A DNA stretch of 64,000 nt from Adineta vaga (lineage: Eukaryota > Animalia > Rotifera), in the NCBI GenBank assembly GCA_021613535.1, contig CP075496.1, positions 6,820,001 to 6,884,000 of the forward strand, in the 5' to 3' direction. Position numbers and translations under genes: made by a program. Under the pieces are notes generated by a model. The model ran no database searches. It saw only the letters and a program-made list of their open reading frames with translations, and was not told the origin of the DNA. Of the stretch, positions 1 to 64,000 are shown in pieces. How positions within the stretch are numbered: position 1 is the first letter of the stretch; the number at the start of each line of letters is the position of its first letter.

Positions 1-762
1 ATAACAATCTGCTCTCTTCTCTTTTGTTTTCTCTAATGATATCGATTGTTTTATGATTATTTTTATGTTTTTTTTTCTACATTATTCAGCAAAGAACATG
101 CTGAGGTGTCTTATCCATCCTCATATTGTATGTTTGTCTACATGTCAGTGTCGAGTTCCTTGTTATATGTGATATGATGGGTGACAGTTGATGACAGTTT
201 ATGATCGATTCGCTAGACAATATAACATCCATCTTGTCTAAATAACAAGCAGCCACACGAGCATTATACATATACATATACTATCATTTTTCTCATTTAG
301 TTAATCGATAAACAATAGTTGACGTTTTGTCATTAAGACGGAAATAACTTTTTCTAAATTAAATGAGATCTTGACTTTTATTTTAATACTTGAAAAAACC
401 TTTTATATTGTCAATTCAAATATACCTCATTATTTCTATTTTATAAACTAAGTAATAATAATAACTACCCAATAGATATGTTGTTCTTCACCAATGATGT
501 TCTTTTGGATTACATCATATTTATGTATATACACAAATATACCATAATCCAAAAGGTCACATCATGCTTTGGTTATAAGTGTAATTACAAAACAAATGTG
601 CATCTCTATTATGAGAACAGAGATATCTTAACAGAGGAATTACGTTAATAGACAAAGTAATGTTGAATATAAAAGTCGCATAATTGGCCTTTTCTTTTCT
701 TTGATATAAATCCTGGTCTCTCTCTCTCTCTCTCTTTTGTTTTGTTTCATAGATTCACTTAC

Positions 763-931
763 TTCGTTCGTTGTTATTTTTGTTGTTTGGTATTTGATTC
801 ACAAAAGGATCCCGGTCTTTATGTTGTTGATTTGTTACTTGAAAAGATGATAATGATGTTGATTGCTGGCGATGTTGTCGAAATCGTTTAAGAATAGACT
901 TTCGACTTTGTTGAACATCGTCTGTATCCAT
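763..931 (-). CDS. First coding exon of an unidentified gene continuing leftwards, probably beyond the window
   Basis: ATG at 931 opens 56 codons (MDTDDVQQSRKSILKRFRQHRQQSTS...NNNER) ending at a perfect GTAAGT donor (757-762). No homology recognised. Confidence 0.5.
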
Positions 932-2001
932 GTTCTCAAGATAATTTCTTTTTACACTATTTGAAGATAATCATATAAAAATTAGCGAAGAAGATTTCTT
1001 CTTTCTTTTTATTCGAAAGTGTGTGTCTTTAGGGAACCAAACCTAACTGCAAAACGAGCGTAATCGACACTAATGATTGTTGGCGTTTGTTTTCGCTTCA
1101 AGCAAACAACTTGATGTTTCAATGAATGTAATAAATGAGTAATAAAAACACATGTTTTATATAGATTTCTTTAATTAATTGAAAAATAAGACTATTTTAT
1201 GTATTCGATTGAAAACAAATATCCGTTTTGTTCTCAGGCAATATAATTATTCTGATACGCTGGATTGTCGATTGGAAAGAAAATTAAAGATCGAAACTTT
1301 TAATGAACAAATCGAAAATGACTAGGAGATGAGAAAGATTCACAATTACCGTTCTTTTTTCTCGTCGTTTTCTTCTTTGTCTCGCACAAAAGAAACGATA
1401 AAATTACTCCTTGTTTTCTTCTTTCTTCTTTTACTTTTTCTAGTCTTCTTGCACTATATTGTCTTCGTTAGCAGACAAGATCATCAATGAACGAATCGAA
1501 ACGACTTGCAAGAATAGTAAAAAGAGGCATGCTAAAAAGAATGAAGAACAAAAATATTGATGACGATGATATTAATAATGAAAGCAGAGAGAAAGAGCAA
1601 GCGAGAGAGAGAGAGAGGGAAAGAAGACAAGAAACAAAACTCATGTCAGTTACTTTCTTATTTTCAGATGACAATAATAGACACATTTCTATCGAATATA
1701 GCACTTTAGTTTTTGTGACCCTATATATATCAATAAGATACTTTTCCTGTTCACTTCTTTTTTTCTTATTATTACCATTCCCTATTACTCACGATTGTAA
1801 CAATGATGACAATAGCGTGATAGTAGGAAACTCATGTATCTTCACATGCATATAGATATATCTATATCTATATATACTTGTCTGAGTGCGTGTATATGTG
1901 TTTTATTCATTTAATATTCTAGGAACAATAAGCATAAAAAGAAGAGTTTAAAAAACGATGTACAAACATAATTCGGAATAATTAACGAGAAGGAAAAAAA
2001 A

Positions 2002-5000
2002 TCAGATCATAACTATTTTTTCACTAGATTGTTCACTAGTTCTTCGAGATTCTTTTTCTTCAAATTCTTCGTTGTCAACAATGTCTGATCCTTTTACTAT
2101 AACATCATAATAATGATATTTGTCATCACTTTCATCATCGTCATCATCTAATGTTGATTTAATACCATGTTCACCAATATGACATGTTACCAGTATAGTC
2201 GTGCCAATCCAAGTAATTGCTATAATAATAAGAGCAATCAAACCTAAATATTCATAGATCATTGAGCCAATCCAATCACCAGTTGCTGCTCCAAAATTAA
2301 CACAGGAAACGAATAAAGCAAAGAGAGTACCTTCAATATTTTTTGGACAAGATTTTGCTGCCAGATGAAGTAAAGCTAAATTTGTTATTTCGGAGCAAAA
2401 GCCTGTAAAAATGGCAACACATATCGATGTTACTTTATCGATTGCGAATAAATAAGATGCAATAGCAAACATTCGCATAACAATTGCAACACGAAGTACA
2501 CGTTTTGTTGGATAATGAGAAAATACTGATAGATAAAGTAAAGCAGATAGAATACCACAACCATTATAAAGTGTGTTCAATATTGAAACATAAAAGGGAG
2601 TGAATTGTAAAACATCTCGTTGATAATAAAATAACGCCGTTTTGATTTGTGGTGATGCAGAATAAACAAAAAGGAAACTAGTAATTATCCAAAATCGTTT
2701 ATATTTAAATATGGATGCTAAACTAGTCCATGTTTGAGCAAAATTATTTTTATTGAATTTTCGTCGCCGTTCACGTACTGTAATCAATGTGGCAAAAAAT
2801 AATATAATCGGACAAACAGAAGCAATTAAAAAAATGTATTTATTCGAATCGTTTAATTTGTTAGAATGAGTTTGTGTAAGATTCGTTGATATTGGATTAT
2901 TTTGATTGGAGACAGAATAAGAAGCGAGAATACCAGCTGGAATTTGTGAAACAGTTGCAGCAAGTTTAGCAGATGTTTGTTGAATAGCTTGCAGTGTACC
3001 GATTAAGGCTAATGGTCGACCAACTGAAATCATCAGTGCATCAACTAAACATAAAAGATTATCATACAGTGAGTTTTAAATATGATTTTAGGAAAAAATG
3101 TAAATAATCAAGAACGTTTTCAAAACTTTTTGTAGCGTTTAAAAAATTACAGTTAAATTCTCTTTTCTGATACTGTAGTGTATGCTTTACCATTGTAGTG
3201 AATACTACTGTGTTTTGAAATTAAATGATTATATAATATAGTTATAAAAATGTAATCATTGTACAGATAGAAGCATATGTAAGATATCTCGATCTATCAA
3301 CAAAGTGTTTCTCATAACACAATAATTGATTATCAATTAGATTCCTGCCTAAAAGCTATTGTTGCTAATATGCATCGTCCTATCCTATCAAGTATTATTA
3401 CTCATTACTAAACTAGAAGCAATTTATTCAAGACATCATTTACATTATCCAGATTAAATTTCGATTAAAAGAATCCTTGAATGACTTAGATATAATCCTT
3501 TATAATCAATAAAACTCACGAAACGAGAATTTTTTTTATTGTTATTCAATAGAACGATTTCTGATTAATACAAAGATATAATGAACAGATGTCAATCATT
3601 TGTTTTATTTTTATTGATGATACTATTATAGAATGATTTTGAAATAAATTTCTCTTACATAACTAAGTTTGATTTTCCTGCTCAAAATAGATGATAAAAT
3701 TTTGAATAATATCGCGTGCCATAGTATAAATGCGCCGCAAACATTCCTAAAGAACGTTTATTTTAATAATCTGTTCTATATTTGAGATAAAAATACATTG
3801 AATTCATTGAGCTATTAATTGATGAATAGTTAAAATGAATATTGCAAATAGTTATGCTACACACATGCATGTCTCGAAGATTTTTATGAAATTAAACGTG
3901 TAGTTTGCGTTTGCTTTTCTACAACCACAAGTAATAATAAATGCTAAGCTATTTATTCTCACATTATTTATAGAATTCTTTTTTAAGTAAGAGGCATCTG
4001 TGTTTAATAACATAAAAATAACGCATAGTGCACAAATCTATCTTTTAATTTGCACTCAGAAATAAAACAAAATCATTCCGAGTCTTAGCCATACGATCAT
4101 CCCTGTTTTCGACAGTACCATGATGCAATTCTACAAGTATGACTTCCAATTATAAATTTTCATATAGGGAAATATACGATATGCTTATTGAAGTATATCT
4201 GTTGTGAAAATAACATGGCAAAGAAAACACAGAACGCAAAAGAGTGCACTGAATGCACTTTACTGATATATTAGTTACGTTTGATCTCATCTATACTTAT
4301 CAGAAACATATATTCATTATAATTATTATCAGCTAAGTCAGAAATAATGCCGGAAATGTGAAACTAGGATGGGAAGATTTTTTTAAGACCATTTGTATTT
4401 ACATGGATCTATTCAAAAGAATTTGAATGGAGAAGAAGGAAAACGCCTTTCTACTCTCGTTTATCATTAATAAATCCACTATTTGTCTTATGAAAAGGAG
4501 TGGGGGAAAAAACAAAGATATTTTTTCCCTACTTAGAACATCATTAAATGCAAGTGAAAATGCTGCCAGAACACAAAAAATGATTAAATAATTGTATTCA
4601 ATTGGAGCAAAATAAAGTGCAATCCATGCAAATAAATTGATCATTGTCGTTATAAGAAGATAAATCAAACGATGATAACCACAGATCGGGACGAAATCAC
4701 TAAGCAGACCGTAGAGAGGTTTAATTGACCAACTAAATATATATAAAACGAAATAAAGAAACAAATCTGTTTTTTTACCCTTTGATTTACTTACGTAATT
4801 GTACATGAAAAGAAAAATGTTCCCATTTGAGATGGTGATAACTGAAGTCTATCTTTTAAGATTATTTGTAAAGGTAGGTTAACAAATCCTGATGCAATAT
4901 CGGTTACGCCTTGAATGAAATAAGCAAGTGCAAAATAACTAGCACTACATAGAAGCGAACGAGTGCAAATAACTTGGAGACATTTATTTGTTGCATAATC

Positions 5001-5063
5001 TTTACTGTTACTACTAGTTGATGTCGTCTGTTCGTCGACAGAAGTTGATGGCGTTGAAGACAT
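2002..5063 (-). CDS. Folate-biopterin transporter (BT1/FBT family, MFS), 3 coding exons
   Basis: Exons ~5063-4795, 4732-4533 and 3044-2002 join in frame. Motifs WSIKPLYGLLSDFVPICGYHR, AFNDVLIDALMI and LAAKSCPKNIEGTLFAL are typical of BT1 proteins; many TM helices. Confidence 0.88.
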
Positions 5064-6512
5064 TTCGATGGAACCAGCCGAATATTTATATATAATTGTA
5101 ATCTGAAAGTAAAGAGGGAAGTTTATTGTCTGGTATAGAAAAACTAAAAGATTCTAAATTCTGATAATTTTTCTCACGAAAAAAAAAAGAGAGAGAAAAG
5201 TAGATTCTATCTACTCTATTCTATTTCTCTTTTTCTATTCTACTGATTTATATGAATGTTTTTTTTTTCTCTTTCTTACACTTTAATCGAATGCAATGCG
5301 AAACGACATAGAAAAAAGAAACCTCACACGTCAAGATACGATGTATGCTTGCATAGAATGGATAACATTTTTCTTCTTTCCTTCTCTTCGTTCTGAATAG
5401 ACACATTAAAACCCTCCGTTACAGCCGAACTAGATAAGTTTGTTTTGCACTAGTTTATGACAGTAATGATTACTAATACTAAAGAAAAACAAATCAAAAT
5501 GAGCTATATGAAGCGTATCCCGACGTCAGTGGTTCACTATGTTGTCTTCATTATCTTTATGTATTACTATCGTCATTTTGTGAGGGGAGTGAAATTTGTC
5601 GAGCATGTCATATTCAAAAAATTTACTGATTATTTATCTTGAATATGAGAAATATTCATTTTAATTGATTTTCTAATGATAATTAAAATGCTAATAAAAA
5701 AATATCGAAAGTAAAACATGTCATAAACTTTTAAAGAATAATACTGAAAGTCACATAATGTATGAGTAAATATTCATGCAAATATTTAGTCTTTACATTG
5801 ATAAAATAAGATGAAGAATCCATACGTGAATAATTGGTAACGAGAGAAAGAAGTAAAAAAAAACCTATAAATAGCTTGAACTACTCAAGATCGTATCGAT
5901 GATCGTTAATAAAGTTCGTTCATCATTATCTGTACAAGTTCCATATGATGAAATACGTATAAATTTCTTTTGATTGAAGGTCATCAACTCCACTCTTTCA
6001 CTTCTTTCATGTCTATTTATATGTACGAAGCAGACGTCTATATCGACATAGTTTTGTTTCTAACAATAGAATACGTTAACAGATAGTATATTTGACCTTA
6101 TCATCGGATAAAATATTTTTTTATTCATAAAAAATATCAAGTCTTCATGCTGGTTTCGTCATCGTTATCTTACGTATTATAAAAAGAATAAAATATTATA
6201 TAATTCTTTATAAAAGTTCGTTCTTGAAATTATTTCAATCAAAATAAAATCTAAAAATATTTTGTTGACAAATTTCGTATGACCTCCTCCAACACTACGT
6301 TATATAACCTTCGAAAAAAAAATCTTACAAGCTACTATGAGAAGGAAGAAAAATTCTTATAATGATTCTTTATATTTTTGCATTGTAATGGTAATTTCTG
6401 TCATGTCATTATAATCTAAATAAAATTGTGTCGACAAAAACTTTTTTCAAAGAGTAAATCAAATGAAGCATGCTTTTTATAAGAAAACAAAATCAAAGAA
6501 AGAAAGAAAACA

Positions 6513-6980
6513 CTACTCGTCAGCTTCGTCAAATATCTGTTCGTCATGTGTTGTTCGCCGTGTTCTGCGACGTAAACGTTGTCCTCTTCGTCGAGCAGAT
6601 ATGAATGATTCTTGTTGTAAATACGATGATGATGAAGATGATGATGAAGGTGACATTGTTGGTGAAAGAAGTTGATGTGGATATTGTTTTGTTGCTCGAT
6701 TCGTATTCAAAATCTGTGTAAGACAACTTATATAATGAATAGCGAGACGAAGAGTAGCTATTTTGGATAAACGTTGATGATCATGTAGATTAGCTTTTGG
6801 AACAACACGACGTAGTTCATCGAATGCTTCATTCAATGCATGCATTCGATTTCGTTCACGTATTGTTGGCGGCGGTGGTGGTGGTACAGGCGGTGGCGGT
6901 AAAGATGAAATTATTGTTGATGAGTGTGTGTTTGATGTTGTTGGTGGAATAAAGGACCATGTTTCAACATTTTCATCCAT
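6513..6980 (-). CDS. bHLH transcription factor (atonal/twist superfamily), intronless
   Basis: [21 protein letters not shown]...[18 protein letters not shown] is a clear bHLH domain. First ATG at 6980. Confidence 0.88.
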
Positions 6981-7808
6981 CTTATATGGTCGATTTTCCA
7001 ATAAATAAGATCGATCATAGTAATAGAAAAAGAAAAGAAGGTTTTTTTTTTCTTCTTCGGATGTCTGTTTGATTGGATATCTAATTGATCGATAAAAACG
7101 CTGCTGATAAACAGATACTAAGATATATTCAATGCATTGAAAAATATTCGATGGTTAATTGTAGAATAAGCAGAAGAGAAAGAAAAAATAATGTTTGTTT
7201 TAGAACAATCAGATTGAATGATCTGGTCAATGAAGCAATACAAATACAGTCGATTATGTGAGAGAAAGAAGAAGAAGAAATCATGCTTTTCTTTCTGCTT
7301 CATTCAAGTGTAAGAATTGACTAAGATGAGATACTGAAAGTCATACTTTAGAATTTCAAGATGAGTGATACCAATCTATATTGTCTTTGTTATTGCCGTA
7401 TATTTCCTTTGAATCAGAAGTGTTTTTTTCCGACTTTCTAACATTTTTGTGAAGATTCCTATTTTCGCGTAGATTCTATGAAGAAACGACTAAAACTAAT
7501 ATTATCTTGGCACTATTTGTATTAGTAACTCCTCAATAATGGATTGAAAAATATAATCAGATAGATGTTAAAATCTGATTTTTTTAATATAATTTCTAAC
7601 ATACAAATGTGCATACAATTTTAATTTGAAGAGATTGTCTTCCCAAACATAAAAAATAGAAGAGATTTCTATAAAATCAAACAACAAGATACATTGTTTA
7701 ATCGAAATAAAATATGTTCTTCTCTACTAATAGTTTTCTTTTTCTTTGGAGAGAATTTATTTAAATAAATCTATTAAATGCACATCTAAATCTTTGCATG
7801 ATTATTCT

Positions 7809-8606
7809 TTATCGATGTACTACTGAATCAAATAAAGGTGCGTCAATAACAAGCACACCATCTTCCATCACTTGTGATGTAACATTGTATTTATCGATTC
7901 CATCTGGCAAACGAATACTTTGACTAAAATGTTTGCTGTCCTGTTTTTTTGTTCCCGATGAAGGTTTTTTTCTTCCTTGGACTAATAAATTATTATCAAG
8001 TAATCGAACAGTTAATTCATCAGGTTCGTATCCACGTGTATCAACTTTTAAGATTAACTTTTTTCCATTCGGTGCAAATGTTGGACGAAAATGTGATTGT
8101 AAAAAGTCGGCCATATTGAATGGTGTTGTCGAAAGTTTTGTTTTCTGACGATATTCAATATCACCTAAACTACTCGTTCGTTTTGGAACTGTTGATGGTC
8201 GTGGTCTTGTTGATTGATAATTCGAATTAAGAACATCAGCATGTGATGCCGAACGATTATAATCTGTTTTAATTGGTTTTGTTGGTTGATCGATTGCTTT
8301 CAATAATTCTTCGTGTGAACGTCGTATAGCATCATTATCTCGTAACATTGGTATATCAATTGTTAAAATACCTGTATTTCGTATGACAGAACGTATTTTA
8401 TCAGCATCAGCACCGATGGGTAAAGGAAATGTTTTCACTAATTCTTTACGAAAGAAATTGTCTGCTGCAAATTGATCAAGATGTAAAGCATGTACAAGTA
8501 ATGTATTATCACGTCGAAGTTTAACAGCGATTTCTCCACGAGAAAATTCTGAAACATCTACTTCAATACGAGTTGTTTCAGATGATGCTGAAGATAAGTT
8601 TTGCAT
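7809..8606 (-). CDS. Small heat shock protein with two alpha-crystallin domains
   Basis: Two HSP20-like domains: VDVSEFSRGEIAVKL...FPLPIGAD...GILTIDIP and VDTRGYEPDELTVRL...FSQSIRLPDGID...DGVLVIDAP. Confidence 0.85.
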   Translation of the reverse strand: MQNLSSASSETTRIEVDVSEFSRGEIAVKLRRDNTLLVHALHLDQFAADNFFRKELVKTFPLPIGADADKIRSVIRNTGILTIDIPMLRDNDAIRRSHEELLKAIDQPTKPIKTDYNRSASHADVLNSNYQSTRPRPSTVPKRTSSLGDIEYRQKTKLSTTPFNMADFLQSHFRPTFAPNGKKLILKVDTRGYEPDELTVRLLDNNLLVQGRKKPSSGTKKQDSKHFSQSIRLPDGIDKYNVTSQVMEDGVLVIDAPLFDSVVHR

Positions 8607-11600
8607 AATTATTCTAATAGAAAAACTATATCCTAAAATTGTAATAATAAAATCAATAAATATATGGATTTACAGATATCAAAAATTAATTTTTAATCAA
8701 CCATATTCTTGACTGAAGAACTCAAATAGTTCGCCAATATGCTTCTGTCTTATTCTAATGAAGTCTTCTTGAATGTAGAATGTAAACAATTTATCTTAGG
8801 AAATTGAGTTTATATAATCAGTTGCGATAGGAGATTCGAACGAAGAGAGACAGTGTGGGGTACGACGACGTAGTTATCTATTAATAATCTTTACAAAAAT
8901 ATGTTATGCATTATATTCTTCGAGAAATAGTTTAGACGAACTAGTCGAAAAAGAATAATATTTATCAACAGGCAGATGTCAAAGATTATTCTATGAAAAA
9001 CAATTTGATTTTCTCGATGATCATGTTGTGATGATTAAGTCTAGAAGTATAAGCTCAGTTGAATCTCAAACAACACATGACAATGAAGAGATTTATTTTT
9101 GAAAATTAGAGAAGAAAAATAGGGATTCATCGATTGCATGATCGTAAATAAAATCATGAAAGAATTACTTATCATATTTATCTTACACATATGAAAAAGA
9201 TCTTCGGGTTATTTCTGACTATGAAAATGAGGCAGCCATGTTGCTAACACTCTTTTGTACTCTAAAATATCTGAACATTTAAAATAGAGTCATACTCGTC
9301 AAAACAAATTCTATTTTTTTGTAAAAAAAAAAATTATTAGATCTTCTATAGCTTCCGGCAATTTCCGGAGAAAATCAAAGAAAAAAAAATCGAGACGGAA
9401 ACTTAATAATAATATTCTTTAAGAAATTGATAGGACATAAGAGAAAAAAAGAAGAAATTCTTAAGCATTGAATGATCTAATATGAACACAATTTGAATCA
9501 ATCAACAGGCAGATTAGAGATTGAAGAATTTAATCAAGTGTATGCACAAATGATGGACAAAGCTTTTATTTCGATTTTTCTCTATGATATTCGAGTATCT
9601 AGCAAAGAATGAAGAGAAAAGATGACATTTCAAGACTTTCAATATTAATCATAAAAGAAAATGACTATGATAGGAAAATTTCAGGTGTCAAATGACATGC
9701 CGAGGAAAAATTAGTTTGTTTTACATGCTATAATTTGACTTCTTTGAATAATCACACGCATTCAATCGAATGATTTGCGTGACTTTTTCGATAACTACTA
9801 GATTATTGCTAATATTAGTCGATGATTTCTTCTTTCCCTTGTTTTTTATACAATCAAGATAGCAATTTAACTTGATTATTGTCTTTATCCTGGATATGTG
9901 CTAACATATTCGAGGCATTTAATCAGATTTCGAATGAGAGAACACTAGCATAATTAGTGTATCTCTTTCATCAACAATGAAATCAAAGTCTTATTCCATC
10001 AAATCTCGCGGATAGATAAAAAGTAAGACAGATTTGTTTGTTTCTATAATATGAATAATGAAAAGATGTGCTAAAACTACAGGGAAAATGTTATGAATAA
10101 GTGAACTTCAATATATATAATTATCTGTTATAGATGAATAACAAAAAGAAGATTTAAACGTTGTTTTATGTATGTCTTTTTCGCTCAATGAGTACAAAAA
10201 GATGTTTGTTGGAAGAAAGAAAACGAATGATCTACAAAATTTATTAGAACGATAGTATTGGAGAAGTAAGAATATAAAAATAGATCTTCTTTTGTTTCTT
10301 TATCTTATTTCAATAAGATAGTAATCATTTCCTTTTATTAGTAACTTTGCAAATGTAAAGTATTCCTGAAAAACAAGTGTTGGAAATAGAATTACTCATT
10401 AACGTACCTGAATGCGTAAAGAAGATAATTGCTAATAACACAGCAGTTCGTTTATAAGCTTCGTTCTTATTCTTGTCTTCAAATATTATTTCAACAAAAC
10501 TAACTAGGAAATCGTCTTACTGTCGTTGGCTTTGTCGTTAAATCACTAATGAGTACTCTCTACGTCTAACTGTCTACCGGCATTCGACAAAATAACATGT
10601 TTTATTGGAAGAACGTACATGTACGTGTGAGTCTATGTGGTTTTTCTCTTTCTCATAGAGAGAAAAGAAAAGAAAAAACGGAGATGACTGTGACATTATT
10701 GCCGACTGACAAAAACCCGGTAATGATGAGCTGCAAAAAACGACGAAGAGAGAAAGAAAAAGAAAAAAAATGATGATTTTACTGAGTGGAAAAGAAATGT
10801 ATGCATGAAACTATTCTCATTTTTTTTTCATTGTCCTAAAGTATGAGTAGTGTCAAAGAATTACTTTCTCTTTTTGAATACTTTCTTACTATATAGTCAT
10901 GATCATTTTGACTGAATGTGTTTGTGTACTTTTGGCACTATTTGAATGTCATTGAACGAGAGCATTCAATTATTTTTAAATGAAGATACACATTCATTTA
11001 TATTTCAAGAAGAATGTGTATACATACATCTCGGGCTTCTAATGTTGTTCTTTATATGTATAGGTTTTGATAGAATGTCTAATCAAAGTCAATATTTAGC
11101 TTATCAGTTGGAGAAAAAAAAAGAAAACGAAGGAGACATGATTATTATTAATGGTACTTAGATACTTGTTGTTAACAGAATAAAATAATCATGGAGGAGA
11201 TAGAAAAAAAATAAGAACGACTCGTATTGATCAACTAATATGTATTTCATTTCGATAGAGGATATACGAGAGTTTTTTTATGAGAAGATTTTTCTCATTG
11301 AATCAAAATTCTTAAGGTAAAATTAAACGGAAATCAACCATTAGTTTTCTGATATAAGTTATGTAAGTGAAAGATAATGATTTCATGAGACATGAAACAT
11401 TTGAACTATAAATATCTATCTAATCATTATGTTTCCTTTCATTGATAATCGTCGATAATTTCTGGAAGATTAACCTGTGGATATACTTTCACTCGAAAAT
11501 TGATGATATACTATCAACACAGAAACTGGCACAGGTGTTTTCAAGGATTTATTTTGAATAAAACAGCATGATGTTAATTTGTATTCTATCTAGAACGTAC

Positions 11601-12213
11601 ACATATGAATGTATTAAATTTCTGTTGTCAATTCAAGTGTCTTTTCTTGTTTATTTTAGCTTGTAAATAGAACATCGATGAAGTAGCATAGTTTGTCGTT
11701 AATACAAAAACATCTTCATTGGATAAAACAAGTTAGATGGCACAAAATATAAAAATGGACGGATGTTTTTTTTCCAAGTTTTTGATTGTCATATCTCATG
11801 CTGTGTATTTATTCTATTAATTTTCTTTAAACATGCACAAGCCAATCAAAATGTCGAGTTGATTATGGAAATAAAATGAGATGGAAACTGTCAAGATTAT
11901 GCAGATATATTTATTATCATAAAATATTGTTCTTTTTAGTTTTATATTTGAAATCGATTTCGATGTATATATGCTATTAAAATAATCTATAGTTTATAAG
12001 AATAAGAGCGATGAACTTTGTTCGATTATCCGTGACGACGAACACAATCTATTAGAGTATTACAATCGATGAAATTGTTGATCTATCGACAATCGAGGAG
12101 AATAGAAGAAAGAATTATTTTAAGTGTTCTGACCATACATTTTATTATACATAGAAGAAATTCTAACAGACATATATATATATATATTTGACTTATTGAG
12201 ACATGAATTATTA

Positions 12214-12929
12214 TCAAAATTTACTCGATGATTTAGTTCGTACACGTAAATCTAATGGTTGATCATAATCGATTATATCTGCTTGGTTCGAGACTTTTTG
12301 TGTCGACTAAAAGATGAAAATTATTGCAAAACAAAAAGTATAATAAAATCATATGATTTCTTACGGATTGATCATTTTTTATTACTGTCGTCGTGATAGT
12401 AGATAATTGACTTGCAGATGGTGTTCGTTTTTTAATTGCTTTTCCTGAATGAAATCTCTGACTAGTATTTGAGAAAAACAAAATAGAAATTAATCTTTCT
12501 TCTTACCACGTTTACGAGTTATAACTGGTGAAAATGATGTTCGCTTTCGTGAACATAATAACTATAATCAAATAGATTTTACACAAAACATATATATATA
12601 TATACATATGAATATAATTACCGAGAAATTCTTTGAAAGATCATCTTTATGTATTCCATTTTCTGCTAATTTTCGTTGCATTTGTTCATTTGTTGTCTTA
12701 GATGATTGTTCTTGACGTTTTAACATTTGTCTTAATTGTACTAAAAATCACAATTTATATCGATTAAATATATTGATTTTCGAATTACTATAATATTCAT
12801 TGACTGGTATGAGACCAAGTCCATGGAGAAACTCTTTTATCTAAATAACAGAGAATATATTTTACATTGTAATTATTTGGTTCATTCTACTTCTTCAGGA
12901 TCAACACCAGGATTGAAATCAGTATCCAT
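12214..12929 (-). CDS. Orphan ~145-aa protein, 6 small exons, basic NLS-like patches and C-terminal PLDLR
   Basis: Not in the ORF track as a whole. Five GT-AG introns of typical size splice in phase to give MDTDFNPGVDPEEIKEFLHGLGLIPVNEYY...RKRTSFSPVITRKRGKAIKKR...DYDQPLDLRVRTKSSSKF. Confidence 0.65.
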
Positions 12930-13418
12930 TTATATCTGAAAATTTTCAAAACTATTTTATTATCTTTTCGCTCGATTTGTGATATATTTAGACTAAATGA
13001 TAAACTTTCCAAATAATGTTTATCAGTTAGGAATGCTCTTCTTTGACATAGTTCGAAGTAAGAAGAAACTGGATAGTGTTTTGTCGTAAAGAATATTTCT
13101 ATTTGATCTGAAAAGATAAGACATAGATAATAATTTAGTTTTGATCATAAAGAAAAACAACTGATTTTTATTTTTGTCTATTTTGCATAAGATCGTTGGA
13201 ATATAAGAATATTTCGAACTAAATAGTTCTGACAAAAGAAAATCAAAACAAACGATTATGAAAATCACATAAAATACCACAAAAAGAGATTCATATTTGT
13301 CACTATATCGTTACTTATAAATAAATATGTTTTGTTCGTTTGTCTTTTACTTGTTGTTTACTGTCAATTTTAATGTAAATGATAAATGACTAGATTTATC
13401 AGTCGAATAATCCAGAAA

Positions 13419-15981
13419 TTATTCGATTAGATCTCTACTACTCATAAAACGACGAACAGAAAGATCAATTGGAAGATGAAAATCAATTTCATTTAAACGA
13501 TCAAGTGAATGAAGTGCATCACTAAAACCTATGAAATAATGAAGAGAAAAAAACACATGTCATTTTGAATCAAAAGAAAAGATGGTTCTTTTTTACCAGT
13601 TTGTTTTGTATAACTCCATGGTTGATAATAATTTTCGACAATTTGTCCAGATTTAAGAATGATACGAAGAAATGGAACGAGTTTCTTTTCACTAAGACAA
13701 ATAGATATTCATTCGATTTTATTCTCATTTAAAATATAATTTTGAAAAAAAAATCATATTGACATACTTTAAAGCATAACATATGAATGATTTGAAACAA
13801 CTATCCATTGGTTTTGCATGTTTTTCATGTAATTTCTGAATCATATCAATACCACTTAATAAACACTAAAATTGATATCAGATAATAAAAATCAATTTCT
13901 TCTGTCTTAACTATTGTTTAGTAACCTGTCTGATTGTAATCGGTTTACCACCAATTACATCTAACGAAAATGATTGTGAAAGTTTACGTGCTGGACTATT
14001 GATGAATTCATCACCGTGCTACAAAGGAGAAGACGAAAAAAAAACTAATTCTTTATTTTTTCACTACAAATTTCACCAATTTTACTCACTTTCAATTCGT
14101 AATATTTCAAAAATAGTTTCCATGCATGCATCGTATCATACATGGTGAGATAATTACTACCAGATTTACTTGAAAAACATCCAAAAATTGATAGACTCGT
14201 TGAATAATTAGTCTAAAAATTTAATTCTATATACAACGAAACACAAATTATCACACCAATTTATACTTCATAAAGACCATGTTCAAGTAAGGCACGAATA
14301 GCAGATGCAAGTTCTTGTCGAACAGATAAGATAACTGCTGTTGAATCGCATTCATCCTAAACAAAATTTAATTATTTGTAAAGATAATTCAATTCATAAC
14401 TCTCTTACAACTTCTTCATTATCATCCGTATCATTAGGTGATAGTTGGTTGGATCGAACTGCACTGAGAACATTTTCTATTGCTACTTCAAGTTTAGCTC
14501 GTATGTCTCTATTAAATCCAAACATAATAATGTACAAAGAAAATAGTTGGTTTAACTAATCTTACCCGAAATGTTTTCTTGCGATAGGATCTTTTTTTCT
14601 ATTTGGTTTTAGTTGAGTTTTAGTTTTGTGCATTGATCGTGTTCCACATGTTAATAATAAGAAAGTGTAAAGTTGAGTTAAAACGAGAAATCTCTTCATG
14701 AAATGTGTGATACTAGATGAATTATGTTCAGATGTAGAATGAGACGACAATGGATTTGTTGATTGAGAGACTTTTGATGATTGGAAGGGAGTCATCTGAA
14801 TAAGAAATAGTAGCGAAAATTATTGCAAATTTAAAATGTACTGAATTGGATTTGCTTTTAACGATTGAAGATGATTGAGGAGAAGGTGGAAGACCATTAT
14901 TTGCCGCTGCTGTTGTATTAACAGAATCAGCTAGAAGTGAAAAGTTTATTTGAATGAATGAAAGGAAATAGGTGACATTACTTTTAAGAAATTCGATAAA
15001 TTTTTCTAAATCACCAATTTGAGTACGCATTTGATTGATTAAATTTTCTTTCAATTTTACTGGATTTGTCAGCTAAAAGAAGAAAGAACTTCATTTATTT
15101 CTTTGTTAAATATATTTTTCAGCGACATTTCTTTCTTCTTGTCTTAAGATAACCTAATTATGAGGATAGCTTTATCATACCTGATAAATAGCTTGATCAA
15201 TTAATTTTCGTAATTCTTCTGCACTAAAAAGATCAATATATAACTGATATTAGACAGATACATCGTAAAAAACTCTATACGAACGATAATTTTGACACAG
15301 AAGCATCATCTAATTGTAGATCAAGTTTTTGTCGTAGTTGATCAATAAGTATACGTTGTTTTTCCATCGTTACGGATGTTGGTGCACCTTCTAACGAGCC
15401 AGATGCAGCTGCATAGTGTTCTAGTTCATCTAATTTTTGTTTTAATTCATTAATAAAGTCCTTTTCTCGACATTTCTCCGCTTCGATCACTTGTTCATGT
15501 CCATTCATAGACGATTGACACATAACATCTGGGATACCATTCGATGCGAATTCATGCAATTCTACAAGTAAATTCTGTATGAAAAGAAAAAATAAGAGAT
15601 TCAATGAAAAATCTTTTTAATTTAGTTGTTGTTTTTTACTTCGCGATCTTCAGGTGTCGGTGCAGATACCACTTGGTGTAAACGTAATTGAACATGTGCA
15701 AAATGACGAGTTAATGCAGCAAGAGAAGTGGTTAGTTTTTCGTGTTCTTCAAGTAATAAACTTCTTTCATGAAGTTCTTCATCAGCACTACAAATAGTTC
15801 AGACAACAATTCATATGTTTAGATATTAAAAAAAAGTTTTGAAAAAATACCTCTTTCCATATTCAGTATCCGATGAAGCGCCGCCAATTGGAGTTAATCG
15901 ACCAGTCATCGGCAATTTTTGATCGTTCGCTTCGTCATCTGTTGTTATCATAGGTCGGTAAGACATACTTTCGTGCGACAT
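13419..15981 (-). CDS. RUNDC1: RUN domain-containing protein 1
   Basis: Multi-exon. EKLTTSLAALTRHFAHVQLRLHQVV, KENLINQMRTQIGDLEKFIEFL, SPARKLSQSFSLDV and the C-terminal GFSDALHSLDRL...FHLPIDLSVR match RUNDC1. Confidence 0.88.
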
Positions 15982-16188
15982 GATTGAGAATAGTAAATCA
16001 CCTATATTTCGAAAAATAATTATCAAACTGAATCAACCGTAACGCGTTTTCGTTAGTGAAATAAAAGATTAGATCTCCATTCTTACATCACAAAACAGAA
16101 CAACTTATGACAGAATATTGTGATCAAGTTTTATTTCGAATAATAAAATTTTTCGATGTGTTTATATCAGATTCAATATTTCTAGATG

Positions 16189-17131
16189 TCACTCAATTAC
16201 GGTCGAAGAAAAGTAATGTTTTCTTCCACCACTTTTTTTTGTATCTGTTTGTTCACGAAAATGTTCTGCAACAACATAAAACTGAATGCCAGCAGTCATA
16301 TTTTCAGTAGATCTATTAGATGTTGATGTCTCATCATGTTCAGATTTTTCATGTTGTTGTTGTTTGAGGCTTACTCGAGGATCAATCTAAAGAGAAACAA
16401 ACTAGAAAGTTAAATGTATATTTTCAATAACAATAGATTTTATATTATTCAGTCAGAGACGAAACGAGAATTTCATTCTGCGGGTATTATTCATTTCTAT
16501 CGGTGCAAAGAACATTAAAAAAAAAGTAAGTAAATCACAAACTGATAAGCATATATCACGACTGAAGAACAAGAATTTACAACATCACTGACTGTACATG
16601 ACGATTCTTCACCGAGAATCTAATAAATATGTTCTTATACATCTGTTTTGATATTACCTCTTCTGTTACAATAACTTCTGATGGGATCTTTCCTAATTGA
16701 TGATATGTATCATTAGGTAACGTTGTTACAGAACGTCTTGATAATCGTATAGTTTTAATATCTAATGATTTCCTTGGCAAAGGATATGTTTCAGGTAATA
16801 GTTGAATAATTTGATTTGTATCACTAAATAGCGTATGGCACTTTTTGTTAACTTCACCATTATCTATTAGTTCATTGAGACATTCAATAAGATTCTTCGT
16901 ATGTTGAATATCTTGAGAGAATGCCTTCTGTTCTTCAAGATGTTTCAAATTTTCAATTAACTGTTCACGTTGATTGCACCATTTCGTTTTTAACGTTGAA
17001 TATGTTTGAACAACATCATCTGATTGTATATCTTTAATTAATCGGACTTGTTTATTATTAGTATCTGATAAACTATCGATAGATTGTCTATGCACAACGG
17101 CTTCCTGTGCTCCAGTAACGTTACGAAACAT
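16189..17131 (-). CDS. Hypothetical coiled-coil-containing protein, multi-exon
   Basis: 185-codon first ORF followed by short exons with canonical splice sites; the last exon ends ...GGRKHYFSSTVIE at TGA 16189-16191. Confidence 0.6.
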
Positions 17132-17649
17132 CAATAACAGACATGTGTTAGCAATATTTTGATAAATAAACAGCGCGCTTTTTCTTCAAATATGGATTGA
17201 TCATAAATCGAATTTTTGAATCATTAAACATTGACTAATTCTTAAAATTATTTTAAGATACTGAAAACATTACGGCATTAAATGCAAACAATGGTTATGA
17301 TAAAAATTTCGAAATAAATTTGTAATACGAAACATCCTTATTACTAATATCACTTTAGCATATCAGTATACATAGAAAGAAAAATACAGATTTTATTTTT
17401 CATAAACTCTAAGACAATTATCTATAAGAGCAATAAAATCCGAAGCAGGTACACAATACAGATATGAAATAAATTCACTAAAAACGAAAGAAAGGAAGAA
17501 AGAAAAAAAAGCGACTGACTGACGATAAAGAATCAAAGTCTTTCAGTGATATATATATATATATATATATATTTGAGAAATAGGATCAAACGATAAACGA
17601 AAGAAACTAATATCAACATAATAAAACACAGCAAAAAGTACATGAGATC

Positions 17650-18210
17650 ATGGAACCATTCACAAATGATTTATTAACTATTCTGGCATTGATTAGTATT
17701 TCATGGGCTGGTATAACATTCATAGCAGTTATCATTATTTCTATTATTTTTATTTATTTACGGTGTAAAAAACGTCGTCGATCAATATTTATTGAACCGA
17801 CTCGAGCACAATCAACAACTTCATCAGTTATAATTGATCATCGTCCTCAATCAGTTTCACCAATATCAATAAAACATTCTCCTAGACATTCGGATCATTC
17901 GAAAAAATCTAAAATACATCGACATCGTCAAGATGTGATGACTCCGATCGATGAGCGACATTATCCTTCTCACAATACTAATACTCGGTATCCACACAAC
18001 GATTATATACATGATGAGTATGGAAACGAAACAACAAGAACAATAGAATCGGTTACACATCGTCCATATCCTCAACAAAAACAATATCCATTAATAAAAC
18101 CAGTAACCGATGTTCGAGTAATTGATCGCAACACACCATATCCACCTGATATCATGGCTCGTGCTAAACGGATGGATGCTAATCGATTTCCGATGGATGA
18201 TAATTATTAA
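17650..18210 (+). CDS. Intronless single-pass membrane protein (186 aa), unknown family
   Basis: Hydrophobic N-terminal helix followed by RCKKRRR (positive-inside rule) and a His/Pro/Arg-rich tail. Confidence 0.7.
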   Translation: MEPFTNDLLTILALISISWAGITFIAVIIISIIFIYLRCKKRRRSIFIEPTRAQSTTSSVIIDHRPQSVSPISIKHSPRHSDHSKKSKIHRHRQDVMTPIDERHYPSHNTNTRYPHNDYIHDEYGNETTRTIESVTHRPYPQQKQYPLIKPVTDVRVIDRNTPYPPDIMARAKRMDANRFPMDDNY

Positions 18211-18244
18211 GACAGACAAATATATGTATTTTCGAAAACATTTC

Positions 18245-19392
18245 TTATATACAACATGATAATGTCTGAATTGATTCAATCAATTGAGGTCTCTAAAAAA
18301 AGAACAAAAGAAAATCATATTATTCTATCTTTTAAAACTATCGTTAGACTTAGAAATAACTTACTTGTTTACAGTAGTCGATAAAATCTTCTAATGTTAT
18401 TTCTTCTGTTTGCATGGGATCAATACGCTAAAGAAAAAATTGATTTTTGTCTCATATTAAACATCAACATACTTCAAAAATTTTATCAATATGTTCTTGA
18501 ACATCTTGTTCTTCAACACGAGGTTGAACTGATGTTCCAAGAAGATCATAAAATGCAAAAATAACTTCTGTAATATTCTAAAACGAATGCATATTCAAAT
18601 CGAATTTTCTTTTTACACAAAAAAAAACTTTTCAATATACTTCTCGTGTTAATTGTCCATCACCATTGAAATCATATAAACGAAATATCCATCGTAATTT
18701 TTCATCAATCGTTCCACGACATAGTACAGATAATGTCAATATATAATCCTAAGAAAAACAAACCGTGTTATCCTATCAAAATATTGAATCAATCAATTTA
18801 CATCGAATGTAAATGTGCCTTTATGATTTCGATCGATAATTGAAAAGAGTAAATGAGTATATTTGAGTGAATCTATAGACAAAAGATAGTTAAATAAGCG
18901 AATATTGTTTATTTATCCTTCTTACTTCCTTGTGGAAAAAGTTGAAGATAAATTTCACGTAATCGTTCTTCGCTTACATTTCCACCTGGACAATCCTTAA
19001 CAGAATTACAATACAAAATATTGAGAATTTCAATTTGAAGTAAGAAATTTCTTGTCATACTTGTTTAAAACTTCGATACAGAAGACGGACTTCTGATTTC
19101 GAAAATCGAGTACATTTAACAATTTCCTCTAATGAACGTGGATGTTGAAGATTCTTTGAAAGAGTAGCATCGATACGAGCATCTAATTTCAAAGAAGAAA
19201 AAATCTCATAAATAATTTTTCTCTTATTAGAATAAAAAATAAAAAACTCTTTTCATTTAAAGATAACATAAACTTATTGAACTAGTTTATGCTACAAGCA
19301 ATATTATACACACCTCCTTTTTTAAATCGTCTGCGTTTACCAATATGAAAATAATTTTGTCCTTCGGAAAAAGCAGCGATATTAGCACCCAT
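18245..19392 (-). CDS. Neuronal calcium sensor, KChIP/calsenilin-like, 8 exons
   Basis: Spliced exons give [53 protein letters not shown] and [11 protein letters not shown]; the protein starts MGANIA. Confidence 0.85.
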
Positions 19393-21636
19393 GGCTCTTA
19401 TCAAGCATCATGAGTATTAGACATATAAATAGTTATGAGCTTATTCAGCACGTACACATACTGACGACCTATCTATCACATTCTTTTATTCTATCTTTTC
19501 CGGGTTTTTTTTGACTATTTGATAGTGTGTCAAGCTGAGAGAACGTGAAATGACATTTTGCCAACTGGTTTCAATTATTATTGTCTGTAGTCATGCATAA
19601 GTACATAAAATGCTCTCTGAATGGGCCAAACAAATATCAATAGAAAACTAGAGAGCATGATCAAATAAATACGAAATGAAGAGTTTTTTTCTTTATTGAA
19701 ACATCGATTTATATTTGAATGAATATAATACAATAGAATTTGAAGAATACTCGTTCAGTCATATGAACAATTAATTAGAAAAACGAACAGTAGGATTAAT
19801 AAACATGTTCTCGAGCAAAGAATAACATACTTATTTTTCTAATTAATACCATATTGTAAACTTATTTCTAGTAGATAAACTTATCAATCATAGCTATATG
19901 TTCTATTGATATACTAATTTATCGAGAATTACATGTTGTTTATAGATATTATGAACTTACTATATTGTGGAATGTTTTATTCACAAGACAAAATGAATTT
20001 ACGCGATTTCTATCGGAAAGACGTAGATTTCCGAGAAATTGTTTATCAACAGAAAGAACTATATCTTATTGATTAGAATCTATCGAAAAGAAACAATAAT
20101 ATGATCAGAGTAATTAATAGCATAAAAACGGAAAGTACTTCATCAATTCAGACGACGAATACCATTCAACTATTTTGTTTTTCATCAAGAAACGAATGAC
20201 TTTATTAATTAACTAAAGAGTCTTATCAAATGTAAATATATTTTAGAAAACTTTCCTAGTCTTCGATTAGAATTACTCTATTCTATTAATTGAGAGATAA
20301 AATACTCACATTCCTAAGAAGACTTTCTATATTGAGAGATAAAAAAAAAGAAAAACGAACCAAACTAACTTTGTATGTAAATATATTAGTCACATATTGT
20401 TGTCAAAATACTTCGTCAGGAAATCAGATGTCAAAAAATCTATCATACATGCCTACAATTTGTCAAATAAAGAAATAGTATGACAATAAATCAAGAAAGA
20501 AAAGATACTTCACATATATTTCTCATTTTGTCAGATGTTCTCTTTATGCAAATGAAAGAATATATACATATTGATCTGCTCTATTTCTTAGAGTTGAATA
20601 GGACAAAATATACTATTTATAATATGTCTATCTGTTTCTTCTTTTTTTTTCAATATAAAATTCAAAAGTTACCTGGTACTTGAATACGACGAACAGCTCG
20701 AGAAATACTAACACTAACACGTCGAGAAAATTGTTTACAACTTGCAATTAAACGTGATGGTCGTCGATCTGTATTTAATACCATTGAATGATACCAAGAC
20801 ATTCTTCTTAAGGTTTAAAAGAAGTTTTCATCATAATATAAAACAAAACAAAAAACATGTAGATCATCAAAAGTTTCTCATATTGAGTTTGTTTTCTCTC
20901 TTTTCTCTTCGCTTTCTCATCTCTTGTGCATACATTCTATTTTCTTCTCTCGTCTCACATTAACTACTTTACATTCATTCATCGTATCATTTCCAATGAC
21001 TGCACTCGTTCATTCGTTTGCTGAATAACAAGTTCTCTTCTTTATTTTTTTTATTTCTCCTAGGTTTTACTTATTTCTTTTTTTCGATGTATGTTGTTAT
21101 TTGATGATGAGAAGAAAGAATGAAAAATGACTACGGAAAATACAAAAAAAAAGAGTGCTAAAAGGAAACGAACGCCATAAAGAAGAAGAAGAAGAGAAGA
21201 AGAAAAAGTGTAAAGACAATCAATGATAATAAATGAAAAATAATCTAAAGTGTTTTTTCAGATTTCTTTAGGCTTCAAGAGCTTTTTTTCTTATACATTC
21301 TATTCGCTAGAATTCATCTGATTAATCGCCTCGATTAATGTTTGTATCCATAGAAATGCTTCGATGACTTGTATATTTGTCAGTTATCATTGATCATTTT
21401 CTTGAAATAATTTCTTTCTTAAATCGATTTGTTATTATTATTAGAGTTCTATTAATCATTCAGAACAATGAAGATTAAAATGTACAACAAAACTCTCATT
21501 TCTCATCCATATCGATCTACTAATCATGTACACATATTGATTAGTTTCATTTGCTATGAAATCTTTACAATAGGATTGTATATTTGAATGTCAATCATGA
21601 GATTAGTTCGATTATATTATGTTTTTCCGTAATTAA

Positions 21637-23284
21637 TCATGGAATATTGTCAGTGAGCGGTTTTCTTGTAAGTAAGGTTCTTCGAAGAGATGTTCTGTTA
21701 TTTTGATATACTTGACATTTCTTTGATGATCCATCAGAATGAGAAGAATGGGATGGATATTGTTCTCGATTCTGTGAACTAATCGATGATGAATTCGATC
21801 TTGATCTTGGAGCAATAGGACGTTGTAGCATTGGAAATATCTCATGAATATCTTTTTGATGACGATGATCAATTTGTAAACATAATTTTGTATTCAGTTG
21901 ATTTCCTATTTGTGGAAATGTTTCTGGTTTTTTAACTAAATAATGAATCGTTCGTTTATTTGAACGATTTAGTTGAAATAATGTTTTCGGTATTTTTGTA
22001 TTTGCTTTGGTTTTATAAGTTATACGACAAAAAAATAAATTTCGAAAGGCACGTCGATATTTATTCGAAACAACATTATAAAGTATAGGATTGATCACTG
22101 AACCAAAATAATAAGTTGTACCTGATATAATATAAAGATAAGCAATTATATTAGCAAATAATTGTGATTCCGAGATGTTTGTTAAGTTTAAATTCATAAT
22201 TGCTAGAAGTAAACGTTGAATATATAGCGGAGCATAACAAACGAAAAATGCAATAACAACAGCAACTAAAATTGAATATCATTTTTTTAGGGGACAAAAA
22301 CGAAATATCAATGAACGTACCTAATGTTTTTACAACAACTTTTCGTGCTTGACAACGTGCACGTGTTTTCAACCATGAGTAGGATCCAAGATGCATACTT
22401 GTTTGTTTAATTTCCGTTAGATCTTTATGAGTCGCAAGTGAATGACAAGATGTAGTAGGTGTTGGTTTCTTTCCATTATTATTATATGTACTTGATAATG
22501 AGGATAAACTTGAATTCAGATGATTTGTTGTATTATTTTCATATTTATTAACATGTCGTAAAGCTTTTGTAATGAATAAATAGATTGCACCAATAATCAT
22601 CATTGGTAAATAAAAAAAGCAAATCGATGTAATAATAATAATAATTGATAATAATTGTGTAACACTTTTTCTTTGTGCACATGATTTACAAGAAATAGTT
22701 TGATTGGGTCGAAAATATTTTAAATCATTCATCGATGTTATAGGAATTGGTACAGATGTTGGAGAAATTATATGTATAGTTGTATCAATTTCATAGAAAA
22801 AACCAAATGGAATACTGAATACAAGTGAAAGAAATAAAATAATCAAAATGAATTTATGTGCACGATGTAAATGACTTAATCGATGAAAATAAGTTGGTTG
22901 AACAATAGCAAAATAACGTTCACATGTAAAAGCTAAGATCGTTAGAATTGATGAACACGTAAAAAATTCTGCACAGATACTTCGTAGTTTACAAAATATA
23001 ACCGGTAATGGCCATTGACGATAATGAATTTCAATCATTTCAATCGGTAAATTACACATAAGTATCATCAAATCAGAGATAGCCAAGTTTAATAAATAAA
23101 AATTTGTAGGTGTACGTAAATGTCTATTACATTTTATGATAATTATTGTCATTATATTACCACCCACACCGATAACAAATATAATTGCATAGATAATAAG
23201 TAATATTCTTTCGATAAGAGCTGGTTTGGAAAATGGTCCATAGAAAATCGATGGACATCGATTAAAATCATTATTTATTAACAT
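21637..23284 (-). CDS. Class A neuropeptide GPCR (neuromedin U / PRXamide receptor-like), 2 exons
   Basis: GN in TM1, TPTNFYLLNLAISD, ERY, and NPILYNVVSNKYRRAF; a 55-nt intron at 22266-22320 joins the two ORFs. Confidence 0.9.
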
Positions 23285-26200
23285 GATTCAATAGTTTAAA
23301 TCTAAGAAAATGTCGCATTTTGTTATTTCAACAAACATAAAAGAGTACAAATAAGTATATTAAAAGCACGCGCTAACTCATCTACGTCGTTTGTAACAAT
23401 CAAGTGGAATGAAATTTTTTCTTTGATAGATAATAAAAGACGTTGAATATACTTTCGTGTTCTATTCTTCACACTAGACATGCTAACTATATTATAACTA
23501 TATATAAAATAGATATCAACATAGACTTGAAAATTTCTAGTTAAAAAGAAAAAAAACACGTCTCTCTCTCTCTCTCTCTCTTTCTTTTTCTAAGATGATT
23601 TGTTTGTCAAAGATGACAAAGTACTTTTGTTTGTTAAAGAATGAATAGTCTTCTTCATTGAATGAGATTTTTTTTGAAGTCATTTTAATGACATATTATC
23701 CTTGATTTAATCCTTTCTCTTTCTCTCTATAGATAGGCTCAATTTTTTGCATGAATTATTAACCTACCTATGAAATAAACGTACTCTCTTCTTTTTCTAA
23801 AATTAACATATTTATAGGAGAAAATCGAAGCGCAAATTCCTAATGTATTTCCTTGAAAGATCAAGAAAGAAAGAAAGTCAATTGAAAAGAAAAAGACAAT
23901 CATAGAAATTGCTATTTCTACGAATAGCTTTGACAATCAATGTTCTCATCACATTATTAGACAAAGAATGATGATGTTCATTACACCACATCCAGTCCGA
24001 ATCGATCAAAATAGAATCGTTTAACATCAGAATTTGCTCATGAAAAAGACTTAAAGAGAAAGAGCAAGCAATGACTTGTATACTTCACTTGAATCACTTA
24101 GTTCCTGTTTACATTTTATTACTTTTCCTCATCGTGCTATACCTATCTACTTTGTCGGAGAGAATAAGTTAAAATATTCATGTCATATTTATTCATGAAG
24201 TTTTCTAATTACTAATCAAATAGAAGAAATAAAACGCGTTTCATATTCACTCTTTCTCATAGTACTTTCTCTTTTTTTTTTATAATTATTCATAAATATA
24301 TATGAGATCTTTCTTCTTCTTATCAGAAAATATTGGCCTGAGAAATAGCTATCATCGTATTCTTCATTCTGACATGCATTCAATGTTTCATATACGAAAA
24401 TATCGTCGATTTGACCGTTTGAAATCACTTACTTGTTTTCTAATATAACTATCGAGTATGATGACATTGTTCAAATATCAATATATACCTGTTATATGAC
24501 AAACTTAATTAAAAAAATGTAAAGAAATGCATCAATAGAAACTTGATGAGCTTTTCTACTTATAATAAATACTGTCGTCATTTACATGAAGTTATACATA
24601 TCTTCTTCTTTGTTTCTTTACTAAATACTCTGTTAATGAATAGAATCATATGGAAGTTTTGCTAACTTTTAAATGAACAAAACAAGAATAAGTATGAAAT
24701 AGTGATCTTTTGACATAGGATGACACTCTATCTTTTGTTTCATAATTGTATGACGTCGTTTACCTTTCTTAAACTTTGTTTTCCTTCGTTTTGAGAGAAA
24801 AATCTCTTATGACAACAAAGATAAAAGTACTTGCTAAGTAAAGATGTTTTTTTTCTAGATCTTCAAAAGACAAGTAACCATTTTTCCATATAAAATATTC
24901 TTAGTTACACATAAAAATTTTGAAAATCCAGATGGAATTTTTTTATTACTGAAGAGCTTGTGATAATTTCTCGTAAGAAGAAAAGTTGAGTGCGTTAATG
25001 GAAATTTGGAAAGTAAAAAAGTGGGTTCTACATTTTTCTTATCAGAATTTCTTGATTTGAAGTATTTACATCCTATTATTATTCAAATATATGACTTTAT
25101 CATTCATTCTTAACAAGCTTCTGGTGTTTCCTATCGATGAAATAACTTATAAATAAGGATGCTCCTAAACTATTGATTCAATTTTAAAATAAACAAAATT
25201 AGAATGATTATTTTTCGTTACTTGTTTGTATCTTTCCTCATAATAAACTTTCTGTTTAGTACGTCTCTAAATAATCATGTATTTCCTAATTGAGTATGTC
25301 TGCAATATTCTTACCTATGAATATTTCTCTTCAATTATAGTACCAATTATTCACGTCTGAGTTTAAATGTCAATTTGCTTCTTCAGTATATATACTTTTG
25401 TATATCAAAGCAAATACTGTGGGAGCGTGTACTCTGTATATTTTGCTTATTTGGCATAATTTTCTACTTCTACGTCTATACGAGTGACGTCAGTTCGAGA
25501 TTATAATCTTTTCAAGCTTAAGCATGTGATAGACTAAGAGAAGCATCTTAAATTTCTACTCATATTATAATTACACTATTTCTGTATTCAATAGTTTAGA
25601 AAATATTATTTTACTTCGAGCAATGTATATGGAATAGAAAAATTTCTGGTCTTTTTACATGTGTTCCCGGAGAATTCCAACAGAATAAATGCATGGAACA
25701 CTAATCGTAATTGAATGTTTCAGTGATAGACACCAATAATTAACTTTTAACACGAATTCTTTCACAGTTTGCCCTGTAAGAATGAGTGTACGCAAAAAAA
25801 GTACATGAGATTGATTTTCCATAAAATCAAAAACTAATCATTCATATCAACGATATCACGACTCTGATGCTTAAAATCTGTTCTCGTGTTCTCTATCAGG
25901 TACTACTAAATAGACCGATTACGGTGCACGTATCGTCGATCACCACATTAAGAATCCGGAACTTGATGAGAAATGACAACTGTAATTACAACAATGAGAA
26001 ATATCGTCATTGACTATGTAAAAAAACAACAACTTTGAACTCTCTTCTAACATTTCTCTATGTTCCATAAAATATAGTACCGAGGAAATAAGTACTTTCT
26101 TATACCTCAATTCTATAGAAAAAAATCGCCAATTAAAGTCTCTCCATAGTTGAAGTTATCAGTAAATTTTGAATAGTATTTAGATCGTTCTCTAATTACG

Positions 26201-26844
26201 TGTCAGAAATAAACTAAACAATTCAATTTGTATCTAGATGCATGAAAGACAGGAGAATCTATATTTTGTTCCCTGCAGAAGTCTAAGAGTTTCGATGATT
26301 ATTTCATCATCAGACAGGAAAATATCATTTCTTTTAAAATTAGTTCTTATTACATGAATTGAATATTATATGATATAGATCGATTTCTCAATAAAAAAAA
26401 AGGTGTTATCACAGTCAGTTTTTCAATTAATTAAAAATAAATTGTTGATATCTATGAATATTGTACAGATCTTTGATCCCTATTTCCAATACTTCATTGA
26501 CGATATTTGGAAAACGAATAATTTGATATAAATTAATCAAATTTTCAGGCTGAAATCAGTTTAATACTATTACCATTTTCTTATCGAGAGTCACTTGTTC
26601 AATCGATAAACGTTTTATCTCCAGTATTCTAGTATATTTGTTAATAGTGATTTGATAATTCATTAATCTTAGACTGTACAGTATAGCATACTATAGAAGG
26701 AGTATGTTCTAACTTTATTTCTAAAATGCATTTACAAATGTGTAGAGAAAGAAATTCTTCGAAAGATAATGAACAAATGAATTATATTAATACAGCAAGT
26801 GATGACGAGATGCATGTAAATTCTTTAAGCTTTCATTATTGATG

Positions 26845-26973
26845 TGAGCTCAGAATTCCTTCCAGTACGGTTCGCAGGAACGGAACCTGCGAGAGAGCGC
26901 TCCAGAACACATGTATATCACCCTCACGAGCGTCCCACTCGTGCAAGCCGTAATGGAAGGAATTCTGAGCTCA
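26845..26973. mobile_element. MITE-like 129-bp element with 26-bp TIRs and internal hairpins
   Basis: TGAGCTCAGAATTCCTTCCAGTACGG at the left end is the reverse complement (1 mismatch) of CCGTAATGGAAGGAATTCTGAGCTCA at the right end. GC-rich island in AT-rich DNA. Confidence 0.7.
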
Positions 26974-27874
26974 TATAAATCCGTCGTGCTAATTGCACAT
27001 TAATCTTTCGGAAGAGTTCTCTCTTCGAATTATTTTCCCGGTGATAAAATCCGATGGAACAGATGCAGAATCGTATTCTGAATCGAAGTTATATTTTTTG
27101 TCTCTCTGATAACCTGTATGTGGATGGATTGTTTATTTTGAAAAAATAGTTTCTCTCTATAGATTGTGTTCCTGTCGCTGACAACATCTTTAGTATCTAT
27201 TGGTGATATTTCTAATTAGCGGAAAAGGTCAGCAGAAAAGCAGAGATATTGTATTTTGTTTATATGAGGAGGGCGTGTATTGAATAGTGGTTTAATTGAA
27301 GTAAAGATTTGAGTTTTGGAAGTTTTTCCGTGAATAGGATAGTGATGAATGCGATAAATAATTAAATCAAGAATCAACTGGTGTGTCTTGCATATGCAGA
27401 GCGTACTCTCTTTGACTCTCTAAACCCATTTCAGCGAATCCGTCGTCGGATCACAAAAGAACAGTTTTTTCGCTGGTTTCTAGGTCTGACATTTCAGTGG
27501 TTAAGCCAGAAAATTGAAAAGACGGATAAAAGCTGAGTTTTATGAAACAATTTTTCTTTCATGAATATAATTCATCTTTTTACTCAGTATACTCTAATCC
27601 TGTCTGCATGCCATTTTCCGAACAAAGACAAATCAATTGATATGAGGTTAGAAAATATAATAGTAGTCGAGCATTTATAATGCTATCATAATGATGTCTA
27701 TCGCTGACGTAGTGAAGCTTGTTTCTTTCGATCTAAACCAGATAAATGTCAAGTAATGAAATCAATAATCACGAAAGTCTAATTAACCTCGTTTGAGCCA
27801 AGATTTTGAAGGTCTAAGTGGTACCTGACGGATAGAATGATAAAAAAACTAAAAAATGATACATCAAACAAGTT

Positions 27875-28250
27875 TCATACATCATATCCAGCTCTTCTCA
27901 ATGCTACAGCGACTGGACATACCTTAATACATAGAAGAAGATTATATTCATTGATCTATTTTACTATATCATACCCAACTATCTTCAATTATATTCTGTG
28001 TTTTATCAATATTGTTTTGTGTGATAGTTACATCTTCAAATTTGTTCTTTTGTTTAGATTGAATTGATCGATTTTGTGAATCAGCTGATGAATTTTCTTT
28101 AGAAAATAGCTTATGATTTGAAGGATTATCTGTCGTTCGAGAGGTACTTGTTTTTGGTGTCAATAAAGATTCGATAAAAGTACTCGTAGTTACAGCCAAA
28201 TCATTTTCACTTGGTACTTTTCTTTGACGAAGTCGTTTAGGTGCTGACAT
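27875..28250 (-). CDS. Small orphan protein (~107 aa), 2 exons
   Basis: MSAPKRLRQRKV...IIEDSW, then a 52-nt GT-AG intron (27923-27974), then VCPVAVALRRAGYDV-stop. Confidence 0.55.
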
Positions 28251-28985
28251 TGTGTGTCTGGAGATGTTATTAATTTCGACAAAAACTAGGAAAAAAAACG
28301 ATGAGAGACATGACAAAAACAAATAGAAATTATTAGTTAGTTGCTATGCAATAAATTTCAACAGATAAAATGTAAGAAAGTATCAACAATGTAATAGTTG
28401 TCGAAGTTTGAAAAATTCTTCATCAATGAATGATTACAAGAAGAAATCAATCTGGACTACTACCAAAAACTTGTTTGGAATAATGAAAATTCTTCACTTT
28501 TTATAAGATCGTATGATTAAGACACTAGTGAAGAAAAGTTTCTTTAATTATGTTATCTCCAAGTATTACTTCGATATTTTTGGAATTAAGAAAACAAATT
28601 TCTTTATCAATCTATCTGTATTGATATTAGAAATAGATTTGAAAATACGAAATTTACTTTGAAATATTTTTGTTGATAGAACTATTAAATATCCGATTAT
28701 ATGATGTCATTCTTTATCTCTGTTTTTTGCGTTCTCAAAGTGTAATTTATCTGTAGTACGATTAAGCTATTTTTACGTCGTTTATTTGCAAAACACGTCA
28801 AGTGTTTCTATTTATAATAAAAATGCATGATTACAATTCAAATATTTACCAATATCTCGTGTTTCAAAATCGATACTGACTCTTACACAACCCACACAAA
28901 ATTGTATTGTAACTTGTACTTCTTGATTGTTTATCTGTTATATGTTTATTAAAGGTTTAAAAAAAGCTGAGATTCATCAAAGAAA

Positions 28986-30769
28986 TTAAACAGGTAATAC
29001 TCGAGAAGATGTTCCTTGAGAAATATTTGAAATCCAACGGTAACCAAATAAATAATTCGTAAAGAATTTTATTTTTGCATTAAATGCTGCTTGATTGCGA
29101 CTATAAACATTGAGATAAATACCAAAGATAACAATTAAACCAGACCAAACATAACTACGAAAGAAAAAAAGAAGTAAATATTATTATGAAATATGTGTAA
29201 AATATTCTACTCGAAAATAAATGGTTTGGAAAAAAGTAAAAACGATAAGATGATTGTTATTGCTTTTCGACATGTTGTTACTGTAACACAGATCAATGCA
29301 CCATATTCTTTGATTAATGTTAAGACAATATCAATGCCGAAATAACCAAAGACAGAGAAAATTAAAGAATATCCATATGTTTGTCCAGGATGCTAAAAGA
29401 TATATCTATTTTATCGACAAATAAATAGTAATATGATCATTGGAAAGAAGATAAGAACTATCTTATACAGATTACGATAAACTCAATCAAGGTAAAACAG
29501 AGATATGCTATTTTCTATGACTTAAATAACCATTTTCAATTAGTATAATAGATACAGATAGTTTAATTATATCTAAAATAAAACATCAAACCTGATTCCA
29601 AAATGCCACACTTGAAAATAAATTGTTTGTTAACAAGAGACCAAAGAAAACCATCAAGAATCCAAACATAAAACTATAGAAAACCTAGAAAAATTCCTCA
29701 TAGAAATCATCGTTTATTTCTCTTCATCTTCCTCTCCTCTCACCATTTCAACATTTGGAACATTATGCAATTTCATAATTTTCTCTTGATAATTACCAAT
29801 AATAGCATCAGCAGCAAGAGCCGAACAAATAATGAATACACCTAAACAATTCTATCATATAAAAATTCTTTTTCTTCATTCTTATACCATATGTATTAAA
29901 ATTTGGTTGAACTTTTGAATCTGCCAATGTAAAAAATATCAATCCAATTGACATACAAATCGCCGCAGCTACATCATAACGATTGAATGTTTTCTCTGTA
30001 TGAAAAATAGACAGCACACAATCAATCTTTCATCTTAATTTCACATCCTTTACTTTGAATAATAATACCACCGATAAGTACTGGTATTAATTTACAACAC
30101 TTAAACATCACTTGTGTACTATATAAATGAATAGGAAGAAACGAATACATTCAGAGGAAAATTCTTTCTTACGGATAATTCAAATAACCAACTGAATAAT
30201 TTGATAAACCCATTGTACCTAAAGTCATTATAGCAAGAATTATATATGAACGATAACTTGCTCTACGAAAGAAACGAAAAGATATTTTTAAAATAAAATG
30301 TCGAATTAAAATTTGACAAACCTTCTTTGACTTAAACCAACAAAGCCAATTTGACTAAATGAAAGTACACTATAGATTAAGAATTGATAACATGTTAAAA
30401 ACCATGCTGTTTCACTAAAACCTTTCAGTGTAAACAATAGTTCCTTTGAAGAAAAAAATCAGATTCAATAGTATTTAAAAAGAAATTTACTTGTAAATAT
30501 GCATAACCAAGATAATATAATAGAACTTGTAAACATAAGCCAAGAAAACGTAATGGATGTTGATAAGGTAATAAAGAATATTGCTGCCAAAGAGATAGTT
30601 TTGAAGTTAGATGTGATACCTGATCGTGTTCCCTTGGTACCGCACTATTTGATTTACTATCACTTGTCGTTGGCAATGAATCAAACTCTGAAATAGACGA
30701 ATAGCATATTCTCATAGTTGTTCTTATTTATGTCAATGTCAAGCAAATCCATTCACCTTGATTATGCAT
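28986..30769 (-). CDS. SLC35B3: PAPS transporter 2 (nucleotide-sugar transporter)
   Basis: Spliced exons give YYLGYAYLQE, TMGLSNYSVGYLNYP, QVMFKCCKLIPVL, FFTLADSKVQPNF, ADAIIGNYQEK and VTVTTCRKAITII. Confidence 0.9.
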
Positions 30770-31534
30770 CTTGATTTATCTCTGTAAATTGCACATCATC
30801 AATTAATATTGTCTATTTTGAACTAAAATCTACAATAGCTATTGATTAAATCTGGTTGCAATCATTTTTAGACAAAGAGAAAAGAAAAACATATATAGTT
30901 ACAAATTATCTTTTCGTTTTTGGAATATCTTCTTTTTTTTTTATTTTTATAATAATTTACCATTCTTTTTTTCTTTTCCTTTTGCTCTTACACACTGAAC
31001 CGTAAAAAAAGGCTTCGTATATATATATACATACATAACACTTGAAGGGCAAGAAAAGCAGTAGAAAAAAAAACATGCGTATGTTACGAATATATAAATA
31101 TATGTATATCAGCTCTAAGGCTCTCAGATCCGGTAGAAATGCTAAAAAATACAGATAGACAACAGAAAATAGACAGAAGAAGAAAAAAGAAAGAACATGA
31201 TTTTTTTATAAAGTTATTTTTCATTTTCATAAGTCGGAACTATACAATACACTGACGATACAACACCAAAAGAAAAGAAAAGAAAAGAAAAGAGGAAAAA
31301 AATGCAATTCGTATGTACACAGATACACTGGTGTAAAAAATGTCAATAGAAAAAAGAAATGAATAAATACAAGGATAAATGTGCATGATTAGAGAGATGT
31401 GAAGATAGAAAAAAAAAGATTGTGGAATGACACGGAAAAAGATTACATGCATTATATATGTAGGTTTTTAGTTTTGTTTACTGTAATACTGAGAAAATAC
31501 AGGGTTAAAGAGTTTTTCTTTTCTCTCTATTTTG

Positions 31535-32468
31535 TTAATGATTGGCACGGGATGGTTGTTGAAGAACAAGTTTAGGTGTACGAGAATAATTTAAACGTTG
31601 TCGTTCGATTATTTTATTGTATGTTTGTTTTGATTCATCAATTTGATTCGTTAAGGTTAATTTCGAGGATGTTTTACCTGATCGTCGTCGACGTTGATGT
31701 ATGCGTTGTAAATGACGATGATGGGCAATCAATGATGATGTAGATGATTCAAGTGGTGATAATGAAGAATTTGTTGAATGACTTAACGATGTAGTTAAAT
31801 TTCGTTGATGAATCGATGAAATATTTGGATGTGGCGATGTATACTAAAGGAAAAAAGATATTCGAGATAAACAAACAAAAACGTCGATAAAACTTACTGG
31901 AAGAACGACAGACGATCGATCATCATCATCATCTGTTCTGATTTCTTCAACTTGTTCATCAAGTTTAGCGTCATTAACAGTTTTTCGATGACGTCTAGCA
32001 CGTGTTCGTGATGCAATTTGCTCGTAAACACTCATACCTAAATCATATAATTTGTTATCAATCAGTTCCACAAAAAAAGCAATTTCATCGATTTCATTCA
32101 CATACTCGCATGTTCGATAAGTAAATTCTCGATTGGATTGAAATGGTGTGTATTTGGTGAAGATGATCTATTGATTGATGGCGATTGATCAGTTCTCATT
32201 AAAGGTGGAGATGCAATCCAACTATTTGTCATTATACTATTTTTATCATTTGGTGAAGTTATATTTGATTCTACAACTATTCAAAAAAAGAAAAGAACGA
32301 TTAGTAGATGAATTGATTTTTAATGAAAAAAGAAAACTAACCAGTATCTGAAACGAATACCCAGCCATCTTCATCAATCGTTGAATCTGATGAATATCGA
32401 GTTTTATTATGTGTAGATGTTGATGATGGCATTGGTTTCGACCATAATGATGTGAGGACTTTATACAT
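31535..32468 (-). CDS. DOR: TP53INP/DOR family autophagy regulator, 4 coding exons
   Basis: LIR-type DEDGWVFV, MTNSWIASPP and the DOR box NPIENLLIEHASMSVY (split by an intron); basic C-terminus ending LQQPSRANH. Confidence 0.85.
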
Positions 32469-33201
32469 TTTATGACCTTGAAATAAAGGAGAAAAATAGA
32501 GGATATACATATAGTTAAATGAAAAAGAAAAAAAAACACAAACGAGATATAATCAACTTGATGTTGTTGCTGTTACTATTGTTGAAGATAGAAAGGAATC
32601 ATTCATTGTTTTTGTCTTAACCGATGGTATATACAAAATGTCGGTTGTATGTGCGATATAGTTGAGAATGAGAAGAAAATATCTGCGTTTCTAGCAATGA
32701 TAGTTGACGCGGGCACGAGAAAAATGCGCTAAGCAAGCAAGAAAACGACAAGATTGTCGATCAAATAATTACGCGTCGAGTTGGAGGAAAGAAAAAAAAT
32801 TGTCAGACTCAATCTCATCATCTAACCCATACGCTGCTTGCATGCCAAGATCACATGGCTGATTGACCTATGCTTGTCAAAGTTGAACCAATAAAAATTA
32901 TTTCTAATATTTTAATCATTGATTTGTTAGAAATTTAAAGCCTATTTATTGATTTAATAGTTACAAACACAAATATTTTTTGACCTAACTATAATTTGCA
33001 GCGACATCTATGGAAAATAAGATATTTTACTGAAATTAAATTCCAAACTAATTATTTAAGAAAGAAAAATTATAGTAAAGAAGTTTTTCAAAGTATAAAC
33101 TCCTCTTTTCTGACTAATCATTTTCATTGGTTTGGAAATTGAGCCAATAATGATAAAAATGAATATTTCTTCTGTTTAAAAATTAAATTCAAAAAGAAAC
33201 G

Positions 33202-34180
33202 ATGGATCCAGCCCAACTTTTAGGTTCACAAAATCGTTCATTTCCATCATTAGAATATGTTCTTCAAGGTAGTATTCAAGATGATCATGTTCCTTTATTA
33301 AAAGCTCGTTTGCAAGGATTATGTGATAATATTACTGGTTAGTTTCATTCTTTTTCATAGAAAAAAATTCATTCAAATGCAAATATTCTATCGTTTAGGT
33401 GAAGTTGAACAATTTGATGATCATGAAGTCGTTTATACACTACGTATTCCTTCAGCATCAAATGTATCGTTACGTGTTCGTTATGCTCTTGATGATTTAC
33501 CGAATTCAATCTATCATTTACGTTATGTTGCTTCGGCTGAATTAGATAAAAGTCCAAATGTTAGTGTACGACAATTTCATGATTGTTGTGTAACGAAGAA
33601 TATTCAAGCATTCTTGCAAGAACTTGGCTTTGCTCATGATTATGAATATTACGCAAAAGGTGATATCTATCGAAAAGGAAGAATAAAAATAACTGTGGCA
33701 AAAATTTCAACAGTAAATATCATTTGCTTTTGAATTCTTTCATACAAAAGAATTTATAATAGATAAACAAGGAATTCTGTTTAAAAGTGATGAGAGAAAG
33801 ATTTGAACGTGTTTTTTACAGGATCTTCCCAATCTGATATATATTCGACTTTCATCAAATTTCAATTATATTTCTATTTAGCCACCTGAACGAAATCGTA
33901 ATGATATGAATCCGATGGTGAATCGTCGATTATTTACAAATTCCTGCTTTGTTGAAATGTCATTGATTGGATCGATGCATGATGTAAAACTTTTCTTTTA
34001 TATTTCATTTTCAAAACCATTTTCTTCTATTGAATAGGATAAAGTCGGAGATGAAATGAAATCATTTGCTGAACAACTTAAACCGTGAGTTTTTTGAATA
34101 AATATTGATATATTCAAGCTTTCTCTTTTGGTTCTTCTTCTAGATTGATATCTCTCGAAAAGATTGATCAAAAACGTTAA
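33202..34180 (+). CDS. MED18: Mediator complex subunit 18
   Basis: EYVLQGSI...LKARLQGLCDN, FDDHEVVY, FLQELGF...KGDIYRKGRIKITVAKI and FAEQLKPLISLEKIDQKR. Confidence 0.92.
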
Positions 34181-34553
34181 TTTAATTTATTCATACTTTT
34201 TTGTCTCATGTTCATCTGTAAAAAGATTTAAAAATTTATTTTGTATTTCAGATAATATAAATTTGAGTTGATATTTACGCAACAAGTGATTTCGTAAGTA
34301 AAAATATATTTGCATTTAGTTTTTAATCAGCTGCACTAATTATTTCTTAGCTATATAAGATCTAAGTTATAGATAGAACGAATATCTGTATGTACAGAGA
34401 AACTCACTAGATTCACATAAATGTTTATTTCACTGTATACAATGGTAAAATCGATTTTGATTACAGCATAGATTATTGATTATCTAGGTTTTTAATGAGA
34501 TCATTTTTTCTGAACATGTTTGAAAAATAATATAAAACATGGCTTTATTTTAA

Positions 34554-35603
34554 GGAAGTGGCTATGTGCACCCAGGTGTACATAGTCAAGTGGCTATGTA
34601 CACCCGAGTACACATAGCCACATGACTATATGCACCCAGCTACATATAATAGACTGGTCAGCATAAATCAAGCATTATAATAAAATTGGTATACAAAAAT
34701 CAACTTAATTTAAATAAGGAACAACTATTTTGCAAAAATTTCTAGTATAATCTGTCCAAAAAGTTCGTTTGGGTGAATGTTTTGTTTTATAAATAATTCG
34801 AGAACGCAAACAACTAGGGATCTGCAGGTTTCATCAAATGAAAGAGAGGGAATTATGATATCTTTTTCTATGATATTTTGTAGGATAAAGCTCTTCTGAA
34901 ACTCATCGTCGCCGAAAAACATGAAGAAAGAATGCATCTAAGTGACTTGTAATCTATGATTCAGGATATAATGCTCTTTCTCACCTTTCACAACATTTTC
35001 ATTGCAATATTTACTTGTTACGATAAAAAATGTGAAAATGTGATGAAATATCAGTCCAAAACCCTATTATTTGTGTATCCACATACGCGATTTTGTTTGG
35101 TCAACGTTACGTCGGAATAAGATAACCATTTGTATTGTATCCTGAATCATAGATTTCGAATCTGTCTTTCTAAATCAAAGACTGTAATTGAAACTACATG
35201 TCGATTACAAGTCACTTAGATGCATTCTTTCTTCATGTTTTTCGGCGACGATGAATTTCAGAAGAGCTTTATCTTACAAAATATCATAGAAAAAGATATC
35301 ATAATTCCCTCTCTTTCATTTGATGAAACCTGCAGATCTCTAGTTGTTTGCGTTCTCGAATTATTTATAAAACAAAACATTCACCCAAACGAACTTTTTG
35401 GACAGATTATACTAGAAATTTTTGCAAAATAGTTGTTCCTTATTTAAATTAAGTTGATTTTTGTATACCAATTTTATTATAATGCTTGATTTATGCTGAC
35501 CAGTCTATTATATGTAGCTGGGTGCATATAGTCATGTGGCTATGTGTACTCGGGTGTACATAGCCACTTGACTATGTACACTTGAGTGCACAGAGCCACT
35601 TCT
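34554..35603. mobile_element. Non-autonomous foldback/Mutator-like DNA transposon with 401-bp TIRs and a 9-10 bp TSD
   Basis: 34554-34954 is the near-perfect reverse complement of 35203-35603 (7 mismatches by eye). Flanked by the direct repeat TTATTTTAA (34545-34553 and 35604-35612). No transposase. Confidence 0.9.
34558..34648. repeat. Three ~32-bp palindromic subterminal repeats in the left TIR (mirrored at ~35509-35599)
   Basis: Units such as GTGGCTATGTACACCCGAGTACACATAGCCAC are repeated in tandem, each self-complementary. Confidence 0.8.
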
Positions 35604-35643
35604 TTATTTTAAATATATTTTGATTTCATTTTAGATATTCATC

Positions 35644-37438
35644 ATGAGTAATACAGATTCATTTGCTATTGGTAAGTCATCGAATGAGTATCTTTATCGA
35701 ATATTTCTATCAACGAATTTTATCATGGATGAATACTTTACACCAGTCATTTTCGATAGAAGTTGTCAGTTTATGTTGAAAAAGAATGATATAAATTCAG
35801 ATTTCGAATAAGATATGAGAAGAACGATTAAACTGTGGTGATATCTGAAACAAAGTTGATTAATAAGAATTCGTTATTCTTGATCCTTTTATTAATTATT
35901 TTAGTTCATTTTCCTCAAAATCCTAAAATAACAGCCGAAGATATGCTCGATATACAGTTTGATACATCTACAACAACTATTAAAACAGCTGATTTAACAT
36001 ATGAAGGTCATAGTACAAAATCATCTGATTTATGTGGTATTCTTGGATTTGTTGATGATCAAGGACATATTCATCTCTCATCAAATTTTGATCTATATAC
36101 AATGCGTCCAAAACTAACGGATTTTAATGTGACATTAGCACAAAACTTGAATATCGACGATAATAAACTTAATGTAAGAGATATTTCTATCAAAAAAAAA
36201 CTAAACTAAACTTTTTTTTATTTAAGAGAAATGATTTGGATGAAAAATTTGGAACAGAGAAAAAACGTCGTTCCGTACATTCAAAAAAGCGTAATACTAT
36301 TGAAGCCAATGTTCTTGAAACAGCTGTATCAGCTGCACGTGAACAAGTAGTTAATATCAATGAAGAACAATTAAATGAAAGTTTAAATAATAATAATAAT
36401 TCAATCATATCGCTTGATAATGATGAACAAATGGCCATACCAAAACCAAATTATGATGCAGAAAAGCCTGGAGATGTTTTTCATCTCGATGATAGTTCGT
36501 ATTGAAAATGAATTTTGTCGTGTTGACTTTTTTTCTCATTGAATAGTTATTAATCAAAATGATTTATCATCATTAAACGATAAATGTAATGAAATTGTTG
36601 ATGCAACTAAAGAAATTATACAAAAATGGTCAAAAGAAGGCACTTATACAGCATTTGTATGCGATCAAATGAAGAAATTACCTGTCAATCATGCAGAACG
36701 AATATTATGTGCATCGAAAATTCTCTATTTACATTATTTAATTACGTTTTTTAAACGTTCAGTCTTTAAACGTTTAACTGGAAGTAAGTTTTCATTGATA
36801 AATCACATCTTAAGAGCTTTAGTTTATTAATATAGAACCATTTCCCGATGATGCACCACGGACCTTACAAGATAAAGCATTACATGTGTATGCTGTAGCT
36901 AATATTAATGAACGTACACGAAAACAAGACAAGTAAGAAGATTTTCTAGAGAAAAGAATTCAATTAAATTTAAATTAAGATAGATCATATTGATCGTAAT
37001 ACTCATATAGCTAAAAGAACTTGTTAGATTCACTATTTTAGATCTTATTGTAATATTTCCGTTAAATTTGATAATGTCAGTCTATTATTCATCATTATTT
37101 TTAGTACTGTTCCACCACGTCTTCGATTAAAATTAACGGCACATATATGCATTCTATCGTTGTATATTTGTCAATTTACGGTGGATATCGATAGTTTACG
37201 TTCGTCACTTGGTAGTTCAACATCATTACTAAAGTAAATTCAAATCTTTGTCATCTAGACAAATCGAATATTTGTCATTTCATAATTTAGATTACAAGAT
37301 ATCTTTACTGAACTTGGTTGCAAAATCATAAAAGTAGCACATACAAGTGTTGCTAGACTTGAAACTCCTATGACTAAACCAAAAATAAAAGATACATTAT
37401 CTACTGGATCGAATCGAAAACGAAAACGAACAACTTAG
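35644..37438 (+). CDS. POLR1E: RNA polymerase I subunit RPA49/PAF53
   Basis: Multi-exon. RNDLDEKFGTEKKRR, IPKPNYDAEKPGDVFHLDD, KLTAHICILSL and FTELGCKI match the A49 family; ends RKRKRTT. Confidence 0.8.
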
Positions 37439-37514
37439 ATTGTTCATTTGTGTGTGTGAATGATTACTGTTTTGTTTTTTGTTTTAGATTTTCTATCTTT
37501 AAAAAAAAAGAATT

Positions 37515-39919
37515 ATGGTCAATGTCAGTTTAATCGAAGCTATTCTTCGCGAACAAGATAATCCTGGGTATGTTACATTTATTCTATCATCATGAAAGAA
37601 ATATTCATCATTTATCTCTTATATAGTCTTTCCACAACACGCCAAATTCGAGAATTATATAATGCACGTTCAGGTGATGATGCAATTATTCAACATTCAG
37701 ATGAAGATAAGAGATTTCAAAAATTACTTCTACAAGCACTCGAAGTAACATCTTAACTTTACCTTGATGAAATATTCTTTGTTACATTATTAGACAATGC
37801 CAGTTCCTGAAGATGATGATGATGATAATGAAGATGATGATAAACCTATATTATACACAGTGAAATTAAAGGATAGTGATGAAAGTATCACACCAACAAT
37901 GAAGAACAAAGTGAAAGTGATGATTCATCAAGTGATTCAGAAAAAACGTCAGCAGCAACAACATCAGTTCATACAAACAAACCATTTTCTCCATTGTTTT
38001 TAAACAATATGAAAAAATTTGGTGTATCATCAGATTGGCTTGCAAAAAGATCTAATTCATTACGTCAAACAGCATATTCACTTTCATCAGTTAAATCCAA
38101 TACAAGTAAACTAGATGCAATGATCAAAAGTGCTTCAGCTAAACCAATACGATCCAATCGAAAGTTATCATTTGTTGAACCAACCAAGATGGAAACAGAC
38201 AAAGAAAACACTGATCCATCAAGTGAAACAAATGATAAAAAAGACGAAGAAGAAGAAGGAGAAGAAATAAAAGATGTAACAAAAGCATCAGCAGCAGCTA
38301 CATCACGTAAATGTCTTTTATCTTAGCTTAATTGTGAACATAATATTGTATATATATATATATATATATTACTTTTTAGACGATCTTAGTAGTGAAATAG
38401 ATGAAGATGAAGATAAAGATATTGAAATGTCACCATCATCGAGAGATTTTTCACTTCGTATTCCACGTATTGATCTTCCAGTTGGAGAAAATAAACGTTC
38501 GTCAAAACGATCCAATTCATCTGTATCTTTAGCATCGAATGAAGAAGTCAAACCAGAGAAACCGAAACAAAAACGAGGAAGCAAAAAAGAAACGACAACG
38601 AAGAAAGTAATTGCCAAAAAATCATCAAAGAAGACAAGTAAAGATGATATAAAAGCTTCACCCGACAAAAAAGAAGATGATGGAACAACGAAAATGGATG
38701 ACACGAAAGATACATCAGACAAAGATGAACAAAGTAAACGTTTATCAAAACGATCGAATTCTTCTGTATCCTTATCATCGAATGAAGAAGTTCAACCAGA
38801 AAAACCCAAACAAAAACGAAGAAGCAAAAAAGAAACGACAACAGCAACAAAGAAAGAAATTAGCAAAAGATCATCGAAGAAGAAGAGTAAAAATGATGAA
38901 ACAACAAAAATCGATGATACGAAAGATACATCGGACAAAGACGAAGAAGATGAATCAACAAATGCTGATGATGTGAAAGATACATCAGAAAAAGATGAAC
39001 AAAGTAAACGTCTATCAAAACGATCCAATTCATCTGTATCTTTAGCATCGAATGAAGAAGTCAAACCAGAGAAACCGAAACAAAAACGAAGAAGCAAAAA
39101 AGAAACGACAACGAAGAAAGTAATTGCCAAAAAATCATCAAAGAAGACAAGTAAAGATGATATAAAAGCTTCACCCGACAAAAAAGAAGATGATGGAACA
39201 ACGAAAATCGATGATACGAAAGATACATCGGACAAAGACGAGGAAGATGAATCAACAAACGCTGATGATGTGAAGGATATATTTGAAAAAGATGACGAAG
39301 ATAAATCAACGAAAGGTGATGATATAAAACAGTCAACGGAAAAGAAAGATAAAGCTGGGCAAGAACAATCACGTATTGAACATTTGAAAAAATTACTTCG
39401 TATTTCTGGCATTCGGCTTATGATTAAAAAATCAGAATTAGATGAATTATCATCACACAAAGCTAGAATTAAATATCTTAAATCACTTTTCGATAAAGCT
39501 GGCTATACTGGTTAGATATATAAACTATTTTGTTTTCTCTCTCCTATGGTATGTATTTTATCTTTAGGTAGCATATCAATAAAAGATTGTCAGAAATTTC
39601 GTAAGAAGCGTGATGCAGAAAAAGAATTACTTGATATTCAAGAAAATTCTGTTGCTGTTAAAGGTTAGTCAAGATGATCTACATTTGTTATCATTTAATT
39701 AGATGCTTTATAGGATTTGTCAAAGGTGGTCGAACATTACGGGGCCAAGGTCGAACCAACGAGGAGTCCGACTTCAATGGTAAACGAAAACGAGTAGCAA
39801 GTAGTGAAGTGGAAGATAATAACAATTCATCGGATGATGACGGTGATAAAAAGCCAGTTGTTAAAAAGCAACGAGTCCTACGAATGGAAGCCTCACCTGA
39901 AGTTAGCGATAATGAATAG
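37515..39919 (+). CDS. HIRIP3: HIRA-interacting protein 3-like histone chaperone with a repetitive charged central region
   Basis: C-terminal RIEHLKKLLRISGI...LFDKAGYTGSISIKDCQKFRKKRDAEKELLDI...GRTLR resembles the HIRIP3 conserved domain. The reading frame shifts near 37885 (see findings). Confidence 0.65.
38492..39290 (+). repeat. Three imperfect coding tandem repeats of ~245-290 bp (A-B-A' pattern)
   Basis: SKRSNSSVSL(A/S)SNEEV(K/Q)PEKPKQKR occurs three times, with near-identical DNA between units 1 and 3. Confidence 0.9.
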
Positions 39920-40328
39920 ATGAACTTTTTTTTTCGGATACGATTTCTAAGACATAATCAACATTGATTAAGATGTCTATATATGTGTGTGTCATTCTTT
40001 ATTCTTTCAATTCAGATCTATATTTTTTTTCGTGCCTATGTACATGTGGATCTTCTATATGTGTAATCAGATTTATTTTTTTTTGTTTTTCTTTTGTTAT
40101 GTTATGTATATGATGTCTCGATTGATAATAGGTAAAAATAAGAGTTAGTTCAGGCTATAAAATAGCATTTTAAATTAATTCAAGTTTCTACTGGTAAATC
40201 TATTCAGATAGACAAGAAATCATCAAGTGACTTTAGTATAGAAGATAGATATAAACTAAATTTCATTGGATCAACTGAACATTTATTAAGGGATAGAACT
40301 AGCTACATAATTTAGAGGCATATCGGGA

Positions 40329-41355
40329 TTAGATTGGTTTCATACCAACAGCAATACACATATTGTCATACATAAGAAATGCAATAATCGAATGTGGACC
40401 TAGACGCATCCAATTGGGTAAAAAACCCTTGTACAATCCGTAGACACCTTCTGCTTTAACTGATTGAACAAGACAATCATATACACTGGAATATCTACCT
40501 AAATGAGCAGGAGTATTTTGATATCGAGTTTTAATTACATCGACTGGTGACGTTGTCAATGAACAAATAAGACCAGCGAAAAATGATGCAACTGTATGTA
40601 AAGGTAAACCTTCTTGCATATAACCATGATCAATTAACAATCTTTTTATTTGATCATAAGATGCAACTTGACTTCCAGTTAACACAGCAGCTCGAATCAT
40701 TGTCGGTGCCCATCCTTTGTAAAGACCTGCTAAACCTTCGGTTTTACCAACATCGATAAGTCCATGCATTAAACCACGATACCGTCGTTCACCTTTCACT
40801 TGTAAACGAATTTTAACTACATCTAATGGTGTCGCAAAAAAGCTTGATATAGCACCTGCACATGTACCAGCTGCAATTTTCTCATGAAGATGAATACCAC
40901 CGCCGAATATATTTTTAAAAGGTTCATACAAATACTATTCAGATAATGACAATCAGATAAGAATTAAACAGAATGGCGAATAAAATCTTACAATTCGCAT
41001 TCCAGAATAAGTTGCATCTCGTAATGTACCAGGTACAGCACCTCGCATAAGACCAGCTAAACCTTCTTCTTGAATGATTCTAAGTGATCCTCGAACAAAT
41101 CCTTTATAGTAACGATTTTGCATTTGTTCACTAACACTCCGTGTTGCTTGTAATTCTCCATCAACTTGCATCCGTGTTTTGATTACATCGATTGGACTTA
41201 AGTTAGAATTAAATACGAAAATACAATATATCATCTCTTCCATAATGAAATTACTTTGTACAAAAACCAGCAAAACCCTGAGAAAAACTTGCAAACGCAA
41301 AACGAACAAGTTCATTCGATTTAGTTTGTGGTAATGAGTTAGATTGCACTGCCAT
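40329..41355 (-). CDS. Mitochondrial carrier, UCP-like (ucpB/SLC25A14-30 group), 3 exons
   Basis: Three PX[DE]XX[KR]X[RK] signatures (PIDVIKTR, PLDVVKIR, PVDVIKTR) plus LYKGFLPNWMRLGPH. Confidence 0.9.
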
Positions 41356-42178
41356 GGTATTAATTATAGTTTGTTGTTGCGTCTCAACGAAGAAAGAAAC
41401 AAGTGATGTTGTCTTTTTTTCAATATTATTTACCTGTTTTCTTACGGATCCTCGAAAGTGTTAGTCATAGATAAAACCGAACGAAAAAAAAGTCGGAGTG
41501 GTTTCTACGTTGTATTGATAAGACATTTTCATTCAGTGAATTTGACATTATTCTTTCGACAGATAAATTCGAAATCGATTGTTACTGCCGTCTATTTCAA
41601 ATAAGATAATCACGTAGAGATAAATCATCCGTATGATATCATACTATCTTCAATGATACTCTACATATCAACTTGAACAAAATAATGTGTGAATAATGAG
41701 CATGATTTATCTTTCTCACTGATAACTATATTTCATTGCAATTAGTAAATGATAATAAGAAAAAAAGTCTACAGTACGATCAATCAAATACGTTAGTTTC
41801 AACGTGTACTATGTTAAGTATTATTTGTATGTATTCGTTCTTTTATGATCTTTTATCTATCACTAGCGTCACCTATTATTTGGTATAAAAAATCAGATTT
41901 TATCTGCAGAAATTTTCTTAAATCTGTTTAGAAAATATTATTTTAATTGTTTTTGAAGATTTTCAAAAGAATGCAGAAGAATATTATATTGTTCAAAATG
42001 GGAATATTTCAATCGAATATTGATTGGTACATTTGAGTCTTTGTAAGAAATCATTTGAAATTTAGTAATTTTATTTCATCGTTTCTGTTAATCGTACGAA
42101 TTCTACTTAAATTCATAATTTTTATTCATATCTATAGAAATATTTAAGATTACACTTTGCATAGTTTAAATTGAAATA

Positions 42179-43715
42179 ATGGGTCGACCAGGTAATTTTC
42201 AGAAGAAAAGTCATGAAGATATAATGTACATCTTATTCGTATAGATTTTCGTGGAGGTCGTGGCGGTGGCGGAGGACGTGGAAGAGGTATGTTTACTTGA
42301 TTTGTGAATTGATATGAAAATCATCATTATTAGGCGGTGGTGATCGAGGCGGTTTTCGTGGTGGACGAGGTAAGATTTTTGAAGAGTGGCAACGCTGTGA
42401 TTTACATTTCAATTGTTAGGTGGACCCCGTGGCGGAGGTGTACGCGGTGGTGGTGGACGTAAGTAATTCATCAAGATGTTAATTTTGTTCATTGAATCAT
42501 CGTATTTTAGGTGGTCGTGGTGGAGGAGGTCGTGGCGGAGGTCGAGGTGGTGGTCGAGGTAAACTGAAATAATTACTTATCATACGAAAAAAAAATTTTT
42601 TTTCACTAAAAAAAGGTGGTGCCGGCGGTGGAAAGAAAGTTATTGTCGAACCACATCGTCATCCAGGTTAGTTTTCTTATTCTTTTTATGTATTTTCATT
42701 CTAAAATATCATTTTTATAGGAGTATTTATTGCTCGATCAAAAGATGATGATATGTTATTAACTAAGAATATGGTTGTTGGTGAAAGTGTCTATGGTGAA
42801 AAACGTATCAATGTTGATGTACGTTAGATTTCATAGAATAAAGTAGTTAATTGAATTTTTTTTTCTAGGGAGAAAATCAAGATAAAATTGAATATCGTGT
42901 ATGGAATCCATTTCGTTCAAAATTAGGTGCAGCAATTCTTAGTGGTGTCGATAATATTCACATGCCACCAGGTACCAAAGTTCTCTATCTTGGTGCTGCT
43001 AGCGGTACAACTGTATCACATGTATCCGATATTGTTGGACCTGTATGTATTTCATTCGATTTACTATTCTATTATATCTATATGATTTAACTAAAGGATG
43101 GTCTCGTCTTTGCTGTTGAATTTTCTCATCGTTCTGGTCGTGATTTATTGAATGTTGCTAAGAAACGAACGAATATTATTCCGATTATTGAAGATGCACG
43201 TCATCCACATAAATATCGAATGCTTATTGGTATGAAACAGTGTATTTATTGTAAAACAATCGTCTATTGAATTTTATTCTAAATAGGTATGGTTGATACA
43301 ATTTTTGCCGATGTTGCTCAACCAGATCAAGCTCGTATTCTTGCACTGAATGCACATCATTTCTTGAAAAATGGTGGACATTTTGTTATTTCAATTAAAG
43401 TAAAATAAAATAAAAAAAGAATTGTATTTCATATATTGAACTTTCTTTTTAGGCTAGTTGTATCGATTCTACAGCCACACCCGAAGCTGTCTTTGCTGGA
43501 GAAGTAAAGAAACTTCAAAGTGAAAAACTTAAACCAAAAGAACAACTTACATTAGAACCATACGAACGTGATCATGCCATTGTTGTTGGTACTTACCGGT
43601 AAGATCAATTGTTTATTCATTAAAGTTTGATTTTCATTACATTTTGATCTATTTTAGACCTGTCGGTAAAAATAAGAAAGAAGAAAATGAAACAAAAGAA
43701 CCAATGGAAGATTAA
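42179..43715 (+). CDS. FBL: rRNA 2'-O-methyltransferase fibrillarin
   Basis: RGG/GAR micro-exons, then [46 protein letters not shown] and LEPYERDHA. Confidence 0.97.
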
Positions 43716-44030
43716 TAACATTGTTGTTAGAAATTCAACAATTTTGTGTTGGCGTTTTATGCCTGTTATTTGTATCGTTTTGTTGTTGATTAAAAATAGC
43801 AAACACATATTTGAAAAAAAAAAACTAACGAATAATTCTTACGATCAGATAGAATGTTTTCACAAAACTAGAATAACAAATCAAATCTTTTCATTGAATA
43901 AGATACGATTGTCGTCATGTGTAACTTGATTTTATTATTGAATTTCAAATTCTTTTTAATGAAATTTTCATGTCCGAAGCCTTGCATACAGATAGAATTC
44001 ATTCTCTTTTTCTTCTTATTATTTAACAAA

Positions 44031-44778
44031 ATGAGTACCTTACGACAACTCACAAATTCAGCACGAAAAGCTTATTTACCAGTAAGATTCTTTTTCATAC
44101 TTTTCGAAATAATATTGATATGAATTTGAATTCAGCGAGAACGTTTGACAAATGAAGAAGAATTCGGTAGACAATAATCTTTCTTTATTTACGATATATA
44201 TAATAGCAAAATTTCATATTTCTATAGAATATACTCAAGCATTTATTTTATTTGATCGTGATGAGGATGGATTGATTAATGCAAAAGAATTAAGTATACT
44301 CATTCGTTCATTAGAACAAAATCCAACGGATAATCAAATTCAACAATTAATTGAAAATATTATTGATGAAGGTTTGTTAGAAAAGATTTAAACTATCATT
44401 TTTAACTATTACAATTGTAGATTGTAATTTAATTGATTGTAAGCAATTTTTAACTATGATGTCTATTTTAAAAAAGAATCGTGAAGCGAATAATAAAAGA
44501 GAATTACGTGAAATGTTCAATGCTATCGATATTGATTGTAATGGATTGATTGATAATGAGGAATTACGAGCCGTTATGCCTTTGATAACCAATGGAAATG
44601 ATGAAATGAAATTAACAAAAGAAGAAATTGATGAAATGATTGCAGAAATTGATACGGATAAAGATGGACGGTTATCATTCGATGGTAAGCATATAGAAAT
44701 TGTATCAAAACTAACTCGACAGGATCATTTCTTTTTATCTATTTAGAATTTGCTGCTATATTTGAAGAATCGTCATAA
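44031..44778 (+). CDS. Calmodulin-like EF-hand protein
   Basis: EF loops DRDEDGLINAKE, DIDCNGLIDNEE and DTDKDGRLSFDE; EF2 is degenerate; 5 exons. Confidence 0.85.
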
Positions 44779-45678
44779 TAAATTCGAGCTTTTTTTCTTC
44801 ATTTATTTAAGATGAACTCTTTCTATAATAAAATATTAATCTAACATGAGAAACTGTATAGTTTTAGAATGAAGATATCTAGTGACATCTATCAAAAAGG
44901 ATTTATGTAGAAGTAGATTCTATTTTGAGTAAGAATATATATGGAGGTTTACAAATTTATTATCAATGGATCTTGAATTAACCATTCAAAATAAAAATAT
45001 GAAAATTGTTGTTGATAGCAAAGCAAAGAGTGCAATTGACTTCCGTTCCGTTATTTTTTTGTTTGGATCGTTGGTATCATTGAGTGAAGAATTTTATGAT
45101 AAGATATTATTTGATGTTCTTCTATATGAATAGGTTTTCGTAATGTTCTATTTAATGTATCTAAGGACTAGACTATATTAACGAATAGATTATTCATGAA
45201 TTGACACTAATAACTCTGAATATTAGATTCTGAAAGTACTTGTTGTTGTTGTTTTTTTCATTGAATTGTAGATCAATTTTGGCATCAGAGACAAACAGAA
45301 CGAATGTCGACAAACATCTATTAATTCATTCCAAAAAAGAACGAATAATAACAAATAGACCTGCATCGTTCTTGGTTTTTTCGCTGCTACGTGCGTGCGC
45401 ATGTCAAATTTACTAAATATTCGTCATTATAAATCAATAGTCAACCCTAGACGTGGGTCAATAGCAACAATATATAATAGATCTATCCAGCGCATGACAA
45501 CAACACCAATGTCGAATCCAACGAAGTGAGTCACAAAAGTTGTCAAATAAAATGACTAAGTGTATATATACAACGATTAGAATACAAAATACTTTACTGT
45601 TTTTGATACATTCATAGATAAATAGAGTGTTCGATGGTTTTGATCAGAAAAATCGTTTGAATGAATATAACTTTCGAG

Positions 45679-45709
<31 letters not shown>

Positions 45710-45723
45710 GTATATATATATAT
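45679..45723. repeat. (TC)n/(TA)n compound microsatellite; similar short tracts at ~715-734, 17550-17572 and 23561-23581
   Basis: Directly visible dinucleotide runs. Confidence 0.85.
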
Positions 45724-46018
45724 TTATTTAGAATATTTCTTGAATATTAAACAATTGAGTGAAAGTAAGCATTCGCTGATGTATTTACCTTAGCTTATCG
45801 TATCGATATCATATTTTTTGTTTATCTGTATTTGTCTACGATATACACGTACACAATTCTTATCGTTCTCGATCCTATGTTTTCTTAATGATGTAAACAT
45901 TCGAGCTTATTACTTTCTGATCTGACTGATACATATATATATATATATATCCGTTTTGACATAATTCATGTAAAAATATTCAACAAGAACCTTACATATT
46001 TGATTTGTTTTATTTAGT

Positions 46019-49000
46019 ATGGATATTACAGAAGAATCTACTTCTAAAATGGACACAAATAAATCATCAGATGGACCATTCCGTTCTATTACTGATCGTC
46101 TTCCCATAGGACCACTGGCTGTTGCTGGTCGCCTAATGTCTTGTTTATCAAAACAAGCACCCGTTGTTACAGCTAAACGAAAATATACGTTATCAACTAG
46201 TAATAATGACAAATCTTCATTATTTAAATCTTCACCGAACAGTCCATCGACTTTGATGCGTAGTTCCACAACAACTCCGTCGAATTTAGATCGTTTATCA
46301 AGAACAATACGAACATCGTTAGCAGCATTGGCACCCACACCAGATACTGTTGGACTCGATTTTAATTTTGATTCAACATATACACAATTACGTGAATTAG
46401 CAGATACGAATTGTAAATATTTTTCTCAACAAAAAACAGATGTTTGTAGAAGATTTGAACATTTATTAATCCAATTATTACAATCTATTGATACATCTAC
46501 TCCACATATTCGTTATTTAACAGATAATTTTCATCATTTTGATTACAGTCCGGAGGTATTTGAACTAATATTGTTCTCTTTAAACGTATCTATTTCTATA
46601 TTTATTGATCAATAGATTCGAGCAAATGGTTATCGATCATTGGTTGTTGCCCATGGTCAAGCATGTTTACGGACCTTAGATATTCTTCGACAAGTTGATA
46701 CAAAACGTGTTGGTTTATTGTTTAATCTAATGTATTCATCACGATTATTTCAAGATCTTGAATCTTGGACAAAAGCATTGATGGCAATGCAACGTATCAT
46801 AGCATTAGCAGTTAAAATGGTCGATTATTCAAAAAAGACAGCTCTTTATGTAAAAAGAAAAAAACTATTTGTTTTTTCTTCGAAAGTGATTATTATTTTC
46901 GATGAATATTTAGGTTGATGCTGACCATGTTCCACTTGACATCGAATTGGATTATTTCAAAATGGTCGCATATGATTCGGAATATTTTTTTGGTCGTACA
47001 TGTGGTTTTCAAGTAAGTACGAATGTTTCATTTGACAACTAATCTATTTTCGTATCATCGTAGTTTGCTCCATCCATGCAAACAATGCTTACATTTTTAC
47101 TAGCTGGTTTAGCTACTTATTATGAAACATTCAATCGATCTATACCATATGCTGCTGCTAGTCTTGCAACAGCACCGAAATATATTTTATTTCCTGAACA
47201 TCGAGCAAAGAAGGTTTGATTCTGAAGATGAATTCATTCCATAATTCTACAACATTTTTTCTCCATAGTGTGCTTCTATTTTTCGTGATAGTGATTATTT
47301 ATTTTGTAAATCATTTTGGAATATTGTTGATCATGATTATGTTAAAATGGGTTCACGTTATATCGTACCTAATGTAACAGTCTCAAAATATTTTCAAATC
47401 GGACCAGAACCTATTGAAATTGGTTCGACGATTATTCCACCACCTACAGCAACAGCAAATGCTGATGAAGAACCAAAAGAACGTGCAGCGGGAAATATTG
47501 GTGGAGGTTCAGATAATCCAACTGGTTCTGGTAGTGAACAACCAAGACAACTTGTCAATATAAAACTTCTATCGAGTGAAATTCGCGAAGGAATGAATGA
47601 ATTACCATTGAAAAAAGCTGATTTGGAAATTGCATCAACAACAATTTTACCAATGAGTGATCATCTTCTTCTGCATATACATGGTGGTGGATTTATTGCC
47701 ACATCATCAAGTACTCATGAAGTATATTATTCATATTTTCCAGTTTTCAACGGAATATAAAATCTATTTGTTTAGATTTATTTGAAACCTTGGGCATTAG
47801 GTTTGGAAATTCCTATTGTTTCAATTGATTATTCTTTAGCACCTGAATATCCCTATCCACGTGCTATTGAAGAATGTTTTTATGCATATGCATGGGTTTT
47901 AAAAAATGCAAATAAACTTGGATGGAATGGTAAAGTACTTTTACTTGCAGGCGATAGTGCCGGTGGAAATTTAGTTACTATTGTTACAATGAAAGCAATC
48001 GAAGCTGGTTTAAGAAAACCAGAGGGTATCATTTGTTTTTATACACCATTTATGCTTGGTTACAGGTAATTTAGATTGTTTCTAAATGTCGAAGAAAGGA
48101 TAATATTTTATGATCTAATCTAGCATGTCACCTTCGAGATTGATGGCTATTATGGATCCATTGTTAAATACGGGCTTTCTTTGGCGTTGTCTGGCTGCAT
48201 ATGCTGGTATTAAAGCGGATGAAGAACCAGTACATGATGATCTAGAATCTGCTGCCATTGATGATCGAGATAATAATCCATCTGAAAAACGTCGTAAAAT
48301 CGAGAAGATTTTAACATCAGCAGATGCAATTGTAACAGATTCAACAAAAAGTTCCACAACTAATCAAAATCCAGAATACATTCGAGATGATACATATTAT
48401 ACACGATTAGGTACAGTTGAAAGATCAATGAAATACTAGAAAGTATAGTTCAATTTTAGGTGATATCATGGGCTCACGTCAAGCTAAACTTCTTCGAAAG
48501 TTACGTGAATCAACTCTACCAAATAATCCATATATGTCTCCACTACTTGCATCGGATGATGTTCTTCGACAATTTCCAACAACATATCTCGTTGTAAGTT
48601 AATCTATTTCATTTATACTCGATATTTCTTTAGTGCTCTCCATTCTTTTTTGTCATCTGTCGCTTATTGTCGTTCTTCTTATGAAAATAGCATTGTTTTC
48701 TGAGCATACTTCAATATTTCAGGCATGTCATCAAGATCCTTTATTGGATGATTCCGTAACGTTTGCACGTCGCTTACGTTCATTATCTGTTGAACATCAT
48801 ATGGTTATTGTACATAATGTAACACATGGTTTTTTGAGTTTTTACAATGCCAATTATAATTGTAAAAAAGCAGCTGATCGTGTTATGAGTGATTTAGCAC
48901 GACGATATCAGATCGAAGGACCTCTATGTTTTCCAACAAAGAAAAAGAAACAAAATAGAAAAAACACTTTAACACCATTAACAAATCCAATCTTTCCAAT

Positions 49001-49031
49001 CTCAACATTTACAGATATGATTTCCGAATAG
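46019..49031 (+). CDS. LIPE: Hormone-sensitive lipase, isoform with terminal exon A (48723-49031)
   Basis: HSL N-domain (ANGYRS, FFGRTCGFQF), HIHGGGF, GDSAGGNL, NPYMSPLLA, ACHQDPLLDD and HGFLS. Confidence 0.92.
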
Positions 49032-49188
49032 ATCTTTCTCCATATTTATTATCCGTCTTTTTTGTTCTTATTGTTCTTGTTGTTTTTTTTCTGATATGAA
49101 CGCAAAAAAAATAGATATTTTAAATAATAATAAGAATAAGAATGATACTCTAATTATCTTTTCTTTTTTTCTTTCTTCTATTCTATAG

Positions 49189-49485
49189 CCATGTGCACGT
49201 GGTAAGTAATCATGAAAAAAGTTAAATTCTTTTCAATAAAATCTCTCTTTTTGAGATCCATTTATTGACGATAATGTGGAATTTGCCCGACGATTAAAAA
49301 AACTCAAAGTTCCGCATCATTTAACAATAGTCGATGAATGGCCACATGGTTTTCTAGATTTTGGTTTTGCTGCAACAGATGTTGCTCAATACAATATTGA
49401 AATTCTTAATATGCTTCAAAAAATTCTTCAACAATCATTTATCAATGCCGGTGACGTTGCAGAAGTGCCGTCTCGTATAGACTAA
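49189..49485 (+). CDS. LIPE: Hormone-sensitive lipase alternative terminal module B (13-nt micro-exon 49189-49201 plus exon 49256-49485)
   Basis: Splices in phase 0 to the donor after 48593 and gives PCARDPFIDDNVEFARRLKKL...EWPHGFLDF, paralogous to exon A. Confidence 0.8.
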
Positions 49486-49616
49486 ACCTATTTCTTCTCT
49501 TTTTTAAGTGTAAGTTTTTATCTATTCTCGCAAGATATATGTTTAACTTGTTCTTCTTTCATGTTTATTTGATTATATAAATTTACAGATAGACAGAAAA
49601 AAATAAAATCGAAAGA

Positions 49617-49799
49617 TTACTGTTGATAATAGTTCCATATTGGAATATTCATATATGGATTAGAATCGAGGCTTACGTATGTTATAGAATCTTGAATAAG
49701 TGTGTAACCAGGTGGAGGAAGTGGTCCATCGTATGGGACTCGAAAGGCATTAAAAGGATCATCATTGAAGATACCACCAGGAGCAAAAAACATATCCAT
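49617..49799 (-). CDS. Possible 60-aa Pro/Tyr-rich small protein
   Basis: ATG-initiated ORF, GC-richer than its flanks (MDMFFAPGGIFNDDPFNAFRVPYDGPLPPPGY...). No homology recognised. Confidence 0.4.
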   Translation of the reverse strand: MDMFFAPGGIFNDDPFNAFRVPYDGPLPPPGYTLIQDSITYVSLDSNPYMNIPIWNYYQQ

Positions 49800-50378
49800 T
49801 ACGGCAAACGTATAGTGATACTCAGGTGTACAATTAATAAATATTTTGACAAATTATCAAAATAGACACAATATATATATATATGTATGCGAAGAGAGAA
49901 GGAAAGATAAAAGAGAGAAAATTGCTTTCGATCGGTAAAAATAACCAATGAATGTTTTAACTATGACAATACTCACTATATTGCATCATGAAAATATAGA
50001 AGAAAAAAAAAGTCGGTATCGTTTCTTTTTCTTCTCCTGTCATGTCATAAAAGGCCAAATATTAATTAATATTTTATATAATATTTCTTGTTTTCAGTCA
50101 GACATACTCAATCAATGAATAGATATAATGTATGATTATGAAAATATTTCTCCTTTTAGAGAAATTTCTTTTGCTTCCTAGTTCGACTGATTTAATCTAT
50201 ATTAATGTCTACTGCCATCTAGTCAATTCGTATTGGATATATCTAGTAATCAATTAATGTTCAATAAAGAAAAAAAAATATATATTGTATTGTGTTTTCT
50301 TTCTATTGTTCGAACGTCTAGATAGAATTGATTTCATTCTGGACGTTTATATGTGTATGTGTATTTTCTTCTGATAAA

Positions 50379-51650
50379 ATGTTTACAAATGATAATAATT
50401 TAAGTCAAAAAAATGGTGATACTAACTCAATAGTTAATTTCGATTCCCGTCCAATATCGTCATCGGATTGTAAACGTGATTGGGTTTTATTAAATGTTGG
50501 TGGTAAACATTTCATGACAACACGTTCAACTTTATCCAAAGAAGAATCATTTCTTGGACGACTTTGTCAATATGAACCTGATCTTAAAACTGATGTTGTA
50601 AGTTTTGATAGTCTTTTTTTTAATTCATTAAATTCGATAAATATCTTTCGATGTAGGATGATAGAGGAGCCTATTTAATTGATCGTGATCCAAATTATTT
50701 CAATGTCGTTTTAAAGTAAATATGTTTGTTCTGTTCTGTTTCGAAATGCATGTTTTTTCTTTGTTTAGTTATCTTCGTCATGGTAAATTAATTCTTGAAA
50801 CAAATCTTGTCGAAGAAGGTGTACTAGAAGAAGCCGAATTTTATAATATACGACCATTGATTGAACTTGTCAAAGAACGAATTCGTGAAAGAGACAAACG
50901 AAAATTAAATGACGTAAGTCTGAATACATATGATAAGCAATCAAAAACATCATTTCTCTTTGCCACAAGTTGGATTAATTCTATTTTTCGACTCTAATAC
51001 TTGATAAAATCCACAGGGCATGAATGATATATGTTGTCGTTTAGATTATACACACTAGAGATTTTGCTCGACTACATTTTTAATGAGAAATAAATCGTGT
51101 GATAGATATATTTTAATGATGAGTTTACAAAATCAACATGTATACATAAAATATTCGAAGTGACAAGCATAACAAATCTTCATTGCATATTTTAAAATGG
51201 ATTGAAATGACTAGTTGTTTTTATTTTGATACTAGTCGAAGATTCTCATTATTTATTTTTGTTTCAATTGTTTAAATTCTCTTATATCTTTTAGTATCGA
51301 ACAAATCGTGTCTATCGTGTTATTCAATGTCAAGAAAAAGAAGTAACACAATTGATGTCTTCCTTAAGTGATGGTTGGAAATTTGAACAGGTAATTATTT
51401 TGTAAACAAACTTTATTGATATCTTGCTTTTTCAGCTAATTGGCCATTCACCAGTTGGATCAAGTTATATGTATCCTGAAGGTGAATTTCTATGTATTGT
51501 TTCTAAACAATATGATCGTGGTACGAGAGAAGATAATAATACTTCAGTCTCGGAACGAGTTAAAGTGTGTACAATAATTAGAAAAAAACGTAGATCAATA
51601 ATATGAGTATTTTATTTCAGATTCTGCAAGAACGTGGCTCACGCATGTGA
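50379..51650 (+). CDS. KCTD5: BTB/POZ protein KCTD5/KCTD2/KCTD17 family
   Basis: [46 protein letters not shown] and the C-terminal ILQERGSRM. Confidence 0.9.
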
Positions 51651-52499
51651 TCATTTTTTTCTCAATTGATGTTTTCTTTCGATCGTGAGAATGTTATTCC
51701 TGTCGGATAATTTTCCATAATTTTCTCTCTTTTTGTATATATGCGCCTTTTTTATTCGTGTGCAGTAGCTAGTCATTCATTCATCCAATCATCTCATGTT
51801 TTTCTTCTTTAATACTTCAACTATCATTGTGCACATTATTCAATAAGTTTGTATGAAATACACACTTATTCATAATTTTGGTGTTCCTCTTTTTCTTTTT
51901 GATGAATAATCTTAATACGCATAAAAAACAAAGAAATGTATTATTACTTGTTTGTGCAAGTACACAAATAATTCATCATTTGCAAGGAATCTTTGTCATG
52001 ATTGATTCATACGTCAGCAAAAAAGTAAATTATAAAATTTTGATTACCCATGAAGCCATAACGACGAGCAATATGATTTCAAGCTTTGCACTTGGAAAAT
52101 AGTATGTCGACCGTTTAAGTAAATACATAAATATGATTCGATAAAAAAAGAAATACTTATTGAATACGTAAAATAAAGAAACATGCGAGGCAATCGATGA
52201 CGTATTTTACCCTTTCTCCGCTTCTTGCTATGACGAATATCACCCTCTAAAAAGTCTTCTTGTTTTGGAGTCAGGAAAGAAAAAAATAGACGAGAACAAA
52301 GAAGGGAAAAACATAGAACCCTTATTTTTCCGTCCGCTATTCACAAGGATAATTTCGCAAGAAATGTATTTTTTTCTAATGACGATTCAACATATCCAAT
52401 AACAAAGGAGAAAAAAAAAGAGAAGGGTGGTGAGGGGAGAAAGAAAGTGAGAGAGAGGGAGGGAGGAAGGAAGAAAAGGAATGTGAATGCCGCGTCGAC

Positions 52500-52508
52500 T
52501 ATATAAAG
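52500..52508 (+). promoter_or_regulatory. Putative TATA box upstream of AMD1
   Basis: TATATAAAG lies ~115 nt before the ATG, downstream of a purine/G-rich tract (52420-52480). Confidence 0.4.
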
Positions 52509-52616
52509 AAAAAATAATCTTCACGTACATTTGTAGAAAGCAACCTTTTTCTTTTAATAACTTCACTCGTTTGTCGCTCAACAGCGAACTACTCGATAAA
52601 ATCGACGTATATCGCA

Positions 52617-54366
52617 ATGACTGGCCATTTCTTCGAAGGAGCTGAAAAGCTATTAGAAATCTGGTTTGTTGCTGGTGGTAACGAATCGGGTAAAGCAACA
52701 ACACATAATGATCTTCGTAATATTCCACGGTAATTTATAAATTTTATTTCATTATTACTATATACGATGATTTCTTTTTAAAAATCTTTAGAGATCTGAT
52801 TGAAGAAGTATTAGGTTTGGTTAATTGTAAAGTGCTTAAATATGCACAGTCGGCTACAACGGATACTTATGTATTAAGTGAATCAAGCATGTTTGTTTTT
52901 CAAACTCATTTTATCTTAAAAACATGTGGCGAAACGACATTACTTCATGCTGTTCAACCAATGTTGGAACTTGCACGCGATTACTGTGGATTTGATATTG
53001 TCGATGTAGGAAATGAACTAAAAAATTTCTCTTGAAAAGAATATGAATTTTGTTTTTGCTTGTTTAGCAAATCTTCTATAGTCGTCGTAAATTTCTTCGA
53101 CCTGAGTTGCAAAAAGCACCACACACAAGTTTTGAACATGAAGTAAATAGCGAGATTTCGAAAGATGTCATCAGAAATGCATATTGTCACCTTTGTACTT
53201 TAGGTCGCTTATCTTGATTCAATCTTCGAAGGTAAATATTAGCAATAATGACATCATTTTGTAATTACTCAAGTTTTCCTTGCTTGTAGGTGGTTGTGCT
53301 TACGTTCTTGGTCGTACCAATGTTGATTGCTGGTAAGTTGAACTGATCTCAGTTGTTATCTAACGAACAACTCATATCTAATTCTAATTCAGAGAATTTG
53401 AATAGGAGAAAAGCACTTTCTTTTTTTGTAAAAATTAAACTTTGTTCTATCGAGATACCAGGTTTCTATCGTCTGTAGACAAAATGTAATCTGAAGATTT
53501 CTGATAGACACTTGAATATGCGCATCTTTTTCTGTCTACAAAGGAAACATATTTTCGCATATGGAATGTTAAATATCTAGTACCTAGTTTATAACTGCCA
53601 ATAACATTCCAATCTATAACAAGAGATAAAGAGAGCATTGAGTAAGTTGAAAATCAAAACGTGAGGAAATGTGGGATACTATCCAATATAATATGTGAAG
53701 ATATTTGTAATGAATATTTTTGATTCTTTAGGTATTTATACACACTGGATAAAAACTGTGTTAGTACAAAATCAGATCAAACATTGGAAATTATCATGAC
53801 CGATTTAGATTCGGAAAAAATGAAAATTTTCTACCAGGAATATACAAGTTCAGCTGCTGAAGCAACAAAAGTATGCTATTCTTCTGAGAAAATCAATTTC
53901 CGATCGATAATTTTCTTTCTATAGAAAGCCGGCATTGATAAATTATTTCCAAATGCAAAAATTTTCGATTATTTATTTGATCCATGTGGTTATTCAATGA
54001 ATGGTCTTTTACCCGATGGCCATTATTTTACCATTCATATAACACCAGAACCGGATTTTTCATATGTTAGTTTTGAAACAAATGCTTCTTACAGTCAATA
54101 TCAAGAATTAACACGAAAAATTCTCAAAATGTTCAATCCAGGCAAATTCACAACTACAATTTTCGGTGGCACTGTAAGTTATTTTGTCTTTTTGTTTTGA
54201 AAATTAATCTTATTCATCATTTATTTCGATTTCACAGGCAGCAACAAGTCTTGATACGCAACGAAAATTGTTCTTATTTTCTGACTACGGTCGTGTTGAT
54301 CACCAAATTGTTTGCTTGGTTGATCATGATCTTATTTACAGCTATTACAAAAAGCATCCAAGCTGA
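52617..54366 (+). CDS. AMD1: S-adenosylmethionine decarboxylase proenzyme
   Basis: [13 protein letters not shown], pyruvoyl cleavage site [34 protein letters not shown] and [18 protein letters not shown]; ends YKKHPS-TGA. Confidence 0.97.
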
Positions 54367-54615
54367 GGATTCTGCAACACCGTCTGCGTGTGTCGTCTAA
54401 CATCTGTCGACATGCACGCAAGATTGAGTGTTGCATTAGCACAACTTAGCAAAAAGAAACTTATGAAAATAATTCCATCAAACATTTCTGTACAATGGGC
54501 ACCATTGATTCAAATATTTGTCAAAAGAGATCTGGTACGATTACGGTTAACATCAAAGAAACGAACGAAGAAATTGAAGTATGCATTTCATCACAATACC
54601 AGAAAGTATAGATAA
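54367..54615 (+). other. In-frame 82-codon extension after the AMD1 UGA (candidate readthrough tail)
   Basis: The frame stays open from 54367 to TAA at 54613-54615; the track ORF 54388..54615 is in the same frame as the AMD1 CDS. Confidence 0.6.
54373..54435 (+). promoter_or_regulatory. RNA stem-loop 6 nt downstream of the AMD1 stop codon (candidate readthrough element)
   Basis: Nested helices TGCAACAC/GTGTTGCA, TGCGTG/CACGCA and TGTCG/CGACA. Confidence 0.65.
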
Positions 54616-54871
54616 TATTTGCTCAATTGCTGGCCGTTGTAGATTAGTGTTACAGTTTTATTTTCATGTGTTCTTTTTGTGTTTTGATTTTTTTTAACAA
54701 CATTAATCGAAGCAACATTGAGAAGAAGAAGAAAATAAATGAATGATTATATATATTCATATAACCAAAACTAATTTATTAAATTTATTTTAATAAGACA
54801 GAATCAAAACTAAAATAAGACAAAAATCATTTATCGAATTGATACTGTTTTCTCTTCTATAAATGTTTATT

Positions 54872-55638
54872 TCAACTTTCAATTCGTTCAAAGTTTTGTG
54901 CTCGTCGTCCTGGATACGAAATGAAGAAGAAACAAATGTAAAAGAATGAAATATAATCATATCACTACTTACTATCACCAGCTATAATATCTAATCGACA
55001 GAGAATAATGCCGAATATTAAAACGAGGAGTAAACATCCACCACCGATATAGATTAACAATGATGCTGCATCAACGCCTAATATGAAAACATAGAAAACA
55101 AAATCGTAATCATAGAATTTAAAAAATGCAAAACTATTTTTTTCTATGAAAACAGACTGAAATACATTTCTTCTTATCTAGTTTTAATTAAAAAAAACAA
55201 ATAGAGTCGATTAGTAGAAATGATATTCTCAAGTAATGACATCATGGACATTGATTTTTTTAATATGAACGAAATATGATTTGTACAGAATTACAGACAA
55301 AACTCAGAAACGAGAAATCAATAAAATGAAGTTTATTAAACTACTCATCTGGTTGTGAGATTACCAAAAGAAAATAATATTTCATGAAAATTCTATTAAT
55401 TATATTCTTCATTATAAATTTTAGAAAAATATTCTTTGAATTAAACTCTAACCCGCAGAACCGATTTCCAATTGCTGTTAATTTCAATCACTTATCATAC
55501 AGAAAAGAAACGTAACTATGTCAAGAATATTGTCATCTTTATTACTAATAATTAATCTAACTTACCAAGAAGTTCGTTCGACACTTGCGGCATTTTTGTA
55601 TGTGAATATCCCATTGGAGCGAGCGGTGTACTTCTCAT
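54872..55638 (-). CDS. Small single-pass membrane protein (~71 aa), 3 exons
   Basis: Phase-compatible exons with GTAAGT donors give MRSTPLAPMGYSHTKMPQVSNELLGVDAASLLIYIGGGCLLLVLIFGIILCRLDIIAGDRRRAQNFERIES. Confidence 0.65.
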
Positions 55639-57304
55639 TTCTTCTATTACAGAGATATTTCGTCCTGTTGTGGATTTGTCTTATCAGTTCGAGTATATGC
55701 GACGAAATGCCTTCGTCAAGTTAGTGATATTAATATGCGAGGTACGTTTTGTGAATACATACGTGCATCACCCTTCTCTCTCTCTCTCTTTTTCACTCTT
55801 TCTCTTCTATTTATTGACTTTGGTCTTCTTTTCTCATTCTCTGTTGTTCTAATACCTACTGGTTCTTTATGATGTTTCAAACCAAATAAATGTCCTAGAC
55901 AATTTGGTTTTTTTCTCTTTCCGAAGAGAGAAATACGAAAAAAAGAAAAGACCACAGCGAAAAAGTGACGAGAAAAAAAGACGAAAAGACTGAATATTAA
56001 CAATTACAATTGGTGATATAATAAAATAAAAGATATGGTCGTAAAAAACAGGTATTTATTTTATGCCCTTGAAATTTAATGAAAGACACATACAGAATAA
56101 AAAATATTCAATTTATCGACTTGATGTGAATAATATAACTGACGTTTTTGAATGATTTGAAATGCTTCAAAAATAAATACAACCCAAAAGCAAACTATAA
56201 CCTTTCAGATTTTTTTATGGATATCCATGAAAATGTGATTTATAGTTTATCGTTCGAAATATTTTTCAGGATACTAGAAAATAAACGCAGCGAATCATAA
56301 TCTTGAAAACTGCTTTATATCTTAGAATAGAAATGAACGATATCGGAAATGATTTCGAATATGTAGGTATCTTATCAATATTTTGCCAATATCTATTGAT
56401 TTCTCAAATGAATTGTACTTTCATACCTCATCGATACATGATCATGTTTTTAATCATAGGAACACTTAATTATTTCTGAATTTTTCCATCGATAAAAGTA
56501 ATACTTAATCATAGCACATTCTCTACGATATTTTTTCCATGTCATAAGGTGAAATAAGATATTTCATATAGACATATAATCATCATTATTTTATTTCTTC
56601 TAAACCTGCACACGTTCAGTACAGAACATATGATCTTCCTATACTTTCATTACGTCGCAATGATTATGTTGCGTTTGTTCCTAGAAAGTAAATTATTTTG
56701 TGCACAGGACACATTAAACTAATTTTTCTTTAGAATCTATATTATATAAAAGGAATGAAACCTCATTAACACCTCATTTCCATCAAGAGCAGAAAAATAG
56801 AAAACGTCTTTTTTTATAAAATATACGTGTACAAAACAGATTGAAAAACGAATTCTAATCTTTGCACATAAATTAACAAGAATAGAATAATCACTTTTCA
56901 ACTAACTTAATTCAAAAGCAGAAAGTATTCTTTTCTTTTCTTCATAGAAAGATTTTTCGATAGATGTCACTAATCTATTTGATATAGTCCTTGAATAGTA
57001 AATCAATATCAAATTACAATCTATCACTAAATAGTCTCATTATACCATCAATAAATCTTATTTTATTTGAATATTCAATCAGAATGTTTTTTAATTGTTT
57101 TCTAATTTGAGATTGAAACATAGCCAATCATATCCATCCGATTTGCAGTGCTGACTCAAATCTCTCAACTCTCATTCTCATCTAACAATATATTTACTTT
57201 TTTTCCAACTTCGATAATATCTTCTGTTCTGTCTTCATTTGCATTTGAATTTTTTCCCATTGAAAATTCTTCAAATCGATTTGTAAATCTCTCTTTTAGA
57301 TCAT

Positions 57305-60056
57305 ATGAGTTATGATAATAAATTTCGTTATCCATATTCGTTCATAGTATTCCTATGTATAAATTTAATTATAAATGGAATCCATGCTGGCACAATAAAT
57401 CTTTTAAGTGATACTGACGATCAAAAACGTGTTTTTAATAGAGACTTTAACAATAATCAAAATTTCGCTATTGATAATTGCATACCATTAGCATTTGGTG
57501 ATTTTAATGCAGATAAAATTGTGGATATTTTTTGTCGAAATGTAAACGGTGACAATATTCGAGTAATGCTTAACAATGATCGTGTACCAACTTCGAAAGA
57601 ACAATGTAATGTTACGATAACGTATGTATGAATATGAGAGATTCATTTCTTAGTTCTTGTTTTCATGTAGAGGAGTGATTTATGATGCATTAGCAGCTGA
57701 CTATGATGGTGATAGTAAATTAGATTTATTTATACTTTATAAGACAACCAAAGATCAAACAGTTTATAATGGTGGATTTCTTTGGGGTGATCGTGAAAAA
57801 TTAAGTAAATATTACATTGTTTATGTTAAAAGATGAGAAATGAAAGACTGGGATATTTTCAGGTGATCTTCAACCGATTAATTATTTCTTTCAAACAATT
57901 CCAACTACTATAGAGTAAATATATCGATTAATTTTGGGATTCTATTCAAAACTAATGTGTTCGTTCGTTTAGTGTTAATGGTGATTCTTATGTCGATCTA
58001 CTTGGTATGATTAGTAATGATCATGTTAATTACAAACCTGGTTGTTTAATTTTGTAAGAAAACAATCTTCTTCTACTTATTTGATTTATGTAAAGATTCT
58101 TCGATTCTATTTCTTATAGTAAAAATCGTACTGTATCTAATTTTGAACGATTTAATAATCTTGATGATCTTCTTCCGCATGCAACACAAGCTACGGTCGA
58201 TCTCAATGACGATCTTATTGCAGGTTAGCTTTTGACTTTCAATAAAAACATTCCACTATTTCTTATTCATAATAATAGATTTGTTTTTAACACTTAATCA
58301 TAGAAATAAACCAAAATTTCGTGTGTATGAATTACCATTATCAAATATGAAATTATTAGCTGAATATGATCCTCCACCAGGAGTGGCTATTTATCATCTA
58401 TCGACTTTCGCTGATATTGGTAAAGAATAAAATTAATTTTCTTTTCAAAACTTATCTTTCATTCAAAATAGATGCTGATGGTGTTTTAGAACATCTATTA
58501 CCGGTTTGTATGAATTTCGATTGTTCTGATAGTCGAATTTATGTTCGAGATTATGATGAGGTAGGCAAACGATTTTTTGCGTAATAAACTTTGAATTCAA
58601 TGAAAATTCGTTTGTAGTGGCATTTATTACCAATCAATTTTGGTAGTGATCTACGATTTCCTTTGAAACATGATTTACCATCACTATTCGATCAAATACC
58701 ACTTAGTATTAAGATAGCTGACTACAATCTCGATGGTTATCCAGATATGATAGCTATAATGAAACAAAAGTAAGTAGGAAAATATCATTTAGATTAAATT
58801 CATCGTGTATAATCGATCAGAGCTGCTATCATAGTATTCATTTCAATTGAAACTAAAGTGTGCTCTTGAAGTTTTAGTTCGATTGATACGACCGTTTCGA
58901 TTATTCTTCAAAATCGTGCATGTAATAGTGATAATAATTTACATTGTACTTACAATCGAACATTTACTATACAAACTGATGAAACCAATGTTTTAGCAGC
59001 CGTAAATGCTACACTTGCTGTATTCTTTGATGTATTAGAAAATGTAAGTCAAATACAGTGGCATTTTCATATGAGAAAATGATATTTCTAGGGTTATCCA
59101 GATGTTCTTGTTTTACAAGAAACTTCACGTCAGAACTATGAATTAATTGGTTTTCAAAACTCACTTGTTCAAGATGTAAATTTTATCAAAGTGATGGGTA
59201 AATAAAATTTCAAGAGAACATTTCTAATATGTAAAAAAACGATGAATTGATTTCTAGTGCTTAGTACTTTCTCTTGTGCTACATGTTCAAATAAGAAAAG
59301 ATTGGTAAAGTATTGAGAGAAGTATTTTTGTTTTATTCAATTAATTTCTTTTTTTACTAGCCGTATGGTAATAACCAACCAGGTCAAATGATTAAAATGG
59401 AAACGCTTATTATTGTTGATGGAATTAAAGATAGTTGGACTCAATTATCAGGTAGAATCAAATTTAAAGAGCGAATATTCAACTATAAAAAATTTTCGTT
59501 TTAGCTGTTCAAATGTCTCAATCGGGACAATTAACACTCGAATTACCCTATGTAATAATTGGTCTCGGTGCAACACCAAATTTTGTCGAAAAATTGACCA
59601 TAGCAATTCCACCAAACGATGAATCGGTTTGTCCTAACGTCTATTCGATAAAATCTGATCATTTTCTTTTAGAATCAATTAGTGCGAACATATACACAAA
59701 TGATACCGAATTCACAAATTGTTATTATTCCATCTCCTTTAACGAATCCTGAAAAGTAAAGATGAATTCATTGGAAAAACAAATCGTTCAATATAAAAAT
59801 TATTCTATTTAGATGGAATAGTGAACTGTTTGTTACTCCTAGTCGAATGATTCTTCATACTGGTATTGCATTAAGTGCAACACTGGTTATTATAGCAATT
59901 GTTCTTGCTATATTTCAATATCGAGAAAAGGTTTGTTTCTCCTTAATCTACAAGACGATAGCGAAGAGAGAAAAAAAAATACTTTCTTCATTTCAGATTC
60001 AAGATGATCGTGAACGAAAGGTGCAATCACAACGATTTCATTATGATGCTCTATAA
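57305..60056 (+). CDS. ITFG1: T-cell immunomodulatory protein / LINKIN (FG-GAP repeat membrane protein)
   Basis: Signal peptide, AFGDFNADKIVDIF, DYNLDGYPD, PYVIIGLGATPNFVEKL, a TM helix, and the C-terminal DDRERKVQSQRFHYDAL. Confidence 0.93.
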
Positions 60057-60675
60057 TTTTCCAATGATACCGAAATCTATATTTAGTCAAATAATTTTTT
60101 TACCAATGTTGATTTATAGTAATTTTTTTTGTTTTAATCTGAGAAGAAAAAGGAACAATACTGTGATAATTAATTTAATAATGATAATGATGATTTTGTT
60201 TTTAAGATGTAATAGAAATTTTAACCGTCCAATCATCATTATGGCAAACAGATCAGGATATTTATATAGCCGTAAGTATCTGAGATTTTCTGTAGTTTTT
60301 TGTGATTATTCTCGCTGTGAGTGGAAGTAGCGTACTAAATATAAGATTAAGAATAGACAGTTACTTCGATGATTCATATTCTTTATGATTTTGAGTGTAA
60401 ACTAGTTTTGTTTGTTACGATAATGAAGGTTTATTGTTAAAGAAACAAGAGAATTAATTTAAACGTTTCCGTTTTTTGTCGATGTCCTTGACTAAAGAAC
60501 TATGAATCTTGAAAATTACTTTTCATAATTACTCGTCAATAAATTATTTCAAATACTATGTTATCCTCAGCGATATATTGAGTTTCTTTCTAAAAATGAA
60601 AATCGGTAGATATATTTTTGTTTTATCAATAATGACGTAGAAAATATGATAAGCCGTACGAAATAAGAAAGAAAA

Positions 60676-62356
60676 ATGTCAACATTGACTTATTCGATGA
60701 GAAAAAGTAGCAGAATACTAATATATAAATATTCATCGACTTCTTACTGAAAAATCTTTATTCTTAGATGATACTTCACTATCGGCAAGCAATTATGACC
60801 GTCAATCATCACGAAATTCACTTAATTCGAATGCCAGTCATATTAGTCATTTAATTAGTCAACGTCAATTATCTGATTCTCGTATACCAACAACATGTTT
60901 TTTGCTTTTTGAAAACATATTATCGACAAATAACAATGAAATTTCTTTTCTTGAATATCGTGGTACACGTTCTCGTAATCATCATCATATCCAATTGTAT
61001 TTACCTCAACTTACTCATCAAAATTCGACATCATCCGATGATATTAAAAAGAATTTTGTTGATTGTATACGACAAGTTTTGAATTCAATACCTCCTGAAG
61101 ATCTATCATCATACGTTGTTAGTGTTCGAACAGGTGTTTTATATTTCTTTTCAAAGCGCTTTCGTTTTCATCGACAATACGCAATTGAAACACTTCATGA
61201 TCTAATGGAAAAGAAAATTTCGACTTCAGACCAACGATATTATCGTGAACAAAATAATAGTTATCATTCGGATGAAAGTTTACGTTCCTCTTTTTGTAAT
61301 ATCAAACCAGTTAGTGATACGAAAAAACTCGCTCAAGAACTTCATGAATATAAGTTCCATATCAAACAACAAAAATATGTATTTCGTATCTATCTACAAT
61401 CAGATGATAAACAAACGCATGTTTGTATCGTTGATCCCACAGCCAATTATTCAATCGTCGAATTTTCTAAAGATTTTCAAAGAACATCAAATATTGGTAA
61501 GTTGAATCAAAGATATTCTCAAGGCGAGATGAATAAAATTGAATTTGTAAGTAATGCTTTTCTTTCAGATTATATTCGCGATCGTCGATCGTCAAATTTT
61601 CAGCGTGAGAAAACTTATGATGATGTATTTGATTTTCGTATTCAATTTCAATACAATCCTCGAACACGTCGAGATCAAATGACTACAATCGAATATGAAT
61701 TACGTCAAGAATTTCCAAATCTTGATTCAAATTTTAAAAATGAGAATATTCTTCATCCAATTAACAGTGATACCGATGATATCTTTCAAATCTCTGAACA
61801 ATTGTATCCCTATATACGATTTATTCGACGAGATTTTGGTGATGTTTATTATTATGAAGGTGATGATCCATTATTTGAAAATTTTACAATCTATCTTGAA
61901 TCTTCTGTCGAATATCAAATCAATCGAAATGATTTTACATGTAAACGTCACTTATCAACACATGGTATTGTTTATGCTCGAATCGATCTTAATACGTTGA
62001 TGTCATCGAATGTTATCGATGAAAATTTATTGATTGATAAATTATGGGACATGGGTACTGGTTTAACATCAATTGCTGGTGCATGTACAACATCTGAAAC
62101 GCAACAATCAACGAATTATTACACTTCAAATGGTGATCAATTTACTGCTGAAGATGAAGCACTTGTACAGACAATATTAAAACAATCAATTTTAACATCT
62201 ATGCTTGGATTACCTGAAAATGCATCTAGTGGTGATATTGAACATAGCTATCATCGTATCAGTACTCAATTGAACAAGAAATGGCTGTGTTTCCAACGTG
62301 GCTTAGCCGCTCGTGAAAAACTCGAAGCTTTCTATGAGAACTATTTAAAACAATAG
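60676..62356 (+). CDS. Uncharacterised protein with a degenerate C-terminal J-domain-like segment
   Basis: Short first exon, then a long ORF containing a 72-nt in-frame GT-AG intron (61497-61568). The C-terminus MLGLPENASSGDIEHSYHRIS resembles DnaJ helices I-II but lacks HPD. Confidence 0.7.
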
Positions 62357-62518
62357 AATTAAAAGGAAAACAAAATAACTTTTAATTTGATTTTCAGATA
62401 TTTCATAATTCTGATCAATATTTTTTATTTACGTTTCAATAAATATTTGAATTTGAATGACTATATAATGACTTTGACTCATTTTCCTATTCTAGATTAT
62501 TTTCTTCAATCGAAAAAC

Positions 62519-63248
62519 ATGGATAATCAACAGTCGACTAAAATGCCCAAACCATTCGATCAAGATCAAGAAATGAATGCATCAAGTACCGATGGTAATC
62601 AACCACATTTCGAATTTCGAGATGATGATCGTTTAAAGCAAGAAGATGATTACCGGCAAGGTTTGTTTTATGAAGAATAATTTTTAATAATTCAAAATAA
62701 AAACTTATTTTAGAATTATTAAAAGTTCAAGATGAAATTGTTACATTACGTCAAGTACTTGGAGCTAAATTAAAACGTGAAAGTGAATTGAAAACCTTAC
62801 TAGGTGTTGGTTTTGTTGATGATCTAAAACAAGATTGGAATGAAACAGTTCATGATATTAAAGCAACAACAGCATATCAAAAAACTGCTGAAACATTACA
62901 AGCTGCATCGGATAAATTAGCTCCGGCTATTCAAACAGTTAATACATCATTCAAATCTCGTCTTGGAACTTTGAAAAGTACATTCTCATTCGAAATTGAT
63001 CTTTATTCGAAATGCTAATATATTTAGATTCAAATTTTTTCAAAACATTTGAAAATACACTTGGTTCAGGTGTGAATGCTGTGAAATCGAAAATGACACC
63101 CTCGAAATCGGCAATGCATTTTAATGGCAATGATGGTAATGAATTTAGTCACGGTGCAACAGGTGGACCTTTAACATCAAGTGTAACACATGATGAACGT
63201 CTAAATTTTGGTGGAGATTTAGATGAAAAGAAAGATTTAACAAAATAA
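62519..63248 (+). CDS. TPD52: Tumor protein D52 family protein
   Basis: ELLKVQDEIVTLRQVLGAK...ELKTLLG and TTAYQKTAETL are D52 motifs; 3 exons. Confidence 0.9.
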
Positions 63249-63721
63249 ATAAAATATTTCTATCTATATCTATTCATCGATAGTAGACAAAGAATGATAA
63301 GAGGAAACATGTTTCTTCTTTCATTATGTGTTCATTTATTTTCTTGGGAACTCTGTCATTTATGCTTCATATATTTATTTATATACATACTTACTCAGTC
63401 GTTTGTCTTGTTACGTGTTATTTATTATCGATATCTCTATTCATTTTCCAATAAGATTAAAATCTGAAAATTCGCATATAAAGCAATCGTTTATCAACAT
63501 TTTCTTTAAGTCATTGTCATTCTTTGAGTTTTTTGTTGTTCCTTTTTTTCATTGGCACTCTTCTATGACTTCATGTCAATTTTATTCTTTTTCTCATTGT
63601 TGTTCTCGTAACGTATTTGTTTTTAATGTTCTCTTCTTCCGTTCTGAATAAAAAAAAAGACCAACAATGATTGAATACGAGAAGAAAAGCATTCTATTTA
63701 TCTTGTTTCCTTATTCTAGAT

Positions 63722-64000
63722 ATGGGTTCTTGGAAATTAGAAGTTTTTCGTAAGTAGATCGAATTATTTCGAATGAATGATTGACCTTTTGTCTTTATTT
63801 AGGTATGGCATGCTATATAAGTTTTCCATTAGCGGCAATGTTTTTATTCAGTCGTCCTGAATTATTCAAAGATCGTGTTATTGCTGCTCGAAAACGATAT
63901 TATCCACCACCAAATCCAGAACGAGTAAATCGACGAATATTGCAATTATTTGCACAAATTAATATATTTTTCTAGGATGAACTAATTCAACAATTAAAAG
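63722..64000 (+). CDS. PET100: Cytochrome c oxidase assembly factor PET100, truncated by the window end
   Basis: The spliced N-terminus MGSWKLEVFRMACYISFPLAAMFLFSRPELF...YYPP is characteristic. Confidence 0.88.

Follow-up and report, generated by a model that had tools for sequence, protein, structure and literature searches.

Vertebrate AMD1 is subject to minority readthrough of its stop codon; the body of the resulting tail is less conserved, while a conserved arrest peptide lies at its C-terminal end, at the second stop (PMC13025110). A ribosome-queueing model of this tail has since been partly revised by its own authors (PMC8831848). The AMD1 tail is one of a small number of cellular examples where readthrough is believed to regulate the mRNA of the gene itself, and the purpose of the tail is debated: it may build a ribosome queue that counts rounds of translation, act as a degron, or serve some other role. 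Three further systems are relevant here. Readthrough with a 3' stem-loop is known from alphaviruses, several plant virus genera and Drosophila kelch; this class is defined by a stem of at least 12 bp beginning 7–8 nt after the stop codon (Firth et al. 2011, PMC3159437). In yeast, termination at the HOL1 uORF is made dependent on eIF5A and polyamines by a Pro-Ser-stop (Vindu et al. 2021, as cited in PMC10855120 and PMC9656687). Finally, CRL2-FEM1 Arg/C-degrons, such as the ...LKELR end of SIL1, are read at the C-terminus of the protein (PMC10026218).

The AMD1 (S-adenosylmethionine decarboxylase) gene considered here lies on the forward strand of a 64,000-nucleotide stretch of Adineta vaga DNA, referred to below as the window. 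Its coding sequence (52617–54363) is divided into eight exons, delineated by a Pfam match and RNA contigs: 52617 (the ATG)–52728, 52791–53005, 53068–53142, 53204–53229, 53288–53331/2, 53731/2–53870, 53925–54173 and 54238–54363, where the coding sequence ends. Every intron is of the GT..AG type and is supported by RNA contigs from four runs. When the exons were searched singly, the family SAM_decarbox (PF01536) was matched with E values of 7e-32 and 8e-07; exon 53925–54173 scored 111 bits and exon 53733–53870 scored 28.9 bits, both above the family cut-off of 22.2, and AMD1 is the name given to homologues in many animals recovered by homologue search. The 5' leader (52533–52616, 84 nt) is taken from the start of the contig of run X6, ahead of which stand adapter-like loose letters, and a TATA-like box was read in the sequence at 52499–52508. 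Because this leader contains no AUG, the gene is without a MAGDIS-type upstream ORF. The last exon is unspliced from 54238 to at least 54699 (X8) or 54739 (X6), while the X1 and X2 contigs continue into a convergent gene; the remaining 3' UTR runs from 54616 to an AATAAA at 54734–54739. The whole region discussed below is thus contained in the mRNA, which extends past 54615. This contradicts a poly(A) site upstream of that position, one of the findings that the first-pass annotation of this DNA had named as fatal to its proposal of a readthrough module.

The main ORF ends in CAT CCA AGC TGA (54355–54366), with the Pro-Ser-stop at 54358–54366, and is followed in frame by a candidate readthrough tail of 82 sense codons (54367–54612) and a second stop, TAA, at 54613–54615. 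Both features had been reported in the first-pass annotation, and its estimate that a frame this open would occur by chance at the order of 1 in 1000 was close: mononucleotide shuffles of the tail gave 0.002 for the window and 0.0006 for the second copy of the gene in the same genome (the ohnologue). An open frame in one window alone is weak evidence, many genes having been scanned, and it is conservation that lifts the tail above chance. The comparative sample comprised 28 bdelloid-like AMD1 3' ends, ohnologue included, of which 23 were distinct; the taxa of the metagenome contigs were inferred. Nine lineages were recovered via an AMD1 exon, and hence without selection for the tail, and all nine have both the hairpin described below and an open tail. 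Fifteen further lineages came from a scan with the hairpin pattern, from which eight of the 23 metagenome hits were discarded as bacterial chance matches.

Across this sample the arrangement at the end of AMD1 is conserved in detail. Pro-Ser stands directly before the stop in all 28 loci, with synonymous variation of the Pro codon (CCA, CCG or CCT) and an invariable AGC for Ser. The tail ranges from 52 to 83 codons, and the second stop is homologous in position throughout the long-tail lineages, mostly in the context TAA TATTT, with L038 and the L007 group having TAG instead. Nucleotide similarity drops a few bases past this second stop. The ohnologue has a Pro-Ser-TGA, an 83-codon tail that differs by a single 3-nt indel, and the same second stop, just beyond which similarity collapses. 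Frameshifts or early stops after the first stop, which had been named beforehand as evidence against a functional tail, are found in none of the recovered sequences. The first stop itself is less constant (TGA in 17 distinct sequences, TAA in six). Since the six sequences with TAA keep a constrained tail, the module is not specific to UGA, contrary to the original proposal.

Several lines of evidence strongly support evolution of the tail as coding sequence. In-frame stops are absent from it in the 23 distinct sequences; the other two forward frames contain 146 and 130. On the minus strand the frames hold 146, 93 and 121, and a gene on the opposite strand across the tail was rejected on this count (93–146 stops per frame). 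Changes in tail length, measured between nucleotide anchors, are multiples of three only, in at least nine events. In codon models, fitted to a codon alignment guided by the protein alignment, omega was 0.28 for everything downstream of the hairpin (2dlnL 90), 0.44 for the middle of the tail (2dlnL 23) and 0.15 for the last 24 codons (2dlnL 62 against omega = 1). Shifted-frame controls gave values of 0.9–2.0, and about 2 for the last block. Pairwise dN/dS for the whole tail between the two genome copies was 0.8, and a clear signal needed many lineages. There is thus a conserved in-frame ORF after the AMD1 stop with a protein-coding pattern of substitution in 23 sequences. The hairpin part of the tail, with omega of 0.88, carries no constraint at the level of the peptide, so that translation of codons 1–15 is argued from the absence of stops and from an in-frame indel in the hairpin loop. 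Taken together, the sequence comparisons show that the tail frame, its length register, the pairing of the hairpin and the terminal peptide are all under selection.

These data bear directly on two explanations that do without readthrough. In the first, nothing is translated past the stop, and the hairpin and distal block are RNA elements of the 3' UTR within an incidentally open frame. The hairpin is clearly selected as RNA, as its omega and its covariation indicate, and conserved protein- or microRNA-binding sites are possible in 3' UTRs. Such elements would not account for one frame having no stops where others have 130–146, for every indel being in frame, for purifying selection specific to the tail frame, or for conservation that stops at the second stop; this explanation is extremely improbable and, on the comparative data, close to refuted. 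In the second, the tail is a separate downstream ORF, translated by reinitiation at tail codon 16, a conserved AUG in the 3' arm of the hairpin. Most lineages do have this in-frame AUG (..D-M-H..), and a structure adjacent to the stop could hold the ribosome in place. Reinitiation after an ORF of about 330 codons is, however, very inefficient in eukaryotes. Moreover, Leu replaces the AUG codon in one lineage (L007–L010/L031) that has kept the tail, a 9-nt change of loop length upstream of the AUG keeps what follows in frame with the AMD1 stop, and codons 1–15 are free of stops in every sequence despite the variable loop. Reinitiation is accordingly considered very unlikely.

The hairpin claimed to follow the AMD1 stop was borne out. 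It occupies 54374–54434 and has 22 bp, with a 5' arm at 54374–54395, a loop at 54396–54407 and a 3' arm at 54408–54434 that includes small bulges; its predicted dG is -30.1 kcal/mol (z -2.8). It was also predicted independently by RNAalifold. A spacer of 7 nt (54367–54373) separates it from the first stop and is constant in all sequences, and the 5' arm ends at a distance of 28 nt from the first stop in 23 of 23. Among 21 sequences, 99.1% of the cells in the stem are paired, compared with no more than 54% in controls with slid partners. Compensatory changes that keep the stem are found at five pairs, and the observed covariation score was reached in none of 500 shuffles. Genome-wide, the hairpin pattern is confined to the two copies of AMD1.

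A stable hairpin after a UGA also recalls selenocysteine insertion, with the hairpin forming part of the insertion signal. This was rejected, as six sequences carry TAA for the first stop and no SECIS was matched in 54200–54800, where an Rfam scan brought no family near its threshold; Pro-Ser-stop is, in addition, the normal C-terminus of AMD1 in other phyla. The probability left to selenocysteine is minute. Two other ways around the first stop were likewise rejected on the RNA contigs: alternative splicing, for which they contain no joint near the stop, and RNA editing, for which they contain no alternative letter at TGA 54364–54366.

The strongest constraint on the peptide is at its end. The last 24 codons (54541–54612, omega 0.15) encode a basic block, ...LRLTSKKRxKKLKYAFHHNxRKYR, which is a candidate arrest peptide or C-degron. 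K-12, H-7, K-3 and R-1 are invariant, their spacing to the second stop is fixed, and a K[YF]A motif stands constantly 36 nt from that stop. One lineage has lost 30 codons, including the KKR cluster, and retains the terminal K[YF]...H..[RK]K.R-stop. The tail as a whole found no homologue in a search among proteins of 45–143 aa, and a search of the sequences of solved structures returned only a chance fibronectin match (E 1.7).

How such a peptide might act is less certain. It is possible, if on balance rather unlikely, that the tail is read through and serves as an Arg/C-degron with an [R/K]-K-x-R end, so that extended AMD1 is destroyed and part of its synthesis wasted. The invariant C-terminal Arg and the Lys at -3, together with R/K at -4 in 20 of 23 sequences, would suit such a role, as would the very basic character of the tail (pI 10.6–11.1); an Arg/C-degron of FEM1C is known as LKELR (PMC10026218), and degron-like behaviour has been discussed for the vertebrate AMD1 tail as well. 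A degron would nevertheless have no need of conserved residues back to -12 to -24 or of conserved bases past the second stop, and it leaves unexplained why a weakly conserved spacer should be under selection for its length. Alternatively, readthrough could produce a functional isoform of AMD1 that is targeted by its basic KKRxKK C-terminus to the nucleus, nucleolus or elsewhere, or that binds nucleic acid. The cluster of lysines and arginines does resemble a monopartite nuclear localisation signal, and functional readthrough isoforms are known for other genes. This is nonetheless improbable, given the weak constraint on the middle of the tail (omega 0.44), the lineage in which the cluster was lost and the terminal motif kept, and the strict register with the stop, which is not expected of a localisation signal.

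The Pro-Ser-stop had been taken as part of the bdelloid module, and this does not hold: PS ends 67 of the 183 full-length AMD1 homologues fetched, among them those of insects and chelicerates, so it is not a bdelloid addition and is ancestral to the AMD1 proteins of arthropods and rotifers. The homologue search, which started from a bivalve (Mya arenaria) sequence, listed no rotifer protein, and a search of the literature found no paper commenting on this shared ending. AZIN1, cited alongside HOL1 in the first-pass annotation, carries PPW and not Pro-Ser-stop. The HOL1 precedent itself was confirmed from the literature (PMC10855120), although in rotifer AMD1 the motif stands at the end of the main ORF, and the leader offers no upstream ORF through which it could gate that ORF. 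A tentative proposal, complementary to readthrough, is that the Pro-Ser-stop is a terminator sensitive to polyamine and eIF5A, at which high polyamine would slow termination and raise readthrough, so that synthesis of the tail would follow the polyamine level. Its invariance in 28 loci despite synonymous change of the Pro codon is consistent with this, as are the effect of the motif in HOL1 (PMC10855120, PMC9656687), the fact that AMD1 is a classic case of translational control by polyamines (PMC13025110) and the missing uORF sensor. On the other side, insect and chelicerate AMD1 end in Pro-Ser-stop too, including a chelicerate (L042) that has no long tail, so the motif may serve the enzyme or some other role independent of the tail; a slow Pro-Ser-stop may also lead to stalling rather than to readthrough. 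Literature searches found no papers pairing PS-stop with polyamine, or rotifers with readthrough.

The reading that probably accounts for these observations is that the end of AMD1 forms a module for programmed stop-codon readthrough, aided by the hairpin and ending in a conserved peptide. The original proposal thus stands as regards a hairpin-linked tail that evolves as coding sequence in 23 of 23 distinct sequences, in both ancient copies and inside the mRNA, and falls as regards its specificity for UGA. In this module, the majority of ribosomes would terminate at the Pro-Ser-stop, while a fraction would decode the first stop as sense, helped by the stable 22-bp hairpin 7 nt downstream, and translate 52–83 further codons. 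The middle of the tail would be chiefly an open spacer of constrained length. The last 12–24 or so residues, a conserved basic and aromatic peptide in register with the second stop, would then act in cis on their own ribosome or product; arrest by the nascent peptide at the second stop is preferred here, on the model of vertebrate AMD1, and would limit output per mRNA, with a C-terminal degron as second choice. We infer readthrough, as opposed to some other means of passing the stop, together with the action of the terminal peptide in one of these ways and any polyamine dependence through the Pro-Ser-stop context. Two features count against readthrough: the base after the first stop is a purine (TGA-G/A, TAA-G), which falls outside the classic leaky contexts, and TAA, usually the tightest stop, is used by one clade.

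The closest parallel is vertebrate AMD1 (PMC13025110), in which the same gene has the same layout, with the last 20–25 or so residues basic or aromatic and locked to a conserved second stop; in the rotifer, readthrough itself is the proposed step. The two differ in the length of the tail (52–83 codons against 127), in the first stop, which can be UAA in rotifers, and in the MAGDIS uORF, which is present in the vertebrate gene and not in the rotifer leader. A conserved hairpin follows the rotifer stop, whereas none was found described in the literature consulted for the vertebrate tail. The peptides are also distinct. Protein and solved-structure searches gave no homology to the vertebrate arrest peptide, and by published residue spacing, with the human sequence left unaligned, the FRK clamp (K117, R121 and F124) and the Arg125 hook are misaligned with bdelloid K-12, H-7, K-3 and R-1. 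For these reasons, arrest by the bdelloid peptide is argued by analogy. A different possible tail is seen in three of four chelicerates (Limulus and two others), where Pro-Ser-TGA is followed by 40–51 open codons ending in [LV]WxR[IV]S-TGA. More speculatively, and with less than even likelihood by some distance, AMD1 readthrough tails could be recurrent or very old in animals (vertebrates, bdelloids and probably chelicerates), with a polyamine- and eIF5A-sensitive Pro-Ser-stop setting entry into the tail in protostomes, and with the tail providing negative feedback on polyamine synthesis in place of the missing uORF.

Resemblance to the other known systems is partial. The rotifer hairpin has the sequence features of the 3' stem-loop class (PMC3159437), in that its stem of 22 bp exceeds 12 bp, begins within the expected distance of the stop, shows compensatory substitutions and lies within the proposed readthrough coding region; it differs in belonging to a cellular metabolic gene and in having a purine after the stop rather than the C of UGA-C contexts. 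Rotifer AMD1 and the HOL1 uORF (PMC10855120, PMC9656687) share Pro-Ser before a stop in the mRNA of a gene of polyamine metabolism; in rotifer AMD1 it is the main ORF that ends in the motif, and the proposed outcome is readthrough and not blocked scanning. CRL2-FEM1 Arg/C-degrons likewise have a C-terminal Arg and a basic residue at -4, but conservation in the rotifer tail reaches much further upstream, and it is a candidate degron only. Rotifer AMD1 offers a compact system for studying the polyamine sensitivity of a main-ORF Pro-Ser-stop, the setting of readthrough rate by a hairpin, and arrest by unrelated peptides. A second version so far from vertebrates, in which the peptide is unrelated and the RNA holds a clear stimulator, would argue that the layout common to both is itself adaptive in AMD1: a stop that leaks, then a spacer, then a C-terminal peptide conserved up to the second stop.

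The + strand gene is AMD1: its exon translations, searched exon by exon, match Pfam SAM_decarbox with E values of 7e-32 and 8e-07. The size and AT-richness of the genome and its paired gene copies agree with a bdelloid rotifer. RNA evidence comes from assembled contigs of four public runs from four studies. These verify seven introns, all GT..AG, and place the 5′ end of the RNA near 52533; a TATA-like box (CTATATAAAG, + strand, 52499–52508) lies ~25–35 nt upstream. The coding sequence ends CAT CCA AGC TGA (54355–54366), after which 82 codons stay open in the same frame (54367–54612) up to a TAA at 54613–54615. From 54238 onwards the last exon continues without splicing, reaching at least 54699 in run X8 and 54739 in run X6, and the RNA contigs of the four runs contain no splice joint, indel or variant letter at the stop codon. 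Runs X2 and X8 differ from the window at 54290 (G>C), 54319 (G>A) and 54537 (A>T), and represent another strain or allele; the sole difference within the tail, at 54537, is synonymous (GTA to GTT).

The first-pass annotation had proposed that this stop is a polyamine-sensing UGA readthrough site, and its rough estimate of the chance of such an open frame was close to that obtained by shuffling the tail bases, where a stop-free frame arose in 0.2% of trials. The tail contains a hairpin at 54374–54434 on the + strand (dG -30.1 kcal/mol, z -2.8). Because many genes were scanned, an open frame and a hairpin in a single window would be a modest coincidence, and conservation is the test.

One AMD1 exon, searched against protein collections, led to short products on metagenome and assembly contigs that are 78–95% identical to the window exon. 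This first set was picked through the enzyme and not the tail; the seven contigs fetched represent seven further lineages. The window and its ohnologue bring the number to nine, and all nine combine IYSYYKK[H/L]PS-stop with the hairpin and a tail that stays open. A second set, chosen for the hairpin and not for the open frame, came from scanning metagenome contigs for the pattern of the outer stem, which yielded 15 more AMD1 3′ ends; eight further hits were discarded as bacterial chance matches. The total is 28 loci with 23 distinct tails, 75–83 codons long except in one divergent lineage (L007–L010 and L031), where the tail has 52 codons. All 28 loci are bdelloid-like.

Frameshifts or early stops in orthologues had been named in the first-pass annotation as evidence against readthrough. 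Across all 23 tails together, no stop lies in the AMD1 frame, whereas the other + frames have 146 and 130 and the minus-strand frames 146, 93 and 121. Segment lengths were taken between nucleotide anchors, independently of translation: the hairpin loop measures 14 or 5 nt, the interval from the hairpin to a CAATGG anchor 45, 57, 60 or 63 nt, and that between CAATGG and the K[YF]A codons 63, 72, 78, 84 or 87 nt; between K[YF]A and the second stop the distance is 36 nt in every case. All length differences are divisible by three, over at least nine events, counting a 90-nt deletion in L007. Codon models (GY+F1X4, with 2dlnL against omega=1) gave an omega of 0.15 for the last 24 tail codons (2dlnL 62), 0.44 for the middle of the tail (2dlnL 23) and 0.28 for all of the tail past the hairpin (2dlnL 90). 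With the alignment shifted by 1 or 2 bases and stops masked, omega was 0.9–2.0 and 2dlnL at most 6; the signal thus belongs to the AMD1 frame, and neither composition nor the alignment produces it. Inside the hairpin omega is 0.88, as expected with selection on the RNA there. These comparisons strongly support a translated, hairpin-associated extension of AMD1, for which readthrough is by far the most economical route. No prior description of an AMD1 tail of this kind was found in the literature searched.

RNAalifold, run unguided, predicts the same stem as was drawn by eye. Among 21 sequences, standard pairs occupy 99.1% of 462 pair cells; sliding the 3′ partners lowers this share to 54% or less. 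Pairing survives changes on both sides in five pairs (for example G-C to A-U and U-A to A-U), and the observed covariation score was reached by none of 500 shuffles. The loop sequence varies freely. A constant 7 nt separates the stop from the stem in all sequences. In whole-genome searches (six contigs, 100.8 Mb) the hairpin pattern occurs at the two AMD1 copies only. No Rfam family matched in a scan of 54200–54800. Validated readthrough stimulators in alphaviruses, several plant virus genera and Drosophila kelch have stems of 12 or more bp and a spacer of 7–8 nt, and stimulate up to tenfold (PMC3159437); the rotifer hairpin has their geometry. The stop is followed by a purine and not by a classic leaky context; the hairpin would have to drive readthrough.

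In six sequences, which form one tree group (L003, L019, L021, L025, L033 and L037), the first stop is TAA; their tails carry in-frame indels, and pS exceeds pN in 14 of 15 pairs, the exception being a nearly identical pair. As the tail remains constrained behind TAA, the system is independent of UGA and the idea of a UGA-specific module falls. Selenocysteine at the first stop is excluded by the same sequences.

The Pro-Ser-stop emphasised earlier is indeed present at this end, but is not peculiar to bdelloids: 67 of 183 full-length AMD1 homologues fetched (P0017–P0317) end in Pro-Ser. Insect proteins end ...KFPS or ...RFPS, chelicerate ones ...FAKAPS and bdelloid ones ...KHPS; those of molluscs end ...RPVI or ...RPII, with Pro likewise near the end. 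In protostomes it is thus widespread for the main ORF of this polyamine enzyme to close with Pro-Ser-stop, and the motif predates the bdelloid tail. The 84-nt leader (52533–52616) contains no AUG and hence no MAGDIS-like upstream ORF, so that this AMD1 lacks the polyamine-sensing upstream ORF of vertebrates and plants. This makes it attractive to suppose that Pro-Ser-stop in AMD1 may serve as a termination-rate sensor, as it does in the upstream ORF of yeast HOL1 (PMC10855120), and on this reading it could make the tail responsive to polyamines.

The only other AMD1 copy in the genome (L002; contig 1, G000:C1:6149328-6149576, minus strand) shows a synonymous divergence of 0.6–1.6 and a dN/dS of ~0.1 from the window gene over coding exons, and is an old duplicate. 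It ends Leu-Pro-Ser-TGA, followed by an open tail of 83 codons whose length differs from the window's by one 3-nt indel and which terminates at the same TAA, inside the same TAATATTT; similarity at the nucleotide level is lost within a few bases past this second stop. In a tree of the last exon and tail, eight metagenome lineages join the contig-1 copy (SH-aLRT 96) and the others lie elsewhere. Together with the presence of the module on both copies, this grouping indicates that the module is older than their duplication, and it has persisted in many descendant lineages of both.

Several further features of the transcript were observed. A 399-nt intron (53332–53731) is covered in X1 and X2 by separate RNA contigs of low depth (7–10, against 350–450 on exons), and some AMD1 RNA thus keeps this intron, retained or unspliced. 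Beyond the tail, a 21-nt element (AAyAACATTnATnnAAGCAAC, 54696–54716) lies ~20–35 nt 5′ of the AATAAA at 54734–54739 (+ strand). By a strict pattern it is found in 5 of 23 sequences, of which two are the genome copies and three come from other lineages (L002, L004, L005 and L037 among them); the distal 3′ UTR outside it is not alignable between lineages. In the interval 54790–55100 a convergent minus-strand gene has an intron at 54909–54971 (CT..AC on the + strand). In X1 and X2, unbroken RNA contigs extend from this gene into the 3′ UTR of AMD1, so the 3′ ends of the two transcripts abut or overlap.

The closest non-bdelloid contig, L015, is from a chelicerate (best named match the mite Oppia nitens, 74%). 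Chelicerate AMD1 genes end ...FAKAPS-TGA, and at L015:671-829 the frame then stays open for 51 codons, which end ...LLWGRIS-TGA. In Limulus polyphemus (KI901853.1, L045:19285-19410) there are 40 such codons, with the ending ...LLWERVS-TGA, a transcript of another chelicerate (L039:1216-1359) has 46 ending ...FVWSRIS-TGA, and a fourth chelicerate (L042:1158-1217) has only 18. An in-frame tail of 40–51 codons ending [LV]WxR[IV]S-TGA is thus found in three of four species. Singly these frames are not striking (chance 0.01–0.09). The common ending, along with a common CyGTCTGGAC ~15 nt past the stop, suggests a second, different AMD1 readthrough tail, with four species being too few to claim one.

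The bdelloid tail is very basic (pI 10.6–11.1). With residues numbered backwards from the second stop, all 23 tails share K-12, H-7, K-3 and R-1. An aromatic residue or His (Y, F or H) stands at -11, 20 of 23 tails have R or K at -4, and each lineage that possesses -14 and -15 has K at both. The short-tail lineage has 30 codons deleted and retains the terminal pattern ...RKFFHFHPVKKPR-stop. We infer that the tail could act in arrest, as a degron or as an isoform. The degron is a serious alternative, as the C-terminal [R/K]-K-x-R resembles LKELR, an example of an Arg/C-degron (PMC10026218). Arrest would have its model in vertebrates, where a minority of ribosomes read through the AMD1 stop and stall at the second stop, with an FRK clamp and an Arg hook blocking eRF1; the body of the vertebrate C-tail is loosely conserved, and its end is tightly conserved and keeps its register with a conserved stop, beyond which conservation ceases (PMC13025110). 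The rotifer tail has the same layout, with conservation ending at the second stop, but its sequence is not alignable with the vertebrate one, and the positions conserved in the two tails differ. The likeness is one of functional analogy, and not of membership in the same peptide family.

Follow-up and report, generated by a model that had tools for sequence, protein, structure and literature searches.

A hairpin under selection shortly after the AMD1 stop codon of the rotifer Adineta vaga and its probable role in stop-codon readthrough

In Adineta vaga, the stop codon of the gene for S-adenosylmethionine decarboxylase (AMD1) is followed, after a short spacer, by a GC-rich stem-loop and by a reading frame that continues in frame with the gene. 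This arrangement raises the question of whether the stem-loop is a selected RNA structure or a chance fold of coding-like sequence, and, if it is selected, whether it acts on the decoding of the stop codon. An initial annotation, made from the letters of the sequence alone, had proposed a cis-acting stimulator of recoding that compensates for the non-leaky UGA-G context of the stop. The window analysed here is the whole stretch of 64,000 nucleotides (GenBank assembly GCA_021613535.1, contig CP075496.1, positions 6,820,001 to 6,884,000 of the forward strand), and all coordinates count its first letter as position 1. Its GC content is about 30%, and it belongs to a genome of 100.8 Mb in six contigs.

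The AMD1 transcript and the hairpin in the window

The gene was identified through the match of three of its exons to Pfam SAM_decarbox (PF01536), the exons being searched one by one and not as the spliced full-length AMD1 protein. Spliced alignment of four public RNA assemblies placed seven introns in AMD1, all with GT..AG ends, and gave the exons listed in Table 1. The stop codon, the hairpin and the in-frame tail were found to lie in one exon, and the four spliced RNA assemblies were unbroken from 54238 across all three; no splice joint that removes the AMD1 stop was found in these assemblies, and the bases of the stop codon were unaltered in them. The 3′ ends of the RNA contigs from three runs were located at 54699, 54739 and 54757. 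The AMD1 leader was found to contain no upstream AUG, and therefore no MAGDIS-type uORF. A genome search found a second AMD1 copy (L002, contig 1), which was 76% identical to the window copy; the similarity covered the last exon up to the very end of the post-stop reading frame and collapsed beyond it.

Table 1. Positions of the AMD1 transcript features, the hairpin and the in-frame tail in the window
Feature	Position	Strand	Remarks
AMD1 exons	~52533-52728, 52791-53005, 53068-53142, 53204-53229	+	RNA assemblies
AMD1 exons, continued	53288-53331, 53731-53870, 53925-54173	+	RNA assemblies
AMD1 last exon	54238 to ~54740-54757	+	RNA assemblies; 54173 joined to 54238, GT..AG ends
Coding part of last exon	54238-54363	+	C-terminus ...YYKKHPS, then UGA
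AMD1 stop UGA	54364-54366	+	Stop in every homologue
7-nt spacer GGAUUCU	54367-54373	+	0 indels in the 20-sequence alignment
Hairpin 5′ arm	54374-54395	+	54374-80 basal helix; 54382-84, 54385-90 and 54391-95 upper helices
Apical loop, 12 nt	54396-54407	+	Sequence varies freely
Hairpin 3′ arm	54408-54434	+	54408-12, 2-nt bulge, 54415-20, bulged A54421, 54422-24, small internal loop, 54428-34
Helix 1	54373-54380 / 54428-54435		8 bp, exact reverse complement
Helix 2	54385-54390 / 54415-54420		6 bp, exact reverse complement
Helix 3	54391-54395 / 54408-54412		5 bp, exact reverse complement
Further pairs	54382-54384 / 54422-54424		Three pairs in the predicted fold
Covarying pairs	54373/54435, 54382/54424, 54385/54420, 54386/54419, 54388/54417, 54395/54408		20-sequence alignment
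In-frame tail	54367-54615	+	82 sense codons (54367-54612) and UAA (54613-54615); hairpin in codons 3-23
Conserved C-terminal peptide ...LRLTSKKRxKKLKYAxHHNxRKYR	54541-54612	+	dN/dS 0.18
Rest of 3′ UTR	54616-54757	+	AAUAAA at 54734-54739

Three helices around a 12-nt loop had been proposed in the initial annotation, and all of them were found to be exact reverse complements at the proposed positions. The predicted fold contained three further pairs that had been missed (Table 1), and the stem as a whole was found to contain 21-22 bp. The description of the stem-loop as GC-rich was borne out by a GC content of 50.8% against 29.9% in the window, a value reached by the top 0.5% of 63-nt windows. 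The segment 54362-54440, which includes the stop codon, was predicted to fold at -32.2 kcal/mol (z = -3.56), with one of 200 dinucleotide-shuffled sequences folding as well, followed by the segment 54367-54441 without the stop codon at -30.1 kcal/mol (z = -3.81), with none of 200 shuffled sequences folding as well. This comparison with shuffled controls had been named as a check in the initial annotation.

Several other candidates were tried and rejected for this region. An origin of the hairpin from a repeat or transposon was rejected because the 21-nt 5′ arm, searched with up to two mismatches in the 100.8-Mb genome, was present at the two AMD1 copies only. A pseudoknot between the loop and downstream sequence was rejected as well, the best duplexes being weak (-2 to -8 kcal/mol) and inconsistent in position. 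A small AUCC/GGAU stem around the stop codon (54356-59 / 54367-70) was returned by RNAalifold from 10 sequences; on 20 sequences it contained two invariant pairs and no covariation, and it was not retained. The Rfam search at E ≤10 gave no family at the hairpin and no SECIS element in 52000-56000.

Conservation and covariation of the hairpin among homologues

The alignment contained 20 sequences, namely the window copy and 19 homologues, the latter consisting of the second genomic copy (L002) and 18 metagenome or assembly loci, which probably belong to other bdelloid rotifers. Eight loci (L003-L010) came from scanning metagenomes with the two aligned genomic tails, and they were matched through peptide patterns encoded by the arms, a procedure that biases the amino-acid conservation in the arms and not the synonymous sites. 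A second sampling (L013-L028) was made through exon 7, independently of the hairpin, using protein representatives, a word search and contigs. All nine distinct loci of this sampling that reach the region (L013, L014, L015-17, L018/19, L020, L021, L022, L024/25 and L028) were found to carry the same arrangement of stop codon, hairpin and tail. A more distant AMD1 with 59% identity in exon 7 (L023), the last exon of which lies beyond its DNA, was left out together with two loci that end before or inside the hairpin (L026 and L027).

The hairpins of 10 homologues, folded singly, were found to have predicted stabilities of -27 to -32 kcal/mol and z scores of -2.4 to -5.8, and RNAalifold gave this hairpin as the consensus both for 10 and for 20 sequences. 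Standard base pairs occupied 96.8% of the 440 pair cells of the 20 sequences, whereas 9-52% of the cells were paired in a control in which the 3′ partners were slid by one to three columns. Double-sided changes were found at six pairs (16 cells; Table 1), and the covariation score was reached by none of 500 shuffles. Conserved pairing and covariation, the absence of which would have spoken against the initial annotation, were accordingly both present. Several of the covarying pairs were found to have G-U intermediates, and because these would read as C-A mismatches on the opposite strand, the selected molecule is the mRNA strand. Four to five state changes each were found at 54386/54419, 54388/54417 and 54395/54408 on a rough tree; the trees were built on short sequences, so that these counts of independent compensatory events are approximate. 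The changes in the 3′ arm were found to be either C-to-U opposite G or accompanied by a matching change in the 5′ arm. A U-U mismatch was present in the upper stem of L015-L017.

The arms of the hairpin also lie in open reading frame. The compensatory changes were found to alter the encoded residues (Cys to Tyr together with Ala to Val, Val to Ile, and Cys to Asn) with the pairing kept, and on this comparison the preserved entity is the RNA and not the encoded peptide. Per site, third codon positions had changed 0.2 times in the arms and 1.59 times elsewhere (permutation p = 2e-5). Synonymous change in the arms was suppressed about 5-fold; their dS was 0.16, whereas the adjoining coding sequence and the tail had values of 0.7-0.95. 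The 22-nt 5′ arm was nearly invariant, and both arms were under equal constraint. The loop contained about two changes per site, and freedom to vary was also seen immediately 3′ of the stem. In three homologues (L018, L020 and L022) an in-frame deletion of 9 nt has left only 3 of the 12 loop nucleotides. Taken over the alignment, these patterns indicate that the hairpin is a selected RNA structure and not a product of chance.

At 54364-66 every one of the 20 sequences was found to have a stop codon (15 with UGA, 5 with UAA) and none a sense codon, and in 19 of them the base behind it was G. The proposal that the element specifically compensates for a UGA-G context did not hold, given the five UAA sequences. 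The first five bases of the spacer were found to be nearly invariant, a four-fold degenerate third codon position included. The stem had been said to begin 6 nt after the UGA, and this was correct for the window, where the closing pair 54373/54435 is exact; among the 20 sequences this pair was kept in 10 only, which sets the conserved spacer at 7 nt and not 6 nt. The pairing of GCUGA (54362-66) with UUAGC (54436-40), by which the stop codon could, in the initial annotation, be sequestered, fared less well. It can form in the window, whereas only 32% of its cells were paired in 10 homologues, and it was rejected as probably a chance pairing.

The in-frame tail and the decoding of the stop codon

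The tail was found to be open in frame to a downstream stop codon in all 19 sequences that reach one, with lengths of 52-83 codons, and in the sequence that meets a contig edge (L028) no stop occurred within the 51 codons before that edge. With this base composition, stop codons would make up about 8% of the codons of random sequence. All differences in tail length were multiples of three, the 9-nt loop deletion included. The tail had a dN/dS of 0.30 outside the hairpin, with a weakly constrained middle part (0.47) followed by a conserved stretch in the last 25 codons (0.18). The C-terminal peptide contained almost invariant codon positions 1 and 2 and a variable position 3. From the dN/dS and the codon-position pattern of the compared sequences it follows that the tail is, in all likelihood, translated. 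Every complete tail was found to contain Arg directly before the stop codon, the window tail ending in ...KYAFHHNTRKYR, and the C-terminal peptide is a candidate nascent-chain arrest signal by analogy with the vertebrate AMD1 tail (PMC13025110). The tail of L015-L017 was found to contain only 52 codons, a different end and no AUG anywhere, so that it could be translated only by readthrough or by non-AUG initiation. No Pfam family was found on the tail. A word search for tail-like proteins gave no candidate, a result that says little since such reading frames are rarely called as genes.

A class of readthrough stimulators with closely similar anatomy was described by Firth et al. in 2011 from alphaviruses, furoviruses, coltiviruses and the genes kelch and headcase of Drosophila; its members contain stems of at least 12 bp that begin 7-9 nt after the stop codon, and their hallmarks are a peak of synonymous conservation over each arm with a variable loop in between, substitutions that compensate one another, and a spacer that is likewise conserved (PMC3159437). 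In alphaviruses, such stem-loops raise readthrough up to 10-fold (PMC3159437). The leaky UGA-C context is not required, the cellular cases being UGA-A in kelch and UAA in headcase (PMC3159437). The rotifer locus was found to contain a post-stop reading frame under coding selection, a stem of 21-22 bp that begins 7 nt after the stop codon, synonymous conservation in the arms with a freer loop, and compensatory substitutions. It differs from the class in that its hairpin is compact and local with a loop of 12 or 3 nt, whereas the class stem closes a loop of 50-270 nt; in that the element lies in a metabolic gene of rotifers, the stop codon of which is UGA in some family members and UAA in others; and in that the stimulation is here a predicted one.

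Because its anatomy matches this class (PMC3159437), the hairpin is read here as a cis-acting 3′ stem-loop of bdelloid AMD1 mRNAs that stimulates readthrough of the stop codon, a reading to which a probability of about 0.7 is given. The structure under selection, its fixed spacing to the stop codon, the retention of the stop as a stop, the evolution of the tail as coding sequence and the location of all of these in one exon were found here. The role of cis stimulator, as put forward in the initial annotation, is supported in its structural and anatomical part by the conserved covarying stem, the fixed spacer and the coding pattern of the tail. That readthrough occurs, that the stem raises it, that the tail arrests the ribosome or destabilises the protein, and that polyamines modulate the process, we infer from these features and from the known systems.

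With the UGA or UAA codon in the ribosomal A site, the stem of 21-22 bp, with its base 7 nt downstream, would stand at the entrance of the mRNA channel. It would there favour a near-cognate tRNA over the release factor, as is the case with the stem-loops of alphaviruses, furoviruses and Drosophila kelch, and a fraction of the ribosomes would continue in frame into the tail of about 80 codons. The basic and aromatic C-terminus of the tail would probably act on the ribosome or on the protein, as an arrest signal or a degron, like the C-tail of vertebrate AMD1, and AMD1 output would in this way be under feedback. Since termination is strong in the UGA-G and UAA-G contexts, very little readthrough may take place even in the presence of the stem.

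The same observations were weighed against other explanations. The hairpin could be a conserved mRNA element with another role, as a binding site for a dsRNA-binding protein, as a determinant of stability or localisation, or in slowing ribosomes that are already in the tail, its proximity to the stop codon being incidental. Covariation and synonymous constraint prove a structure and not a function, and the link from the stem to readthrough is drawn from anatomy. An element for stability or localisation would, however, need neither a fixed distance of 7 nt to the stop codon, kept through 20 sequences, nor a place where a translated in-frame tail begins, and the anatomy fits the readthrough class point by point; a role of this kind is considered unlikely. 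Pairing that arises by chance or as a by-product of a conserved peptide (CNTVCVC...DMHAR) would be compatible with arms that are coding and with a first homologue search in which these peptides served as patterns. It is contradicted by the frozen synonymous sites of the arms, by the compensatory changes that replace residues and keep pairs, by the covariation counts and by the rarity of shuffled sequences that fold as well, and its probability is practically negligible.

A separate downstream reading frame may be imagined to start within the 3′ arm, at the AUG of 54412-54414, with the hairpin regulating that initiation, and this AUG was indeed found in 18 of the 20 aligned sequences. The loci L015-L017, on the other hand, have lost it and contain no Met codon in their open tail of 52 codons, the 15 in-frame codons that separate the AUG from the stop codon are free of stops in every sequence, and the loop deletion of 9 nt preserves the frame. 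Reinitiation after a reading frame of about 330 codons is moreover inefficient in eukaryotes, and initiation at this AUG is regarded as very improbable. Still smaller is the chance that the duplex recruits an adenosine deaminase which edits the stop to a Trp codon, the tail being then translated from edited mRNA. The duplex of 21-22 bp would suit such an enzyme, and UGA becomes UGG by a single A-to-I change; yet the stop codon lies outside the conserved duplex, the sole pairing that includes it is not conserved, the UAA variants would need two edits, and no A-to-G change was found at 54365-66 or in the hairpin in the four RNA assemblies, the contigs of which hide minority variants. Conserved arms, a variable loop and a nearly invariant 22-nt 5′ arm would also be expected of a microRNA precursor, or of a site where Drosha cuts the mRNA and so destabilises it. 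The hairpin was, however, found to have a stem of only 21-22 bp with no conserved lower stem, in place of the stem of about 33-35 bp with a lower stem and the loop of about 10 nt or more, or the membership in a known family, that mark animal microRNA precursors. It had no Rfam match at E ≤10, and both of its arms were equally constrained. The loop of 3 nt in three lineages does not fit canonical microRNA processing, and this origin is hardly credible.

Relation to vertebrate AMD1 and other recoding systems

Readthrough of the AMD1 stop codon with stalling at the C-tail was reported for vertebrates by Yordanova et al. in 2018, as described in PMC8831848. In vertebrate AMD1, the readthrough ribosomes stall at the end of a tail of 127 codons, by means of a Lys-Arg-Phe clamp and an Arg hook (PMC13025110). 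The rotifer gene resembles it in being the same gene, with a stop codon followed by a conserved in-frame reading frame that is most conserved at a basic, aromatic C-terminus before the second stop. It differs in the length of the tail, which is 52-83 codons in rotifers against 127, and in the residues at the tail end, where the spacing of the human clamp and hook (Lys117, Arg121, Phe124 and Arg125 of 127) is unmatched. Neither the FRK clamp nor the Arg hook three residues before the stop was found at the rotifer tail end, in a comparison with the residue positions given in PMC13025110. Because the length and the residue spacing differ from those of the vertebrate tail, the rotifer tail is not called homologous to it. 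A stimulatory stem-loop for vertebrate AMD1 is not mentioned in PMC8831848 or in PMC13025110, where the tail is described for vertebrates only.

Two further systems were found to share part of the rotifer arrangement. Antizyme, encoded by an mRNA of the polyamine pathway, is made through a +1 frameshift site with a stimulatory 3′ pseudoknot. The rotifer case is similar in the pathway, in the altered decoding of a stop codon and in the presence of a nearby 3′ RNA structure (OAZ1 data in PMC9841425), whereas the rotifer event would be in-frame readthrough and its structure is a simple hairpin, for which a pseudoknot found no support. The SELENON redefinition element is likewise a stem-loop a few nucleotides 3′ of a UGA, and the SELENON UGA is recoded; unlike it, five of the 20 rotifer sequences contain UAA, which cannot encode selenocysteine. 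Recoding to selenocysteine was excluded by these UAA codons together with the lack of a SECIS element in 52000-56000 in the Rfam search (E ≤10).

The literature search returned no paper on stop-codon readthrough in rotifers and none on AMD1 readthrough in invertebrates, the papers that matched the latter being, by title and abstract, on other subjects. Good support for an RNA structure that favours readthrough exists for few cellular genes, of which headcase and kelch of Drosophila are those usually cited. The rotifer hairpin is a compact and strongly covarying case, and it lies in the one gene in which readthrough with stalling is a studied regulatory device. The initial annotation had further suggested that the stem might be stabilised by polyamines. 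Spermidine raises the readthrough of another UGA signal more than 20-fold, through decoding and not through a stem (PMC9841425), and because of this effect a polyamine response of the AMD1 stop codon is plausible.

A wider reading, which is tentative, is that a module of reading through and stalling evolved independently in bdelloid AMD1. The hairpin and the stop codon would form a polyamine-responsive gate, at which high spermidine would raise readthrough; the Arg-ending tail would trap ribosomes, AMD1 synthesis would fall, and the module would replace the absent uORF sensor. The 62-nt element is small enough for reporters, in which it may be asked how a simple stem overrides the UGA-G and UAA-G contexts and what part polyamines play. 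The rotifer module may thus be a second, independent invention of AMD1 readthrough control. If the rotifer and vertebrate tails are not homologous, the same solution may have arisen twice, and a post-stop extension of AMD1 would then be generally useful for metering polyamine synthesis.

C-terminal end of the AMD1 tail

The in-frame tail 3′ of the UGA stop of AMD1 (S-adenosylmethionine decarboxylase gene) was found to contain Arg immediately before its own stop in every complete tail, both in the window and in loci L002-L025, as RKYR, RKFR, RKER or KKPR. A Lys-rich, aromatic stretch was present just N-terminal to this final Arg (54541-54615 in the window), and the tail end is a candidate arrest peptide. 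The spacing differs from that of human AMD1, as the Arg hook of human AMD1 stalling (PMC13025110) lies three residues ahead of the stop whereas the final Arg of the rotifer tails directly precedes it.

Transcript of AMD1 and its neighbour

The cDNA 5′ end of AMD1 was found at 52533, where a contig of the RNA assembly X3 contained a cDNA-adaptor-like loose end, followed by an 84-nt leader and the start AUG at 52617. No AUG was found in the entire leader and, because of this, the rotifer AMD1 mRNA seems from its sequence to lack a MAGDIS-type upstream ORF, whereas vertebrate AMD1 uses one. Low-depth RNA contigs of assemblies X1 (53306-53657) and X2 (53511-53680) were found within the region of the 399-nt intron and are RNA left unspliced or processed alternatively. 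The convergent neighbour was found to end close to the poly(A) region of AMD1, no more than about 100-150 nt away, and the transcripts of both genes were merged in one X1 contig.

Features of the AMD1 locus and of its second copy
Feature	Position	Strand	Remark
TATAAA box	52502-52507		about 26-31 nt 5′ of the cDNA 5′ end
AMD1 intron, 399 nt	53332-53730		removed by splicing in 4/4 RNA assemblies
Convergent gene 3′ of AMD1	54760-55080	minus	intron 54909-54971, CT..AC on the plus strand
L002, second AMD1 copy	contig 1, G000:C1:6148890-6149268	minus	

Second copy and divergent lineage

In the second AMD1 copy, the stop was again found to be UGA, the hairpin is preserved and the tail has 83 codons. 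In two trees of short sequences, the metagenome relatives did not group consistently with either copy, so these trees give no date for the module relative to the AMD1 duplication. The homologous loci L015-L017, from activated-sludge and other metagenomes, were found to have a stem with three double compensatory changes and, in its upper part, one U-U mismatch. They have also lost the internal AUG, and their tail is shorter, with 52 codons ending in KKPR. This lineage would be a useful natural variant for asking which parts of the module are required.
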